Origin: Deltaproteobacteria bacterium
GTDB taxonomy: Bacteria > Desulfobacterota > Binatia > UBA1149 > CAITLU01
Length of the DNA stretch: 64,000 nucleotides
Reading direction: 5' to 3'
NCBI GenBank assembly: GCA_016218925.1
Contig: JACRCR010000080.1
Span: 2,730-66,729 of the forward strand
The first letter of the stretch is position 1; each line of letters starts with the position of its first letter. This document shows, piece by piece, positions 1 to 64,000 of the stretch. Both the position numbers and the translations under genes were made by a program. The notes below the pieces were generated by a model. That model saw only the letters and a list, made by a program, of their open reading frames with translations. It did no database searches and was not told the origin of the DNA.

Positions 1-1395
1 CACCTCTCCACGGCCGGTGACTATCGTGTGCTCGTACTTGGTGGGATAGTTCGCGGTGCTGGCTACCTGGTCCACAAAAACATACCGGCGCTGCTTCGCC
101 GCTCCGAGCAACTCAGAGCGGAAGTCCGGATGTGCGACGCCGATCAGCGCCATCGCCCGCTCGCGCACCGACTTGCCGAGGAGATCCGCGACGCCGTACT
201 CGGTGACCACGTGACGCACGTCGCCGCGCGAGGTGACCACTCCGGCACCGGCATCCAGGGTTCCGACGATACGGCTGATCGAGCCGGCGCGCGCAGTCGA
301 ACGCAGCGCGATGATCGGCACGCCTTCGGGACTGAGCGAGGCTCCGCGGATGAAGTCCACTTGCCCGCCGATCCCGGAATAGAACTTGGTCCCGATCGAA
401 TCCGAGCAGACCTGGCCGGTCAGATCGACCTGCAACGCGCTGTTGATCGCAACCATGCGATATTGCCTGGCGATCCGCAGCGGGTCGTTGATGTAGTCTG
501 AAGGATGGAATGTGAAGGTCGGGTTGCGATCGAGAATCCCGTAGAACTCTCGCGTACCGAAGCAGAACGAGGCCGAGACCTTGTTGGGGTGGATCGTCTT
601 GTAGCGGCCGGTGATGTTACCGCTCTGGATGAGTTCGACCACGCCATCGGAGAACATTTCGCTCCACACCCCGAGATCCTTGTGCGAGCTGAGCGCGCGA
701 AGTACGGCGTCGGGGATCTGACCGATACCGATCTGCAACGTGGAGCGATCGTCGATCAGCCGCGCCACGTTTTCTCCAATCTGCAACGCGACCTCGTCCA
801 CCTCCTCTCGAACGATTTCGGGAAGCGAAGCGTCGCGCAGTACCCATGCGTCGACGCGCGCCATCGGCAGATACCCCGACCCGTGAATCGTCGGCATGCG
901 GGGGTTGATTTCGGCCACGACCAGACTGGCCGCGCCGATCGCCGCCAGAACGATGTCGACGGAAACCCCGAGGTTGACGTAACCGTAGCGGTCCGGAGGT
1001 GTCGTCTGGATCAGCGCGACGTCGACCGGCATCCGTCGTGAGCGGATCAGGGCCGGGATCTGCGAAAGGAACACCGGAGTGTAGTCGGCGCGCCCTTCGT
1101 GCACCGCCTCGCGCACGTTCGGGCCGATGAAGAACGCGTTGTGGCGAAAGCGCTTCTCGAACTCGCGTTGGACGTAGGGTGCCGGCCCCAGCGTCAGCAG
1201 GTGAACGATGGTGTTGTCGGCGAAGCGGTCGGCTTGCGCCACCAGTTCCTCGACCAGCCCCACTGGCTCGGCAGCGCCGGATCCGATGAACACGTGCTTG
1301 CCGCGCGGAATGCGCGACACCGCGTCGGCCGCGCTGGCACGCTTGGCAGCGTACAGCGACTGCCAGCTCTCGTCCGCACCGGACAAATCGCTCAT
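1..1395 (-). CDS. Acetyl-CoA hydrolase/transferase family protein (4-hydroxybutyrate CoA-transferase-like). N-terminus is complete; the 3' end runs off the window start.
   Basis: Manual minus-strand translation from ATG (revcomp 1393-1395) gives MSDLSGADESWQSLYAAKRA...GILDRNPTFTFHPSDYINDP..., an open frame of ~465 aa to position 1. It is absent from the ORF track because no stop falls inside the window. The motifs are typical of 4HB-CoA transferase / acetyl-CoA hydrolase. Confidence 0.8.
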   Translation of the reverse strand, partial: MSDLSGADESWQSLYAAKRASAADAVSRIPRGKHVFIGSGAAEPVGLVEELVAQADRFADNTIVHLLTLGPAPYVQREFEKRFRHNAFFIGPNVREAVHEGRADYTPVFLSQIPALIRSRRMPVDVALIQTTPPDRYGYVNLGVSVDIVLAAIGAASLVVAEINPRMPTIHGSGYLPMARVDAWVLRDASLPEIVREEVDEVALQIGENVARLIDDRSTLQIGIGQIPDAVLRALSSHKDLGVWSEMFSDGVVELIQSGNITGRYKTIHPNKVSASFCFGTREFYGILDRNPTFTFHPSDYINDPLRIARQYRMVAINSALQVDLTGQVCSDSIGTKFYSGIGGQVDFIRGASLSPEGVPIIALRSTARAGSISRIVGTLDAGAGVVTSRGDVRHVVTEYGVADLLGKSVRERAMALIGVAHPDFRSELLGAAKQRRYVFVDQVASTANYPTKYEHTIVTGRGEV

Positions 1396-1537
1396 CGTTC
1401 CTATCTACGGTGCCGGCGGAGAATAGAGAAACCGGCGACGAGCCGGCCGGCGCCCGTGCGAGGCCGACCGCGAGTTGCACGAGACCACGAGCCCCGCCTC
1501 GCATTGGGAGCTGAACGTTGCTCGGGCTAGATGGAGC

Positions 1538-2447
1538 GATGATCTTTCGCCCGCTCCGCGCGATTCTCGACATCGCCAGGACAGGCCCCGTGGTCTGGCG
1601 TGACCCGCTGGTCGCGCTGGACCGGTTGGCACCAGCCGAGGGGTACGAGGTCCATCACGACCTCGCCTACGGTGACGCCGACTTCCAGAGGCTCGACGTC
1701 TACGTTCCTGACCGCGAAGCCGACGGCGAACGTGCAGCCGTCGTATTCTTCCACGGCGGACGCTGGTCGTTCGGCGCCAAGCACGAGTACCGCTACGTTG
1801 CCCAGGCGCTGGCGGCAGCGGGGTTCGTAGCCGTTGTATGCGACTACCGTAAGTATCCTCAGGTTCGCTTTCCCGCCTTCGTAGAGGACGGAGCCGCCGC
1901 AACCGCCTGGGCGCTTGCCAACCTGGAAGGCTACGGGGTCGACCCGCGCAAGATCTTCGTGATGGGCCACTCCTCGGGCGCCCACATCGGCGCGCTGCTG
2001 GCAATGGACGAACGCTACCTCGCCTGTCACGGGACTGACGGCAGCGCGATAGCCGGCCTCGTACTGATGTCGGGGCCCTTCGATTTCTTGCCGATCCGCG
2101 GCCGGGAGCTGCGCGACATCTTCGGCCCCGAGGAGCAGCACGCTTCGTCTCAGCCGCTGCGCTTCGCGCGCGCCGATGCTCCACCGATGCTGCTACTGCA
2201 CGGCCGCCGCGATCGGACCGTCTATCCCGCCAACAGCGCCCGACTGGCCAGTGCGATCCGCGAGCGCGGAGGCCGGGCGCGGACCCGCTTTTACCCGCAG
2301 CTCAGCCACACGAACATCCTCGGCGCCTTGTCCGCGTCGGTGGGCTTCTTGTTCGGGCCGGTGCTCGAAGACGTGCTGTCGTTCCTGCGCGGGCGCTGCG
2401 AAGAACTGGGCCGCGACCCAGGACAACAGCCCGAAGCGGCTCTTTGA
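1538..2447 (+). CDS. alpha/beta hydrolase (esterase/lipase family)
   Basis: Contains an HGG oxyanion motif (VVFFHGGRW) and a GxSxG nucleophile elbow (GHSSGAH). GGAG lies 5 nt upstream of the ATG at 1538. The ORF-track start at 1518 is TTG. Confidence 0.75.
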
Positions 2448-2452
2448 TCGGG

Positions 2453-3085
2453 TCAGTGACCCTTCATCCAATCCGGCGAGGGGGCTTCGGCCAGAATCAC
2501 CCATGATCGCGAATTGCGTCCTCCAACCGGGAACACCTGGCGCAGTCCGAGACCCGCTCGGCGCAGCTCTTCGTCGATCTGGTCGTACGACAGGTGGTTT
2601 CGCGGAAACCTGGCCTCCAATCCGAGGCGGTAACGCAGGCGCTGCCAGGCGAAGCGCAGGCCATGACGGTGACGGTACTCGACCACCACCCAGCGGCGAC
2701 TGACCCGCCGCATCTCCTTCAGCGCTCGGATCCGGCCACCGGAACGCCGGATGTAGGGCAGGAACTCGAGGCAAACCACCAGGTCGAAGATCTGCGGCCG
2801 AAACGGCAGCGCACCCGCATCGCCACGAACGTATCCGTTGTGCGACCGCTCGCGCTTGTCGGCGCTCCGCGCAGCCGCCAGCGACTCAGCCGACAGGTCG
2901 AGCTGAACGACCGAGGCCCCTCGCTTCTTTGCCAGCGCGTCGGTCCAGCGGCCGTTGCCGCTGGCGACATCGAGGATCGCACGCACCTTGCCTGCGGCCT
3001 CGAGGGCGTCCCTCACTGCCACGCGCTCGTCACGCGTAGTCGAGCGGTGAGTCCCCTCTCCGGGACGCGGTCGTGATGCAGCCAT
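2453..3085 (-). CDS. class I SAM-dependent methyltransferase
   Basis: Motif I ILDVASGNGRW. The start is placed at the internal ATG (MAASRPR...), which has a GAGGGG RBS. Confidence 0.7.
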   Translation of the reverse strand: MAASRPRPGEGTHRSTTRDERVAVRDALEAAGKVRAILDVASGNGRWTDALAKKRGASVVQLDLSAESLAAARSADKRERSHNGYVRGDAGALPFRPQIFDLVVCLEFLPYIRRSGGRIRALKEMRRVSRRWVVVEYRHRHGLRFAWQRLRYRLGLEARFPRNHLSYDQIDEELRRAGLGLRQVFPVGGRNSRSWVILAEAPSPDWMKGH

Positions 3086-3198
3086 CGTTGCCCCTCGCAG
3101 AAAAAAACCGGAACGGCCTGGTCTCGTGGACTCGCGAAGCGGACGGAGCCTCACAGTTCGCGAAACCCGGGGACCCTAGCAAGCCAAGCGCAGGCGAG

Positions 3199-4371
3199 TC
3201 AATCTCCCGACGCACCGACGAGCCCCATCATCCGGGCCAGGATCAGTTTCATCACCTCGTTGGAGCCTGCGTAGATGGGCATCGCCCGCACGTCGATGAA
3301 GTCGCGCGCGACCGCGATCTCGCCCATGTACCCGTACCCGCCGTGCAACTGAACGGCATCGTAGGCGACACGGTTGGCCAGGTCGCTCAGCCACCACTTG
3401 GCCATCGAAACGCGCCGGGTGATGTCCTCGCCGGCTTCGAACGCGTCTATCAGCGCGTCCAGAAAGGTGCGACCGATTTCGACCTCCGTGGCTCGCTCGA
3501 CCAGTTTGAACGCGTTGTGCTGAAACGACGCGATCGACTTGCCGAAGGCCTTGCGCTCCTTGGTGTACGGCAAGGTCTTGTCGAGTATCTGCTCGGCAGC
3601 GACCTGCGCGGCGATCGAAATCATCAGACGCTCGCGCTGCAGGTTCTCCATCAGGTAGCGAAAACCCCTGCCCTCCTCTCCGAGCAGATGGGAAGCCGGA
3701 ACCCGGCAGTCTTCGAAGAAGATCTCGGCCGTGTCCTGGATGTGCTGCCCCATCTTGTCGAGCTTGCGCGCCTTGACGAAACCCGGGGTCCCTTCCTCGA
3801 CCACGATCAGGCTGACGCCGGCATGGGCCGGCTTGGCGCGCGGATCGGTTCGGCAAGCGACGACGATGAGGTCGCACTCGATGCCGTTCGAGATGAACGT
3901 CTTCTGGCCGTTGAGTATCCAGTCATCCCCGTCGCGAACCGCGCTCGCCTCCAGGTTGGCAAGGTCAGAGCCTACCGCCGGCTCGGTCATGCCGATGGCC
4001 GCGACGAACTGGCCGTCGGCGCAGCCGCGAAGCCAGCGCTGGCGCACCTGCGGACGGGCCAACTGCTCGAGATACGGTACCGTGATGTCGCAGTGGACCG
4101 AGACTCCGGTCTGCAGACCCATGAAGCCGGTCCGGCCGAGTTCCTCGCAGATGACCACCGAGAACGCGAAACCGGCCCCGCTGCCACCGTCCTCTTCGGC
4201 CAGCCACGGACACAAGAAGCCCCCCCGCCCCATCGCCCGCCAGAACTCTCGCGGGGTGCGCCGCGCTTTCTCCCAATCGGCGAGGTGCGGCACCACCTCC
4301 TTCCTCAGGAAGGTGCGGAACGCGACGCGGAAGGCTTCGACTTCGGCGGTTCGCCAGCGAGCGGCCGGCAT
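3199..4371 (-). CDS. acyl-CoA dehydrogenase
   Basis: ACAD hallmarks are present: GMTEPAVGSDLANL, the FAD/CoA region and a C-terminal YDAVQLHGGYGYMGE. The start is at MPAARW with a GGGGAG RBS. The ORF-track N-terminal extension was rejected. Confidence 0.85.
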   Translation of the reverse strand: MPAARWRTAEVEAFRVAFRTFLRKEVVPHLADWEKARRTPREFWRAMGRGGFLCPWLAEEDGGSGAGFAFSVVICEELGRTGFMGLQTGVSVHCDITVPYLEQLARPQVRQRWLRGCADGQFVAAIGMTEPAVGSDLANLEASAVRDGDDWILNGQKTFISNGIECDLIVVACRTDPRAKPAHAGVSLIVVEEGTPGFVKARKLDKMGQHIQDTAEIFFEDCRVPASHLLGEEGRGFRYLMENLQRERLMISIAAQVAAEQILDKTLPYTKERKAFGKSIASFQHNAFKLVERATEVEIGRTFLDALIDAFEAGEDITRRVSMAKWWLSDLANRVAYDAVQLHGGYGYMGEIAVARDFIDVRAMPIYAGSNEVMKLILARMMGLVGASGD

Positions 4372-4613
4372 CAGCGCGGCTCCCCGGAGGCTGCGCGACA
4401 CGCGGTCACGTCGCCTCGCTCGGAAGCGGTGGCAATGTTGGTGGCAGACATCATGACGCCGTGGTTCATGCAGACCTCCGCGCTTTTTTCGCCGGACCGG
4501 ATGCGGAAAGGTAGGTGAGCCGGCGGCCCAAGACAATTGCCGCAACAACCAGAACGTGCGCCGTGCTGCGATGGCGCCGAAGGCCGCGGTCGCTGCCCGA
4601 GGAGAATCAGGAG

Positions 4614-5468
4614 ATGAACATCAACGATGAGCCGGTCTACGTCGGCCGCGACTTCGGCGGTCGCGACATCACGATCGACGCGGCGCTGATCCAGCACTAC
4701 CTCGCAGCGCTCGGGCAACGGTTGCCGATCTATCGGGAAGTCGCTCCCGCCCTCGTCCTGCACTCGGAGTGCTACGAAAGCCTGGCGTGGTACCTGAAGA
4801 ACATCTGGGGAAATCTCCATGCCCGCCAGGAATGGGAGCTGTTTGGAGAGGTCCCGGTCGGAACCCGCGTGCACACGCGAGGCTTCATCCGCGACCGCTA
4901 CCGCAAACGCGGCCGCGACTACGTGGTCAAGGAGACCTGGGTACAGGCGCAAGACGGACGTTTGCTGAGCCGCGGGCTGACCCACCAGAGCTTCCTGGTC
5001 GAAGGATCGGACGCAGGAGCCACCAAAGGCGATGCCGTAGCCAAGGACCGCGAAAAGAGTGCCGAGCGCCGCTTCGAGATCGGCGGGCGCGGCCACGCTC
5101 TGAGCCCGCTGGAAAAAACGATCACCGAGGAGGTGTGCATGGCGTTCTCCGGCCCGAGCGAGAACTACCACACCAATCGCGCCGCAGCCCGGGCTTTTGG
5201 GTTCCCGGATATCGTCGTTCAGGGGATGTTGCCCACCTGCATGGGCGCGGAGTTGCTGACCCGCCAGTACGGCCGCGGCTTTCTTGCCGGCGGCAAGATG
5301 GACCTGCGCCTGGTCAACGTGCTGTGGGCGGACGAGACCGTGCGCGCCTGCGCAGAAGAAACCGAGGCGGTCCCCGAAGCGGACCGAACGCGCATCCACC
5401 TGGATCTGTGGGTCGAGAAGACCGACGGCACCAAGGTCGCCGTCGGCTCCGCCAGCGCGCTGCGCTGA
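4614..5468 (+). CDS. MaoC-like double hotdog dehydratase/hydratase
   Basis: N- and C-terminal hotdog halves. A GAGGAG-type RBS lies before the ATG (MNINDEP...). It is divergent from the acyl-CoA dehydrogenase at 3199-4371. Confidence 0.8.
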   Translation: MNINDEPVYVGRDFGGRDITIDAALIQHYLAALGQRLPIYREVAPALVLHSECYESLAWYLKNIWGNLHARQEWELFGEVPVGTRVHTRGFIRDRYRKRGRDYVVKETWVQAQDGRLLSRGLTHQSFLVEGSDAGATKGDAVAKDREKSAERRFEIGGRGHALSPLEKTITEEVCMAFSGPSENYHTNRAAARAFGFPDIVVQGMLPTCMGAELLTRQYGRGFLAGGKMDLRLVNVLWADETVRACAEETEAVPEADRTRIHLDLWVEKTDGTKVAVGSASALR

Positions 5469-5480
5469 CCACGCAGGCAC

Positions 5481-6344
5481 TCAAGGACGCGGCGGCGGCG
5501 AAGTCCTCAGCAGGATTTCCTGGACGACCGAGCAGCACAGCGTGCCTTCCCTGTCGAAGATGATCCCGCGGGCAAGCCCGCGCGCACTCTCGGCCGCCGG
5601 TGAATCTTCGACGTAGAGCCACCACTGATCGACCTTGAAGTCACGGTGGAACCACATCGAATGATCGAGGCTCGTCGCCATCACGCCGGGATCGCTCCAG
5701 TGCACGCCGTGGGGGCGCATGACGGTCTCGGTAAGCGTGTAGTCGGAAGCGTAGACGAGCACGCAGGTATGTAGCAGCGGGTCGTCGGGCAGCTCGCCGT
5801 CCGCTCGCATCCAGATCATCGCACGCGCGTCCTCTCCCTTGCGCGGCTTCCAACCTGGCTGATCGCACCAGCGCATGTCGATCGCACGCGGCTCGACGGC
5901 GTGGCGCGGAAGCTTACGACCGAACCCCGCCATGCGCTCCGCTCTGGTTGGAAGACTCTCCGGATCGGGAGCTTCGGGCATCTCCAGACTGTGGCTCAGG
6001 CCAGGCTCGGGAACGTGAAAAGAAGCGGCGATGTTGAAGATCGCCTCCCCGTGCTGCACCGCGACCACGCGCCGGGTCGTGAAGGACTTGCCGTCCCGGA
6101 TCCGATCGACGAGGTAGAGGATGGGCGCCTTCACGTCACCCGGGCGCAGGAAGTACGAATGAAGCGAGTGCACGCGCCGGCCGGCCGGGACCGTTCGCGC
6201 CGCGGACATCAACGATTGCGCCGCGACCTGGCCGCCGAAGACGCGCGGGCGCTCCTCGTTCGGACTGTAGCCACGAAAAACGTTGACCTCGAGTTCCTCG
6301 ACGTCGAGGAGCTCGACAACTTCGTCGAGTAACGGATGTGCCAT
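5481..6344 (-). CDS. tesB: acyl-CoA thioesterase II
   Basis: TesB-like double hotdog (MAHPLLDEVVELLDVEELEVNVFRG...). The start was checked at the ATG at 6344. Confidence 0.75.
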   Translation of the reverse strand: MAHPLLDEVVELLDVEELEVNVFRGYSPNEERPRVFGGQVAAQSLMSAARTVPAGRRVHSLHSYFLRPGDVKAPILYLVDRIRDGKSFTTRRVVAVQHGEAIFNIAASFHVPEPGLSHSLEMPEAPDPESLPTRAERMAGFGRKLPRHAVEPRAIDMRWCDQPGWKPRKGEDARAMIWMRADGELPDDPLLHTCVLVYASDYTLTETVMRPHGVHWSDPGVMATSLDHSMWFHRDFKVDQWWLYVEDSPAAESARGLARGIIFDREGTLCCSVVQEILLRTSPPPRP

Positions 6345-6420
6345 CGGCAAGGCTCGAGACGTGGCGATCGAGGACCCGTCGCGGCAGCGCCCGCGCAGGG
6401 CCGCTGCCGCGACGGGCAAC

Positions 6421-8292
6421 CTACCACGCCGTTGAAAAACCGGCGTCCGGAATGTCGAGCGCGCTGCGATCAGCCGATGCGATGGTGCGACACTTGGCCA
6501 TCACGCCGGGGAGCACGAAGTTCGCGTAGAATTTCCCCGACACCACCTTGCCGGCGTAGAAATCGAACTCCTGCTGCGATTGACGTTCGTCCTGTGTGCG
6601 CTCTTCCTCGGCGATGACAGCGGCCTCCAGCAGCAGATGGCCGACGGTAACCTCCGCCATCGCTTCGAGAAACGGCGAGCAGAACAGAGTGAGCTGATCG
6701 AGCTTCGAGCTCATCATGTATTCCATCAGGGCGCCGCCCGCATTCTGCAGAGCCTGCGAAGCTTCTCCGAGAATCTTCACCTCGCGCCCGACCGCCATGT
6801 CACCCGAATAGCGCTCGACGAAGGACGTCACGTCGGCAAGAAAGTCGGCAAGATCCTGACCAGAGCGCCCGCGTAGCTTGCGGACCACGAGGTCGAGGGC
6901 CTGGATATGGTTGGTGCCTTCGTAGATCGACAGGATCTTGGCGTCGCGCAGGTACTGCTCGACGGGGTTGTCCTTGACGTATCCGGCGCCGCCGTAGGTC
7001 TGGATGGCGAGCTCGCAGACACGGAAGCTCTGATCCGTGCAATAAGACTTGACGATCGGCGTGAGAAGATCGACACGCCCCTTGTAGAAGGCGGCCTCGT
7101 CGTGTCGGCCTTCCGCCGCCAGCGCATTGTGCATGTCCTCGTTGAACGCGAGCTTCACGCACAGCGCCCGCATCCCTTCGACCTTGCTCTTCATCTCCAT
7201 CAGCATGCGTCGAACGTCGGAGTGCTCGATGATCGCGACTCGCGGAGCCGACGGATCCTTGAATCGCTTTACCGAAACGCCCTGCAGTCGTTCGCGCGCG
7301 TAGGCCAGGGCGTTCAGGTACGCGGTCGCGGCGACCGCCAGGCCCTGCACACCGACTTCGATCCGCGCGCCGTTCATCATCTGGAACATCTGCTTCATGC
7401 CGGCGTTCTCCTGCTCGCCGCACAGATAGCCGATGCAGTCGCCGCCCTCGCCGAAATTCAGAACCGCGGTCGTCGAAGAGTTGATGCCGAGTTTGTGCTC
7501 GATCGACGGAGTGACGACGTTGTTGAACTCACCGATGCTGCCGTCGTCGTTGACGCGGTGCTTCGGGACGATGAACAGCGAAATCCCGCCAGTTCCTTCC
7601 GGCGCACCCTCGACACGGGCCAGCACCAGATGAATGACGTTCTCGCACAGGTCGTGATCGCCGGCCGAGATCCAGCACTTGGTGCCGTTGATCTTGTAGC
7701 GGTTGCCGTCGATCTTGATCGCCTTGGTACGCGCGGCGCCGACGTCGCTGCCGGCCTGGGGCTCGGACAGGCACATCGTTCCCGAGAAGCGCCCATCGAG
7801 CATCCCGGGCAGGATTCGCGCGCGATCGGCCGGCGCACCGAAGGCCGCGACCAGTTCGGCTGCGCCGTGAGTCAGGCCCGGGTACATCGTGAACGCGAGA
7901 TTGGCGCCGGACTGCAGTTCCTTCAGCATCACTCCGATCGATGACGGCCCCTGGAAACCTCCGTCCTCCAGCGACAGGCGCCAGTTTGGCAGACCCAGCT
8001 CGTAGAGCTTCTTCCACGCCTCGCGATACCCCGCCGGCGTCGTCACCACCCCGTTTTCGAGCTTGCAGCCGCTCCTGTCACCGGTCTGGTTCAGAGGACC
8101 GATCACCTCGTTGCAGAAACGCAGGGTCTGCTCGATCGTCTGGTCGCACTCCTGGCGCGACAGGTGCCCGAAATAGTTGCCTTTCGGGAAACGCTCGGCG
8201 TCGAAGAGTTGCTGAACTTTGATGTGTTCGTAGAGCGTGAACTCGATCGAACGCATGTCGGCTTTGAAGAAGTTGATCGCGCTCTGGGCCAT
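6421..8292 (-). CDS. acyl-CoA dehydrogenase, long form (~620 aa, with C-terminal extension domain)
   Basis: ACAD core (CLSEPQAGSDVGAAR...GGAGYVKDNPVEQYLRDAKILSIYEGTNHIQ) plus an extended C-terminus. The ATG at 8292 has an AGGAGA RBS. Confidence 0.85.
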   Translation of the reverse strand: MAQSAINFFKADMRSIEFTLYEHIKVQQLFDAERFPKGNYFGHLSRQECDQTIEQTLRFCNEVIGPLNQTGDRSGCKLENGVVTTPAGYREAWKKLYELGLPNWRLSLEDGGFQGPSSIGVMLKELQSGANLAFTMYPGLTHGAAELVAAFGAPADRARILPGMLDGRFSGTMCLSEPQAGSDVGAARTKAIKIDGNRYKINGTKCWISAGDHDLCENVIHLVLARVEGAPEGTGGISLFIVPKHRVNDDGSIGEFNNVVTPSIEHKLGINSSTTAVLNFGEGGDCIGYLCGEQENAGMKQMFQMMNGARIEVGVQGLAVAATAYLNALAYARERLQGVSVKRFKDPSAPRVAIIEHSDVRRMLMEMKSKVEGMRALCVKLAFNEDMHNALAAEGRHDEAAFYKGRVDLLTPIVKSYCTDQSFRVCELAIQTYGGAGYVKDNPVEQYLRDAKILSIYEGTNHIQALDLVVRKLRGRSGQDLADFLADVTSFVERYSGDMAVGREVKILGEASQALQNAGGALMEYMMSSKLDQLTLFCSPFLEAMAEVTVGHLLLEAAVIAEEERTQDERQSQQEFDFYAGKVVSGKFYANFVLPGVMAKCRTIASADRSALDIPDAGFSTAW

Positions 8293-8535
8293 ATCCGGTC
8301 GTCTCCTCGTCGTGCTTCCCGGCCGCGCCCCGCCCTCTCCGAGCCCGCCTTGCGGACAAACCTCATCGTCGCGCCGCCGCCATGCCGCTCTGCGGCATTG
8401 ACAGCGATGTTTGTTCAGGTCGGTTTCGCGATCAAACGAATTTACGCAGTGCGGCGAAGGGCCTACACAGCGACCAGCGCGGCCCGGTTCCGCGGCGCCT
8501 GAGCCCGGTGCGAGCCGCCCGCCGGCGGCGCCCCT

Positions 8536-9657
8536 CTACCTGACCGAATCCGGCTTCCACCCGTCGAACAGATCCTCGAATCCGTACTTGCGACTCGGAC
8601 CAATGACCGCCATCTCGAAGATCCCTTGGCCTACCCGATCTCCCGAGCGCACCGAACAGAGCGTCTCGGTCAGCCACCCGTGCAGCACCGCGGTGGCCTG
8701 ATCGGCCGCGTCCCAGACATCACCTTCTACTTTAAGTTCCCCTTGGTACTGACCGTGGCTCCACGGGCCACGGTAACCGATCGCCGGCATCAGAAAGCGC
8801 AGCTTCGGGGTGTACTCCAGTTCCATCGCCCGCCCCGCGCCGAAGTCCAGACGAATCGTCGCGCCGTCGAAGCGGCGGGTGCCGGGCTCGAAACGCAACC
8901 GGTGTTCGACACCGATTGCCGCAAGCGCCTCGCCCGGCATCAGACGGGCGCCGGACTGGTGCCAGCGCCTTCCGTCCTCGTACTCGCTCACCGTGTAGAG
9001 GGCGGCGCAGTCGTCAAAGTGCACCGGCGACCAGTTCCAGAAGAACTGCATCCGCTCAGGCCTGTCCACCAGCGCGCCCTCGGGCTCCGGCTCGCCCACC
9101 GCGCGGATTCCCCAGGACCGGTCCCGCGCCGACCTCCAACCATCCGGATCCACCGAGAAACGCTCGTCTCCTATCCTTATCCAGCCCCGTGGCCTGCCGA
9201 GCTGGGTGAGCCGGGTGTAGTCCATCACCACCCGCCCGAGCTGGTTGCGCAGGAAGAAGTGCGGCTCCTCGTGGGCCTCGGCCCACGCCTCAAAGGTCAG
9301 GTCGAACGACAGCGAGTGCTCGGGCGCATCGCAAGCGATGCGCAGGCGCCGCAGCCCCTCGATCACGTCGACACGGATCGGACCTACGGCGGTCTCGTGA
9401 CGATCGCCGTCCAGAGTCCGCGAGGCACGCACGATGTGATGCCTGGTGCCGCGCACCCCGCACGCGAAAGCATCCATCACGCCGAGATTCGGATACACGC
9501 CGAATCCGAGCGCCAGGAACGTCTCGCAGCCGACATCGTGAACGTTGAAGTAGTAGCGGTCGTAGAAGTTGCGGTCCGTCGTCGCGACCCGATCTATCGG
9601 CCACTGCGTCTGGTGGAGAGGAAGGTCGTCGCAGGCGGTCAGCATGTCAGGCTCCAA
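8536..9657 (-). CDS. conserved hypothetical protein, function unknown
   Basis: A 370-aa ORF with good codon usage. Its 5' end overlaps the stop of the upstream acyl-CoA dehydrogenase (9647-10819) by ~11 nt, implying co-translation. I recognise no domain. Confidence 0.5.
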   Translation of the reverse strand: MEPDMLTACDDLPLHQTQWPIDRVATTDRNFYDRYYFNVHDVGCETFLALGFGVYPNLGVMDAFACGVRGTRHHIVRASRTLDGDRHETAVGPIRVDVIEGLRRLRIACDAPEHSLSFDLTFEAWAEAHEEPHFFLRNQLGRVVMDYTRLTQLGRPRGWIRIGDERFSVDPDGWRSARDRSWGIRAVGEPEPEGALVDRPERMQFFWNWSPVHFDDCAALYTVSEYEDGRRWHQSGARLMPGEALAAIGVEHRLRFEPGTRRFDGATIRLDFGAGRAMELEYTPKLRFLMPAIGYRGPWSHGQYQGELKVEGDVWDAADQATAVLHGWLTETLCSVRSGDRVGQGIFEMAVIGPSRKYGFEDLFDGWKPDSVR

Positions 9658-10819
9658 GGGCCCGTGTCAGGTCACGGGTGATGTTCTTCTGGTGGCTCTC
9701 CAGCGTGCCGCCTCCGATCTCGTTCAGCTTGGCGTCGCGCAAGAAGCGCTCGACCTTGTACTCGGTGGTGTAGCCGTAGCCGCCGAGCACCTGCACGGCA
9801 GCATCGGCCACTCGCTTGGCCATCGGCGCGGCAAACAGCTTGGCAGCGTCGGTCCCGAGCCGGTTGCGCTGTCCCGGTCCCACCTTTGCCGCTTCGCGAT
9901 AGATCAGGCATCGCGCCGCCTCGTAGTCGGAATACGCCTCGCCGATGTAACGCTGGATCTGCCCGAACTGCGCTATCGACTTGCCGAAGGCCTTGCGCTG
10001 CACGGCGTAGGCGACCATTTCCCGAAGACAGCGGTCGGCGATGCCCAGACTGATCGCGGCCACGCAAAGGCGTTCGATCTCCAGGTTGCGCATCATACAA
10101 GTTACGCCGCCGCCCTCCTCTCCGAGAAGGTTGGCCGCCGGCACCTGGCAGTCGTCGAAAATCAGTTCGCACATCGTCGAAGCCCGCATGCCCATCTTCT
10201 TGATCGGCTCCCCGGTGGAGAAGCCCGGGAAGCCCCGCTCCACTACGAAGGCGGTGATGCGCCCGTCCACCTTGGCGTAGGTGAGTACGCACGAGGCCTC
10301 GTACCCGTTGGTGATGAAGATCTTGCGGCCGTTCAGCACATATAGGTCGCCGCGGCGCTCGGCCGTGGTCGTCATCCCCAGAACGTCCGTACCCGCACCG
10401 GGCTCGGTCATCCCCATCGCGCCGATCCACTCTCCCGTCATCACTCTCGGCAGGATCCGCTCGCGCTGCTCGCGGCTGGAGGCGTGGTAGAAATTGTTCA
10501 CGAACAGCAGGCACTGCGCCGCGAATGCGATCGCGAACCCGGGGTCGCTCCTGGCCAGTTCGTGGTGCACGATCACGGCGGCTACCGCATCCATGCCGAT
10601 GCCGCCGTCTTCCTGTGGAACCGTCAGACCGAGGAGGCCCAGTTCGCCGCAGCGGCGCAGCAGCGCAGTATTGAGCGTCCCGCTGGCATCGTGGGCCTCG
10701 GCCTGGGGCTCGACCTCGGCGTCGGTGAAGCGCCGCACCGTCTCCCGCAGCATCGCGTGCTCGGGAGTGGGATCAAAAAGCAGCCGTTCGATCGAGGAGG
10801 CGGAGTTGCACGAATCCAT
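9647..10819 (-). CDS. acyl-CoA dehydrogenase
   Basis: GMTEPGAGTDVLGM, ...QVLGGYGYTTEYKVERFLRDAKLNEIGGGT. ATG at 10819. Confidence 0.85.
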   Translation of the reverse strand: MDSCNSASSIERLLFDPTPEHAMLRETVRRFTDAEVEPQAEAHDASGTLNTALLRRCGELGLLGLTVPQEDGGIGMDAVAAVIVHHELARSDPGFAIAFAAQCLLFVNNFYHASSREQRERILPRVMTGEWIGAMGMTEPGAGTDVLGMTTTAERRGDLYVLNGRKIFITNGYEASCVLTYAKVDGRITAFVVERGFPGFSTGEPIKKMGMRASTMCELIFDDCQVPAANLLGEEGGGVTCMMRNLEIERLCVAAISLGIADRCLREMVAYAVQRKAFGKSIAQFGQIQRYIGEAYSDYEAARCLIYREAAKVGPGQRNRLGTDAAKLFAAPMAKRVADAAVQVLGGYGYTTEYKVERFLRDAKLNEIGGGTLESHQKNITRDLTRALGA

Positions 10820-10870
10820 GGCCGCGCATACTGCGTCGCGCGCGCTGCTTAGTAAACGGACCGAGGGCGA

Positions 10871-11836
10871 TCAGCGTGGCCGCGAACTCTCCGCCCGACG
10901 CACGGTGACCACCTGACTCGGAGTGTCGGAACACGTCGGGGGCGAGTAGGTCACGCGTGAGTGCGGCGCCACCGACTCGGTCAGCCACACGTTGCCTCCG
11001 ATCACCGACCCTTTGCCAACCACGGTTTCGCCTCCGAGAATGGTCGCACCGGCGTAGATGGTGACGTCGTCCTCGATGGTCGGGTGACGTTTGCTGTTGC
11101 GGATCACGTCTCCGCACTGGTCGCGGGGGATCGACAGCGCCCCGAGCGTAACGCCCTGGTACATCTTGACTCGATCGCCGATGTCGCAGGTCGCACCGAT
11201 CACCACCCCGGTGCCGTGGTCGATGAAGAACGCCTTGCCGATCCGGGCGCCGGGATGAATGTCTATCCCCGTCTGCGTATGGGCGTGTTCGCTCATGATC
11301 CGCGGGATCATCGGAACGTTGCGGTGGTGGAACTGGTGCGCCACGCGATAGCAGGTGATCGCCTCGATGGCCGGGTAGCTGAAGACGATCTCCTCGATGC
11401 TCTCCGCCGCAGGATCGCCTTCGTAGGCCGCCTGGAGGTCGAGTTGAAGGTCGGCGCGCATGGCGGACAAGCCGCCGAGAACCTCGAGGACCACAGCCTC
11501 GCTCCATTGGATGTCCTGAGGCTCCGGGGCTCCGCCTCGCAGCCGGCGGTAGACCACCGCCCTCGCGATCTGCTCGACGAGCAGTTCGAAGGCTTCGTAG
11601 AGGTGCTCGCCGATGTAGTGCCTGAGGTTGGCTTCGTTGAGATCGCGCGTCGCGTAGAAGCCCATGTAGATCACGTGCTTCAGGTGCTCGAGGGCCTCGG
11701 TGACCTTGCGCTGGTTCGGCAGCGCCGCGCTCTCGAGACTGTCGATCCCGCGCCCGCCTCGATAACTGTCGGCCACCGACCCGACGATACGATCGAGTTC
11801 CTCGTGGCCATGCGCGCTGGTCGATGCTTTTCTCAT
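10871..11836 (-). CDS. cysE: serine O-acetyltransferase
   Basis: Left-handed beta-helix hexapeptide repeats (GIDIHPGARIGKAFFIDHGTGVVIGATCDIGDRVKMYQGVTLG) with an N-terminal SATase helical domain. ATG at 11836; an alternative GTG at 11848 is possible. Confidence 0.8.
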   Translation of the reverse strand: MRKASTSAHGHEELDRIVGSVADSYRGGRGIDSLESAALPNQRKVTEALEHLKHVIYMGFYATRDLNEANLRHYIGEHLYEAFELLVEQIARAVVYRRLRGGAPEPQDIQWSEAVVLEVLGGLSAMRADLQLDLQAAYEGDPAAESIEEIVFSYPAIEAITCYRVAHQFHHRNVPMIPRIMSEHAHTQTGIDIHPGARIGKAFFIDHGTGVVIGATCDIGDRVKMYQGVTLGALSIPRDQCGDVIRNSKRHPTIEDDVTIYAGATILGGETVVGKGSVIGGNVWLTESVAPHSRVTYSPPTCSDTPSQVVTVRRAESSRPR

Positions 11837-11913
11837 GGTGTTACACACTCACAGTCGGGTCCTGCGAGTATAGGCAGGCTCCGCCGACGTTGACAGCCTC
11901 ATCCGGTAGCGGA

Positions 11914-12420
11914 TCAGACGCGTTGCTGGCCGAGCCTGGCCAGCGCCGGCCCGTCTAGCCGATACGAGGTCCAGCCTCGCACCGGTGCGGCCGCCACCGA
12001 CTCGTACAGCGCGATCGCGCGTTGGTTCCAATCCAGTACGGACCATTCCAGTCGCCCGCACTCTCGTGCCACCGCCAGTCGCGCCAACTCACCGAGCAGG
12101 GCCCTCGCGACCCCGCGACGTCGCGCGTGCGGGACCACGTAGATGTCCTCGAGGAACAGGCCTGGCCGCGTGAGGAACGTGCTGTAGGTCGTGAAGAACA
12201 GCGCGTATCCAGCTCGGCGCCCTTCGGCCTCTGCGATCAGGAGTTCGGCGCAACGCAACGAACCGAACAGATGGTCGCGAAGCCGCTCGGCACTGCCGTG
12301 GAACTCGTGCGAGAGCGCCTCGAATTCTGCCAAGGCCCGGATCCCCTCGAAGACGAAGGGAACGTCGTCCACGCAGCCGGGGCGTACGCTCGTCGTCTCG
12401 TCACTCGTGTCCGGCCCCAC
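11914..12420 (-). CDS. GNAT family N-acetyltransferase
   Basis: Acetyl-CoA binding motif region (VVPHARRRGVARALLGELARLA). GTG start at 12420. It overlaps the stop of the upstream lipoprotein gene by ~20 nt. Confidence 0.65.
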   Translation of the reverse strand: MGPDTSDETTSVRPGCVDDVPFVFEGIRALAEFEALSHEFHGSAERLRDHLFGSLRCAELLIAEAEGRRAGYALFFTTYSTFLTRPGLFLEDIYVVPHARRRGVARALLGELARLAVARECGRLEWSVLDWNQRAIALYESVAAAPVRGWTSYRLDGPALARLGQQRV

Positions 12421-13402
12421 GCTGGGAGTCCTCCACGACGCGGAAGGTGACGCTCTCCGGATCCGCAGACTCCACGTGCAGGCGCAGACCGGCGACGTCT
12501 ATATCGTGCTGGGAACCCGGATACTGAAGCGTCTGCTCGAACATCAGATGGTCCGCCGTCTGCCTGGCGTACTCGCGATAGCTGAGAAAGATGTTGTCGC
12601 CTCGGGCGGTCGCGTGGCTGCCCATGTAAATCAGGTCGTAGTTCAGGTAGCCGGGTCCGCTCGCGGCGACGCTCTGCTGGTTCTCGAAGGTGAACAGCGG
12701 CGTTTCGCTATCGAGAGGGCTCTTGGGAATCTCTTCGACCAGCGGAACGCCGGCAGCGCTGTAACCCTTGGAATCGGTTCGGCGCCACGCCACATATCCG
12801 CCCAGACGCAGCCGTCCGTTGGGATCGACGAGAAGGTAGATGACTTCTTTGCTGTCGGTCACCGGCAGCGAAACCGCGAAGTAGTCGCCATCGGAGGTCG
12901 AGACCGCGCCTTGAACGTCGAACACGCTCGCCAGCCCCCCATGGACGTTGCTGAGCGGTGACTGCTTGCAGCGACCTGGCTCCTCACTGAACAGCCGCCC
13001 GCAGAGTTGCTCGAAGTCGCGCAACGCCGTTGCGCGTGCGACGCGTTCGTTCAGCGCGTAATTCTTGACGCTCAGCATCGGCTCACCCACGCGCGAGGTG
13101 TATGACTCGCCCACACGGTAGCTGCGGGTGAAGACATTGCTCGTCGTGGGCGCCAGCGGCCTGAGCCTCAGCGTCTCCGGCGCCGCCGGCGCCAGCGTCG
13201 CGCGAGCGGCGATGTCCTCGGCCAGAGACTTCGCGCCGGCGCAGCCCGAAAGCACCAAACCACAGACGATCAGGAGCCCGACACCGCCTCGATCGCGTCG
13301 CCGGTTCGTACGGTTCTGCGCTACGATCACCTTTCTCTCCTTTTCTTGTCCCCGACTCGCCCTCCGACGCGTCCACGGCTTTCGTCGGGGCAGATGGTTC
13401 AT
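12401..13402 (-). CDS. putative lipoprotein (signal peptide with lipobox LSGC)
   Basis: N-terminal basic region followed by GVGLLIVCGLVLSGCAG (lipobox). I recognise no domain in the mature part. The start is uncertain: ATG at 13402 or an internal GTG near 13330. Confidence 0.55.
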   Translation of the reverse strand: MNHLPRRKPWTRRRASRGQEKERKVIVAQNRTNRRRDRGGVGLLIVCGLVLSGCAGAKSLAEDIAARATLAPAAPETLRLRPLAPTTSNVFTRSYRVGESYTSRVGEPMLSVKNYALNERVARATALRDFEQLCGRLFSEEPGRCKQSPLSNVHGGLASVFDVQGAVSTSDGDYFAVSLPVTDSKEVIYLLVDPNGRLRLGGYVAWRRTDSKGYSAAGVPLVEEIPKSPLDSETPLFTFENQQSVAASGPGYLNYDLIYMGSHATARGDNIFLSYREYARQTADHLMFEQTLQYPGSQHDIDVAGLRLHVESADPESVTFRVVEDSQRGAGHE

Positions 13403-13425
13403 TTACCTTCTCGGCTCGCGCAAGG

Positions 13426-14016
13426 TCAATCCCCACGCGCCGCGGGAACGGCCGCCTCGCCTTCCGATCTCGTCGCGCCTCCTCGACGGCCGCGGATCCG
13501 CCGACCACGCGGCCTCGGCGCCGCACCCGAGGACGTTGGTCCCGACCACATCTCGCGGAGCGGAACAGCTATGAACAGCAGCGAAGTGACGAAGAAGGTA
13601 GTCCGACTCGCGTGCTCGAGCACCGCCCATCGCCCGGAGTGATAGACGATGAGGAAGGGGAGCACGATCTCCGCGACAAGCGACACGAAAGACGTCGCGA
13701 CAACGACAAGCTTTGCGCGGTCGCTCCACGAACTGAGAAAGAAGATGTGCCCGAGCACCAGGAAGAAGATCGGCATGGTGAAGAGATGGAAGTGCGCCGT
13801 CTCCAGCAACTCGAGGAAGGGCTTGCCACCCAGGCCGAGATCCTCCTGGCGATAATATTCGGCGACGGCACCCGCCGTCATACCGGACTTGGCCCACATG
13901 AATCCGAGGCACGAGAGCAGCCCGAGCAGGACCATCGACAGGAACAACGTATAGAAGAGACGGGCACCCAGCGGCAGTCGCGAAAGTTGATATTCGCGAG
14001 TAGCGAAAATCCTCAC
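13426..14016 (-). CDS. His-rich four-TM membrane protein (putative b-type cytochrome-like; possibly DUF4405-like)
   Basis: A GTG start at 14014-14016 overlaps the apbE stop (GTGA). Four predicted TM helices carry conserved-looking His residues (TAHFHLF, LGHIFF, IVYH). It is the last gene of the 17327->13426 operon. Confidence 0.6.
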   Translation of the reverse strand: MRIFATREYQLSRLPLGARLFYTLFLSMVLLGLLSCLGFMWAKSGMTAGAVAEYYRQEDLGLGGKPFLELLETAHFHLFTMPIFFLVLGHIFFLSSWSDRAKLVVVATSFVSLVAEIVLPFLIVYHSGRWAVLEHASRTTFFVTSLLFIAVPLREMWSGPTSSGAAPRPRGRRIRGRRGGATRSEGEAAVPAARGD

Positions 14017-15095
14017 TGACGTTTGTCTCCGCCGTTGCTCGGCGCCGAGCCGCCGGATCCCTCTACCTTGTCGTCCAGTCCTCGGCCGCCGCGGCGGGCC
14101 GGCTTCCACGACGCGAATTCCTCGAAGCGGGGTGTGCGTCGCTCGCCATGCTCGTCATAGACGATCGCCTCTACGTCGCGCGGCGCCGCCAGAATGTCGA
14201 GACCCCCGTCAGGGTCGACGATCAGCGCGGTGCTCCAGGCCTCGGCGATGGACGCGTCGATCGCCACAACCGTGGCTTGGCGGTCGACCTCGATCCAGCG
14301 ACCGCTGCGCGGGTCGACGATGTGCGGAGAGGTCTGGGCGCGCCCGTCATCACGGTGCAGACTTCGCGAGGTCGACACGGCACGGTCGCGCAGGAAAATC
14401 GATCCCGCCATGTCGTGGCCTCGGGGAACCCAGATTCTCCAGGGGGTTTCGCCTTGCGGCGGCCCGATCGCGAGCATCGAACTGGTCCCGAAATCGAGAA
14501 GGGCCTTGACGACGCCCGCCGCTCGCAAGAGCGCCGCCATGCGCTCGAGAGCGTAGCCTTTACCGATGGCCCCCAGATCCAGCTCCATACCCCGGCGGGG
14601 CAGCTCGACGCGGCCAGGAGCTTGCAGCGAGATCTTGTCGGACCCCACCAGCGCGAACGCTGCGTCCACCTCCGCGTCGCCGGGAGTGCGCCCCGTCGCG
14701 GCTGCATTGCGACGCAGATGGACCAGCGGCCCCACGGTGATATCGAAAGTCCCGCCGCTGGAACGAGTCAGCAGTTGGCATAGCGACAGAATCCGAAACA
14801 GGTCGAGAGGAACGGGGACCGCGCCCTCGCCTGCTCTATGGTTGACACGCGTCAGATCGCTGCTGTCGTCGTAGTCGCTGAATTCGCGCTCGAGTTGCCG
14901 CGCCACGGCGATCGCATCGGCGATGATGTCTTGTCCGCGTTCGCGGGTCGGTGCATCCAGCGTCACCTGCAGCAGCGTCCCCATGACGTAGTGCGACTCG
15001 CGCACTTCCTCGGCTCGACCTGTCGCGGCATGCATCGCGATCAGGATCAGACCGGCCATGGCAACGCAGACCGTTCGCACAACGCGATCCCGCAC
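14013..15095 (-). CDS. apbE: FAD:protein FMN transferase (flavin transferase ApbE), periplasmic
   Basis: The ApbE family fold is recognisable (…DLGAIGKGYALERM…, DASIAEAWSTAL). There is an N-terminal signal peptide. The GTG start directly follows the stop of the FMN-binding gene (TGAGTG). Confidence 0.8.
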   Translation of the reverse strand: MRDRVVRTVCVAMAGLILIAMHAATGRAEEVRESHYVMGTLLQVTLDAPTRERGQDIIADAIAVARQLEREFSDYDDSSDLTRVNHRAGEGAVPVPLDLFRILSLCQLLTRSSGGTFDITVGPLVHLRRNAAATGRTPGDAEVDAAFALVGSDKISLQAPGRVELPRRGMELDLGAIGKGYALERMAALLRAAGVVKALLDFGTSSMLAIGPPQGETPWRIWVPRGHDMAGSIFLRDRAVSTSRSLHRDDGRAQTSPHIVDPRSGRWIEVDRQATVVAIDASIAEAWSTALIVDPDGGLDILAAPRDVEAIVYDEHGERRTPRFEEFASWKPARRGGRGLDDKVEGSGGSAPSNGGDKRQ

Positions 15096-15719
15096 TCAGT
15101 GTCGCGCCGTGATCGGCGGGTTCATCGGGTCGTGGGCGCTTCGAACGTACTGCGCCACGGCCACGGCCTTCTTGACACCGCGGCCGATCGCGTAGGCCGA
15201 CAGCGTCGCGCCGGTGATATTTCGCACATCGCGCCCCGGGACCAGCCCGTCGGCGGCTTTCTTGCCTCGGTACTGGGACAGAAAACGGTCACTGCGTACC
15301 TCTCCGCCATATCCTTCACGATATACCATCATCGCGACCCCCGTTACCTTACCGTCCATACCGACTCCGACGACAAAGGTCATGTTGCGATGTTTGCCGA
15401 GTTCCTCGACCACGACGGCTTCGCCGAGCCGTTCGTCGCCCCTGTATGCGCTGATGATCGGATAGCTCCTCTCCCAGGCCGTCGGCGGCTGATCGGCCAT
15501 CGCGACGCTGACATGTTCTCGCAGCGCCTCGCTGGAAGGAAGTTCGTTGGCTTCGAACCTGGTAGCATCACGAAACACCGCGCGCGGCGCCTCCTCAATA
15601 CTCAAGTAGACGTCATCGGCGACGGCACGGGCGACCGGCCAAGCCGCTGCGGACCACGCCGAGGCCAGTACGACGAGGGCTAGGAGGCGATACCGCCTGC
15701 CTGGGTTCGGAAAAGCCAA
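15096..15719 (-). CDS. FMN-binding domain protein (NqrC/RnfG/NosR-type FMN_bind) with ApbE flavinylation motif
   Basis: Signal peptide present. The C-terminal FMN_bind domain contains the Dxx[ST]GA[ST] flavinylation site (GRDVRNITGATLSAY). TTG start at 15719 preceded by a GAGGGGA RBS. Confidence 0.7.
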   Translation of the reverse strand: MAFPNPGRRYRLLALVVLASAWSAAAWPVARAVADDVYLSIEEAPRAVFRDATRFEANELPSSEALREHVSVAMADQPPTAWERSYPIISAYRGDERLGEAVVVEELGKHRNMTFVVGVGMDGKVTGVAMMVYREGYGGEVRSDRFLSQYRGKKAADGLVPGRDVRNITGATLSAYAIGRGVKKAVAVAQYVRSAHDPMNPPITARH

Positions 15720-15728
15720 GCATTCCCC

Positions 15729-17327
15729 TCAGAAACCGAAGACGGTACCGAGCAGCACGGTGTGCGCATGGTCTTCATTCGTCGCCATGAAGTTCGTTAC
15801 GCGCTCCAACGAGCCGCGATCGACCTGCGTGTACTCGTAGGCCAGTTGCAGGGCGGCATTGGGCACCGGGCGGTAGGCGGCCCCGATCGTCCAACGATCC
15901 AGCCGATGGTCGGTGTCGGTGAGCGAAGTAATGGCGCCTCCGGAGAAATCCAGGCTGTCGATCAGGCCATCGATCCAGACCTGCTCGGCTCGCGCCACCA
16001 GCGTCAGCCGCGGGTCGGCGAAGCCGCGACCGAAAACGGAACCCGTCAGCCAGGCCGGGCGAAGATCGTAGCGCCCCTCGAGCCAGTACCCCTGCCGCCG
16101 CTCGGCGAGGCTGGCCAGTTCGAACTCGATCTCTGCCTCGAAGTCCGGGCTCGATGCACCCGGGATCGCCGAAGAGTGCTCGCCGACGACGCGCGCGAAG
16201 CCGCCAGCCACTCGATCGACGTCACCGAAGTCGGAAAACGCGTACTCGCCTTCGAGTTCCAGGTCGCCGAAGGTGGCAATGCCGTCGAGCGCAAAAGCCG
16301 CGATCGCCTCGTTCGGCATGTAGTCGGGCGTGTAGCGGCCATAGTAGAACGAACCGGCGATCTCGCTGCCGAGCCACGGACTGTACGCCAGACGACCGGC
16401 AACGGCCTTCGCGTCCTTGACGTCGTTGCCGAAGGTCCCCGACTTGGTCTTGAAGGACCCCTCCAACTCGAGCTTGTCGCGCGAGGGGTCGCGCGTTGCC
16501 AGCTTCTCCTCCACCGAAGGATCCAGGGTCACCCCGTTGACGACGTAGAGTTGATACTCGAGCGTCCCTTTCTCTCCGACTTCGAAGGTTCCGAGCCCGC
16601 CGACTCCCAGCTCGGCCCAGGCCGCGGGCGCAGGTAGCACGGGCGAACCCCGATCGATGAGCGGCCGGCGCGCGATATCCCAACGCTCATCGTTGTGGTT
16701 CTGGTTGAAGCGGCCGAGCGGAACCAGCACTCCACCGGCGCGCAGAGCAAGGGCGGCGTCCAGGTCGTATTCCACCCACATCTGCTCCATCGTGATCTCG
16801 GAGTCGCTGGTCCCATCCACCTCTTGCTCGATGCTGAGGCCGCCGTCTTCCACACTCGCGCTGCGCTCGAGTTCGAGCTTGCGGAAACGCTCGAACTCGA
16901 GCTCGAAGCTCGAGCGTATGCGCGACGCGACCGGCGCATCGGCAGTGAGGACGAAACGCCGGAACGTAAAGGTGTCGCTGACGTCGTCCGGGGAGCCGCC
17001 CTCGAAACGCAACGAGCCGTAGCCGCCGAGTTCGACCCCTTCGCTGCCCTGCGCGAGTGCACTTGGCGATGGGCCGCCGGGGGTCCCGCCCGTGTTCGAG
17101 ATCGGAGCACCGGTCCGCTCGGGAATCGCATCCTGGTCCGCTTGCTGCGGCGGGCGCTGGCGCTTCAGCTCATCCACCTCCGCGCGAAGCTCCTCTATCT
17201 GCTTCATCAGGAGTTGGACGGTTTCATCCGATACCTCAGCCCCGGCCACCGAGGGAACGAGCCACAGGGCAAAGGCGGCATGGATACACACAGCGGCACA
17301 TGAACGGGCGATGCGGGGGCACTTCAT
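15729..17327 (-). CDS. putative outer-membrane beta-barrel (porin-like) protein with N-terminal coiled coil
   Basis: A signal peptide (MKCPRIARSCAAVCIHAAFALWLVPSVAGA) is followed by a coiled-coil segment (VQLLMKQIEELRAEVDELKRQ). The remainder alternates amphipathic beta-strand patterns and ends in a C-terminal Phe (…LLGTVFGF), the OMP signature. GGAGA RBS. Confidence 0.55.
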   Translation of the reverse strand: MKCPRIARSCAAVCIHAAFALWLVPSVAGAEVSDETVQLLMKQIEELRAEVDELKRQRPPQQADQDAIPERTGAPISNTGGTPGGPSPSALAQGSEGVELGGYGSLRFEGGSPDDVSDTFTFRRFVLTADAPVASRIRSSFELEFERFRKLELERSASVEDGGLSIEQEVDGTSDSEITMEQMWVEYDLDAALALRAGGVLVPLGRFNQNHNDERWDIARRPLIDRGSPVLPAPAAWAELGVGGLGTFEVGEKGTLEYQLYVVNGVTLDPSVEEKLATRDPSRDKLELEGSFKTKSGTFGNDVKDAKAVAGRLAYSPWLGSEIAGSFYYGRYTPDYMPNEAIAAFALDGIATFGDLELEGEYAFSDFGDVDRVAGGFARVVGEHSSAIPGASSPDFEAEIEFELASLAERRQGYWLEGRYDLRPAWLTGSVFGRGFADPRLTLVARAEQVWIDGLIDSLDFSGGAITSLTDTDHRLDRWTIGAAYRPVPNAALQLAYEYTQVDRGSLERVTNFMATNEDHAHTVLLGTVFGF

Positions 17328-17440
17328 CTTTCATCTCCATTTCGGACGGACTTTGCTCGCCTCGTCCGATTTTGACTTCCATTGTCATAATGGAGCCGAA
17401 CCCGAGGGTCAAGCGGTAGCCCACGCGAACTCCGGACGGC

Positions 17441-18199
17441 CTAGTCGAAACCCGGGCCGCCCAGCGCGGTCGCCCGGCGGTGCGCCTCTACCAAGGTGGG
17501 GTTGTAGAAAAGGAAGGACAGAACAATCCCGGCAAGAAACCCGCCCGCATGGGCCCAGAAGGCCACTCCCCCACCCGATGCCCCGAGGGCGGGGATGCCG
17601 CCGAGCACCTGGAGCAGGAACCAGTAGCCCAGCACGAGGTAAGCCGGCACGTCGACTCGCGTAACGTAAAAACCGAGCGCGACGAGCATGTTGACGTTGG
17701 CGCGCGGGTAAAGGGCCGCGTAGGCACCCATCACGCCGCCGATCGCTCCCGAAGCGCCGACCATCGGGATCGGACTCGACGGGTCGGCGCCGGCCTGCGC
17801 CGCAGCGGCACCCAGCCCGCAGAGTAGATAGAACGCCACGAAGCGGGCACGCCCCATCGAGTCCTCGACGTTGTTCCCGAACACCCACAGGAACCACATG
17901 TTGCCGAGAACGTGGAACCAGCCCCCATGCAGGAACATCGACGTCAGCGGAGTCAGCCACGTCGCCGAAGCATGGTGGATGACGCACGCTGTGGCCGGAC
18001 CCAACGGAACGCGCAGCCCTTCAGGTGCGAGACCAAAGAGTTCCCCGGGAATGAAGCCGAGTTCGCAAACCGAGCGGCTCAGCCGAGGTTCGTAGCCGAC
18101 TCCTTGCACGAGCACCCACGCCAGGACATTGGCAAGAACGATGGCGATCGTGATTACTGGTGTGGCCAGCGTCGGGTTGTCGTCACGAAGAGGAAACAC
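17441..18199 (-). CDS. rhomboid family intramembrane serine protease
   Basis: Contains the GASGAIGG catalytic serine motif and the conserved His helix (AHAGGFLAG). Six to seven TM segments. GTG start. Confidence 0.8.
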   Translation of the reverse strand: MFPLRDDNPTLATPVITIAIVLANVLAWVLVQGVGYEPRLSRSVCELGFIPGELFGLAPEGLRVPLGPATACVIHHASATWLTPLTSMFLHGGWFHVLGNMWFLWVFGNNVEDSMGRARFVAFYLLCGLGAAAAQAGADPSSPIPMVGASGAIGGVMGAYAALYPRANVNMLVALGFYVTRVDVPAYLVLGYWFLLQVLGGIPALGASGGGVAFWAHAGGFLAGIVLSFLFYNPTLVEAHRRATALGGPGFD

Positions 18200-18253
18200 G
18201 TCCGGCGAATCCTAGTCGCGCAACGTCTCCCGGTCGAGCATGGGGGTTGCCAC

Positions 18254-18733
18254 ATGATCCAGATAACGGCAGTCGACCACATCTACCTGGCGGTCTCCGA
18301 CCTTCCGCGGTCCGAACGCTTCTACGATCGGGTCTTTCGACTCTTCGATTTCCGCAAGGGCACCGCACCCATCGGCGGCGAACGGCATGCCCACTACTTC
18401 AACCGGATCACGCAATACACGATCCGACAGGCGCGCACGCCAGGAGCGCACGACCCCTACCGGGTCGGCGGCCTTCACCATCTGTGCTTCCGTGTTCCCG
18501 CCCGCCGCGACGTCGACCAAGCCTACGAAGGACTGACAAAGCTCGGCATCGCGGCCAGTGCTCCGAGGTTGTTCCCGGAATACGCCGAGGACTACTACGC
18601 CACTTTCTTCGAAGATCCCGATGGCGTGCGGCTCGAGGTAGTAGCCGAACGGCGCCTCAGAACTCTGCTCCGTGAACGCTGGGAAGAACTGACCGAGTTC
18701 GAAGACCCGGTGCGCAAGAGCGGCATCGCCTGA
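18254..18733 (+). CDS. VOC family protein (glyoxalase/bleomycin resistance/dioxygenase fold)
   Basis: MIQITAVDHIYLAVSDLPRSERFYDRVF… has a typical VOC N-terminus. The start is set at the ATG at 18254; the ORF-track 5' extension was rejected. Confidence 0.7.
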   Translation: MIQITAVDHIYLAVSDLPRSERFYDRVFRLFDFRKGTAPIGGERHAHYFNRITQYTIRQARTPGAHDPYRVGGLHHLCFRVPARRDVDQAYEGLTKLGIAASAPRLFPEYAEDYYATFFEDPDGVRLEVVAERRLRTLLRERWEELTEFEDPVRKSGIA

Positions 18734-18798
18734 ACGACAATCGTCAACGCCGAAACACCGCCGGTAACGCACGCAATGCGATCCGCCGCGGCGTGTCT

Positions 18799-19593
18799 TC
18801 ATTCAGCCTGAAAGAGCCCTCCGGCCCACCAGTCGAACGCGCTGGTCGCAACCCGAGAGCGACCGCCGCCTACGGTCGATGCAAGGCCCATCGCCGCATT
18901 CTCCGATCCCCCGGCGACCGCCGCGCTCTGCGTCCCGCAGAAGTTGTCTTGTCCACCGCTCACCACGGAGCTGCGTCCATCGGTGCGATTGTCTTCGCCT
19001 CCTGCGATCGACGACGTCTCGCCCCTGGCCTCGTTGCGGAACCCGCCACTGATCGACGCGTAATCGCCGCTCACGCGGTGAGTGGTTCCGCCGAGTACGG
19101 TGGCCCCCTCCCCGCTGATCTCGTTGTTACCGCCCGCCACCAGCCCGCCGAAAGAGCTGTACGAATGCTCCATGCCGATGACGAGGTTGTGGGAGCCGGT
19201 CTTCTTGTCGTTATCCCCCGCTTCGTTGTAGCCGATCACGATGTTGCCGGTGCCGTTCACTGTGCCATCGGTCGCCCCGCTGCCGTTCACCACCTGGAAG
19301 TTCATGCCGGTCAGCACCAGGTTGTTGCCCTGCACCTGCAGATGGGCAAGCAGCGCTTCCACTGCCGCGACGCGTGGAAGCAGCTGTTGGCAATCGGCCT
19401 CGCAGACGAGATTGACTTCCTGACCGACCGCCGCGCGCAACACCGCCAGCGCATCGCTGGCACTCAACTTCCCATCGTTGAGCACATCCCCGCAGGGCTG
19501 CGCGGCAAGCGCAGCGGGAATGGCTCCGAAGAACGCGACGAGACATCCCATTGCGACCAGCGCCTTCCAGGCTCCGTTGATCCTCATCTGCAT
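18799..19593 (-). CDS. secreted repeat protein: signal peptide + dockerin-like Ca-binding motif + Gly-rich hemagglutinin/YadA-head-like (Hep_Hag-type) repeats
   Basis: Signal peptide MQMRINGAWKALVAMGCLVAFFGAIPAALAA, then CGDVLNDGKLSASDALAVLRAAVG (dockerin-like). Next come repeated GG.N…G..S.. units (NLVIGMEHSYSSFGGLVAGGNNEISGEGATVLGGTTHRVSGDYASISGG…). AGGAGAGAGAG RBS before ATG. Confidence 0.6.
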   Translation of the reverse strand: MQMRINGAWKALVAMGCLVAFFGAIPAALAAQPCGDVLNDGKLSASDALAVLRAAVGQEVNLVCEADCQQLLPRVAAVEALLAHLQVQGNNLVLTGMNFQVVNGSGATDGTVNGTGNIVIGYNEAGDNDKKTGSHNLVIGMEHSYSSFGGLVAGGNNEISGEGATVLGGTTHRVSGDYASISGGFRNEARGETSSIAGGEDNRTDGRSSVVSGGQDNFCGTQSAAVAGGSENAAMGLASTVGGGRSRVATSAFDWWAGGLFQAE

Positions 19594-19655
19594 CTCTCTC
19601 TCCTGTTTCTCATGCATCCCGGGACGGCCGCGCCGGGAACCCCGGCACCGTCGCG

Positions 19656-20822
19656 CTACGTGGTCGCTACAGCCGCGGCTTCGTCTTGCGCGTGCACTGG
19701 CTCCGACTGCGAAGCATGCCAACCCGGCGGGACGTAGATGCAGTCGGGCTCGCTGGCCAACGCGTCCCCGGCCACCGAGTACGACCTGGCCCGGGAGCCA
19801 CCGCACAGGGTTCGGTACTCGCACGCGCCGCACTTGCCGCCGAGACGGTCGGCGTCCCGCAGTGCCACGAACAACGGATGCGACTGGTAGACCTCGACCA
19901 CCGAACTGGCTGGGAAACGGCCACAGGGCAGCGGCAGGAATCCGCTCGGCTGAACGAACCCGGTATGTCCGACGAACAGCACCCCCTTGCCGTCGTTGGT
20001 GCCGATCATGCCGGGGCCACGCGCGCCGGCGCCTACCTCTGGCGTGTCGGCGCGCGCCACGCCGGCCGCACCGCGTCGCTCCGCCTTGCGGCGTTGCAGC
20101 AGGTAGCGCCTGTAGTGGGGGGCCTCGGTAGTCTTTATCGCGAAGCTGCGGCTGCGCGATTGCGCGTAGAGGAACTCGAAAACGTCCTCGTAACGCGCGG
20201 GCGCGATGCTACTGGTAGCCAGCGCGCGACCCACCGGGACCAGGAAGAACACCGACCACAAGTCGAGTCCGAACGCCTCGATCTGATCGACGATCGCCGG
20301 CAGCTCGTCCACGTTGCCCACGTGGACAGTCGTATTAACTTGAAGTGACAGCCCCAAGCCAGCGGCGTCATTCAGAATTTCCAGAGTTCTGCGGTAGCTA
20401 CCGGCGACCCCGCGAAGCCCGTCATGGCTGCTGGCGCCGGCACCATCGAGACTGACCGCCAGGCGCGCGAGCCCGTTCCCCTTCAAACGTGCCAGGGCAT
20501 CGTGCGTGACCAGCGGAGTCGCCGATGGGGTCATCGCCATCGACAGACCGATGCTCGTGCCGTGGGCAACCAGATCATGGATGTCGGCCCGCTTCATCGG
20601 ATCGCCGCCCGTCAGCACCACCAGCGGCGGCGCGGGAAAACGACGAAGGTCGTCGAGCAGCGCCAGTGCCTGCCCCGGACCCAGTTCGCCTGGATGGCTC
20701 ATGGTCTGCGCGCAGGCCCGGCAATGGGCGCATACCAGATCGCAGGCCTGGGTGGTCTCGTAGAAAACAACGAACGGGCTGTCGTCGAAGGCCCGGTCTG
20801 GCGGCACGGTAGACTTGGTCAT
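19656..20822 (-). CDS. radical SAM/SPASM-domain protein (protein/peptide-modifying maturase family)
   Basis: N-terminal CxxxCxxC (FYETTQACDLVCAHCRAC) and a C-terminal Cys cluster (GKCGACEYRTLCGG…PDCIY) consistent with a SPASM/twitch auxiliary cluster. The start is at the ATG at 20822 (MTKSTVPP…); the 70-aa ORF-track extension was rejected. Confidence 0.8.
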   Translation of the reverse strand: MTKSTVPPDRAFDDSPFVVFYETTQACDLVCAHCRACAQTMSHPGELGPGQALALLDDLRRFPAPPLVVLTGGDPMKRADIHDLVAHGTSIGLSMAMTPSATPLVTHDALARLKGNGLARLAVSLDGAGASSHDGLRGVAGSYRRTLEILNDAAGLGLSLQVNTTVHVGNVDELPAIVDQIEAFGLDLWSVFFLVPVGRALATSSIAPARYEDVFEFLYAQSRSRSFAIKTTEAPHYRRYLLQRRKAERRGAAGVARADTPEVGAGARGPGMIGTNDGKGVLFVGHTGFVQPSGFLPLPCGRFPASSVVEVYQSHPLFVALRDADRLGGKCGACEYRTLCGGSRARSYSVAGDALASEPDCIYVPPGWHASQSEPVHAQDEAAAVATT

Positions 20823-21011
20823 GGCCGGCGAAGAAACGCTCCGGCGCAGAGTATGGGGCGCAACGGCAAGACCGAGCAACTTGAAGAACGCGCCCCCGCC
20901 CGCCCGGAAACCCGCGCTGCGTGACCCGCGGGCGGCGCCAACGGCGGAACCTGGCCCGCACTTCGCTGTCCGCACCCCGACCCGCGTGCTAGGTGCTCGC
21001 GGTCGACCGCG

Positions 21012-22637
21012 ATGGCCTCCGCTGCCAAGCAATCAGTGCGCCCGGACCGCGCCGGGCGCACGGCTGAGTCTCTCTCACGGAAGTTGCCGCGCTGGGCCGC
21101 GCTGCTGGGTCCGGCCCTGTTTGCGGTCGCCCTTTACCTGCCTTCGCTCGGCAACCCTCTGGTCTGGGACGACGAACTCCACGTGCCGCTTGCCCGCGAG
21201 ATGACCGTAGGCGAGGCCTTCGGCAACGCGGGTGGGGAATACCGGCGCCCACTGGTGCTGCTGTCGTACCTGGCCCAATGGAAGGCAGGCGCCGGCGCCG
21301 ATGCGGCACTGCATGCGGTCAACGTCCTGCTCCACAGCGGCAATGCCATGTTGCTGGCGTTGTTGCTGCTGAACATGGGACTGCCGACAGAGGTCGCGGC
21401 TTGCGCGGCGCTGCTCTTCGCGGCCCACCCTCTTCAGTCGGGGTCGGTGGCCTACGTTTCCGGGCGTACCGATCTGCTCGCGGCCGCCTTCACCATGACC
21501 GCGCTCATCGTGGCGCAGCCGGCGCCGAGCCGAACCGAGCCGGCCTCCACCCGCGTACGTTCGACGAGTCGGTCCAGGGAGATGTGCGTAACGCTCGCGT
21601 GCGCCGCGTGCGTCGCACTTGCGGCTCTGTCCAAAGAGATCGGACTCGTCGCCGGGCCGCTGGCGGCGCTGTTTGTCTACTACCGCATCCGGAGAGGACG
21701 CCCCGCGTCGTTGCTGACGGCGATCGCTGCGCTGATGAGCTGCGCATGCTGCGCGCTGTGGGTGCTGCCGCCGGCGGCGCTGGCCGCCAACCTTCCGATG
21801 TCGCTGCGACTGCGTGCCGCCGGCACGGCAGCGGTCACCTACGCGGGCCTGTTGGTTTGGCCAAGTGGACTTCATCTCGACCGATTGAGTCCGACGCGCG
21901 GTGACGAAGCGCTCGTGATCGCGCTGGCGCTGTGCGCCCTGGCCGCCGCTCTCTCGCTACGATTCGCACGTGCGCCGACTCTGGCCGGACTCGGTCTGCT
22001 GTCCGTACTGGCCCTGTACCTTCCCGGCAGCGGGTTGATTCCGGTAGCACCGGCCATCGTCGAGCGCTTCGTCTTCACGCCGGAACAGTTTCTCTACCTT
22101 CCGCTGGCACCGCTGTGCGCACTGCTGGCAGCCGCGCTGCACCGCTATTCGGGCAACTCGGCTTTGCTCGTCGTCACCGCCACGTTGGCTCTGGCATCGG
22201 TCCCAGCAGTGCTCGCGCGCCAACGCGAATTCGCGGGCGCCGAGCAAGTATACCGCGCTACGTTGGCCCACTCGTCGAGCGCGCGGGCCTGCTTCAACCT
22301 CGGGGGCCTGCAACTCGACGACCTGCGCTACGCCGAGGCGGCCTCCTCCTACGAGCGCTGCGTAGAACTGAGCCCTCACGATGGCGGCGCCCGAGGCCAG
22401 CTCGCGATCGCCTACCAGAAGCTCGGGCGCGCCGATCAGGCGCGCGCCAACTATCGGCGCGCGATCGAACTCGACGACCGCAGCCCGCTGCTGTGGAGCA
22501 ACTTCGCCACCCTCGACGCCAACGAAGGACGCTACGGCGACGCGCGGGAGAAATGGCAGCACGCGCTCGCGCTCGACCCATCGTTCCCACCTGCACTGAG
22601 CGCGCTCGAGAAACTCGAGCGAGCGATGTCGCGATGA
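21012..22637 (+). CDS. TPR-repeat integral membrane protein (PMT/TMTC-like glycosyltransferase family 39-type architecture)
   Basis: About 9-11 TM helices in the N-terminal 380 aa with a conserved-looking PLVWDDELH loop. The C-terminus holds ~4 TPR repeats (…YERCVELSPHDGGARGQLAIAYQKLGRADQARANYRRAIELDD…). Confidence 0.6.
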   Translation: MASAAKQSVRPDRAGRTAESLSRKLPRWAALLGPALFAVALYLPSLGNPLVWDDELHVPLAREMTVGEAFGNAGGEYRRPLVLLSYLAQWKAGAGADAALHAVNVLLHSGNAMLLALLLLNMGLPTEVAACAALLFAAHPLQSGSVAYVSGRTDLLAAAFTMTALIVAQPAPSRTEPASTRVRSTSRSREMCVTLACAACVALAALSKEIGLVAGPLAALFVYYRIRRGRPASLLTAIAALMSCACCALWVLPPAALAANLPMSLRLRAAGTAAVTYAGLLVWPSGLHLDRLSPTRGDEALVIALALCALAAALSLRFARAPTLAGLGLLSVLALYLPGSGLIPVAPAIVERFVFTPEQFLYLPLAPLCALLAAALHRYSGNSALLVVTATLALASVPAVLARQREFAGAEQVYRATLAHSSSARACFNLGGLQLDDLRYAEAASSYERCVELSPHDGGARGQLAIAYQKLGRADQARANYRRAIELDDRSPLLWSNFATLDANEGRYGDAREKWQHALALDPSFPPALSALEKLERAMSR

Positions 22638-22676
22638 TGCTACCGCGCGGCCAACTGGCTCTCGTCGACGAACCGC

Positions 22677-23912
22677 TCAGCCGAGCATCCAGTCGATCCA
22701 AGCGACGCCCAGTGCCAGCGTCGCCAGCGTGATCGGCACGCCGGCCTTCAGGTACTCGCGAAACGACAGCACCTGCCCGCGCCGTCGCGCCACTTCCGCG
22801 ACGATCAGATTGGCTACCGAGCCGAGCAGCGTCAGGTTCCCCGCCAGCGTGCTCGCCATCGCGAGCGTGAGAAACCCCCGGTCGCAATCGTCGAGGCCTT
22901 CGACCGGCCCACGCAGCAGCAACACCGCGGGAACGTTCGACACGACATTGCTGAGCCCGACCGTCAGCACCGCCAGGCCGGCGACGCCCGACTCCGCGTA
23001 GTGCCTGAGCTCTTCGAACACGCCGGTCTCGCGCAGCCCATCGTCGATCCCCGCCGTCACCACGAAGAGTCCGGCGAAGAACACCAGCAGCGACCAGTCG
23101 ATCTCGGCAAAAACCCGCTCGGGATCGTGACGGCGTGTCACGAGCAGCAACGAAGCCGCCGTCAACGCGGCCAGCGCAGTCGGCATGCCGCAAAGCAGTG
23201 CCGCCGCCAACACCGCGGTGGCGATCAGGCTCTTGCGTAGCAGCGACTCGTTGACCTCGACGCGGGCGCGGTGGCTCCACGCAAGAGGCCTGAAGTGGAG
23301 CGCTCGTCTATAGACCAGCGCGATCACCGCCCATACGATCACGCAGCCGAGCACGGCTACCGGGCCGAGGTAGTAGAAGAAACGCCCGAACGGAATCCCC
23401 GACGCCATGCCGACCAGCATGTTCTGCGGATTGCCGATGATCGTCGCCGTCGATCCGACGTTGGCGGCCGTAGCCACGGCGATCAGGAACGGAGCGGCCG
23501 GCAGGCCCGTGGCGTGGACCACTTCGAGAACCAGCGGTGTCATGCCCAGCGCGACGGTGTCGTTGAGCAGGATCGCCGACAGCAATCCCGACGCAGCGAC
23601 GGTGAGTGCGAGCAGGCGAAGCGGACTGCGCCCGACCCCCACCGCTCCGGTCGCCACCGCCTCGAAGAAGCCCGCGATGCGCAGGTTGGCGTTGAGCACC
23701 ATCATTCCAAAGAGCAGCACCAGCGTATCGGCATCGATCGCGGCGTAGGCCTGTTCGAGCGTCAGCGAACCGGCCAGAACCATCGACGTAGCGCCGACCA
23801 CGGCGATGGTCGCCCGGTTCATCCGAAGGCGGGGAATCTCGCCGAGGGCCACACCCACGAGCGTCGCGGTTCCCAACAAGAGCGTCAGAATGGGCGACGG
23901 CACGGTGACCGC
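22677..23912 (-). CDS. ArsB/NhaD-superfamily anion permease (arsenite/citrate-transporter-like)
   Basis: Polytopic membrane protein with a GNPQNM motif and a duplicated transporter repeat. The start is uncertain; the ORF track begins at 24050, but a start near 23912 is likely. Confidence 0.6.
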   Translation of the reverse strand, partial: AVTVPSPILTLLLGTATLVGVALGEIPRLRMNRATIAVVGATSMVLAGSLTLEQAYAAIDADTLVLLFGMMVLNANLRIAGFFEAVATGAVGVGRSPLRLLALTVAASGLLSAILLNDTVALGMTPLVLEVVHATGLPAAPFLIAVATAANVGSTATIIGNPQNMLVGMASGIPFGRFFYYLGPVAVLGCVIVWAVIALVYRRALHFRPLAWSHRARVEVNESLLRKSLIATAVLAAALLCGMPTALAALTAASLLLVTRRHDPERVFAEIDWSLLVFFAGLFVVTAGIDDGLRETGVFEELRHYAESGVAGLAVLTVGLSNVVSNVPAVLLLRGPVEGLDDCDRGFLTLAMASTLAGNLTLLGSVANLIVAEVARRRGQVLSFREYLKAGVPITLATLALGVAWIDWMLG

Positions 23913-24051
23913 GATGTTAGCCGCGCTTGGTCGTGGGCAAAACCCCGGCGACTGTGCGCACCATCCGGTCCGCACCGTGCCCGCGGTCAGTGCTTCACTT
24001 GCCCTGGATTCCGCCTGCGTCGCAAGCGACCGACCCACGCGCGCCAGCAAG

Positions 24052-25239
24052 TCACCCGACGCGACAGACGAGCCCTTTCAGGTAGGTCCCTTCCGGAAAC
24101 GCCAGAGCGGTCGGATGATCGGCGGGCTGCCCCAGTCGCTCGACGATCTGGGCTTCGCGCCCGGCATCCAGCGCCGCGTCGGCGATGATCTTCTGGAACA
24201 GTTCGGGCGTCATGAGCCCGGAACACGAGAAAGTCAGCAGCACTCCGCCGGGTCTCAGTAGCTTGAACGCGAGCAGGTTGATGTCCTTGTAGCCCCGTGC
24301 GGCCTTGTCCATCTGCAGCCGTGAACCGGCGAACTTCGGTGGATCCAGAACGATCATGTCGAAGCTGCGCCGCGAGTCGCGAAAGCGCCGCAGCAGCGCG
24401 AAGACATCCGCTTCGATGTTCTCGACACGGTCGGCAGGCAGACCGTTGAGCGCGATGTTGTGGTCGCCGAGTTCCAGCGCGGACGAAGAAGTGTCTACGT
24501 TGGTCACCTTGGCCGCGCCCGCCGCGAGCGCAGCCACCGCGAATGCACCCGTATACGAAAACGCGTTGAGTACCTCGCGCCCCTCGGCGTAGCGCGCCGC
24601 CGCACGCCGATTGGCGCGCTGGTCCAGGTAGAAACCCGTCTTGTGTCCTGCGCGCACGTCGACCGCCAGGCGCAGGCCGTGCTCGACGATATCGACCAAC
24701 TGCGGCGGCTCGGCTCCGGCCAGCAGGCCGGTGCGCGAGATGAGTCCTTCCTTCAGACGCACCTCGACGTCGGAGCGCTCGTAAATCGACGTCGCACCGG
24801 CGGTTCGCCACAGCGCCGCGACGATCGCGTCACGCCATCGTTCCGGCCCAGCCGCCAGGAACTGGCAGACCACGACGTCGCCGTAGCGATCGACCACGAG
24901 CCCCGGCAATCCGTCCGACTCGGCATTGACGAGCCGGCAAGCGTTCGTCTGCCCAGCCGGTACCAGCACTCGCCGGGCTTCCAACGCACTCTCGATGCGG
25001 CTCACGAAAAAACTCTCGTCGACCGCCTCGCGCTCATCGAAGGTCCAGACCCGCGCGCGGATCTGCGACGACGGTGAGTAGGCGGCGCGAGCCAGAAACC
25101 CGCCATCGGCATCTCGAACATCGACCGTCTGGCCGCTGCTCAGCCCGGGCGGCTCGCGAGCGATCGCTCCCGAGAACACCCACGGGTGGCGACGCCGCAG
25201 CGAACGATCCTTGTCGGAGAAGAGAGTCAGCGATGCCAT
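24052..25239 (-). CDS. rlmI: 23S rRNA (cytosine1962-C5)-methyltransferase
   Basis: PUA-like N-terminus plus a SAM-MTase core (FSYTGAFAV…DPPKF…). Start at MASLTLFSD. Confidence 0.75.
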   Translation of the reverse strand: MASLTLFSDKDRSLRRRHPWVFSGAIAREPPGLSSGQTVDVRDADGGFLARAAYSPSSQIRARVWTFDEREAVDESFFVSRIESALEARRVLVPAGQTNACRLVNAESDGLPGLVVDRYGDVVVCQFLAAGPERWRDAIVAALWRTAGATSIYERSDVEVRLKEGLISRTGLLAGAEPPQLVDIVEHGLRLAVDVRAGHKTGFYLDQRANRRAAARYAEGREVLNAFSYTGAFAVAALAAGAAKVTNVDTSSSALELGDHNIALNGLPADRVENIEADVFALLRRFRDSRRSFDMIVLDPPKFAGSRLQMDKAARGYKDINLLAFKLLRPGGVLLTFSCSGLMTPELFQKIIADAALDAGREAQIVERLGQPADHPTALAFPEGTYLKGLVCRVG

Positions 25240-25379
25240 GGGGGACTCCGCGCGGCGCTGTCGCACCCGCGCGGCGCCGAGTCAACGCGACGCGCGAAGC
25301 GACGCCGACATCGGCCCCTCGCTTGTCTGCCGCGGGCGCCGCGCATAGCGTGCCGCTGCCGCGCACACGAGGACGCCAC

Positions 25380-26808
25380 GATGCTCAAATCCTCCTACCC
25401 CTATTACCTCGCGAGCGAGCCGGTGGCCGCCAATCAGGCCCTCGAAGTGCTCGACAAGTACAGCGGCCGCGTCGCCACACGTGTGGCGATGGCCGATCGC
25501 GACGCGATCGATCGCGCGATCGGCGCCGCCGTCACCGCCAAGGGCCCGATGCGGGCGTTGGCCGCCTACCAGCGGCAAGCGGTGCTGCAACACTGCGTGG
25601 CCCGCTTCACGGAGCGCGCCGAAGAACTGGCGGTGGCACTGTGCATCGAAGCCGGCAAACCGATTCGCGACGCGCGCGGCGAAGTCGGCCGGATGATCGA
25701 TACTTTCCGCATCGCCGCCGAGGAATCGGTGCGGATCAACGGAGAGGTGATGACGCTCGACATCGCCGCCCGTGCCCGCGGCTATCGCGGACTGTGGACG
25801 CGGGTGCCGATCGGGCCTTGCTCGTTCATCTCGCCGTTCAATTTCCCGCTGAACCTGGCGGCGCACAAGGTCGCGGCGGCGTTGGCGGTCGGCTCCCCGT
25901 TCGTGCTCAAGCCCGCCAGTCTGACCCCGGTCGGAGCCCTGATGATCGGCGAGGTGCTGGCCGAGACCGATCTGCCCGCCGGATCGTTCTCCATCCTTCC
26001 GTGTCGCCGCGAGGGCGCCGATCTGTTCACCGAAGACGAACGGCTCGAACTGCTCAGTTTCACCGGGTCCCCGGTGGTCGGGTGGGACCTGAAACGCCGC
26101 GCCGGAAAGAAGAAGGTAGTGCTCGAACTCGGCGGCAATGCCGCCGCGGTGGTCGACTGCGACTGGGACCTCGACGACGCCGTCGAACGTGTCGCCTTCG
26201 GCGCGTTCTATCAGTCGGGCCAGAGCTGCATCAGCGTGCAGCGCATCTTCGTGCACGAACGCGTCTACGAAGTCTTCCGCGAGCGTCTGGTAACGCGCAC
26301 CGAGAGCCTGGTCGCCGGCGATCCGCGCGACGAGACGACCTTCCTCGGACCGATGATCACCGAGCAGGAAGCCGCACGTGTCGAATCCTGGATCGGCGAT
26401 GCCGTCGCACAGGGCGCGCGGTTGCTATGCGGTGGTGCGCGCCGCGGCGCGATGCTCGAGGCGACGCTGCTCGAGAACGTCGCACGCGACGCCGCCGTCT
26501 ACGCGCAGGAAGCCTTCGGGCCGGTCGCCGTGTTGACGAGCTTCAGCGACTTCGAAGCGGTACTCGAAGCCGTCAACGACAGCGCGTTCGGCCTGCAGGC
26601 CGGGATCTTCACGCGCGATCTATACAAAGCCCAGCGCGCCTACGATGTACTGGAGGTGGGCGGCGTCGTGATCGGCGACGTGCCGTCGTGGCGGGTCGAC
26701 AACATGCCCTACGGCGGGGTCAAGAACAGCGGACTCGGGCGCGAAGGCGTGCGCTTCGCGATGGAAGACATGTCCGAAATCCGCCTGATGGTGGTGCGGA
26801 CTCCCTGA
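25380..26808 (+). CDS. aldehyde dehydrogenase family protein
   Basis: ALDH motifs LELGGNAAAVV, the catalytic Cys region FYQSGQSCISVQR, and the PYGGVKNSG-type C-terminus. ATG at 25380. Confidence 0.85.
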
Positions 26809-26855
26809 ACCCGGCGGCTCCGCTCTCCCCGGCTTCGATCCGGATCTCCGCGTTG

Positions 26856-27563
26856 CTACTGGAACAGCAGCGAGCACGCGCACGCGCCGCCGCCGGCGTC
26901 CACACAGGAGTAGTCGCCGTTGCAGGTGCCGTAGCAGTTGGGCGGCCCCGCAATCTGACCGCAAGGCGCGAAGATGTCGACTCCCTTGCAGATGCACGCA
27001 GTGCCGCCCACGTCAGGCTCGCAGGCGAGATTCTGGTCGCCGCAGGTACCGTCGCAGGCGGGCACCGTTGCGCTGGCACACTCCACGGGCGGCCCGTGCG
27101 GAAGAGTGGTGGTAGTCGTCGTGGGCGGCGGCGTACCGAAAACGGCCGGCGCGCACAGACGCGTGGTGTGCAATCCCGAGAGCTGGCGCGATCCGAATTG
27201 ATCGCTCATCAGCAGTTGGGCGGGCAACACCTCCCCGCGGCACTTGATGGTGTAACAGATAAAAGCGTTCGTGAGGTCCGGGCCGGCGACCGCCAGGCTC
27301 GGCCCTTCATCGACGCGGTCCTTGTTGACCGGAACGCACAGTTCCCGCGAACGTACCTTGATTGCGCAACCGGCGTCGAGTTCGAAGTCGATGGTGTCAA
27401 CTGGCCGCAGATCGGCGGTCGCCGTAAACGAAGCCAGCGAATCCTTGACCTTGAAGCACTTCAGGTGGTCGTAGGGCTGCGCCGTCGCCACGACCGCCGA
27501 AGCCGCCAGCGCCACAGCGCTCGCCATCATGGTCCACGCGATCGCCTGAGTCCGTCTCATCAT
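26856..27563 (-). CDS. secreted Cys-rich protein, unknown function
   Basis: Signal peptide (MMRRTQAIAWTMMASAVALAASAVVATAQ), a poly-Thr linker, and a C-terminal Cys-rich knot (CASATVPACDGTCGDQNLACEPDVGGTACICKG…). It lies downstream of, and co-directional with, the beta-helix protein. Confidence 0.5.
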   Translation of the reverse strand: MMRRTQAIAWTMMASAVALAASAVVATAQPYDHLKCFKVKDSLASFTATADLRPVDTIDFELDAGCAIKVRSRELCVPVNKDRVDEGPSLAVAGPDLTNAFICYTIKCRGEVLPAQLLMSDQFGSRQLSGLHTTRLCAPAVFGTPPPTTTTTTLPHGPPVECASATVPACDGTCGDQNLACEPDVGGTACICKGVDIFAPCGQIAGPPNCYGTCNGDYSCVDAGGGACACSLLFQ

Positions 27564-27620
27564 CACTATTCTCCATCCCGGCCGGGCAGCGCGGACCGCG
27601 AACACCCGCACCGGATTCGC

Positions 27621-29783
27621 CTACTCGCTCTTATCATTGAAGCGTCCGGCGTCACCAGCGGTGAACGGCTCGGCGTAGGTAGCTCCGAAGCAAAGACCTG
27701 CGCTGTCGCTTCTAAGCTGCACGCTGACAGTCGCTGCCGGCGCCAGAGCCAGCGAACCGAGCGCCAAGTGAGGCCCTTTCCCTTTGAGCTTGATCTTGGC
27801 CGCGCCGTCGCCGCCGGTCTCGAGCAGTGCCGAAACGATCCCATCGGGCGTCGCCGAAGCGCTGCGCATCTTGTAACTGCCCGAGGCCAGCGGGGTCCAC
27901 GCAGAGCCGACCGGCAGCGACGCGGCCACCCACAGCGACGGCCCGCCGTCCTCGTAAATGCACAGCGTGTAACTGTCGCCGGCGTCGGGACTTCCGAAAT
28001 TGGCGATCGCCGGTCCCTTGCCCCAACGCCACACCAGCGTGTCCTTGGTGCCGTTGTCTCTGAGCTTGATCATCGCCCCACCGCTCTGCGTCGGCTGGGC
28101 ACAGGTCGGATCGGGCGTCGCAGCGCCGGCGCACGAACCGGCACCGTCGCAGCCGTCGGTCCGCGTGCACGCATTGGCATCGTTACAGGGTGCCGCGACC
28201 GGCTCGAACATGCACGATGCGTCGCAGCAGTCGCCGGTGGCGACGTTACCGTCGTCGCATTGCTCGCCGGCGGTGACGATACGGTTGCCGCAAGCGGTCA
28301 CCGTGCAATTGCTGTCGCAGCCGTCGCCGTCGACTTGATTCCCGTCATCGCACTGCTCGCCGGGATCGAGGTTGTTGTCGCCGCAACCCGCTTCGTCGGC
28401 GCCGATGTCCACCGCGGTGGCCGAAACCCGCGTCGAACCATCCATGTCCGTCTCTCCGACCGCGCCGGTGTAGGCTGGGTTGCCGGCGTTTATCGCCGGC
28501 GACGAGGAGCCCAGATGGAAGTCCGCGGCCCCGGGCGCAACGAGCGCGGGATCGGCGAAGATCCCGCCGGCGTCGTGCCCAGCCCCTTGCCACGCGGCAA
28601 AGCCCGTATACGACGAGCCGCCGACGGCGAACTCAGCGGCCGCGGCTCCGTCTGCGGTGAAGTAGAGATTGTAGTCGAAAGCGTTGCCGGTCGAGGCGTT
28701 GTACGAGGCTACCAGCGAGTTCTTCACGCCCGGATCCGCTCCGCCGCGACTCCATACCAGGTTGTTCTCGACGAGGTTGTCGCTGCCGTACTGCACCCAC
28801 ACCTCGCCCACCCCGTCGGCCGCGTCGGTCGCGTTCTTGTAGAGCGTGTTGCCACGAAAGACGTTCTCGTCGGCGCGGCCAACCGACTTGGCGTAACCTC
28901 CGAAGACGATCCCGACCACACGGTTGTGGTACAGAACGTTGTTGCGCACGATGACGTTGCGGGTGATCACCCCGGCGTTTTCGGCCCCGACTTCTATGCC
29001 GAGGTCGCACTGGGTCACCGTGTTGTTCTCGATGATGATATCGCGTCCGCCATCGACGTAGATGCCGCCCGAGTATCCGCTTCCGCAGCGCTCGACGATG
29101 TTGCCGCGGCACAGCCCTTCTCGCGCCACCAGCGCCGAGTTGGGCTGGATGTCGGTCTCGCCGCCGATGAAGTCGATCGCGATGTTGTCGACGTCGTGAA
29201 CGTGATTGTCCGTCACTTCAAAGGAACGCACGTTGCCGTTGAGCGTGAGCGCTTCGCTCGGTGCCGGGTCGCAGTCGTAGATCTCGTTGCCGTCGATGAC
29301 GAGATCCTCGATCGGCGTCGCCTCGGTGCCGTACACGGTGATGCCCATCGCGTTGTTGCCGCGGATCTCGTGGATCACGTTGTCACGAATTTCGACGTCA
29401 CTGAGACTGCCGAGCAGACGAATACCGGAACCGTCGGTGACACCGGTGTTGTCGCGGATGGTCAGGCCGCTGATGCGGATGTGGCTCTTCGAATCGACCG
29501 ACACGACGTCGGCACCGGCGACCGACGCGCCGGAAATGGTGGTCACCGCGGCGCCGCCGCTCGAAGTCAGCGTGATGGGACTGCCGAGCGCGCCCGAAGA
29601 CGGGAACGAAATCTTCTCGTTGTAGGTCCCGGGCGCCAGCAGCACGGTGTCGCCGGAGCCGGCCACGTTCAGCGCCGCCTGTACCGAGGGCTGGTCGCCC
29701 GGCACGTTGATCGTGGCCGCCGAAGCCAGAAACGGCGTCGCAAGCACGAATGCCGGTGCAAACCACGAAAAGCTGCGCATCAT
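27621..29783 (-). CDS. secreted right-handed parallel beta-helix (pectate-lyase-like) protein with Myxococcales-type Cys-rich repeats
   Basis: Signal peptide MMRSFSWFAPAFVLATPFLASA. Parallel beta-helix repeats (NNTVTQCDLGIEVGAENAGVITRNVIVRNNVLYHNRVVGIVFGG). Two CGD..LDPGEQCDDGN / CGNRIVTAGEQCDDGN repeats. Confidence 0.65.
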   Translation of the reverse strand: MMRSFSWFAPAFVLATPFLASAATINVPGDQPSVQAALNVAGSGDTVLLAPGTYNEKISFPSSGALGSPITLTSSGGAAVTTISGASVAGADVVSVDSKSHIRISGLTIRDNTGVTDGSGIRLLGSLSDVEIRDNVIHEIRGNNAMGITVYGTEATPIEDLVIDGNEIYDCDPAPSEALTLNGNVRSFEVTDNHVHDVDNIAIDFIGGETDIQPNSALVAREGLCRGNIVERCGSGYSGGIYVDGGRDIIIENNTVTQCDLGIEVGAENAGVITRNVIVRNNVLYHNRVVGIVFGGYAKSVGRADENVFRGNTLYKNATDAADGVGEVWVQYGSDNLVENNLVWSRGGADPGVKNSLVASYNASTGNAFDYNLYFTADGAAAAEFAVGGSSYTGFAAWQGAGHDAGGIFADPALVAPGAADFHLGSSSPAINAGNPAYTGAVGETDMDGSTRVSATAVDIGADEAGCGDNNLDPGEQCDDGNQVDGDGCDSNCTVTACGNRIVTAGEQCDDGNVATGDCCDASCMFEPVAAPCNDANACTRTDGCDGAGSCAGAATPDPTCAQPTQSGGAMIKLRDNGTKDTLVWRWGKGPAIANFGSPDAGDSYTLCIYEDGGPSLWVAASLPVGSAWTPLASGSYKMRSASATPDGIVSALLETGGDGAAKIKLKGKGPHLALGSLALAPAATVSVQLRSDSAGLCFGATYAEPFTAGDAGRFNDKSE

Positions 29784-30112
29784 CGATCCCCCGCCAGCTC
29801 GAATTGTCCGGGCCTGTAGCGACCGGCCCCGCTCTAGCAACAATGGTGGAGGTCCGCGGCCTTGTCGACCTTCTTTGGGGCGTCTCGGAGCGTCTAGCTG
29901 CCCCGCCCGCGAGGTCGCCGCCGGACTGCCTCGTGCCCGGCATCTGACAAAAGTTTACACAGATGCGCACTCAGATGGTCCCCCGTTCTTGGCAACGCAA
30001 GACGGATCGCTATATACGTTCGCGTTCGGACGGTTGGCTCGCCCGGGGGGCGGAAGCGGCTTTGGTTGCTCCCGCCGGAAGATAGTAGAAAAAAACGAGG
30101 CGGATCTTTGCT

Positions 30113-30148
30113 CGGCCGACGCATCGCGTTGGCCGCATTCTTTTTTTT
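30113..30148 (+). terminator. intrinsic-terminator-like hairpin + U8 tract in the actA 5' leader (possible attenuator)
   Basis: A7 (30089-30095), then a 10-bp stem cggccgacgc / gcgttggccg (one G-U pair) with a 3-nt loop, then cattc and T8 (30141-48). The T-run ends 13 nt before the actA ATG. Confidence 0.4.
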
Positions 30149-30160
30149 GTCGGGGCTCTA

Positions 30161-30808
30161 ATGGCGCAGGTTTTCAAGCCGAGTAGCAACACCTACTCGA
30201 AGCTCGTCATCTTCGGAGCACTGTTGGCGGTGGGCGGCGTCGGGCTGGTCGGGTATCTAATCAATACGTCCCCGTTCAACACGGGTGCGTACATGGCTCA
30301 CGCCCAGCCGGTCCCGTTCAGCCACAAGCACCACAACGGGGAGCTCGGGATCGACTGCCGCTACTGCCACACCTCGGTCGAGGAATCGGCTTTCGCCGGC
30401 ATCCCTCCGACCCAGACCTGCATGAATTGCCATTCGCAGATCTGGACCGAGGCTCCGATGCTCGAACCGGTCCGCGCCAGCCTCCGAACCGGCCAGTCTC
30501 TGGAATGGACCCGGGTCCACGATCTGCCGGACTTCGTATACTTCAACCATAGCATTCACATTGCGAAGGGAATTGGCTGTGCAAGCTGCCACGGCGACGT
30601 CACCCGGATGAACCTGACGTGGTCCGTCGCCCCCCTCACGATGGGATGGTGCCTGGACTGCCACCGTGATCCGGCCGCCAACGTGCGGCCGCGAGAAATG
30701 GTCTTCGACACCACCTGGGTGGCCCAGGACCAGCGGGCACTCGGCGAGAAACTCGTCTCCGAGTACCACGTGCAACCACGCCAAGACTGCTCGACCTGCC
30801 ACCGCTGA
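30161..30808 (+). CDS. actA: Alternative Complex III subunit ActA (pentaheme cytochrome c, membrane anchored)
   Basis: Five CxxCH motifs (CRYCH, CMNCH, CASCH, CLDCH, CSTCH) and an N-terminal TM anchor. Confidence 0.9.
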   Translation: MAQVFKPSSNTYSKLVIFGALLAVGGVGLVGYLINTSPFNTGAYMAHAQPVPFSHKHHNGELGIDCRYCHTSVEESAFAGIPPTQTCMNCHSQIWTEAPMLEPVRASLRTGQSLEWTRVHDLPDFVYFNHSIHIAKGIGCASCHGDVTRMNLTWSVAPLTMGWCLDCHRDPAANVRPREMVFDTTWVAQDQRALGEKLVSEYHVQPRQDCSTCHR

Positions 30809-30817
30809 GCCAAAGGT

Positions 30818-33800
30818 ATGATGATGGGGTTCGACCCGGAAGCACCAGCCTTCGATCTGACCGCGATTCGCGAGAAGCTCTCTCGCACGACCGGCCGCAC
30901 GTATTGGCGCAGCCTCGAAGAGGTGGCCGACACGCCGGAGTTTCGCGACTTCCTCGAAGCCGAATTCCCGGCCGCCGCCGAGTCGATCTCGTCCGGCCTG
31001 GACCGACGTCAGTTCCTCAAACTGATGGGGGCGTCGCTGGCGATGGCCGGCCTGGGTGCCTGTACCAAACAGCCTGTCGAGAAGATCCTCCCATACGTCA
31101 AGCAGCCTGAGGAACTGGTTCCCGGCAATCCACTGTTCTTCGCGACGGCCTATCCAGTGAGCGGGGGAGCCGCGCCGATCCTGGTGGAGAGCCACATGGG
31201 CCGCCCCACCAAGATCGAAGGCAACCCGGAGCACCCGGCCAGCCTCGGCGCGACCAGCGCCATGACCCAGGCCAGCGTTCTGGATCTCTACGACCCCGAC
31301 CGCTCCCAGGTGGTGATGAGCGCCGGCGAGATCCGTACCTGGAACGATTTCGTGGCCAGCGTCGCCGACGTTGTCACCAAGTTGAGGCCCTCGAGCGGGC
31401 GCGGGCTGCGCATACTCAGCCCCCCGACCGTTTCGCCTACCCTGGCCGCCGCGGTCGGCAAGGTCCTGGCGGATCTTCCCGAGGCACGCTGGCACCAGTG
31501 GGAGCCGCTCGGCCGAGAGTCCGTGCGCGAAGGCGCGCGTCTGGCTTTCGATCGCGTCGTCGAGCCTCGCTACAACTTCGCCGACGCCGACGTCATCGTC
31601 TCTCTCGAGTCTGACTTCCTTTTCGATGGCGCGGGCCAGGTCCGTTACGCGCGCGACTTCAGTGCTCGCCGCAAGGTGAGCGACACTTCCAGTTCCCTCA
31701 ACCGGCTCTATGTCGTGGAGAGCGCGCCGAGCGTGACGGGGTCCAAGGCCGACCATCGTCTGGCGCTGCGCGCCTCGGAGATCTTCGGTTTCGCGCGCGC
31801 GCTGGCCGCCGAACTCGACGTCAACGTCGTCGAGCCCGCGGGACTCCAGAACCACGCCAAGTGGATTTCGGCCGTTGCCAAGGACCTGCTGGCCAACAAG
31901 GGGCGCGGGCTGGTGCTGGCGGGACCGAGCCAGCCGGCCGACGTCCACGCGCTGTGCCACGCCATCAACGAGAAACTGGCGAACGCCGGACATACCGTCG
32001 TCTACACCGACCCGGTCGAACAATCGGCGCCGACGCCGAAGGATGGGCTCGACACGCTGGTTGCCGATATGGCGGGCGGCAACGTCTGGGCGCTGTTCGT
32101 TCTTGGCGGAAACCCGGCCTACGAAGCCCCTGCCGACCTCGACTTCGTCGCGGCGCTGGGCAAGGTCCCGTTCACGGTCCACCTGGCACAGCAGCAGGAC
32201 GAGACCTCGCTGCACACGCTTTGGCACGTACCCGCGACGCACTATCTCGAGTCGTGGAGCGATGCGCGCGCGTACGACGGCACCGTCACCATCCAGCAGC
32301 CGCTGATCGAACCTCTGTATCAAGGCAAGTCTGCGCTCGAAGTGGTTTCGCTGATCGGCGGGACCTCGACCGGCACCGACTACGACCGTGTTCGCGACTA
32401 CTGGAAGGCCGCGGTATCGGTCCCCGACTTCGAGGAGTTCTGGCGCCGCAGCGTACACGACGGGTTCATCGCCGGCTCGCAGCGTCCCGCACTCGACATT
32501 GCGGTGCGGTCGGACTTCCTCACCTATCTCGCGCAGCTTCCGGCCGTCGACAAGGATGCCGGAGAACTCGAAGTGGTGTTCCGCGGCGATCCGACGATCC
32601 ACGACGGCCGCTTCGCCAACAACGGCTGGCTGCAGGAAACGCCCAAGCCGTGGACGCGTCTGACATGGGACAACGCGGCGCTGATCAGCCCCGCGCTCGC
32701 CGAGAAGAGGAAGTTGAGCGACGGCGACGTCGTCGAACTGCTGCTCGGCAACCGCAAGATCAACGCCCCGGTGTGGACGACGCCGGGACAGCCCGAGCAA
32801 ACCGTCACGCTGCATCTCGGCTACGGTCGTACGCGCGGCGGTCACATCGCCACCGGCGTAGGGTTCAGCGCCTACGCGCTGCGCACCGTAAGGAACCCGT
32901 GGTTCGCCTCCGGCGTCAAGATGCGCAAGACCGGCGTCCACTATCCGCTGGCGACCACCCAGACCCACCACGGGATGGAAGGCCGCGAGTTGTTCCGCAC
33001 CGCCGCGCTGACCACCTACCAGGCGAGCCCGAACTTCGCGCAGGAACCGGACCACCATGGCGCGCTCGAGGGACATGCCGACGGCGAAATCCCTTCGTTG
33101 TTCCCCGACTGGAACTACGAGGGCAACTCCTGGGGCATGACCATCGACCTCAGCGCCTGCATCGGGTGCAACGCGTGCCTGGTGGCGTGCCAGTCCGAGA
33201 ACAACATCGCGATCGTCGGCAAAGAGGAAGTGCTGCGCGGGCGCGAGATGCACTGGATCCGCATCGATCGCTACTTCGAAGGCGACCTCGACAACCCCGC
33301 GGTCTACAACCAGCCGGTTCCGTGCATGCACTGCGAAAAGGCGCCGTGCGAGGTGGTGTGTCCGGTCAACGCGACCAACCACAGCAGCGAAGGTCTCAAC
33401 GACATGACCTACAACCGCTGCGTGGGCACTCGTTACTGCGCCAACAACTGCCCCTACAAGGTGAGGCGGTTCAACTTCTACCTGTTCCAGGACTGGGACA
33501 CCGAAAGCCTCAAAGGACACCGCAACCCCGACGTCACGGTGCGGAGCCGAGGCGTCATGGAGAAGTGCACCTACTGCGTGCAGCGCATCAACTCGGCGCG
33601 AATACAGTCGCGCAAGCAAGACCGTCCGATACGCGACGGCGAGGTCGTAACCGCCTGCCAGCAGGCCTGCCCGTCCGACGCGATCGTGTTCGGCAACATC
33701 AACGACGAGACGAGCCGGATCGCCGCGACCAAGAGCGACTCGCGCAACTACTCGTTGCTGGCCGAGCTCGGCACCAAGCCGCGCACGACCTACCTGGCCG

Positions 33801-33879
33801 CGATCACCAACCCTAACCCGGAGCTCGTCGCAGACGCGAAGAGCTCTACCCATGCCGCCGAGGAAGGGGGGCACCTGTG

Positions 33880-33880
<1 letters not shown>
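30818..33880 (+). CDS. actB: Alternative Complex III subunit ActB (molybdopterin-oxidoreductase-like + 4Fe-4S ferredoxin domains)
   Basis: Tat signal (RRQFLKLMGASLAMAGLGAC), a CISM-like domain, and a C-terminal multi-Cys ferredoxin region (CIGCNACLVAC…CMHCEKAPCEVVCP…). Confidence 0.9.
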
Positions 33881-35259
<1,379 letters not shown>

Positions 35260-35260
35260 G

Positions 35261-35800
35261 ATGCAATCGGTTGTTCCGGTCCACGGCGTGATGGCCGAAT
35301 TCGACAATCCAAGCGAGTTCGTCGCCGCGATCCACGCGGTGAAGGAAGCGGGCTACGAGGGCTTCGATGCCTACAGCCCGATGCCGGTAGAGGAAGCCGC
35401 CGAGGCGATGGGGCTGCACGGCAGCCGCCTGCCTCTGATAGTTCTGTGCGGCGGCATCACCGGGTTCTGTTTCGGCTACGCGCTGGCCTACTGGACCGGC
35501 GTCATCAACTACCCGCTCAACATCGGCGGCCGCCCGCTGCACAGTTGGCCGGCGTACATCCCGGTGCTGTTCGAGTGCACCGTGCTGTTCGCCGCGCTGA
35601 CCGCGGTGTTCGGCATGCTCGGCCTCAACGGCCTGCCACAGCACTACCATCCGGTCTTCAACGTAGAACGCTTCGCGCTGGCGTCGAAGAACCGCTTCTT
35701 CGTCTGCATCGAAGCGACCGACCCGAAGTTCGAGCTCGAGGACACCAAGCGTTTCCTCCAGAGCCTGACGCCGGTCGCGGTTTCGGAGGTCGAGTCGTGA
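35261..35800 (+). CDS. actD: Alternative Complex III subunit ActD
   Basis: Small two-TM subunit; position and sequence are typical of ActD (DUF3341-like). Confidence 0.8.
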   Translation: MQSVVPVHGVMAEFDNPSEFVAAIHAVKEAGYEGFDAYSPMPVEEAAEAMGLHGSRLPLIVLCGGITGFCFGYALAYWTGVINYPLNIGGRPLHSWPAYIPVLFECTVLFAALTAVFGMLGLNGLPQHYHPVFNVERFALASKNRFFVCIEATDPKFELEDTKRFLQSLTPVAVSEVES

Positions 35801-36447
35801 ACCTCTCCTCGTGTCGCCGTCCAGGCACGCAGCCGCAGGCAGACTCGGCGAGCCGCGCCGGCCTCGGAGCGCGAGCGGTGTTGGTCGCCGCCGCCGCCGT
35901 GGTCTGCATGACTTCGGCCTGTCGCCAGGACATGCACAACCAGGCCAAGTACCGTCCGATGCGCGAGACACCGTTCTTCGCCGACCACCGCAGCGCGCGC
36001 CCGCTCGTCGCCGGCACGATCGCCCGCGGCAAGCTCGGCGAAGACAAGCTGCTGACCACCGGTCGCGACGGCGACAAGTTCAGCTCGATTTTTCCGTTCC
36101 CGATCACCGCCGACCTCGTGGCCAGAGGGCGCGAACGCTTCAACATCTATTGCTCGCCGTGTCACGGACGTACCGGCGAAGGACGCGGCATGGTCGTCCA
36201 GCGCGGCTACAAGCAGCCGCCTTCGTTCCACGACGCGCGCCTGCGCGATCTCGGCCCCGGGTACTTCTTCAACGTCATCACCAACGGGTTCGGAGTGATG
36301 CCGGGCTACGCCGTACAGGTACCGGCCACCGATCGGTGGGCGATCACCTCCTACATCCGCGCGCTGCAACTGAGCAGGAACGCGAGCGTGGACGACCTGA
36401 CCTCGGAAGAAAAATCCCGACTGACCAAGGAGAGCAGCGGTGGCTGA
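35797..36447 (+). CDS. actE: Alternative Complex III subunit ActE (monoheme cytochrome c)
   Basis: Single CSPCH haem motif. The GTG at 35797 overlaps the actD stop (GTGA). The true start could be later. Confidence 0.8.
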   Translation: MNLSSCRRPGTQPQADSASRAGLGARAVLVAAAAVVCMTSACRQDMHNQAKYRPMRETPFFADHRSARPLVAGTIARGKLGEDKLLTTGRDGDKFSSIFPFPITADLVARGRERFNIYCSPCHGRTGEGRGMVVQRGYKQPPSFHDARLRDLGPGYFFNVITNGFGVMPGYAVQVPATDRWAITSYIRALQLSRNASVDDLTSEEKSRLTKESSGG

Positions 36448-37639
36448 GTCGAAGTTCTTCGAATCCGACTTCGAACTGGCTGCGGACCACGTCCTGCGGC
36501 GCTGGCAGCGCCCGGCCCTCGGCATCGGCGGGCTCGCGCTCGGCGCGAGTCTGCTCGGCGCGATCGTGTGGCCGACCCAGTTCTACCAGGCTTGGCTGGT
36601 CGCGTTCCTGTACTGGCTGGGGCTGGCGCTGGGGTCGATGGCGATCCTGGTGCTGCAGAACATCACCGGCGGACGCTGGGGCGCGACCATCCGCCGGCCG
36701 CTCGAGGCCGCTGCCGGCACGGTGCCGATGATGGCGCTGGCCTTCGTTCCGATCGTCGTCGGACTTCCCGTCCTCTACGAATGGGCACGCCCTGACGTGG
36801 TTGCCCACGACCACATCCTCCAGATGAAGGCTTTCTATCTGAACAAGCCCTTCTTCCTGGGCCGCGCCGCGTTCTATTTCCTGGTCTGGTCGGCGCTCTC
36901 GCGCCAGCTCATACGCTGGTCCACCGAGCAGGACGAAGAAGGCCACTCGGAAAGGCGCGCTGGCCGCGTGCACTCGGCGAGCCTCGCCGGGCTCATTCTC
37001 TACGTCCTGACGATCACGTTCGCGGCGATCGACTGGGGCATGTCGCTCACCCCGCACTGGTTTTCGCACATCTACGGACTGGTGTTCGGGATCGGTCAGG
37101 TGCTGACGGCAATGACGCTGATGATCATGGTGACCGCCATGACCGCCGATCGCCGCCCGATGTCGAAGGTGGCCACACCCGAGCGCTTCCACGATCTGGG
37201 CAAACTGCTCTTCGCCTTCGTGATGGTGTGGGGCTACTTCAACCTCTCGCAGTTCCTGATCATCTGGTCCGCCGACCTGCCCGAAGAAGTGCCGTGGTAC
37301 CTCGACCGCATCACCGGCGGCTGGCAGGTACTGATGATCGTGCTGGTGCTGGTACATTTCCTCCTGCCGTTCGGCCTGCTGCTTTCGCGCTCGTTCAAGC
37401 GCAACCCGAAAACGCTGGTGCGCGTCGCCGCGCTGTTGCTGGTAGCGCGTTACCTGGACCTGTACTGGTGGATCACCCCGGTCTTTTCCCCGGGACATTT
37501 CACTATGGACCCGATGCACGTGGTGACACTGATGGGCATCGGCGGCGTCTGGCTGTGGGCTTTCCTCACCAATCTCGCGCGGCGCCCGCTGCTGGCCTTC
37601 AACGATCCGGTGGTTGCTTTGGAGCTCGAGAAGGCATGA
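36440..37639 (+). CDS. actF: Alternative Complex III subunit ActF (second NrfD-like membrane subunit)
   Basis: NrfD-like polytopic protein. GTG start with AGGAGA RBS. Overlaps actE by 8 nt. Confidence 0.85.
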   Translation: MAESKFFESDFELAADHVLRRWQRPALGIGGLALGASLLGAIVWPTQFYQAWLVAFLYWLGLALGSMAILVLQNITGGRWGATIRRPLEAAAGTVPMMALAFVPIVVGLPVLYEWARPDVVAHDHILQMKAFYLNKPFFLGRAAFYFLVWSALSRQLIRWSTEQDEEGHSERRAGRVHSASLAGLILYVLTITFAAIDWGMSLTPHWFSHIYGLVFGIGQVLTAMTLMIMVTAMTADRRPMSKVATPERFHDLGKLLFAFVMVWGYFNLSQFLIIWSADLPEEVPWYLDRITGGWQVLMIVLVLVHFLLPFGLLLSRSFKRNPKTLVRVAALLLVARYLDLYWWITPVFSPGHFTMDPMHVVTLMGIGGVWLWAFLTNLARRPLLAFNDPVVALELEKA

Positions 37640-38166
37640 GCGCTCACGATCCTTCGCATCAGTCCGGTGGCGGCGTCCGCTTCGATACCCGGGACCTGCA
37701 GACGCGTCCGATCTATCTGGCCGGACTCGCGCTTGCCGTGGCGGCCGCCGTCTTCATCGTGATCGCGTGGTGGTACTACCAGGCATTGGCCAGACGCGAA
37801 GCTGCCAGGAGCCCGGTGGTCAGTCCGCTCTCGGCCGAATTCGCGCGCAAGCAGCCGCCTGAGCCGCGGCTGCAGTCCGATGCGCGCGGAGACCTGCTGG
37901 CGATGTACGCGGCCGAAAACAAAGAACTCACCAAGCTCGCATGGGTGGACCAGGCCAAGGGCACGGTTCAGATCCCGATCGATCGCGCGATGGCGCTGCT
38001 GATTACCAAGGGACTCGCGGCGCGACCCGGAACGACCCCGGTGTGGCTGCCAAAGCCCAGCGGCATCGACCCCCTGGTGGCCGGCGCCGACTCCGGGCCG
38101 CACCACGCGGCTGGAGAGGGCGACACCGGCGGCGCGATCGACGCGGGTCACGCGGGTAAAGAATGA
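37636..38166 (+). CDS. hypothetical single-TM membrane protein in the ActG/oxidase-linker position
   Basis: Its ATG overlaps the actF stop (ATGA). One TM helix (IYLAGLALAVAAAVFIVIAWWYY). Its stop overlaps the sco1 start (ATGA). Confidence 0.5.
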   Translation: MSAHDPSHQSGGGVRFDTRDLQTRPIYLAGLALAVAAAVFIVIAWWYYQALARREAARSPVVSPLSAEFARKQPPEPRLQSDARGDLLAMYAAENKELTKLAWVDQAKGTVQIPIDRAMALLITKGLAARPGTTPVWLPKPSGIDPLVAGADSGPHHAAGEGDTGGAIDAGHAGKE

Positions 38167-39032
38167 TGCGCCGGCCCTACTTCATCGCAGTCGCAGTCGC
38201 GCTGCTGGTGGCGGCGGTGGCTGGCAGCGCCGCCGCGCTGCCAGGCCTCGGCCAGGCCATGGCGCCTGGTCAGGAGCAGCAACGCGCCGGCGACGCGCTG
38301 GCCCCTTTGCAGAACGTCGGCATCACGCAGCGGCTGGGCGAGTCGGTTCCGATGGATCTGGTCTTCCACGACGAGAGCGGCAAGGAAGTGCGCCTCGGCG
38401 ACCTCTTCGGTGGAAAGAAGCCGATCGTCATGGTGATGACCTACTACGAGTGCCCGATGCTTTGCACGGTGGTGCTCAACGGCATGGTCAAGGCCTTCAG
38501 GCCGATAAACCTGAACGTCGGCGAAGATTTCGACGTCATCGCGGTCAGCTTCAACCCCAAGGACACTCCCGAGCTGGCCACCACCAAGAAGGAAAACTAC
38601 CTGAAGAGTTACGGCCGAGACGGCGCGGCTGCAGGCTGGCATTTTCTCACCGGGCAGGAGCCGGCGATCCACGCCATTACCGACGCGGTCGGCTTCGCCT
38701 ATCGGTATATTCCGGAGACCGGCGAGTTCGCCCACGCCGCCGGCATCATGGTGCTGACGCCGCAGGGTCGCATCTCGCACTACTTCTACGGAATCGAGTA
38801 CTCCTCGCGTGATCTGCGCCTGGCGCTCGTCGAAGCCGCCGGCGGCAAGATCGGCAACCTCGTCGACGAGATGATGCTCTACTGCTTCCGTTACGACCCG
38901 ACCGCCGGGAAATACAGCGCAGCGGCACTGTCCATCGTGCGCCTCGGCGGCATAGTGACGATCCTCGCGCTAGCCGGCTTCATCGGAGCCTCTCGGATAC
39001 GCGAGATGCGCACCGCTCGAGCCAGGAGCTGA
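38163..39032 (+). CDS. SCO1/SenC family copper chaperone (Cu_A assembly)
   Basis: Thioredoxin-fold protein with a CPMLC metal motif and a conserved His. N-terminal membrane anchor. Confidence 0.8.
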   Translation: MMRRPYFIAVAVALLVAAVAGSAAALPGLGQAMAPGQEQQRAGDALAPLQNVGITQRLGESVPMDLVFHDESGKEVRLGDLFGGKKPIVMVMTYYECPMLCTVVLNGMVKAFRPINLNVGEDFDVIAVSFNPKDTPELATTKKENYLKSYGRDGAAAGWHFLTGQEPAIHAITDAVGFAYRYIPETGEFAHAAGIMVLTPQGRISHYFYGIEYSSRDLRLALVEAAGGKIGNLVDEMMLYCFRYDPTAGKYSAAALSIVRLGGIVTILALAGFIGASRIREMRTARARS

Positions 39033-39036
39033 CCGA

Positions 39037-40068
39037 ATGCTGCTGTCCCTGTTCCTGTTTCCACCGCAGGCCTCCACCAACGCCCCAGAGGTGGACGCGC
39101 TGTACCTGTTCCTGGTCGCGCTATGCGGGCTGACGGCACTGGGCGTCATCACGGCGATGACGTTCTTCGCGATCCGCTACCGGCGCACGCCTGAGAACGT
39201 GGTCGGCCACGACATCCACGGCTCGACGGCCCTGGAGATCTTCTGGACCGCCATCCCGTTTCTCATCTTGATGTTCGTGTTCGCGTGGGGCGCCAGTCTC
39301 TACTTCAAGCTGTCGCGCCCGCCTGAGGACGCGATGGAAGTCTTCGTGGTCGGGCGCCAGTGGATGTGGAAGATCCAGCACATGGAAGGCCGGCGCGAAA
39401 TCAACGCGCTGCACGTTCCGGTGGGCAGGCCGATCAAGCTGACGATGACCTCTGAGGACGTTATCCACTCCTTCTACATTCCGGCCTTCCGCGTCAAAGC
39501 CGACGTGGTTCCCGGCCGTTACACCACGCTGTGGTTCCAGCCCACGAAGCCCGGCGAGTACCACCTCTTCTGTGCCGAGTACTGCGGTACCGAACACTCT
39601 CGCATGGGCGGCAGCGTGATAGTCATGCAGCCGGCCGAGTACGAAGCCTGGCTCGCCGGAACTCAGACCGCCGGCGGCGGCACCCCGAGTTCGGGCCTGA
39701 CGCCGGTACAACTGGGCCGCAAGCTCTTCGTCGAGAAAGCCTGCGCCACCTGCCATCTGAACACGCCCGGCGGCGTCGGCCCGGTGCTGGTCGGCATCTA
39801 TGGACGCCAGGTCGAACTCGCCACCGGAGCCACCGTCAAAGTGGATGAAGCCTACGTCCGCGAGTCGATCCTGACGCCGATGGCAAAAGTCGTGAAAGGA
39901 TTCCCGCCGGCGATGCCGACATTCGGCGGACAACTTACCGAAGAGCAGGTGATGTCGCTGATCGCGTACGTGAAGTCGCTCAGTGACGGCGGCGACGCCG
40001 CGGCACCTGCGCCCCATTCCGGCGCGGCCCCTGCGGCACCGACCGCCCCCGGCGCGCCGGCGAACTGA
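39037..40068 (+). CDS. coxB: cytochrome c oxidase subunit II with fused C-terminal cytochrome c domain (caa3-type)
   Basis: Cu_A site (HSFYIPAF…[13 protein letters not shown]) plus CATCH in a C-terminal cyt c domain. Confidence 0.9.
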
Positions 40069-40079
40069 GGCCCGAAAGC

Positions 40080-41723
40080 ATGCAAACTAGCGAAGCAAAG
40101 AAGGTCAACTACCTCAGCGCCCAACATACTGTGGCGAGCTGGCTGCTGACCATCGACCACAAACGTATCGCCATTCTGTACCTGGTCTCGATCACGGTGA
40201 TGTTCCTGATCGGAGGCTTGATGGCAGCGGCGATCCGCGCCGAACTGCTGACGCCGGCCGGCGACCTGATGGGCTCGGACACCTACAACAAGGCCTTCAC
40301 GTTGCACGGCATCGTGATGGTCTTCTTCTTCCTGATCCCGTCGATCCCGGCCACGCTCGGCAACTTCCTGGTGCCGCTGATGATCGGCGCCAAGGACCTG
40401 GCGTTCCCGCGCATCAATCTGCTCAGCTGGTACATCTACATGGTCGGCGCCACGATCGGCATCGTCGCGACCGTGACCGGCGGGCTGGACACCGGCTGGA
40501 CCCTGTACACGCCCTACAGCACCGCCTACGCGACGACCAACGTCGTGATGCCCGCCATCGGTCTGTTCATCACCGGGTTCTCGTCGATCCTGACCGGCCT
40601 CAACTTCATAGTCACCATCCACAAGATGCGCGCGCCGGGCATGACGTGGTTCCGGTTGCCGCTGTTCATCTGGGCGCAGTACGCCACCAGCATCGTGATG
40701 ATCCTGGCCACGCCGGTGATCGCGATCACCGTGCTCATGGTGGCCATCGATCGAGGCCTCGGTCTGGGCATCTTCGACCCCAAGGCCGGTGGCGACCCGG
40801 TGCTGTTCCAGCATCTGTTCTGGTTCTACTCGCACCCGGCCGTCTACATCATGATCCTGCCGGCGATGGGCGTGATCAGCGAAGTGATCCCGTGCTTCTC
40901 CAAGAAGCGGATCTTCGGCTACAACTTCATCGCCGCCTCGTCGCTCTCGATCGCGATCATCGGCTTCTTCGTCTGGGGCCATCACCTCTTCACGACTCCG
41001 CAGTCGATGTACGCGGCGATGGCCTTCTCGATCATCACCTTCGCGGTCGCCGTGCCGTCGGCGGTCAAGACCTTCAACTGGACCGCGACGATGTACCGGG
41101 GGTCGGTCTCCTTCGAGGCCCCGATGATCTACGCGTTCGGATTCATGGGGCTGTTCCTGGTCGGCGGGCTGACGGGCCTCTTCCTGGGCGCCTTGGGTCT
41201 GGATCTGCACGTCCACGACACCTACTTCGTGGTCGCACACTTCCACTACATCATGGTGGGCGGCGCGATCATGGCGTACATGGCGGGCCTGCACTTCTGG
41301 TGGCCGAAGATGACCGGGAGAATGTATCCCGAGGGTCCCGCCAAGGCCGCCGCGCTGCTGATCTTCGTCGGCTTCAACCTGACCTTCTTCCCGCAGTTCC
41401 TCGCCGGTTACGCCGGCATGCCGCGGCGCTATCACTACTACCCGCCGGAATTCCAGATCTTCAACGTGCTGTCGACCGCAGGTTCTTCGATCCTGGCGCT
41501 CGGGTACCTGCTGCCGCTCGGCTACCTGCTGTGGTCGCTGCGCTACGGTCGCGCGGCCGGCCGCAATCCGTGGGGCGCGACCGGGCTCGAGTGGATGATC
41601 GATTCGCCGCCGTCACCTCATAACTTCGACGAAACCCCGGTCGTGACCTGGGAACCATACGACTACCCCGACGCGCACCGCCGCACCGCGGAGCACGCAG
41701 CCTCGGAGGCCGCCCGTGTCTGA
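40080..41723 (+). CDS. coxA: cytochrome c oxidase subunit I
   Basis: Twelve-TM haem-copper oxidase core with conserved His ligands. Confidence 0.9.
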
Positions 41724-42360
41724 AATCGCCTCGCGTCTCCAGCACCACTTCGCCAACGAGGAGCAGCAGTACGACGCTGCCACCTTCGGGATGTGGGTGT
41801 TCCTCGTCACCGAGATCATGTTCTTCGGTGGCCTGCTGACGGCCTACGTGGTCTACCGCACCGCCTACCCGGAAGTGTTCGCCACGGCGAGCCATCACCT
41901 GAACGTCTATCTCGGCACCTTCAACACCATCGTACTGATCGGCAGCTCGCTCACCATGGCGATGGCAGTGCACTCGGCCCGCCTGAACCAGCGCCAGAAG
42001 CTGGCCGTCTATCTGATCCTGACGATGATCCTGGGATCGGTGTTCCTCGGCGTGAAGGCCTACGAGTACACGCACAAGTGGCACGAAGGCCTGTTCCCCG
42101 GCAACTTCTTCTACGCCGGCCCCGACGCCGTTCATCAGCGGCTGTTCTTCTCGGTCTACTTCGCGCTGACGGGTCTTCACGCCACCCACATGATCATCGG
42201 CATCGGCATCATGCTGGTGATCCTGCGCATGAGCATGAAGGGAAGGTTCGACGAAACTTGGTACACCCCGGTCGAGATCACCGGCCTGTACTGGCACTTC
42301 GTAGACCTGGTGTGGATCTTCCTGTTCCCGCTGCTCTATCTCATCCAGCGTCACGGCTAG
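41716..42360 (+). CDS. coxC: cytochrome c oxidase subunit III
   Basis: The GTG start overlaps the coxA stop by 8 nt. Typical subunit III sequence. Confidence 0.85.
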
Positions 42361-42370
42361 GAGCCCAGTC

Positions 42371-42682
42371 ATGTCGAAGCACCGCTACGATCCCCAGGCC
42401 ACGGTTCGGGCCTACATCATGGTCTTCGCCTGCCTGATGATCTTCACGGCCCTGACGGTTGCGGCAGCCTTCGTCGACCTCGGCGCGATGAACAACGCGG
42501 TCGCGATGGCCATCGCCGCGACCAAGGCGGTGCTGGTCGCGATGATCTTCATGCACCTGCGCGGTGGCTCGCCGCTGAACGTGCTGTGGATCAGCAGCGG
42601 CATCTTCGGCTTCGTGATCATGATCGCCTTCCCGCTGCTCGACCTGCTCAGCCGCAACATCCTCGGCATCCCGGGGAAGTAA
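42371..42682 (+). CDS. cytochrome c oxidase subunit IV (bacterial caa3 small subunit)
   Basis: A 103-aa three-TM protein immediately after coxC. Confidence 0.65.
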   Translation: MSKHRYDPQATVRAYIMVFACLMIFTALTVAAAFVDLGAMNNAVAMAIAATKAVLVAMIFMHLRGGSPLNVLWISSGIFGFVIMIAFPLLDLLSRNILGIPGK

Positions 42683-42734
42683 CCACGACGACCTGCGGCC
42701 GCGCCGCGGAAGGATCGAACGACCGGCGAGTTCT

Positions 42735-43367
42735 TCAGCCGACTGCGAGGATTCCGCGCAGCAATTCGACCAGGTGAGGCGGGGCCTTCTTCGGCGATCC
42801 GCAATCGAAAGGCGGCTGCGGATCGTACTCGATGGCGAGCTGGATGGTCTTGGCGAAATCGTCGCCGGCCTCGATCGCGGCCAGCGTCAACGCCATGTCG
42901 ATGCCGGCCGAGACTCCGGCGCCGGTGATCACCTTGCCGCGGCGAACCACCCGCTCCTCGGTGTAGTGGGCCCCGAAAGCTTCGAGCTTGTCCGCGCTCG
43001 CCCAGTGCGTGGTCGCGTCGAGTCCGCGCAAGATTCCGGCAGCACCTAGAATCAGCGCGCCGGTACACACGGAGGTCGTCCACTTGGTGGTCTGGTGAAC
43101 GCGCCGCACCCAATCGACGATTTCAGTGTCGGCCGCCGCCGCTTCGTCGCCGGGGCCGCCCGGGATCAGCAGGATGTCGGGCGCGGTTGCTTCGGCGATG
43201 GACGCCTGCGCCAGCACCGTGAGCATCCCGGTGTCGGTCGTCACCGGTCCCGCCTGCTTGGCAACGAAACGCAGCCGCGCGCCGGGAATGCGCGACAGGA
43301 TCTCGTAGGGCCCCATGCAGTCGAGAGCCGTGAAACGGTCATACAAGAGAACGTTGATCTCCATCAC
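42735..43367 (-). CDS. DJ-1/PfpI family protein
   Basis: Nucleophile-elbow Cys (TSVCTGALILG) in the class I glutamine amidotransferase-like fold. Confidence 0.75.
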   Translation of the reverse strand: MMEINVLLYDRFTALDCMGPYEILSRIPGARLRFVAKQAGPVTTDTGMLTVLAQASIAEATAPDILLIPGGPGDEAAAADTEIVDWVRRVHQTTKWTTSVCTGALILGAAGILRGLDATTHWASADKLEAFGAHYTEERVVRRGKVITGAGVSAGIDMALTLAAIEAGDDFAKTIQLAIEYDPQPPFDCGSPKKAPPHLVELLRGILAVG

Positions 43368-43376
43368 ACTTCTCCG

Positions 43377-44576
43377 TCAGCGCGGCCGCGCGCCCTTGGC
43401 GCTGCCATCGGCGGCGTGCTTGGCGCTGCCATCGGCGGAAGGCTCATCGGCGCTGCCATCGGCGGCGTGCTTGGCGCCCGCTTTGCTCTCCATGGTTTCG
43501 AGCTGGCTGCGAAACTTTTCGCAAGGATCGTCGTCGTTCGCGCGAGGCGTGAACCAGACGTAGTCGAACGGCAGCACCTCGGCTCGCAGCGCGTCGGCAT
43601 AGTCAGCGGGTTCGTCTCCGCCAGGCAGTGCTTCGATGAATCCGAGCGATCGAACCGACGCCGATGGGTCGAGTTCATGCAGCACCATCGGCACCGCGTA
43701 GTCGGCCCGCGAGTGGCCGAATCCCGCCACCAGCACCGCGCCCTCGCCGGCGCCGCGGCCTGCCGCGAGCAGCGCCCGCGCCATCGCCACATCGCGACGC
43801 CGTTGCACGGTGATCATCGCCGCGATCATCGACTCGTGTGCGTACCCGCAGTGCGAGCCGACGATGTCGTCGGCCATGAGGTCGCGAAGCCGCCGCGGCA
43901 GCTCGAGGCGCAGCGCAGGATCCTCGCCCGCCGCGCTTTCGGCCGCCTTGAAGTCGGCGGCGGCAAGACGGGTGCGCGAAAGTCCCGCCGCGACGATCGG
44001 AAGGTGATGCGAAATCACCGTGGCGAACACCGGCCGGTAGATCGCAAAGGCCGGCCATCCGCTCTTGTCCCAATTGACCGCCGCGCCGAGTTGATCGACG
44101 CCCAAGGGAGAGACCTGCAGACTACGATCCACGTCGCTCTGTTTCTCGACATCGATCATCTCGAAGACCACCCGCGGCCGGCGCCCGCCGCGCGTGATGG
44201 CGTCGATCAGCCAGGCTTGCAGTCGGTGGTGGTCGACGTTGTCGTGCTGCTCGCCGAGCAGCACCAGATCGACCCTCGAGAAGGCGTCCAGCATCCCAGA
44301 AGGCGCGATGAAGCGCCCGCGGCGAACGTCGAAGAGACGCCCCGACAGCGGATGGTCGCGGGATAGCGGCGACTGGAACGGAGGCAGCGCGGGGAGCACT
44401 GAAGCCCCCGCCAGATCGTGGGCCTTGGTGCCCCACCATGGCGAAGCCGCCGCGGCGCCGGCCAGCCACAGCGATGCCGCCGCGATGACGGCGCCCTCCA
44501 GCAGCAACCTCGCAAGCAGCGACGGCGAAACGGCGGCGCACCCCGGCCGCGCGCCGCTGAAACTCCGGACACGCAC
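43377..44576 (-). CDS. ChaN-family (haem-binding, Tiki/DUF399-like) secreted protein with C-terminal tandem repeat
   Basis: Signal peptide and ChaN-like core (GEQHDNVDHH…). The C-terminus carries (AKHAADGS)n repeats. GTG start. Confidence 0.6.
   Translation of the reverse strand: MRVRSFSGARPGCAAVSPSLLARLLLEGAVIAAASLWLAGAAAASPWWGTKAHDLAGASVLPALPPFQSPLSRDHPLSGRLFDVRRGRFIAPSGMLDAFSRVDLVLLGEQHDNVDHHRLQAWLIDAITRGGRRPRVVFEMIDVEKQSDVDRSLQVSPLGVDQLGAAVNWDKSGWPAFAIYRPVFATVISHHLPIVAAGLSRTRLAAADFKAAESAAGEDPALRLELPRRLRDLMADDIVGSHCGYAHESMIAAMITVQRRRDVAMARALLAAGRGAGEGAVLVAGFGHSRADYAVPMVLHELDPSASVRSLGFIEALPGGDEPADYADALRAEVLPFDYVWFTPRANDDDPCEKFRSQLETMESKAGAKHAADGSADEPSADGSAKHAADGSAKGARPR
43395..43480. repeat. 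imperfect ~24-27 bp tandem repeat (x3) inside the ChaN-like CDS
   Basis: cttggcgctgccatcggcggcgtg recurs at 43395, 43419 (with insertion) and 43455. It encodes AKHAADGSA(D/K) units on the minus strand. Confidence 0.7.
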
Positions 44577-44587
44577 GAGGCCGAGCC

Positions 44588-45145
44588 TCAGCGAACCCTT
44601 TCCAGGTACTGGCCGGTGGAGGTGTCGATGCGAACGCGCTCGCCCTCTTTGACGAAGGCCGGAACCGTGATCATCAGGCCGGTCTCCAGCTTGGCCGGCT
44701 TGGGACTACCCGAGGCAGTCGCTCCCTTCATCTCGGGCTGCGTTTCCACGACCGTCAGCTCGATCACGCCCGGAGGTTCGATCCCGATCGGGCGCCCCTC
44801 GTACATCTCCATCTCGATCTGGATACCATCCACCAGGTAGTAGACGTTGTCGCCGAGCGCTTCGGCATCGAGACCGATCTGATCGTAGGTCTCGGTGTTC
44901 ATGAAGTGGAACGTGTCGCCCTCTTTGTAGAGGTACTGCATCATGTGCTGTTCGAGTTGCACGCGTTCGATGTTTTCGGTCGAACTGAAGCGCGCCTCGG
45001 TAGCGAGCCCGGACTTCAGGTTGCGCAGCTTGGCCTGAACAAAGGCACGAAGGTTCCCGGGGGTACGGTGCTGGAACTCGAGCACGCGATGCGGAGCCCC
45101 GTTGAACATGATCACGTTGCCGCGGCGAATGTCGCTGGCGTTCAT
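44588..45145 (-). CDS. efp: elongation factor P
   Basis: 185-aa EF-P (MNASDIRRGNVIMFNGAPHRVLEFQH…). The ATG at 45145 is preceded by an AGGAGGAG RBS. The upstream part of the 408-aa ORF-track frame is not coding. Confidence 0.9.
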   Translation of the reverse strand: MNASDIRRGNVIMFNGAPHRVLEFQHRTPGNLRAFVQAKLRNLKSGLATEARFSSTENIERVQLEQHMMQYLYKEGDTFHFMNTETYDQIGLDAEALGDNVYYLVDGIQIEMEMYEGRPIGIEPPGVIELTVVETQPEMKGATASGSPKPAKLETGLMITVPAFVKEGERVRIDTSTGQYLERVR

Positions 45146-45376
45146 GGCAGCTTTCTCCTCCTGAAGGTCACCGGACCGAAAGGGCCCGCGGAGCCAGCGA
45201 CAATACACGAGCCACCCGCAGGCCCAAACAGCCCCGCGCAGCCGTGATCGACGCATCCCGGCGCCATCGGGGTCGCGCCGCAGCGCACTTTCGGGCCGGC
45301 GGCGCGCCGGGCGGCACGCGCCACCGACGCGCCGCGCTTGCCATTTTGCGCTGGAACCGGCTACGCAGGCGCTCCG

Positions 45377-46291
45377 ATGACTCGCGCCAGGAAGACTCAG
45401 TGGCTCACCGCGATCGCCATGACCGCGCTGGCGGGTTGGATGCTGAAGATCTTCCTGCTCGACAGCTCGCCCCTGCCGCTTACCTTCTCGTACCCTCTGG
45501 ACCTGGACCACCTTCGAACCGTTGCCGGAGAGCGCGACCTGCCCCTGCGCGTGAACACCGTGCGAATCGCCGACGGCGCCTTCCCCGAGTATGTGGTCGT
45601 GGCCGGCGGCGGCCGCGCCGGGGTTGCGGTGACGTGGCAGACTTTCCAGATCGTCTACGCCGACAAGACGGTCATCATCGACCCGGCCCACGACGAGGCC
45701 CGACACAAAGCCTTCAAGTTCGCCGGTCCCTACCATCAAGAGGGCTGGGACGCGATGCAGGCGGCGTTGGCCAAGGCGTCGCTGATCCTGGCCACCGCCG
45801 AGCAGTGGGATCATCTCGCGGGTGTGACGGCGTCACCGAATGTCGCCACGCTGCTTCCTCACCTGCTGCTCAACCACAAGCAACTCGACAACGCGACGCT
45901 GCTCGAGCAAGGCGGTCTCGGCGCCGAGATGCGCGGCAAGGTCCAGTCCCTCACCTACGAAGGCGCCCACGCGGTGGCTCCGGGCCTGGTGCTGCTACCG
46001 GCTCCCGGACACACGCAAGGTTCGCAGATGATCTACGTGCGGTTGCAAAGCGGCGCGGAGTTGCTCTTCGTAGGTGACGTCGTGTGGACCACGCTCAACC
46101 TGGATCGCCGTGCCAGCCACAGCCGACTGGTGGCCAACCTCTCGGGCGAGGACCGCGAACGCATGGCGGACCAGACCCGCGCGCTGGTCGACCTGCGCGA
46201 GCACGGCGCCGTACACCTGGTGATCGCCCACGACGGAGCGCAGACCGACAAGCTGATTGCGGCCGGCATCGTCGGCCGCGAGTTCGAGTAG
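45377..46291 (+). CDS. MBL-fold metallo-hydrolase
   Basis: Beta-lactamase-like fold with a His/Asp metal motif region (…LLPAPGHTQGSQMIY…). Start at MTRARKTQW with an N-terminal TM or signal. Confidence 0.7.
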   Translation: MTRARKTQWLTAIAMTALAGWMLKIFLLDSSPLPLTFSYPLDLDHLRTVAGERDLPLRVNTVRIADGAFPEYVVVAGGGRAGVAVTWQTFQIVYADKTVIIDPAHDEARHKAFKFAGPYHQEGWDAMQAALAKASLILATAEQWDHLAGVTASPNVATLLPHLLLNHKQLDNATLLEQGGLGAEMRGKVQSLTYEGAHAVAPGLVLLPAPGHTQGSQMIYVRLQSGAELLFVGDVVWTTLNLDRRASHSRLVANLSGEDRERMADQTRALVDLREHGAVHLVIAHDGAQTDKLIAAGIVGREFE

Positions 46292-46315
46292 ACCGACAAC
46301 CGGAGGAACACTGCA

Positions 46316-47062
46316 ATGCCCCAAGCCGCGATCGAGCTCCTTCAGTTCCCGTTTTCGCACTTCAACGAGAAGGTGCGCTGGGCTCTGGACTTCAAAGGTC
46401 TCGCACACACGCGTACCAACTATCTCCCAGGTCCCCACGTCCCGCAGATCCGCCGGCTCACCGGCCAGAACGCGGTTCCGGTGCTGCGCATCGACGGCAA
46501 GGTCATCTTCGGCTCGGGGCGCATCATCGACGAACTCGAGCAGCGCTACCCTACCCCGCCGTTGTATCCGCAGGACCGCGCACTGCGTGACGAAGCGCTC
46601 GCGTTGCAGGCTCGCTTCGACAAGGAACTCGGTCCCGCCACGCGACGCCTCATCTTCGACGCCACCTTGGGTGAGCCCGCCTACGTGGCCGACATGTTCT
46701 CGACAGGTCACGCGCAGTGGAAGCGCACGATCTACCGCATTGCCTCACCGCTCACCGCCATCGTCATTCGCAAAGGCAACGGCGTCGATCCCGAGCGCGT
46801 GCGCAAGGCCGAAGACCTGGTGGCAAGTACGCTCGACTTTCTCGCCGAGCGCAGCGCCGCCACTGGCTATCTGGTCGGCGATACGTTCAGCGTAGCGGAT
46901 CTCGCCGCCGTCGCGCTGCTCGGCCCGATCACCGACGTCCCGCATCCCGACATGAAGAAGCCGCGGCCGATGCCCGCGCGCGCCGAAGCACTGCTGGCGC
47001 GGTATGTCGGGCATCCTGCGGTGAGTTGGGCGCTGGAGATGTACCGGCAGCATCGGCCGTGA
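46316..47062 (+). CDS. glutathione S-transferase family protein
   Basis: Thioredoxin-like N-domain (ELLQFPFSHFNEKVRWAL…VPVL) plus a helical C-domain. Confidence 0.7.
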   Translation: MPQAAIELLQFPFSHFNEKVRWALDFKGLAHTRTNYLPGPHVPQIRRLTGQNAVPVLRIDGKVIFGSGRIIDELEQRYPTPPLYPQDRALRDEALALQARFDKELGPATRRLIFDATLGEPAYVADMFSTGHAQWKRTIYRIASPLTAIVIRKGNGVDPERVRKAEDLVASTLDFLAERSAATGYLVGDTFSVADLAAVALLGPITDVPHPDMKKPRPMPARAEALLARYVGHPAVSWALEMYRQHRP

Positions 47063-47529
47063 GGGAGAGGGGGGTCAAGTCGCGGCTTGCGATTTGCCCA
47101 GCTGATTCTCATCGTGAACGGCAATTTTCGACGAGTACTCGACACGTCGGTTCGGCTCGATCGCAGGCGGAGTTGGTCCAGCCGAAGAACGGGAGGGTAT
47201 TCGTACGGTCTCGAGCCCGGTCTTGCGTGGTTGAGGCGAACGCCACCGCGGCATCCTCGAGCGCGGCCGTCTGGTCTCTGTGGGCGGCCCGCCCTTCAGA
47301 ACTCGGCACCTCGGGCTTGACGATGCCACCGTCACTCGGGCATGAATCCAACCGGCAGGAATTTCTGGAACCCGCAGAAGGCATGGAACCGCCCGGGAGC
47401 TCGCAAGCCGCATCACTGAGCGCTAACAACGCCAAGATCACGTACAGAGCCATTCCGCGCTGTCAGGCGTGGCGCCAAGAGACCGGCGTCCGCGGCTCTC
47501 GGTGTCCCAAGAACGGAAGGTAACAAGAG

Positions 47530-48342
47530 ATGAACGCAGATTTTGCGACGTGGAGTCATCTGGAGAAGCTCACTTGGCTGGACGTATTGCTTGCCCTCTC
47601 CGTGTTGGTCGTGGCGAGGCTCTTGTCGCTTCTTCTTCGCGGCCTGATCCGCCGCGTCGCAGAGAGCGCCTCGCCGCACCTGCGACTCTCGCTCCTGCGC
47701 GCGATGCCCGTCGTCCGTCTTCTGATCGGGGTTGCGGCGCTGATCGCCATCGTCCCGATCTTTGTCGAGCCCACGTTCACCAACGCCGTGGCGGTGGTTG
47801 CGAGCGTGGGTCTGGCGCTCGCTTTCGCGTTCAAGGACTACGGAAGCAGCCTGATTGCCGGGTTGCTAACCGTGCTGGAGAACACCTACCAGCCGGGGGA
47901 CTGGATCGAGATGGGCGGGGTCTACGGAGAGGTCAAGTCGATCGAGCTGCGAGCGACGCGGATCGTCACGGCCGACGACACCGAGGTGATCGTTCCCAAC
48001 TCACGGATGTGGTCGGGGAATGTCGCAAACGCCACCAGCGGACGTCGAAGCCTGCTATGTGTCGCGGAGTTCTACCTCCACCCCGACCACGACGGGTTCA
48101 GCGTGCGGGCGCAACTGGCGCAAGTCGCCGAGGTCAGCGCCTATCGGAAGGCAGACACGCCGGTTTCCGTCACCGTCTTGGAAAAACCTTGGGGAACAAA
48201 ATACCGTCTGAAGGCTTACGTCAAAGAAAGCCGTGACCAGTTCATATTCATCACCGACCTGACGCTCCGAGGCCGACAATCGCTTCGGGACGCGGGTATC
48301 CGATTTACACAGATCCCCTACTCGGTTTCGGAACCCGCGTAG
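47530..48342 (+). CDS. mechanosensitive ion channel (MscS family) protein
   Basis: Three TM helices followed by the MscS beta-domain (YQPGDWIEMGGVYGEVKSIELRATRI). Confidence 0.75.
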   Translation: MNADFATWSHLEKLTWLDVLLALSVLVVARLLSLLLRGLIRRVAESASPHLRLSLLRAMPVVRLLIGVAALIAIVPIFVEPTFTNAVAVVASVGLALAFAFKDYGSSLIAGLLTVLENTYQPGDWIEMGGVYGEVKSIELRATRIVTADDTEVIVPNSRMWSGNVANATSGRRSLLCVAEFYLHPDHDGFSVRAQLAQVAEVSAYRKADTPVSVTVLEKPWGTKYRLKAYVKESRDQFIFITDLTLRGRQSLRDAGIRFTQIPYSVSEPA

Positions 48343-48594
48343 TCCGCAGCGGCAAGGCCGAGAACCGGCGCTGCTGATTCTCAACGCCAACGGGCGACTG
48401 CCGTGCGAGTTCCCGATACGTAGGCCGGGTTCGATCGGGGTTGTGGGATGTGGGAACCGGAGCAGCGGTCAAAACGAGCACGACACCGCGGATGCCGTCG
48501 CTTGGGCGCGTCGTGGTGCCAAAGCCGGCCACTGCCCGGCAAGGCTGATCGAGCCCGACACACGTGCCCACCCTCACGCCCCGCCCCACGCGTC

Positions 48595-48999
48595 GTGATC
48601 GACACCGATCTCGTTCTGTCGTCGTTGGTCTTTGGCGGCGGGACACGCGGTGCTTTGCGACAGCGCTGGCACAAAGGCCGCTGCGTCCCTCTCGTGTCGA
48701 ACGTCACGGCGTCAGGACTCTTCCGCGTTCTGACCTATCCCAAGTTCAAACTCAGCCCTGACGAGCGAGAGGAGTTGCTGGCCGACTATCTGCCGTGGCG
48801 CACGACTGTAGATATCCCTGATCCACCACCGACTACTCCAACGTGTCGCGATCCCTCCAACCAGCCGTTCCTCGAACTCGCGCCCGGCAACGCGGACTCT
48901 CTTCTGGCGGGAGACGCCGACCTCCACGAGCTGGCAGGCCGGTCTCGCTGCCCCATCGTGCGCGCCGCCGTCTTTCTCGAAACCGTGCGCATTGCCTGA
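48595..48999 (+). CDS. PIN-domain protein (putative toxin, TIGR00305-like), apparently orphan
   Basis: VVIDTDLVLSS… N-terminus and a C-terminal CRDPSNQPFLELAPGNADSLLAGDADLHEL matching the PIN-family RDP.D…L.TGDKDLL pattern. The start is uncertain (GTG at 48595, or the ORF-track start at 48448). Confidence 0.55.
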   Translation: MIDTDLVLSSLVFGGGTRGALRQRWHKGRCVPLVSNVTASGLFRVLTYPKFKLSPDEREELLADYLPWRTTVDIPDPPPTTPTCRDPSNQPFLELAPGNADSLLAGDADLHELAGRSRCPIVRAAVFLETVRIA

Positions 49000-49039
49000 G
49001 ATTGCCGGACACCCGCGCAACCCGCGCGATCGGGACCGT

Positions 49040-49116
49040 ACGGAGTTGACCATATTGGTTAATTTGATCATATTACCCAAGAACTGGCGCGGCGCGAGTC
49101 TCGCCGAGGAGACCCT
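49040..49116 (+). promoter_or_regulatory. AT-rich promoter/operator region of the Phd-zeta toxin-antitoxin pair
   Basis: There is a local GC drop. TTGACC at the -35 position and several candidate -10 hexamers (TAATTT, CATATT) lie downstream. A direct repeat catatt…catatt and a palindrome tgatca sit just upstream of the antitoxin ATG at 49117. Confidence 0.35.
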
Positions 49117-49467
49117 ATGACAAGCCGAGCCGCCGCAGACTTGCCGGACATGGCCCGTGCCAGAAACTTTTCCGCCACTGACGCCAAGGCCAAACTCGGC
49201 GAGGTGATAGATCTGGTGGCGGCCGGCGGGGTCGCGACCATCACGCGGCGGGGCCGCCAGCGTTTCGCGCTGCTCCGCCTCGAGACTGTCGAAGCCCTGC
49301 TCACCATGGCCAGAGACCACGAACTCGACTTCCTCGGCAAGCGCTACGACGACCTCGTCGCGTGCATGCAGAGCGCGGAGTCTAAGGCGGCGGTCGATGC
49401 TTTGTTTACGGCGGACGCTCAACAAGTCGGCGCGGCTTCGACGCATGTCGCCGCCCCTAAGACCTGA
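49117..49467 (+). CDS. Phd/YefM-family type II antitoxin
   Basis: N-terminus …ARNFSATDAKAKLGEVIDLVAAGGVATITRRGRQRFALLRLETVEALL matches the Phd/YefM fold. Its stop lies 2 nt before the toxin ATG. Confidence 0.6.
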   Translation: MTSRAAADLPDMARARNFSATDAKAKLGEVIDLVAAGGVATITRRGRQRFALLRLETVEALLTMARDHELDFLGKRYDDLVACMQSAESKAAVDALFTADAQQVGAASTHVAAPKT

Positions 49468-49469
49468 CC

Positions 49470-50105
49470 GTGGCCACGATCACGGCGCTGGCGGGAATCA
49501 ATGGCGCCGGCAAGAGCAGTGTGACGGGGCACTACCTACGCTCCAAAGGTGGGGCCTACTTCAACCCTGACGAAGCCGCTCGCGCGTACCGCAAACAGGA
49601 TCCTCACCTCACCCAGGAAGAGGCCAATAGCCGGGCCTGGCTCGACGGCAAGATCCTGCTCGAGGTCGCGATCCGCGACGATTTTGATCACGTCTTCGAG
49701 ACCACTCTCGGCGGCGAAACAATTCCGCGTCTCCTTGGAGAGGCGGTCGCAGCCGGCCACCTGGTGCGCGTTGTCTTCGTCGGTCTGGAGTCGGCAGACA
49801 AGCACATCGAGCGAGTCCGAGCGCGCGTGGCACGCGGCGGCCACGACATCGCCGAGGACACGATCCGGAAAAGATATCGCAGCAGTCGCCTCCACCTCGT
49901 CCAGCTGCTTCCTGCGCTGGGCGAACTCGTCCTCTTCGACAACAGTCTGGACGCCGATCCCGCCTCCGGTCACCGTCCCTCTTTGAAGAGGCTTCTGCAC
50001 ATGAAAGGCGGCGTGATCCTCCACATCGAGCACGACCTCGGCGCGGCGCAAGGATGGGCCAAACCGATCCTCGCGGCAGCTATGGGGTTTCAGTCGCGCG
50101 CGTGA
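49470..50105 (+). CDS. zeta-toxin-like P-loop kinase (AAA_33/COG4185-type) putative toxin
   Basis: Walker A GINGAGKSS and Walker B …VVFVGLESAD. Small size and tight coupling to the Phd-like gene. Confidence 0.6.
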   Translation: MATITALAGINGAGKSSVTGHYLRSKGGAYFNPDEAARAYRKQDPHLTQEEANSRAWLDGKILLEVAIRDDFDHVFETTLGGETIPRLLGEAVAAGHLVRVVFVGLESADKHIERVRARVARGGHDIAEDTIRKRYRSSRLHLVQLLPALGELVLFDNSLDADPASGHRPSLKRLLHMKGGVILHIEHDLGAAQGWAKPILAAAMGFQSRA

Positions 50106-50453
50106 TCAGAGCAACCAATCCTGCGCGTTGTCGGGCACCGTCTGGCCGAAGCGAACGCTCGCGACATGTACGGCCGGACGCCGGCAGGGTCGAGGACTGG
50201 CGCCACGCCTCGTCGGGTCGGCTGTTGTTTGCGTCCCGGGTTCTCCCTGATCGCGGCAATCGCTGCGGCAACCGAACGGGCAACGCATTTGTCAGTCGCG
50301 GTCGGGCCTCGGCGCAGGGCCATGAATCCGAAGGCTTTCTCAGGTCCGCGCGAGTTTGGATTCTGAGTTTTTCTCGAGCAGCGTACCAGCCTGCACGGCC
50401 GAACGCGCTATAGGCTGGCAAAGGTCGCTCCATACCAGTCCCGGAGGAGGCAG

Positions 50454-53400
50454 ATGCAGATCCCTCGACCGCTTCAGCTCGCGATGTGGGCCGCCGCCGT
50501 GACGTCACTCCTGTGCACCGCCGCAGCGCGGGCCGAGCTGCACGCGCTGGGTCACGAGTTCCGGCCGACCGCGCAGGAACGAACGGGCACGAATCCGTGC
50601 ACGACATCCGATGGCGTCACAGCCTCTCTGGCCTTTGTCTGCAATGAAGCCTATCCGGGGTCCGGCTGCGCCAACCGGGCCCTCGGAAAGCTGTTCGCAG
50701 AGTGGCGAACAGCCGAGGGGAACCTCGACTCAGGTCCGATTCTCATCGCCGAAGGCTACTACAGCTATCAGATCCCCTACTCGTGCTCCGGCGATGGCGC
50801 GATCATGCTGGTGCTCGATAGCAACGCGCGGGTCGTCGATCGCCAGGGCCTGCGGGGCGCCGCTTCGCCGGTCTGCACCGACGAGAGCTGCTTCGGCCCC
50901 TTCGGCGTCAGCGCACGCACCGGCGGCTTCCTCGTCGTCTGGCCACAGTATCACCGCGGCCTCGTGGGTCGTTTCTTCGACCAGGGCGGCGCGGCCATCT
51001 CCTCGACGTTTCTCGTCGACGGACCGCCGTCCGATGCGGCCCACCAGCAAAGAGGGCTGCTGCTGCCGGATGGTGATGTGCTGCTCGCGTGGAAAACAAG
51101 CGATCCGCCGGGTGTACGTGCCGGGATCGTGGGTAGCGACGGCTCGGTCGTACCGGCAATCCAGGTCAGTGAATTTCCCTACATCGACATTCTCTCGCCG
51201 CTCACGCTCGGTCTCGAAAGTGCCGATCGCGTTCTCATTGCGTGGGAGAACGAGCCGGAGCAGGCGGGCTGGGTGGCGCGCCGGGTGGTCACGGGCCACA
51301 ACGTGCCGACGACCACGACGAGCACGACGTCTACGACGCTGGACTCGGGCACGGCGTTCGCGGCGGCAAGAGAGCTAGGGACTCCCGCGGTCGGCGACGA
51401 CAGGTACTTGACGGACGCGCCCGGCCTCTTCGGCGATGGATCTGGGCACTGGTTCGCTGCGTGGCTCGATCACGTTCCGGTCGGCGACGCGGTCGAGCTC
51501 GGCGAGATGTGCTCCTCCTCGTCGGACGACGCGCGCCACTGGTCGGCGCCCCAGCCGTTCCACGCGGAAGACTATCCGGCGGCACTCGCATCGAGCGTCG
51601 CCGCAGATGACGGCGGTGTCGCGATTGCCGCCTGGGCCAGACACGATGGCGCAGCAGTTCTCTTCCGACGCTCGAGCGACGGCGGCCACAGCTGGACCCA
51701 GACAGGTTCGATCCATGTCGCCGAGGCCCCGGCGGAAGCGCAGAATCCTGTCTTCACCATCGCCAGCATCGCCGTCACGGCCGGTACGGACAGCACGTGG
51801 ATCGCGGCGTGGACGGAATACATCGATGACCAGCGTCCCTGCGAGGAAAACGACGACGGCTGCATCGACTACACCGACGTTACCCTGCTCTGTGCGATCC
51901 TATATTCGGTTTCCACCGACGGCGGACTGACCTGGTCGGGCGCGCAGACGATCGCAGGCGGCATATGCTGGGGCGGAGGCGATCTGCAGATTGCCGCGGA
52001 CGGCAACGGTACGTGGCTCAGCGTCTGGTCGGACTGGCGCGACGGCGGGGTGCATGGCGCGTACTCCTCGGACAACGGCGAACACTGGTCGTCACCGAAA
52101 ACGCTGCTCTCAGGAATCGACCTCGCTTCTTCGTCGCTGTCGATTGCCGGTCGCGACGGTCACTGGCTGATGGCGTTCAGTCAGTGGCTTTTCGATTGGC
52201 CGACCGACCCGTTCGCGAACGAGTACGCGCGAGTCTTCGTGTCCCATTCGGCGGATCTGTCCGGCGACTGGAGCGCTCCGGCCGGGATCGCACCATGGCA
52301 CGATCGCGTCGATGGAAAAGACCTGTACCCGTCAATGGCCGCCAGCGAGGATGGCTCATTTGGGCTCGCATGGTCCACATATTCGGCGGGCAGCGGACTG
52401 GACGCGGACATCGTCGCGGCCTTCTCCAGCGACTCGGGGCAAACGTGGAGCCGCGCGCACACGGTCGATACCGAGGCCAATGCCGATGCGCGCAACGACC
52501 TCAGCCCGCGCCTCGTTCGGGCCGGTGCCGCATGGGCAGTCCTCTGGCGCACGCTCGAGCCGTCGGGGCATCGGACGATCCGCTTCGCGCGCACGCGCGG
52601 CAACTGTGGCAACGGCGTGGTGGATTCCACCGAGCAGTGCGACGACGGTAACCTCGTCGAAGGGGACGGCTGCGACAGCACCTGCCTGGCGACGGGTTGC
52701 GGCAGCCAGATCGTCACCGGCGCAGAGGAATGCGATGACGGCAACACCGACGACACGGATGCGTGCATCTCGTGCGACGCTGCCTTCTGCGGTGACGGAT
52801 TCACATGGAACGACGTCGAGGAATGCGACGACGCCAACGACATCGACACCGACGCCTGCCTCGACAACTGCAAGCGGGCCAGATGCGGCGACGGGGAGCT
52901 GCGGCCAGATGCGGAGAGCTGCGACGATGGCGACACTTCCGGCAACAACGACGATTGTCTGAACGATTGCGCGATCGCTCGCTGCGGCGACGGCTATCTC
53001 CATCTCGGCACGGATGAATGCGACGACGGCAACCTCGCCGGCGGTGACGGGTGCGACGGGAGTTGCAGGCTCGAAGCGGACTGCGGCTTCTTCACGAAAT
53101 CGGGCCTGCGCGTCACGGCGTCCGACGCGCTCTTGGTCCTGAAGACGGCCGTGGGCCTCACGTCACTCTGCCCGATGCGCAGCTGCGACCGAGACCACGA
53201 CGGAAGCGTCACCGCCGTCGACGCACTGTGGACATTGCGTTGCGCCGTCGGGATTTTCCCCGACGGATGCGTGCTGCCGAGCCGCCTGGTACTTCGAATG
53301 ATCTCGAGCGAAAAGCTCGGCGCTCTGCAGGTGAATATGAGTTACATCGACGCGGCCGGTCACGTGGTTGCGAAGCGAGACGGAAAGCCCGCGTGCCAGG

Positions 53401-53633
53401 TGCTCGTTTCGTCGGTCTCGTCCGCACTGAACTGGATTCCGGACCAGGGCGAGCTGAGGCTGGGGATGATTTCGCTCGGCGGATTCCAGGGGCCGCTCGA
53501 CCTTCTGACATGCCAGTACGACCCGGTTTCAGGACCGTCGCTGCACGATTTCCGCGTCACCGTCGTGGACGCGAGCGGGCTCGACACCAACGCCACCGAG
53601 CCGCCGCCGACAGTGACGCTGACGGCGGAGTGA
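50454..53633 (+). CDS. large secreted BNR/Asp-box (sialidase-like beta-propeller) protein with Myxococcales-type Cys-rich repeats and C-terminal dockerin-like module
   Basis: Signal peptide. Four SxDxGxTW Asp-boxes (SSDGGHSWT, STDGGLTWS, SSDNGEHWS, SSDSGQTWS). At least six C.DG…ECDDGN repeats. Dockerin-like ASDALLVLKTAVG…DRDHDGSVTAVDALWTLRCAVG. GGAGGAGG RBS. Confidence 0.7.
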   Translation: MQIPRPLQLAMWAAAVTSLLCTAAARAELHALGHEFRPTAQERTGTNPCTTSDGVTASLAFVCNEAYPGSGCANRALGKLFAEWRTAEGNLDSGPILIAEGYYSYQIPYSCSGDGAIMLVLDSNARVVDRQGLRGAASPVCTDESCFGPFGVSARTGGFLVVWPQYHRGLVGRFFDQGGAAISSTFLVDGPPSDAAHQQRGLLLPDGDVLLAWKTSDPPGVRAGIVGSDGSVVPAIQVSEFPYIDILSPLTLGLESADRVLIAWENEPEQAGWVARRVVTGHNVPTTTTSTTSTTLDSGTAFAAARELGTPAVGDDRYLTDAPGLFGDGSGHWFAAWLDHVPVGDAVELGEMCSSSSDDARHWSAPQPFHAEDYPAALASSVAADDGGVAIAAWARHDGAAVLFRRSSDGGHSWTQTGSIHVAEAPAEAQNPVFTIASIAVTAGTDSTWIAAWTEYIDDQRPCEENDDGCIDYTDVTLLCAILYSVSTDGGLTWSGAQTIAGGICWGGGDLQIAADGNGTWLSVWSDWRDGGVHGAYSSDNGEHWSSPKTLLSGIDLASSSLSIAGRDGHWLMAFSQWLFDWPTDPFANEYARVFVSHSADLSGDWSAPAGIAPWHDRVDGKDLYPSMAASEDGSFGLAWSTYSAGSGLDADIVAAFSSDSGQTWSRAHTVDTEANADARNDLSPRLVRAGAAWAVLWRTLEPSGHRTIRFARTRGNCGNGVVDSTEQCDDGNLVEGDGCDSTCLATGCGSQIVTGAEECDDGNTDDTDACISCDAAFCGDGFTWNDVEECDDANDIDTDACLDNCKRARCGDGELRPDAESCDDGDTSGNNDDCLNDCAIARCGDGYLHLGTDECDDGNLAGGDGCDGSCRLEADCGFFTKSGLRVTASDALLVLKTAVGLTSLCPMRSCDRDHDGSVTAVDALWTLRCAVGIFPDGCVLPSRLVLRMISSEKLGALQVNMSYIDAAGHVVAKRDGKPACQVLVSSVSSALNWIPDQGELRLGMISLGGFQGPLDLLTCQYDPVSGPSLHDFRVTVVDASGLDTNATEPPPTVTLTAE

Positions 53634-53656
53634 CGGGTCCGTGCCGCGGATCTCCC

Positions 53657-55162
53657 TCACCGCTCCAACTCCGTCATCTCCCCCGCGCGGCGAACGATGC
53701 TGTCGATCATGTCGCGAAAAATGAACGCGTGAAACGGCAGCATCGAATACCAATACAGCCGTCCCATGACGCCGTCCGGCAGGTGGTAAGCAGTCTGGAT
53801 CAGCGTCTGTCCTTCGATCTTGAACTCGAGCCACGCCTTTCCGAAGACATTCATGTGCGCCATGAGCAGCAGTCTGTGGTCCGGCTGAAGATCGATCACC
53901 CGCCAGACGTCGACCAGATCGCCAACGCGCAACTCGTCCTCGGCGCGGCGCCCGATCGATGTTCCGAAGCCGCCGGCCAGCTTGTCGAGCAGGCCGCGAA
54001 GCTGCCACAAGACGTTGAAGCGAAACCAGCCCCGCTCTCCGCCGATCGACGTGACCGCGCGGAAGACGCGGCTTGCGGGAAGCTCGCCAAAACTCGTTCG
54101 CTTGACGTCGCGAAAGGTCGCCAGTGCGAGATCGTCACCGTCGTCCTCGAAGGAAACGCCCATCAGGCTCTCGGTCCAACGACTGCTCACCTCGTCCTGC
54201 TCGTGCGCGTGGACAGCGTCGGCAACCGCAGACTCGAGCGAAGCGTAGGAACCACCTCGCGCCGTCGCCCAGGATTCGTCCGCGCGCAACGCGTGACGAT
54301 CGCTCCGCTCAGAACAAATGAGCGAAAGGAACTGACTCGAAAGGCCGCGCGACAAAGGAGTCGCCAGCAGCATCAGCCAAGCCGAAAGTCGCGGGAGTGA
54401 GACCGGTACCGAGACGGTCATCCGTTTCATGCCAAGCGCCCGACCCGTCGCTTGCACCATCTCGCGCACGCTGGCGGGAGCCGGACCGATGTCGGCGACG
54501 ATGTCGCCTCGCACCGAAACCTCACTGGCCGCTACCAGATCGCTGAGCACATCGGCCAGCGCGATCCATCCGATCGGACGGTTCATCCAGCGCGGCACCA
54601 GCAGCACAGGAAACCGATCCACGAGGTGGACGATCACGTCGAAGAGCGCGCTACCTCGGCCGAGTACGAAGCCGGCCCTGAGCCACAGTGTCTGAATCTG
54701 CTGCGGGCGGGCCGCCAGGACCGAGCCGACATCGGCCACCGCCGAACCGGCCGCCGAGGCGTCCGAGGCCAGGCCCGGAGGAGGGCCCAGATAGACGATG
54801 CGGCGGACGCCAGCCTGAATGCAGGCATCGCGCAACCGCCGCGCGAATTCCGACAGCCGCCTGGACACGTCGCCATCCACTCCCAGCAAGCCGATCGGAA
54901 AGTAGGCGACCTCGATGTCTCGCACCGCGCGGCGCAGGGCCTCGTCATCCAGCGGATCACCGACGAAGACCTCGGCGATGCGGCCGGCCAGTTCGCGGAT
55001 CCGGGTCGGATCCTTCACCAGTACCCTGAGGCATACGTCGGGCCGATCCAGAAAACGGCCAACCAGCATTCTTCCCAGATAGCCCGCCGGGCCGACGACC
55101 AGGATTTTCCTGGGTTCCGTCGTCACGACGTCGCCCCATCTTCGGGCCCGACGCGCGGCCAC
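53657..55162 (-). CDS. NAD(P)-binding (NmrA/atypical SDR-like) protein with C-terminal DUF2867-like domain
   Basis: Rossmann motif ILVVGPAGYLGRML. The C-terminal ~180 aa resembles DUF2867. Confidence 0.6.
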   Translation of the reverse strand: MAARRARRWGDVVTTEPRKILVVGPAGYLGRMLVGRFLDRPDVCLRVLVKDPTRIRELAGRIAEVFVGDPLDDEALRRAVRDIEVAYFPIGLLGVDGDVSRRLSEFARRLRDACIQAGVRRIVYLGPPPGLASDASAAGSAVADVGSVLAARPQQIQTLWLRAGFVLGRGSALFDVIVHLVDRFPVLLVPRWMNRPIGWIALADVLSDLVAASEVSVRGDIVADIGPAPASVREMVQATGRALGMKRMTVSVPVSLPRLSAWLMLLATPLSRGLSSQFLSLICSERSDRHALRADESWATARGGSYASLESAVADAVHAHEQDEVSSRWTESLMGVSFEDDGDDLALATFRDVKRTSFGELPASRVFRAVTSIGGERGWFRFNVLWQLRGLLDKLAGGFGTSIGRRAEDELRVGDLVDVWRVIDLQPDHRLLLMAHMNVFGKAWLEFKIEGQTLIQTAYHLPDGVMGRLYWYSMLPFHAFIFRDMIDSIVRRAGEMTELER

Positions 55163-55217
55163 CAGGCAGCACCAACGCGTCGAGTCACATCAGGCGGGTG
55201 AGGCATGCGCACGATCA

Positions 55218-56942
55218 CTAGCGCGTCGAACCGCATTCCGTCGGGCGCTCGGCGATCGACTTATCCAGAAAACCGCAAGGGCACAACTCTATGCACTTGC
55301 CGCAGCCCTCGCAGCGATCAAGGGCCAGCGCGAAGTAGGCTCCAGGCTGCGTCGCCGCAAGCCGCGTGAAGCCACCGACGTTGCAGTACATGGAGCAACG
55401 CTGGCAACCAAAGCACGAGCCGCACGAAAAACATCGCATCGCCTCGCGGGCGAAGTCGGCGTCATCGATCGTGTCGGCGATTTCACGCTCGGGTTGCTCC
55501 AGCCGCTCGCCGGCCGGCAGCTTGGCTATGACGAGCGGCGCCGATCCTTCGTAACAGTCGGCTTTGATCCGATCGCTTGAAATGCCCGCGGCAACGCTCG
55601 GCGCCGGCGGCGCGAGGCCACGCAACCGCGCGTGTACGGCTTCGGCCGCCGCGCGTCCGTGACCGAGCGCCAGACTTACCAGCCCGAGACCCAGCACGTC
55701 TCCACCTGCGAGCAGGTCGCGATCGATCCACGCATCGGGTGAAGCCGCCGACGCACCAAGCGATCGTTCGACGTTCTCCAAGCCGGTCCAATCGGGCTCC
55801 TGCGAAACCGCGGCGATCACCGAGTCCGCGCATATCTCGCGAAACGCGCCGGGAACCGGGACCGGGGACCTGCGTCCTCCCGCGTCCGGCGCGCCCAGCT
55901 GCATCGCCTGTACTCTTACCGCCCGCACGGCGGCGTCCTGATCGGAGCCGCTGCGCACTATCGCCACCGGCGCCGTCAGATACTCGATGACGACGCCTTC
56001 GACCAGCGCGTCGTCCACTTCGTCGGAGATCGCCGGCATCTCCTGGCGCGTTCGGCGATAGATCAGTGTCACTTCCGCCCCGGCGCGGCGCGCGGTACGC
56101 GCCGCATCGATCGCGGTGTTGCCGCCGCCGACAACGACCACGCGGCTTCCGAGGCTGACCGGGCGTCCGGAGTTCACCAGTTCGAGATACGCGGTCCCTC
56201 CCCACACTCCCGGCCCGCTTTCTCCGTCGATCTGCAGCAGGCGACCGCGCTGCGCGCCGATGCCGAGGAACACCACGGCGTGGCGTCGATGCAGTTCCTC
56301 GACGGAAACGTCGCTACCCACAGCGACGCCGAGTTCCAGGCGAATCCCGAGATCGAAGATCCGCTCTATCTCGGCATCCACGACGGCCGCGGGCAGGCGA
56401 TACTCCGGAATCCCATAGGTGAGCATTCCGCCCGGCCGGTCGTGCTTTTCGTACACGGTCACCGGATACCCGCGCCGCGCCATCTGGTAGGCGAAACTCA
56501 GACCCGCGGGACCTGAGCCGACCACTCCGATGGACTCCGGGTGGCTGTGGTCGTTCTCGCGCGGCAACGAAACGCCACGCTCCAGAGACCAATCGCCGAC
56601 GAAGCGCTCGAGCGCATTGATGCTCACCGGCCCGTCGTGATCCCCGCGGTTGCACGCCGACTCGCACGGATGTGGGCACACGCGGCCGGTCGTGGCCGGC
56701 ATCGGATTGCGCGCAGCCAGGACGTTCCACGCGCCCAGGCGCGCTTCTTCCTCGCTCAGACCAAGCTTCTCGCGCTGGGCAAAGATGCCCAGCCATCCGC
56801 GAACGTCGCCGCCTGCGGGGCACCCGGCCTGACAAGGAGGCGCTTTGACGTGACGCTCCGGCCGCGTGACTTGCAGCCGGAATTCGTCCTCGTGGCCGAC
56901 GCTCGGGTCGTGCGGCGCAGGCCGCGTGGGGTCGCCGGGCAT
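55218..56942 (-). CDS. glutamate synthase small-subunit-like NAD(P)H:FAD oxidoreductase with C-terminal 2x[4Fe-4S] ferredoxin domain (AegA/YgfT/SudA-like)
   Basis: N-terminal Fe-S Cys motifs (CQAGCPAGG…CPHPCESACNRG). FAD (GVVGSGPAGLSFA) and NAD (VVVVGGGNTAID) Rossmann motifs. The C-terminus carries CFSCGSCFGCQRC…CEGCGKCIELCPCG. Confidence 0.75.
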   Translation of the reverse strand: MPGDPTRPAPHDPSVGHEDEFRLQVTRPERHVKAPPCQAGCPAGGDVRGWLGIFAQREKLGLSEEEARLGAWNVLAARNPMPATTGRVCPHPCESACNRGDHDGPVSINALERFVGDWSLERGVSLPRENDHSHPESIGVVGSGPAGLSFAYQMARRGYPVTVYEKHDRPGGMLTYGIPEYRLPAAVVDAEIERIFDLGIRLELGVAVGSDVSVEELHRRHAVVFLGIGAQRGRLLQIDGESGPGVWGGTAYLELVNSGRPVSLGSRVVVVGGGNTAIDAARTARRAGAEVTLIYRRTRQEMPAISDEVDDALVEGVVIEYLTAPVAIVRSGSDQDAAVRAVRVQAMQLGAPDAGGRRSPVPVPGAFREICADSVIAAVSQEPDWTGLENVERSLGASAASPDAWIDRDLLAGGDVLGLGLVSLALGHGRAAAEAVHARLRGLAPPAPSVAAGISSDRIKADCYEGSAPLVIAKLPAGERLEQPEREIADTIDDADFAREAMRCFSCGSCFGCQRCSMYCNVGGFTRLAATQPGAYFALALDRCEGCGKCIELCPCGFLDKSIAERPTECGSTR

Positions 56943-56945
56943 GGG

Positions 56946-57371
56946 CTATGCTTCCTTACGTTGCGGACTTGCCGCTCCCGCACTGGCCGCCTCGCGCTGT
57001 TCGAGGCGACGCCTCAGCTCGACGACCTCGGCGCTGAGGCTTCGTACACGCGCGCCCATGCTGTGCAGGGTGTGGAACGCCAGGGTCGGATCCTCGCGTA
57101 CCCGGCGCAGGAAGGTGCGCCGGTCGATCGTCAGGACGCGCGCCTGTCCGAGCGCGCGCACCGTGGCCGAGCGCCGCTCGTGATCCAGAATCGCCATCTC
57201 CCCGAAAGTGTCGCCGCGCTGCAGGATCGTGAGCTGCGCTTCACCACCGGCGTCTCCTCGCACAACCTGCACGCGGCCCACCTGGACGACGAACATGCAG
57301 TTGCCGACGTCGCCCTGCGCAACGATCGTTTCCCCGTCTTCGTAGAGTTTCCCCAAGCCGCTGATACTCAC
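56946..57371 (-). CDS. stand-alone cyclic-nucleotide-binding domain protein (no DNA-binding domain)
   Basis: cNMP phosphate-binding cassette (GDTFGEMAILDHERRSATVRA) followed by a C-terminal predicted coiled coil. Only 141 aa. Its start overlaps the stop of the upstream gene. Confidence 0.75.
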   Translation of the reverse strand: MSISGLGKLYEDGETIVAQGDVGNCMFVVQVGRVQVVRGDAGGEAQLTILQRGDTFGEMAILDHERRSATVRALGQARVLTIDRRTFLRRVREDPTLAFHTLHSMGARVRSLSAEVVELRRRLEQREAASAGAASPQRKEA

Positions 57372-58789
57372 TGCGAACTCCCCGTCGCACTGGAACGTCC
57401 GACTTTCGGCAAATTTGCCGCAACCAGGTTGCCGAGCAGTCCGGCAAGAAAGCTCGGGTGGCAGCCACGCATCATGACGTCGTTGTATGGAGCACTACCG
57501 GAAAACACGTCCCACAGGATGCCGCTCAGCCGGCGCGCCGACGTCTTACTTTGCTGCTCCAGCGTCGTCATGCGCAGCAAGGCCCGGCGCGTGAAGCGGA
57601 ACCGTTGGAAGAGGTGGCTCCCTTGAAAGACCGCTCTGCCGATCGCGTTGTCGCGGGTGATCGCACGGCAGGTTGGCGCGAAATAGTCGCGGAAGTTCTC
57701 TTCGCCGATGCCGTGAAGCACCGCGGTCAAGGCGGCCGCCTTCGCAGTGCGATACGAGGACCCGATGCCATCCTTGTAGAGACGGGTGACCCCGCAGTCG
57801 CCGATCATCACGAAACGATCGCCGAACGGCTGGGGATGCTGCCGGACGTTGATTCGCGGAAAGCAGTGGCAGACGTTGTCGGGAACCCGCCCGCCCGGAA
57901 AGCATTCGCGCACCTGCGGCGTGTTCAGGAACGCGTTGACGAGCGCTTCGTCTACGTCGTGCCCGAGCATGCACATCGTCACGTACTCGCCCTTGGGAAT
58001 CAGTGCGGCGAACTCGAGGCGCGGCAAGTCGATGAGAAACACGTGCATCGAGTTCCCGAAGTACGCATCGACCACGTCGCTTCCGAGGTGAAACTCGCAG
58101 ATGAACGTCGTCAACGTCTGTGCGCGCCGCGGTTGAGTCCCAGGCGGCGCGATCTGTCCGGCCAGAGCCGTATTGATACCGGCAGCGACGGCGACGAAAT
58201 CGTAGCTGCCACCATCGCCCTCGGCGCAGGCTATCCGCGCCTCCGACGGCGAGAACTCCACTCCGGTCACCAGCCGCCGGCGCAGAGTCGCGCCGTGCTC
58301 GCACGCCAGTTCCTGCAGGAAGCGATCGAATCCGAGCAGCATCCGCGGCTCGGAGGAACGCGGGCCGTTGCCGCGATACACTGCCGCTATTCGTTGCTCC
58401 TGCAGCGGCGTCTCGATGCGGACCTGCCCCACGTCCATGTGCAACTGGTACGAATCGATGCCGCGCTGCACGGCGTCGAGAGGCAGGTTGACGCCTTCTG
58501 CCGCCAGGAGCTGCACCAGCGACTCGGAGACGATGCCGCCGCAGTGGTTGCAGCCCGCGGGTCCGCAATGGGTGAAAGGACGGGGCTCGAAGATGTCGAC
58601 CTTCAGGTCGAGATCGACGAGGTGGGCGAGATTGAGCAGGAAGTACGAGAAGAACGACCCGGCGGGACCGCCGCCCACCACCGCCACACGGGCACCGTCC
58701 TCGAGAGTCAGCGGCGGCCGCCCAGCGCGCGCATCGGACGCTGCGGCCCTACCTGTGCGAAAGCTGATCATGACCAGGCCTAACCTCAC
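57368..58789 (-). CDS. FAD-dependent oxidoreductase (GG-reductase/FixC-like superfamily) with Cys-rich insert
   Basis: GxGxxG (VAVVGGGPAGSFFSYF) and an unusual HCGPAGCNHCGG motif. Confidence 0.65.
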   Translation of the reverse strand: MRLGLVMISFRTGRAAASDARAGRPPLTLEDGARVAVVGGGPAGSFFSYFLLNLAHLVDLDLKVDIFEPRPFTHCGPAGCNHCGGIVSESLVQLLAAEGVNLPLDAVQRGIDSYQLHMDVGQVRIETPLQEQRIAAVYRGNGPRSSEPRMLLGFDRFLQELACEHGATLRRRLVTGVEFSPSEARIACAEGDGGSYDFVAVAAGINTALAGQIAPPGTQPRRAQTLTTFICEFHLGSDVVDAYFGNSMHVFLIDLPRLEFAALIPKGEYVTMCMLGHDVDEALVNAFLNTPQVRECFPGGRVPDNVCHCFPRINVRQHPQPFGDRFVMIGDCGVTRLYKDGIGSSYRTAKAAALTAVLHGIGEENFRDYFAPTCRAITRDNAIGRAVFQGSHLFQRFRFTRRALLRMTTLEQQSKTSARRLSGILWDVFSGSAPYNDVMMRGCHPSFLAGLLGNLVAANLPKVGRSSATGSSQ

Positions 58790-59012
58790 ACATGGAGCGA
58801 GACCAACACGACTGGTTCGTCGTCTTCCTTGCTGTCTTGTAGCGGCCCGGCCAGGATACCGCCATAGTGAACGGGCAAGATCTGCCGCGCATGGGACGCG
58901 CCATCAGGGGGACGGTCCCAGGAGCCGGGCGCGAGCCTCTCTTTAGCGAGGATATGACTCGATGATCCGCCTGCGGACGGGGTTCTCGCCGGGCGCGAAG
59001 CGTCTGCGCGCG

Positions 59013-59897
59013 ATGTCGCTGGCTCTGGTGCTCAGCGGGAGCGTGGCGTTGATGCCGGCAAACGGCGCGGCCGCCGAGCATCTGAGTTCCGATGAGCCCG
59101 AAGCGTGGGCGATGTTCTACTTCACCTCCGTCACGCTGTTTTCGGGGCTTGGGACGCCGCGCCAGCGCGAACCGGGCTCCGTCGAAATGGCGCTCGAACT
59201 CGGCAACATTCCCCATCTCAGCACCGAGCAGCGCACGGTCGGCTTCGGGGGCACCAAGGTCGAGGACCTCAACAACTCTCCGCTCCTGGCGCGGCCCATC
59301 CTCACCGTCGGCCTGCCTTGGAGCCTCGCCCTGTCGCTGTCCTACGTCCCGCCGGTGAAGGTCTTCGGAGTGAGGCCGAACCTGCTGGCGATGGCGCTGG
59401 AGAGACCGCTGCTCATCCGCGGTCCCTGGACTGCCGGCGCGCGGCTGCACGGCCAGGTGGGATACACCAAGGGCTCGTTCACCTGCCCGAGCGGCGTCGC
59501 CGGGTTTCCTCCGGGGTCGGATGGGAATCCCTACGGCTGTGAGGCAACCTCCAACGACAAGGCGATACAGAACTACGTGGGGCTGGAACTGAGCGGGTCG
59601 TACCGCATCGACGCTCTCGGGGGTCTGGCTCCCTATCTCGCCGTCGGTGCCAACTATCTCGACACCGCCTTTCAGGTTCACGCCCAGACCTTCGGCGCAC
59701 CCGACCGAACCAAGCTGTCGGCGGACACCTGGACATTCTCGCTCGGCGCCGGGTTCGCATATCCGTTCGGCGACAATGCCAGCGTCAGCCTCGGCGTGTT
59801 CTACACGCCTTTGTGGGTCACGCGCCCGCCCGAGACTTCGCAGGAGCCCGACTCACTGATCAACGCGCGCACCCAATTCACGTACCGGATCCACTGA
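59013..59897 (+). CDS. secreted protein, possible small outer-membrane beta-barrel
   Basis: Signal peptide MSLALVLSGSVALMPANGAAA. Alternating hydrophobic beta-strand-like segments (WTFSLGAGFAY, VSLGVFYTPLWV). Confidence 0.45.
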   Translation: MSLALVLSGSVALMPANGAAAEHLSSDEPEAWAMFYFTSVTLFSGLGTPRQREPGSVEMALELGNIPHLSTEQRTVGFGGTKVEDLNNSPLLARPILTVGLPWSLALSLSYVPPVKVFGVRPNLLAMALERPLLIRGPWTAGARLHGQVGYTKGSFTCPSGVAGFPPGSDGNPYGCEATSNDKAIQNYVGLELSGSYRIDALGGLAPYLAVGANYLDTAFQVHAQTFGAPDRTKLSADTWTFSLGAGFAYPFGDNASVSLGVFYTPLWVTRPPETSQEPDSLINARTQFTYRIH

Positions 59898-59964
59898 GCG
59901 GATCAGGCTGCACACTTGTTCCGGGGCCGTGAGCCGTCGCGCTACCCATCGCGCCCGCGCGCCG

Positions 59965-60354
59965 CTACCGCGCGTGGCGGTACATCAGGTCGAGCAGTTC
60001 TTCGAGCATCGCGCCGCGCTGCGGGCCCTCCCCGGCCAGCGCCTGCGAGGCGCAGTGGCGCAGGTGGTTGCGCATCAGTTCGCGCGAGACCGCGCGCAGC
60101 GCCTCTTGCACCGAGGCGACCTGCACGACGATGTCGGCGCAGTAGCGTTCATCTTCGACCATGCGCTGAAGGCCGCGGATCTGTCCTTCGATGCGTCGCA
60201 GCCTTTTCAGTGCCGCAGTCTTGATGGCAACGTCGACCGCGTGGGCTTTCCTCGGCGTGGTCTCGTCGGACTTCTTCTTGGTAGCCGCGACATGGGCCTC
60301 GTGGGGCGCCCCGCTCTCGACGACGCTCCGCTTTGTGCTGGTCCTGGCGCTCAT
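59965..60354 (-). CDS. csoR: CsoR/RcnR-family metal-sensing transcriptional repressor (copper-sensing)
   Basis: DUF156 fold with the C-H-C ligand triad (ERYCADI … NHLRHC). The ATG at 60354 overlaps the copA stop (ATGA). Confidence 0.8.
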
Positions 60355-62927
60355 CCCTTCGCCTCCGCCGCGCGAAACCGGCCGAGCCTCAAACTGTTGG
60401 AGACCACACTGAACGAGCTCAGCGCCATCGCCGCACTCGCCAGAATGGGGCTGAGCAGCAACCCCAGGCTCGGGTAGAGCACTCCTGCCGCGATCGGTAT
60501 GCCGATGGCGTTGTAGGCGAAGGCCCAGAACAGGTTCTGGCGCATGACGCGCATCGTCCGGCGCGACAGCGCGATCGCGTCGGCCACGGCGGTAAGGTCC
60601 GCGCGCAGCAGCGTGATGTCGCCGGCTTCCAGCGCGACGTCGCTGCCGCTGCCCACCGCCATGCCCACATCGGCCTGGGCAAGCGCCGGAGCGTCGTTGA
60701 TTCCGTCGCCGACCATCGCGACCACGCATCCTTCGTGTTGGAGCCGCCGTACCGCGTCGACCTTGCCGGCCGGCAAGACTTCGGCGACGACCTCGTCGAT
60801 GCCGACCTCGCGCGCCACTGCGCCGGCGGTCACGCGATTGTCGCCGGTCAGCATCACCACTCGAAGTCCCATCGCGCGCAGGCGCGCGATCGCCGCCGGC
60901 GAAGTGGCGCGCACCGGGTCCGCGATTGCCAGCACCGCCTGCACCTGTCCGTCCACCACTACCGCGACGGCCGTGCGCGCGCTGGCCGCCACGCGCTCCA
61001 TCGTCGCAGCCGCCCAGGCATCCCCCAGCCGATCCGCTGCGCGGTCTTCGCCAAGATCCGCTGCGCGATCCACTCCACGATTCGCTGCGCGATCTTCACC
61101 ACGATCCGCTGCGCGATCCACTCTACGATCCGCTGCGCGATCTTCCGCGCGACTTGGGATGCCGGCGTCGGCCAGCAACGCTGCGTTGCCGACCGCCACG
61201 CGGCGGCCCGCAACACTGCCCGTCGCGCCTTTGCCGATCAGCGCTTCGAAGCCGGCGACGTCCTGAGGCGTCAGCTCCCGCTCCGCAGCATGATCGACAA
61301 CCGCTCGCGCCACCGGATGCTCGGACTTGCTCTCGAGAGACGCCGCGAGCCCGAGTGCTTCGTTCTGGCTGACGCGCGCGTTCGGCGACATCGCGACTTC
61401 CACCACCGAAGGTCTGCCGCGCGTGATGGTGCCGGTCTTGTCGACCACTACCACGCCGACCGCGTAGGCTCGCTGCAACGCCTGGCCGCCTTTGATCAGC
61501 ACTCCCAGTTGCGCGCCCTTGCCGGTGGCAACCATGACCGCGGTCGGCACCGCCAGCCCCATCGCGCAAGGACACGCGATGATCAGCACCGCCAGTGCCG
61601 CCGAAAACGCTCGCAGCGCACTTCCCTCGGCCAGCATCCCCCAAGCCGCCAGCGTCAGCAGCGACATCGCGATCACCGCCGGCACGAACACCGCACTGAT
61701 GCGGTCGGCCAGATCCTGGATCGGCGCGCGCGATCCCTGGGCTTCGCGCATCAGCCGCACGATCTGACCGAGCACACTGCGGGCTCCGATGGCGGTGGCC
61801 TTGAAGCGAAACGCGCCGGTGCCGTTGATGGTGCCTCCGGCAACGTGATCTCCCGCGTCCTTCACCACCGGCATCGGCTCTCCGGTCAGCATCGACTCGT
61901 CGACTGCGCTAGTGCCATCCATCACCAGCCCATCGACTGCGATGCGCTCGCCGGGGCGCACCACGATGATGTCGCCGAGGCGCACGTCGCCGACCGGAAG
62001 GTCCTTCTCGCCGTCCTTCAGAACCACCCGCGCGGTCTTTCCCTGCAAATCCAGCAGCCCGCGCAGTGCCCGCGTGGTGCGGCCCTTGGCCCTGGCTTCC
62101 AGAGTGTTCCCGACCAGGACCAAGGCCAGGATCATGATCACGGCCTCGTAGTAGACATCCGGCGACACTCCGCGCGCCGTGAAGAAGTCCGGAACGATGG
62201 TCGCCGCCAGCGAGTACGCGAAGGCCGCCAGCGTGCCGGTGGCGATGAGCGTGTTCATGTCGGCGTCGCGCCGCCGCAGCGCCGCCCACGCGCGCTGGTA
62301 GAAGTGACGGCCGGCAAAGACCATCACCACCACCGACAGCGCCAGCAACGCAAACGACAGCAGACGTGGCGACGCCGCGTAGAGCGCGGGCGCCAAGCGA
62401 CGCAGAGCCGGATCGAGCGTGTGCATCGACCAGCGCAGAAATGGATCGGCCATCTCGTGCGCCGGGTCGTGACCGCCAGACATCAGCGGCATCGACGCGA
62501 CCATCGCCAACGCACCGGCGATCGACGCGAACACCGCCTTGCGCAGCAACACCCCGAACTCGGCCGCCTGCGCTCTCTCCTGGGTTTGCTGCGCCTCGAC
62601 CGCCGAGACTCCGGGGTCGGGAAGCTCGGCCTGGTAGCCGGCCGCGCGGATCGTCTCGACCAGACCCTCAGCCGACGTCAGCGCCGGATCGAAGGCGACG
62701 TAGGCGTTCCTGGTCATCAGATTGACCGACGCGTTGGTGACTCCGGCCGCGCCGTCGAGCGCCTTCTGCACACGTGCCTGACATGACGCGCAACTCATGC
62801 CCGAAACCGGCAGCGTCACCTCAGCGATGGTGGCGGCGCGGGAACCCGCGAGCTTGCGCTCGGCCGCAGAGGCCGGGTCGCCCTCGATCTTCGCCGCGCC
62901 GACCGCGGCCGCACCGTCTGTAGCCAT
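60351..62927 (-). CDS. copA: copper-translocating P1B-type ATPase
   Basis: N-terminal HMA domain (GMSCASC), CPC (IACPCAMGL), [19 protein letters not shown]. The start could be at 62999 or 62927. Confidence 0.9.
61031..61150. repeat. five tandem 24-bp repeats (gatccgctgcgcgatc-N8) inside copA, in frame, encoding (DRAADRxx)n
   Basis: Units at 61031, 61055, 61079, 61103 and 61127. They translate on the minus strand to [44 protein letters not shown], which sits within the nucleotide-binding domain. Confidence 0.8.
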
Positions 62928-63084
62928 CGCCGACTCCTTCGGGGCCGCCGCACGGCGCATACCCCCCACCCCTATAGGCGCCGAACCCGCGGCCGTCAAG
63001 CCGCGCCGGCAGGCGTGCGCAGAATCGCGACGCGGCGAGCCGCCGAAACAACTACGAAGATGGGGAAAAAGAGCCGCGCGCGCC

Positions 63085-63840
63085 TCAGGCGCCGCGCAGC
63101 ACCGAGCGCAGATAGTCGCGCTGCATGATCTGAATGTGCAGCGTCGAGATCTCCTTGGGGCAGACCGCCTCGCACTCGCCCTCGTTCGAGCATGCGCCGA
63201 AGCCTTCCTTCTGCATTTGGTCGACCATCCGCACCACCCGGCGATAGCGCTCGGGCTGGCCCTGCGGAAGGTAGGATAGCTGCCCGACCTTGGCGCTGAC
63301 GAACAGCACCGCCGAAGCGTTCTTGCACGCAGCCACGCATGCGCCGCAGCCGATGCACGCGGCCGCGTCGAAAGCCTTCTCGGCGATCTCCTTGCCGATC
63401 AGCAACTGGTTGCCGTCGGGCGCCGCGCCGGTATTGGCCGAGATGTAGCCGCCGGCCGCGATCATGCGATCGAAGGCGCCGCGGTCCACGCACAAGTCTT
63501 TGAGAACCGGGAACGCCTTGGCACGGAACGGCTCGACCACCAGCGTGTCGCCGTCGGTGAAGGCACGCATGAAGAGCTGGCAGGCGGTCTTGCCGGTGCC
63601 GGGACCGTGCGGAACGCCGTTGACCACGCAGCCGCACGAGCCGCAGATGCCCTCACGGCAGTCGGAATCGAAAGCCACGGTATCCTCGCCCGCGGCTACG
63701 AGTTGCTCGTTCAAGACGTCGAGCATCTCGACGAAAGACATGTCGGCCACGACGTTGCCGACGGTGTAGTCCACCAGCCGTCCTTCCTTGTCGGGAGAAG
63801 GCTGACGCCACACGCGGACTTTGACGGTCATCGTGCTCAT
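63085..63840 (-). CDS. sdhB: succinate dehydrogenase/fumarate reductase iron-sulfur subunit
   Basis: 2Fe-2S ([10 protein letters not shown]), 4Fe-4S ([11 protein letters not shown]) and 3Fe-4S ([12 protein letters not shown]) motifs. GAGGAAG RBS. Confidence 0.85.
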
Positions 63841-63866
63841 GGTCCGGACTTCCTCGATTCCTCGTC

Positions 63867-64000
63867 CTACTTGTAGTTACGCTGCTTGAGTTCGGCCGAC
63901 TTGAACTCGAGCGGTTCCTTGTGCAACGCGGGCTCCTGGTCGCGCCCCTTGAACTCCCACGCTGCCACGTAGGCGTACTCGGCGTCGTTGCGCTGACACT
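63867..64000 (-). CDS. sdhA: succinate dehydrogenase/fumarate reductase flavoprotein subunit, C-terminal end only (5' part outside window)
   Basis: The minus-strand frame reads …AEYAYVAAWEFKGRDQEPALHKEPLEFKSAELKQRNYK*, a typical SdhA C-terminus. The stop lies 26 nt upstream of sdhB. Confidence 0.7.
   Translation of the reverse strand, partial: CQRNDAEYAYVAAWEFKGRDQEPALHKEPLEFKSAELKQRNYK

What the first reader, a model, noticed from the sequence alone, without database searches (positions are those of the whole stretch)
55218..58789. Redox operon with a stand-alone cNMP-binding domain (no HTH) sandwiched between two flavoproteins.
**Seen in sequence.** Three co-directional genes with overlapping or abutting start/stop codons (57368-57371 overlap; 4 nt between 56942 and 56946):
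- an FAD-dependent oxidoreductase with an odd HCGPAGCNHCGG motif;
- a 141-aa protein that is only a cyclic-nucleotide-binding cassette plus a C-terminal coiled coil;
- a GltD-like NAD(P)H:FAD oxidoreductase with N-terminal Fe-S Cys motifs and a C-terminal 2x[4Fe-4S] ferredoxin.

**Why it stands out.** CAP/CRP-type cNMP domains almost always carry a C-terminal HTH. A bare cNMP domain that is translationally coupled between two redox enzymes suggests an allosteric regulatory subunit of an oxidoreductase complex, not a transcription factor (inference).
Basis: partly seen in the sequence, partly recalled or inferred. Interest (0 to 1): 0.6.

Follow-up and report, generated by a model that had tools for sequence, protein, structure and literature searches.

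The report
Cyclic-nucleotide sensor split from a flavoenzyme
The small protein is a genuine cyclic-nucleotide sensor with no DNA-binding part; it is the detached regulatory piece of a widespread, unstudied flavin enzyme, which points to bacteria using cAMP/cGMP to switch a redox enzyme directly rather than through gene expression.

Summary
Three translationally coupled minus-strand genes encode:
- a Cys-rich FAD protein (57368-58789);
- a 141-aa protein that is only a cyclic-nucleotide-binding (CNB) domain plus a long helix (56946-57371);
- a GltD-like Fe-S flavoprotein (55218-56942).

A fourth co-directional gene, NmrA+DUF2867 (53657-55162), was missed.

- **Adjacency.** In 80 species from more than 10 phyla, a CNB-only gene sits next to the FAD gene in 78. 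The two misses are at contig edges. The usual junction is a 4-nt overlap.
- **Fusion.** The same two modules occur as one polypeptide (FAD-CNB, FAD-CNB-CNB, FAD-CNB-PilZ) in at least 120 protein clusters.
- **Binding site.** The phosphate-binding cassette is conserved: Gly and Arg in every sequence examined, Glu in nearly all.
- **Cyclases.** Class III cyclase or cyclase-like genes lie within 6 kb in about half of the loci, and one locus also has a phosphodiesterase.
- **GltD.** The GltD-like gene is frequent (about 75%) but dispensable.

The enzyme's substrate, the identity of the nucleotide, and physical binding are all inferred, not shown. I found no paper describing this system. I class it as a new variant of cNMP-regulated enzymes.

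The parts
57368..58789 (-). Cys4 FAD protein (473-aa ORF; probable true start ATG 58771, giving 467 aa). PHBH/GGR-fold flavoprotein of an uncharacterised family with no Pfam family.
   Evidence: Only sub-threshold DAO and GG-reductase hits. GGGPAG dinucleotide motif and GD motif are invariant in alignment A1. Foldseek matches KMO, halogenases, FixC and GGR at 14-16% identity, TM about 0.5. More than 5,400 homologs. At least 573 GTDB species.
58535..58570 (-). HCGPAGCNHCGG motif. C80-x-x-C83 is invariant. The final CGG resembles the flavin-proximal CGG of geranylgeranyl reductases (from memory, not tested).
   Evidence: Translation. Invariance in 30 homologs. GPAGCN[HMN]CGG is also kept in fused relatives. 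AF2 confidence is low here (residues 72-84), which may reflect a missing cofactor or partner, though low confidence alone shows neither.
57863..57871 (-). Second invariant Cys pair, C307-H-C309 (CxC). Together with CxxC it gives four conserved Cys: a candidate metal/Fe-S site or redox-active dithiols.
   Evidence: The CxC[FY]PxIN motif is kept in the fused family with a variable middle residue.
57368..57371 (-). GTGA stop/start overlap between the FAD gene and the CNB gene (translational coupling).
   Evidence: Across 60 loci with the same gene order, the gap is -35 to +57 nt in 59, with a mode of -4.
56946..57371 (-). Stand-alone cyclic-nucleotide-binding (CNB) protein, 141 aa, with no output domain.
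   Evidence: PF00027, E = 9e-23. PDB hits are to PKG/PKA/CRP CNB domains. AF2 pLDDT 89.6. Foldseek matches CRP N-terminal halves and the Bd1971 CNB domain.
57153..57206 (-). Phosphate-binding cassette FGEMAILDHERRSATVRA, with canonical G57-E58 ... R67-S68-A69-T70.
   Evidence: Translation. In the 79-sequence alignment of locus copies plus the window, G57, E58 and R67 are 100% conserved, S68 75%, A69 92% and T70 97%. In the 36-homolog alignment G57 and R67 are invariant and E58 is above 90%.
56973..57086 (-). Long C-terminal helix (residues 96-133), equivalent to the CRP C-helix (dimerisation helix). The tail beyond about residue 120 is variable and dispensable.
   Evidence: AF2 secondary structure. 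CRP alignment covers query residues 8-119. Tails are variable in A2.
55218..56942 (-). GltD-like NAD(P)H Fe-S flavoprotein with a C-terminal 2x[4Fe-4S] ferredoxin domain. Probable electron-input partner; optional in the family.
   Evidence: Fer4_20, Pyr_redox_2, Fer4_7; NF009410 494 bits. Present in about 60 of 80 loci, mostly with a 4-nt overlap with the CNB gene. Fused to the CNB domain in L024.
55272..55418 (-). Ferredoxin-type dicluster domain of the GltD-like protein.
   Evidence: Fer4_7 at residues 509-557. Translation shows two CxxCxxCxxxC-type motifs.
53657..55162 (-). Fourth co-directional gene: NmrA/NAD_binding_10 + DUF2867 protein (501 aa). A recurrent neighbour of both the split and fused forms.
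   Evidence: Pfam. A homolog lies nearby in 20 of 80 loci by cross-locus clustering and in 19 by tblastn. It is the gene immediately after the fused FAD-CNB in two of five fused contexts.

Best explanation
**What it is.** The 141-aa protein is a real cAMP/cGMP receptor. It consists only of a CNB beta-barrel and a CRP-like helix. It is the detached C-terminal regulatory module of the upstream Cys4 FAD enzyme. In many bacteria the same two modules are a single polypeptide; here they are two translationally coupled genes.

**Proposed mechanism.**
1. A class III nucleotidyl cyclase makes the cyclic nucleotide. The cyclase is encoded beside the pair in about half of genomes, and elsewhere in this genome.
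2. The nucleotide binds the canonical phosphate-binding cassette of the (probably dimeric) CNB protein.
3. The resulting conformational change in the hinge and C-helix is passed to the FAD protein, most likely at its conserved C-terminal helices (residues about 425-460). This switches its activity or its electron supply.
4. Electrons come from NAD(P)H through the GltD-like protein (FAD, two [4Fe-4S] clusters, ferredoxin domain) where that protein is present.

**Substrate.** The substrate of the Cys4 flavoenzyme is unknown. Context hints at a lipid, isoprenoid or quinone-type hydrophobic substrate (NmrA-DUF2867, SRPBCC, the DUF3307 membrane protein, lipid genes, a GGR-like CGG motif).

**Shown here:**
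- domain content;
- conservation of the binding site;
- gene adjacency and coupling;
- fusions;
- neighbouring cyclase and phosphodiesterase genes.

**Inferred:**
- physical binding;
- direction and sign of regulation;
- which nucleotide;
- electron path;
- substrate.
For: **Adjacency**
- A CNB-only gene is next to the FAD gene in 78 of 80 species loci spanning Gemmatimonadota, several gammaproteobacterial orders, Burkholderiales, Acidobacteriota, Chloroflexota, Bacteroidota/Rhodothermales, Gaiellaceae, Syntrophobacteraceae, Thermodesulfovibrionales and Eisenbacteria. The 2 misses are at contig edges.
- In the reverse direction, 6 of 6 sampled small-protein homologs follow an FAD gene.

**Coupling**
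- The commonest FAD-to-CNB and CNB-to-GltD junction is a 4-nt overlap.

**Fusions**
- All 120 best hits to fusion protein P0360 are 551-784 aa, cover 89-99% of it and carry PF00027.
- Architectures seen are FAD-CNB, FAD-CNB-CNB and FAD-CNB-PilZ.
- Fused P0440 is 46% identical to the window FAD protein and 42% identical to the window CNB protein.
- There is one CNB-GltD fusion, in L024.

**Ligand site**
- G57 and R67 are invariant in both alignments. E58 is 100% in the locus alignment and above 90% in the homolog alignment. S/T68, A69 and T70 are conserved at 75-97%.

**Signalling context**
- Class III cyclase-domain or cyclase-like ORFs lie within 6 kb in 41 of 80 loci by jackhmmer. Pfam confirms the cyclase domain in the types tested: AAA_16-TPR, TPR-S, HK-REC, and some of the FHA-linked ones.
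- L087 is a cyclase-FAD-CNB operon with overlapping stops and starts.
- L004 carries FAD-CNB, then an FHA protein with a sub-threshold cyclase match, then an MBL/PDEase_II gene.
Against: - No experiment or complex model shows that the proteins bind each other. Synteny and fusion are indirect evidence.
- The window itself (64 kb) has no cyclase gene.
- The same CNB clade is also fused to other outputs, such as PilZ. It is therefore a portable sensor, and a stand-alone copy could have other targets.
- Fused forms often lack GltD-like and NmrA neighbours, so the proposed electron path does not apply generally.
- The AF2 model of the FAD protein is only moderate (pLDDT 71.7) and weakest at the Cys motif.
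- The 80 loci are the closest relatives of at least 573. More distant FAD homologs were not examined.
Confidence: 0.65

Rival explanations
1. The CNB protein is co-transcribed with the redox enzymes but works independently of them. It could be a cNMP buffer or sponge, or a partner-switching regulator that acts on another target such as the cyclase, a kinase or the transcription machinery.
For: - The same CNB clade occurs with unrelated outputs: PilZ in L008, and other C-terminal extensions in P0365 and P0388.
- Betaproteobacterial copies carry Arg-rich (ERRxG) tails that could bind other partners.
- Ser/Thr kinases and FHA proteins are nearby in some loci.
Against: - An independent protein would not be expected to stay adjacent to one specific enzyme gene in 78 of 80 species across phyla.
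- Nor would it be expected to be covalently fused to that enzyme in at least 120 clusters.
Confidence: 0.15
2. The CNB fold here binds something other than a cyclic nucleotide, as in CooA (haem), NtcA (2-oxoglutarate) or CprK. The ligand might be the substrate or product of the flavoenzyme, which would make this protein a metabolite sensor or carrier.
For: - CNB folds with non-nucleotide ligands are established (PMC2246266).
- The domain lacks the N-terminal helix found in CRP and PKA (alignment starts at about CRP residue 25).
Against: - Families with non-cNMP ligands have degenerate cassettes (Table 1 of PMC2246266). This family keeps the Gly-Glu ... Arg-Ser/Thr-Ala-Thr cassette, with Gly and Arg invariant.
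- Cyclase genes, and in one locus a phosphodiesterase gene, are recurrent neighbours.
Confidence: 0.1
3. The locus is a Pycsar-like anti-phage module: a cyclase makes a cNMP on infection, and the CNB-linked flavoenzyme pair is an abortive-infection effector, for example one that drains NAD(P)H.
For: - The logic of cyclase plus CNB-linked effector resembles Pycsar.
- The CNB domain gives generic hits to PADLOC PycTIR/effector models, E about 1e-11.
Against: - PADLOC has no match for the FAD or NmrA proteins, and only a Rossmann-motif hit for the GltD-like protein.
- The associated cyclases are regulated class III types (AAA_16-TPR, TPR-S, FHA, HK-REC), not PycC.
- The FAD proteins are 50-60% identical across phyla, and the surrounding genes vary from locus to locus with no recognisable defence-gene cluster. 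That is unlike fast-evolving defence islands.
- The cyclase gene is often absent from the locus.
Confidence: 0.05
4. The small ORF is a truncated or frameshifted CRP/FNR-type transcription factor, that is, a pseudogene or mis-called gene.
For: The best structural and NCBIfam matches are to CRP-family proteins.
Against: - There is no room for an HTH, because the GltD-like ORF starts 3 nt after the stop.
- Most of the 78 locus orthologs (118-177 aa) and the 120 listed database homologs (118-189 aa) are equally short.
- The CRP matches cover only the N-terminal 113 of about 215 residues.
Confidence: 0.01

Closest known systems
PKA regulatory subunit (a CNB protein acting in trans on a catalytic subunit)
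   Same: - A CNB-domain protein with a canonical phosphate-binding cassette, encoded separately from the enzyme it is proposed to control.
- Tandem-CNB versions exist in the fused relatives (FAD-CNB-CNB).
   Different: - The target is a flavoenzyme, not a kinase.
- There is a single CNB domain, with no inhibitor sequence and no N-terminal N3A helices.
- The interaction has not been demonstrated.
- Bacterial rather than eukaryotic.
Bdellovibrio Bd1971 (cNMP-regulated EAL phosphodiesterase) and mycobacterial Pat/KATmt acetyltransferase (CNB-enzyme fusions)
   Same: - These are bacterial enzymes directly gated by a CNB domain rather than through transcription.
- The Bd1971 CNB domain is among the best sequence and structure matches.
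- Pat is an NCBIfam hit.
   Different: - The catalytic domain is different: a PHBH-fold FAD protein with four conserved Cys.
- The CNB module sits C-terminal to the enzyme or on a separate polypeptide.
'Bact_Pyrredox' CNB family of Kannan et al. 2007 (tandem CNB domains fused to a pyridine nucleotide-disulphide oxidoreductase)
   Same: A catalogued precedent for CNB domains attached to a flavoprotein oxidoreductase (PMC2246266).
   Different: - The cassette consensus differs: GEMGLISGRRRGATVRA there, against GEMAIFEREVRSATVRA here.
- The flavoprotein here reaches no Pfam family threshold.
- That family has not been characterised biochemically either, as far as I know (own knowledge).
CRP/FNR transcription factors
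   Same: The CNB beta-barrel plus long C-helix is closest to the CRP N-terminal domain (34% identity to Thermus CAP).
   Different: There is no winged-HTH domain in any family member, so it is not a member of this family.
GltD-type electron-input subunits (glutamate synthase beta, SudA/NfnB, DPD N-terminal domains) and FixC/FixX
   Same: - The third gene has the GltD domain set plus a ferredoxin domain.
- The FAD protein's fold resembles FixC, which works with the FixX ferredoxin (7koe_C).
   Different: - The partner is a new Cys4 flavoprotein.
- The GltD-like gene is optional in the family.
- No ETF genes are present.

Membership tests
Cyclic nucleotide-binding domain (PF00027) | Pfam score above the gathering threshold | tested here: met
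   80.5 bits against a cut-off of 27.5, residues 10-92.
Cyclic nucleotide-binding domain (PF00027) | Canonical phosphate-binding cassette: Gly-Glu ... Arg-Ser/Thr-Ala | tested here: met
   FGEMAILDHERRSATVRA. In the 79-sequence locus alignment G57, E58 and R67 are 100% conserved. In the 36-homolog alignment G57 and R67 are invariant and E58 is above 90%.
Cyclic nucleotide-binding domain (PF00027) | Eight-stranded beta-barrel followed by hinge and lid helices | tested here: met
   AF2 model with pLDDT 89.6. Foldseek matches CRP, PKG and Bd1971 CNB domains. The N-terminal helix (N3A/alpha-A) is absent.
Cyclic nucleotide-binding domain (PF00027) | Actual binding of cAMP or cGMP | not testable with these tools
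   Needs ITC or fluorescence assays.
CRP/FNR transcription factors | C-terminal winged helix-turn-helix DNA-binding domain | tested here: not met
   No HTH in Pfam or NCBIfam. The CRP equivalog scores 41.6 bits against a cut-off of 266 and matches residues 28-139 only. The protein ends after the C-helix, and the next gene starts 3 nt later.
GltD-like NAD(P)H Fe-S flavoproteins (NF009410 / PRK12771 subfamily) | Fer4_20 N-terminal di-cluster domain plus FAD/NAD(P) Rossmann domains | tested here: met
   PF14691 62.4 bits, PF07992 71.8 bits, PF13450, PF00070.
GltD-like NAD(P)H Fe-S flavoproteins (NF009410 / PRK12771 subfamily) | NCBIfam whole-protein cut-off | tested here: inconclusive
   494.3 bits against a cut-off of 516, with full-length alignment 26-560 to model 39-561.
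Geranylgeranyl reductase family (TIGR02032) | Family score cut-off | tested here: not met
   32.5 bits against a cut-off of 158.8. Only the general PHBH/GR2 fold is shared.
FAD-dependent PHBH-fold flavoproteins (general fold class) | GxGxxG dinucleotide motif, acidic residue at the end of beta-2, GD motif, overall fold | tested here: met
   GGGPAG, E68 and the IGD...DGIG motif are invariant. Foldseek E about 1e-16 to KMO, halogenases, FixC and GGR. No Pfam family reaches its threshold.
Pycsar / cNMP-based anti-phage defence | PycC-type cyclase plus a CNB-fused TIR or TM effector | tested here: not met
   PADLOC matches only the generic CNB domain. There is no effector or cyclase match, and no cyclase in the window.
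Trans-acting CNB regulatory subunit (PKA-R-like logic) | Nucleotide-dependent physical association with the catalytic protein | not testable with these tools
   Supported only indirectly, by adjacency in 78 of 80 loci and by fusions.

The most novel reading that the evidence does not exclude
A self-contained bacterial cNMP-to-redox pathway, present in more than 10 phyla, that bypasses transcription.
- A regulated class III cyclase makes the signal, and sometimes a phosphodiesterase removes it.
- A minimal CNB protein acts as a PKA-R-like subunit in trans, or as a fused domain.
- The CNB module gates a previously undescribed Cys4 flavoenzyme family, fed by a GltD-like NAD(P)H module.
- The enzyme possibly remodels a membrane lipid, isoprenoid or quinone.

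This would be the first cyclic-nucleotide-gated oxidoreductase complex.
Probability: 0.4. Interest if true: 0.75.

Novelty: new variant of a known kind. Interest (0 to 1): 0.62.

Why it matters
Bacterial cAMP/cGMP signalling is understood mainly through CRP-type transcription factors. Direct, post-translational cNMP control of enzymes is documented in only a few cases, such as Bd1971 and Pat.

- **Scale.** This module links a canonical cNMP sensor to a large flavoenzyme family with no Pfam family and no known substrate: more than 5,400 database homologs and at least 573 species.
- **Distribution.** It occurs in abundant soil and sediment lineages, including Gemmatimonadota, Woeseiaceae, Acidobacteriota and Chloroflexota.
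- **Testability.** Because both split and fused forms exist, the hypothesis is directly testable. One can co-purify the split pair, or express a natural fusion, and ask what the nucleotide does.
- **Payoff.** It could give a function to several "dark" families at once: the Cys4 FAD protein, NmrA-DUF2867/YbjT-like proteins, and DUF3307.

Tried and rejected
- **Promoter and terminator scan, 53300-59200.** No promoter-like site; terminator-like sites at chance level.
- **Rfam scan, 53000-60000.** No riboswitch or other RNA.
- **PADLOC.** Nothing specific.
- **Cyclase in the window.** None by tblastn (E < 1e-6) or phmmer (E ≤ 1).
- **PDB sequence and profile searches with the FAD protein.** Only marginal hits, E ≥ 0.003.
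- **Literature.** Seven full-text searches found no description of this cluster, motif or pairing. The only relevant precedent is the CNB census PMC2246266.
- **Kannan's "Bact_Pyrredox" family.** I considered whether it is this family and rejected that on the cassette consensus.
- **Nucleotide identity from cyclase specificity residues.** Inconclusive. AAA_16-TPR cyclases carry a K...T (adenylyl-type) signature, while TPR-S cyclases have Glu at the Lys position (guanylyl-type). The interpretation of these residues is from my own knowledge.
- **Single-linkage clustering of neighbourhood ORFs.** It merged antisense and FAD-motif ORFs, so I replaced it with targeted tblastn and jackhmmer.

Full report
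**1. The observation**

The minus strand carries three tightly packed ORFs.

| ORF | Coordinates | Length |
|---|---|---|
| FAD protein | 57368-58789 | 473 aa |
| Small cNMP-domain protein | 56946-57371 | 141 aa |
| GltD-like protein | 55218-56942 | 574 aa |

- The first stop and second start overlap as GTGA. Only 3 nt separate the TAG of the small ORF from the ATG of the third.
  - The small protein matches only PF00027 (residues 10-92, E = 9e-23).
  - The third protein has Fer4_20, Pyr_redox_2 / NAD(P) Rossmann domains and a C-terminal Fer4_7 dicluster domain. It scores 494 bits on NF009410 (cut-off 516).
  - The first protein gives only sub-threshold DAO and geranylgeranyl-reductase hits.
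- The motif HCGPAGCNHCGG is at 58535-58570.
It starts 55 nt downstream of the GltD-like stop.
- The contig is from a deltaproteobacterial MAG. NCBI calls the FAD protein "hypothetical" and gives it 467 aa, which implies a start at the ATG at 58771.

**2. The small protein is a complete, HTH-less cNMP sensor**

- Its cassette, FGEMAILDHERRSATVRA (57153-57206), has the canonical Gly-Glu ... Arg-Ser-Ala-Thr.
- The AlphaFold model (pLDDT 89.6) is a beta-barrel with the cassette helix, a short hinge helix (87-93) and a long helix (96-133).
- The best structural matches are the N-terminal halves of CRP proteins (Thermus CAP, 34% identity, 113 of 213 residues) and the CNB domain of the cNMP-regulated EAL enzyme Bd1971.
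- Nothing remains to form a DNA-binding domain, and the next gene begins 3 nt after the stop. A truncated regulator is therefore excluded.
- The N-terminal helix of CRP/PKA-type domains is absent. The alignment begins at about CRP residue 25.

**3. The pair is conserved, coupled and often fused**

*Homolog counts.*
- A database search with the small protein found 975 homologs. The 120 listed are 118-189 aa and carry only PF00027.
- A search with the FAD protein found more than 5,400 homologs.

*Adjacency.*
- A scan of one genome per species found relatives of the FAD protein in at least 573 species. I analysed the best 80 loci.
- tblastn finds a CNB-only gene adjacent to the FAD gene in 78 of 80. 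The two misses have the FAD gene at a contig edge.
- Gene order is FAD-CNB(-GltD) in most loci and CNB-FAD-GltD in Woeseiaceae-type Gammaproteobacteria.
- The FAD-stop to CNB-start distance lies between -35 and +57 nt in 59 of 60 loci, with a mode of -4. The CNB-to-GltD junction also has a mode of -4.
- In the reverse direction, all six sampled small-protein homologs sit immediately after a 444-471-aa gene with essentially no Pfam hit (a faint DAO hit in one). tblastn confirmed this gene as the FAD protein in the three loci checked.

*Binding-site conservation.*
- In the alignment of 78 locus copies plus the window protein, G57, E58 and R67 are 100% conserved, S68 75%, A69 92% and T70 97%.
- In the separate 36-homolog alignment, G57 and R67 are invariant and E58 is above 90%.

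*Fusions.*
- An exhaustive HMMER search with the small protein turned up 603-634-aa proteins in which a full FAD protein is followed by this CNB domain.
- Using one of them (P0360) as query, all 120 best hits are 551-784 aa, cover 89-99% of the fusion and carry PF00027. They come from Brocadiaceae, Latescibacterota, Calditrichaeota, Acidobacteria, Deferrimicrobiaceae and deltaproteobacterial MAGs.
- Architectures are FAD-CNB, FAD-CNB-CNB and FAD-CNB-PilZ.
- The fused P0440 is 46% identical to the window FAD protein (GPAGCNHCGGIVSESLVQLL is identical) and 42% identical to the window CNB protein.
- The two window genes are therefore the split form of a common single-chain enzyme-plus-sensor.
- One Comamonadaceae MAG instead fuses the CNB domain to the GltD-like protein (L024).

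**4. Which partners are core**

- The GltD-like gene is present in about 60 of the 80 split loci. It is absent in Chloroflexota and in some Acidobacteriota, Bacteroidota and Syntrophobacteraceae. It is also absent from all five fused contexts examined.
- It is therefore a frequent accessory, plausibly the NAD(P)H electron-input module, and not a defining part.
- An NmrA-DUF2867 homolog recurs with both forms.
  - It is in the window operon.
  - It lies within 6 kb in 20 of 80 loci by cross-locus clustering (19 by tblastn), sometimes as a short DUF2867-only ORF between the CNB and GltD genes.
  - It is the gene immediately after the fused FAD-CNB in two of five fused contexts.
- Other recurrent neighbours:
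  - the DUF3307 membrane protein, 22 loci;
  - an SRPBCC / Polyketide_cyc2 protein, 6 loci;
  - DUF1990.
- In one fused context there are lipid genes: CTP_transf_1, acyltransferase, DAGK_cat and a sulfatase-family gene.

**5. Link to cyclic-nucleotide metabolism**

- Class III cyclase-domain or cyclase-like ORFs lie within 6 kb of the pair in 41 of 80 loci, by jackhmmer with domain-only seeds.
- Pfam confirms PF00211 in several types:
  - AAA_16-TPR, about 970 aa;
  - TPR-S-cyclase, about 650 aa;
  - HK-REC-cyclase;
  - cyclase-TPR;
  - some FHA-linked proteins.
- Two groups are weaker.
  - The other FHA-linked proteins fall below the Pfam threshold for the cyclase domain or show only FHA.
  - A 215-aa type gives only a weak match (PDB 3mr7, E = 3e-4).
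- Several of these genes are in the same operon.
  - L087 is cyclase-FAD-CNB with overlapping stops and starts.
  - L088 is FAD-CNB-cyclase-DUF3307.
  - FHA-linked cyclase-like genes sit directly upstream of the FAD gene in L028, L039, L054 and L078.
  - L004 is FAD-CNB, then an FHA protein with a sub-threshold cyclase match, then an MBL/PDEase_II gene. If both assignments hold, that is synthesis, degradation, receptor and effector in one cassette.
- The window itself has no cyclase.
- Specificity residues differ between cyclase types (K...T against E...), so I cannot assign the nucleotide. The interpretation of these residues is from my own knowledge.

**6. The FAD protein**

- Alignment of 30 homologs (54-86% identical to the window protein, from several phyla) shows the following invariant features:
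  - GGGPAG, E68 and a GD motif;
  - four Cys: C80-x-x-C83 and C307-x-C309;
  - many charged residues.
- Both Cys motifs persist in the fused family, as GPAGCN[HMN]CGG and CxC[FY]PxIN.
- The AF2 model (pLDDT 71.7) has the PHBH fold. It matches kynurenine monooxygenase, flavin halogenases, FixC and an archaeal GGR at 14-16% identity. Confidence is lowest at the Cys motif.
- No Pfam family, PDB relative or paper covers this protein.
- Whether the four Cys hold a metal or Fe-S centre, or are redox-active dithiols, is open.

**7. Mechanism I consider most likely (confidence about 0.65)**

1. cNMP made by a regulated cyclase binds the CNB protein. The CNB protein probably dimerises through its C-helix, as CRP does.
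2. The CNB protein docks on the FAD enzyme. In fusions the CNB barrel follows the enzyme's conserved C-terminal helices (window residues about 425-460) after a short linker.
3. In one subclade the tandem duplication seems to include those helices together with the CNB domain (the PBC spacing is 164-189 residues against about 140 in other tandem forms). I therefore suspect those helices are the docking site and substitute for the missing N-terminal helix of the CNB domain.
4. Nucleotide binding would switch catalysis, or electron delivery from the GltD-like ferredoxin domain.

All of this beyond the genomic association is inference.

**8. Rivals**

| Rival | Confidence | Main reason against |
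|---|---|---|
| Independent cNMP-binding protein | 0.15 | Argued against by the fusions |
| Non-nucleotide ligand | 0.10 | Argued against by the conserved cassette and the cyclase neighbours |
| Pycsar-like defence module | 0.05 | No PADLOC support, high cross-phylum conservation, wrong cyclase types |
| Truncated CRP | 0.01 | Refuted |

**9. Comparison with what is known, and novelty**

- It works like a PKA regulatory subunit (in trans) or like the CNB-enzyme fusions Bd1971 and Pat.
- It is not a CRP/FNR family member, because it has no HTH.
- Kannan et al. 2007 catalogued CNB domains fused to a pyridine-nucleotide-disulphide oxidoreductase ("Bact_Pyrredox"). Its cassette consensus differs from this family's.
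- Databases label the fused proteins only generically: "cyclic nucleotide-binding domain-containing protein" and [quoted passage not shown].
- I found no characterisation in seven full-text searches.

**Verdict.** This is a real, conserved and unstudied system. I class it as a new variant of the known kind "cNMP-gated enzyme", attached to a flavoenzyme family of unknown function.

Noticed in passing
L008 4231-4878 (-); proteins P0414, P0475: The same CNB clade is fused to a PilZ (c-di-GMP-binding) domain. This occurs as a stand-alone CNB-PilZ protein next to the FAD/GltD genes, and as FAD-CNB-PilZ single chains. It suggests cNMP and c-di-GMP inputs converge on this enzyme.
   Followed up: partly
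L004 6604-10224: Compact cassette: FAD protein, CNB protein, an FHA protein with a sub-threshold cyclase match (PF00211 E = 4e-4), and an MBL-fold gene with Apyc1/PDEase_II-like hits. If both assignments hold, these are the effector, receptor, synthesis and degradation of a cyclic nucleotide in one operon.
   Followed up: partly
L002 8001-8531; L012, L015, L017; proteins P0040, P0083, P0113: Betaproteobacterial copies of the small CNB protein end in Arg-rich repeats (ERRxGxDRR...) that are absent elsewhere. Their function is unknown.
   Followed up: no
P0391 (783 aa); P0392, P0393 and P0410 have similar lengths and spacing but their sequences were not inspected: In the FAD-CNB-CNB protein P0391, the duplicated unit appears to include the last ~45 residues of the FAD domain (DTFTGSxxYWxIFLRTLHPFF...) together with the CNB domain. 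This hints that these helices and the CNB form one structural unit.
   Followed up: partly
22 of 80 loci, e.g. L070 9415-9798 (-), L045 9004-9393 (-), L088 9387-9767: A small DUF3307 membrane protein recurs beside the GltD-like gene or the cyclase gene. It is not present in the window operon.
   Followed up: partly
window 50454-53633 (+): A 1,059-aa protein with BNR/Asp-box repeats (BNR_2) and Cys-rich DUF4215 repeats (the DGN..GDGCD..C pattern), directly downstream of the operon on the opposite strand.
   Followed up: partly
window 59965-62999 (-): A copper-type P1B ATPase (HMA, E1-E2_ATPase) whose HAD domain carries an inserted run of [11 protein letters not shown] repeats. It is followed by a CsoR/RcnR-type metal-sensing repressor. 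The repressor's longest ORF overlaps the ATPase by about 380 nt, so its true start is probably later.
   Followed up: partly
window 63085-63840 (-): A succinate dehydrogenase / fumarate reductase-type Fe-S subunit (Fer2_3 plus Fer4 domains) at the edge of the window.
   Followed up: no
L092 9070-11757: Directly after a fused FAD-CNB gene lies an 895-aa protein with only faint FAD-family hits (DAO, Trp_halogenase, NAD_binding_8/9). It may be a paralog of the Cys4 flavoprotein with an extra domain.
   Followed up: no
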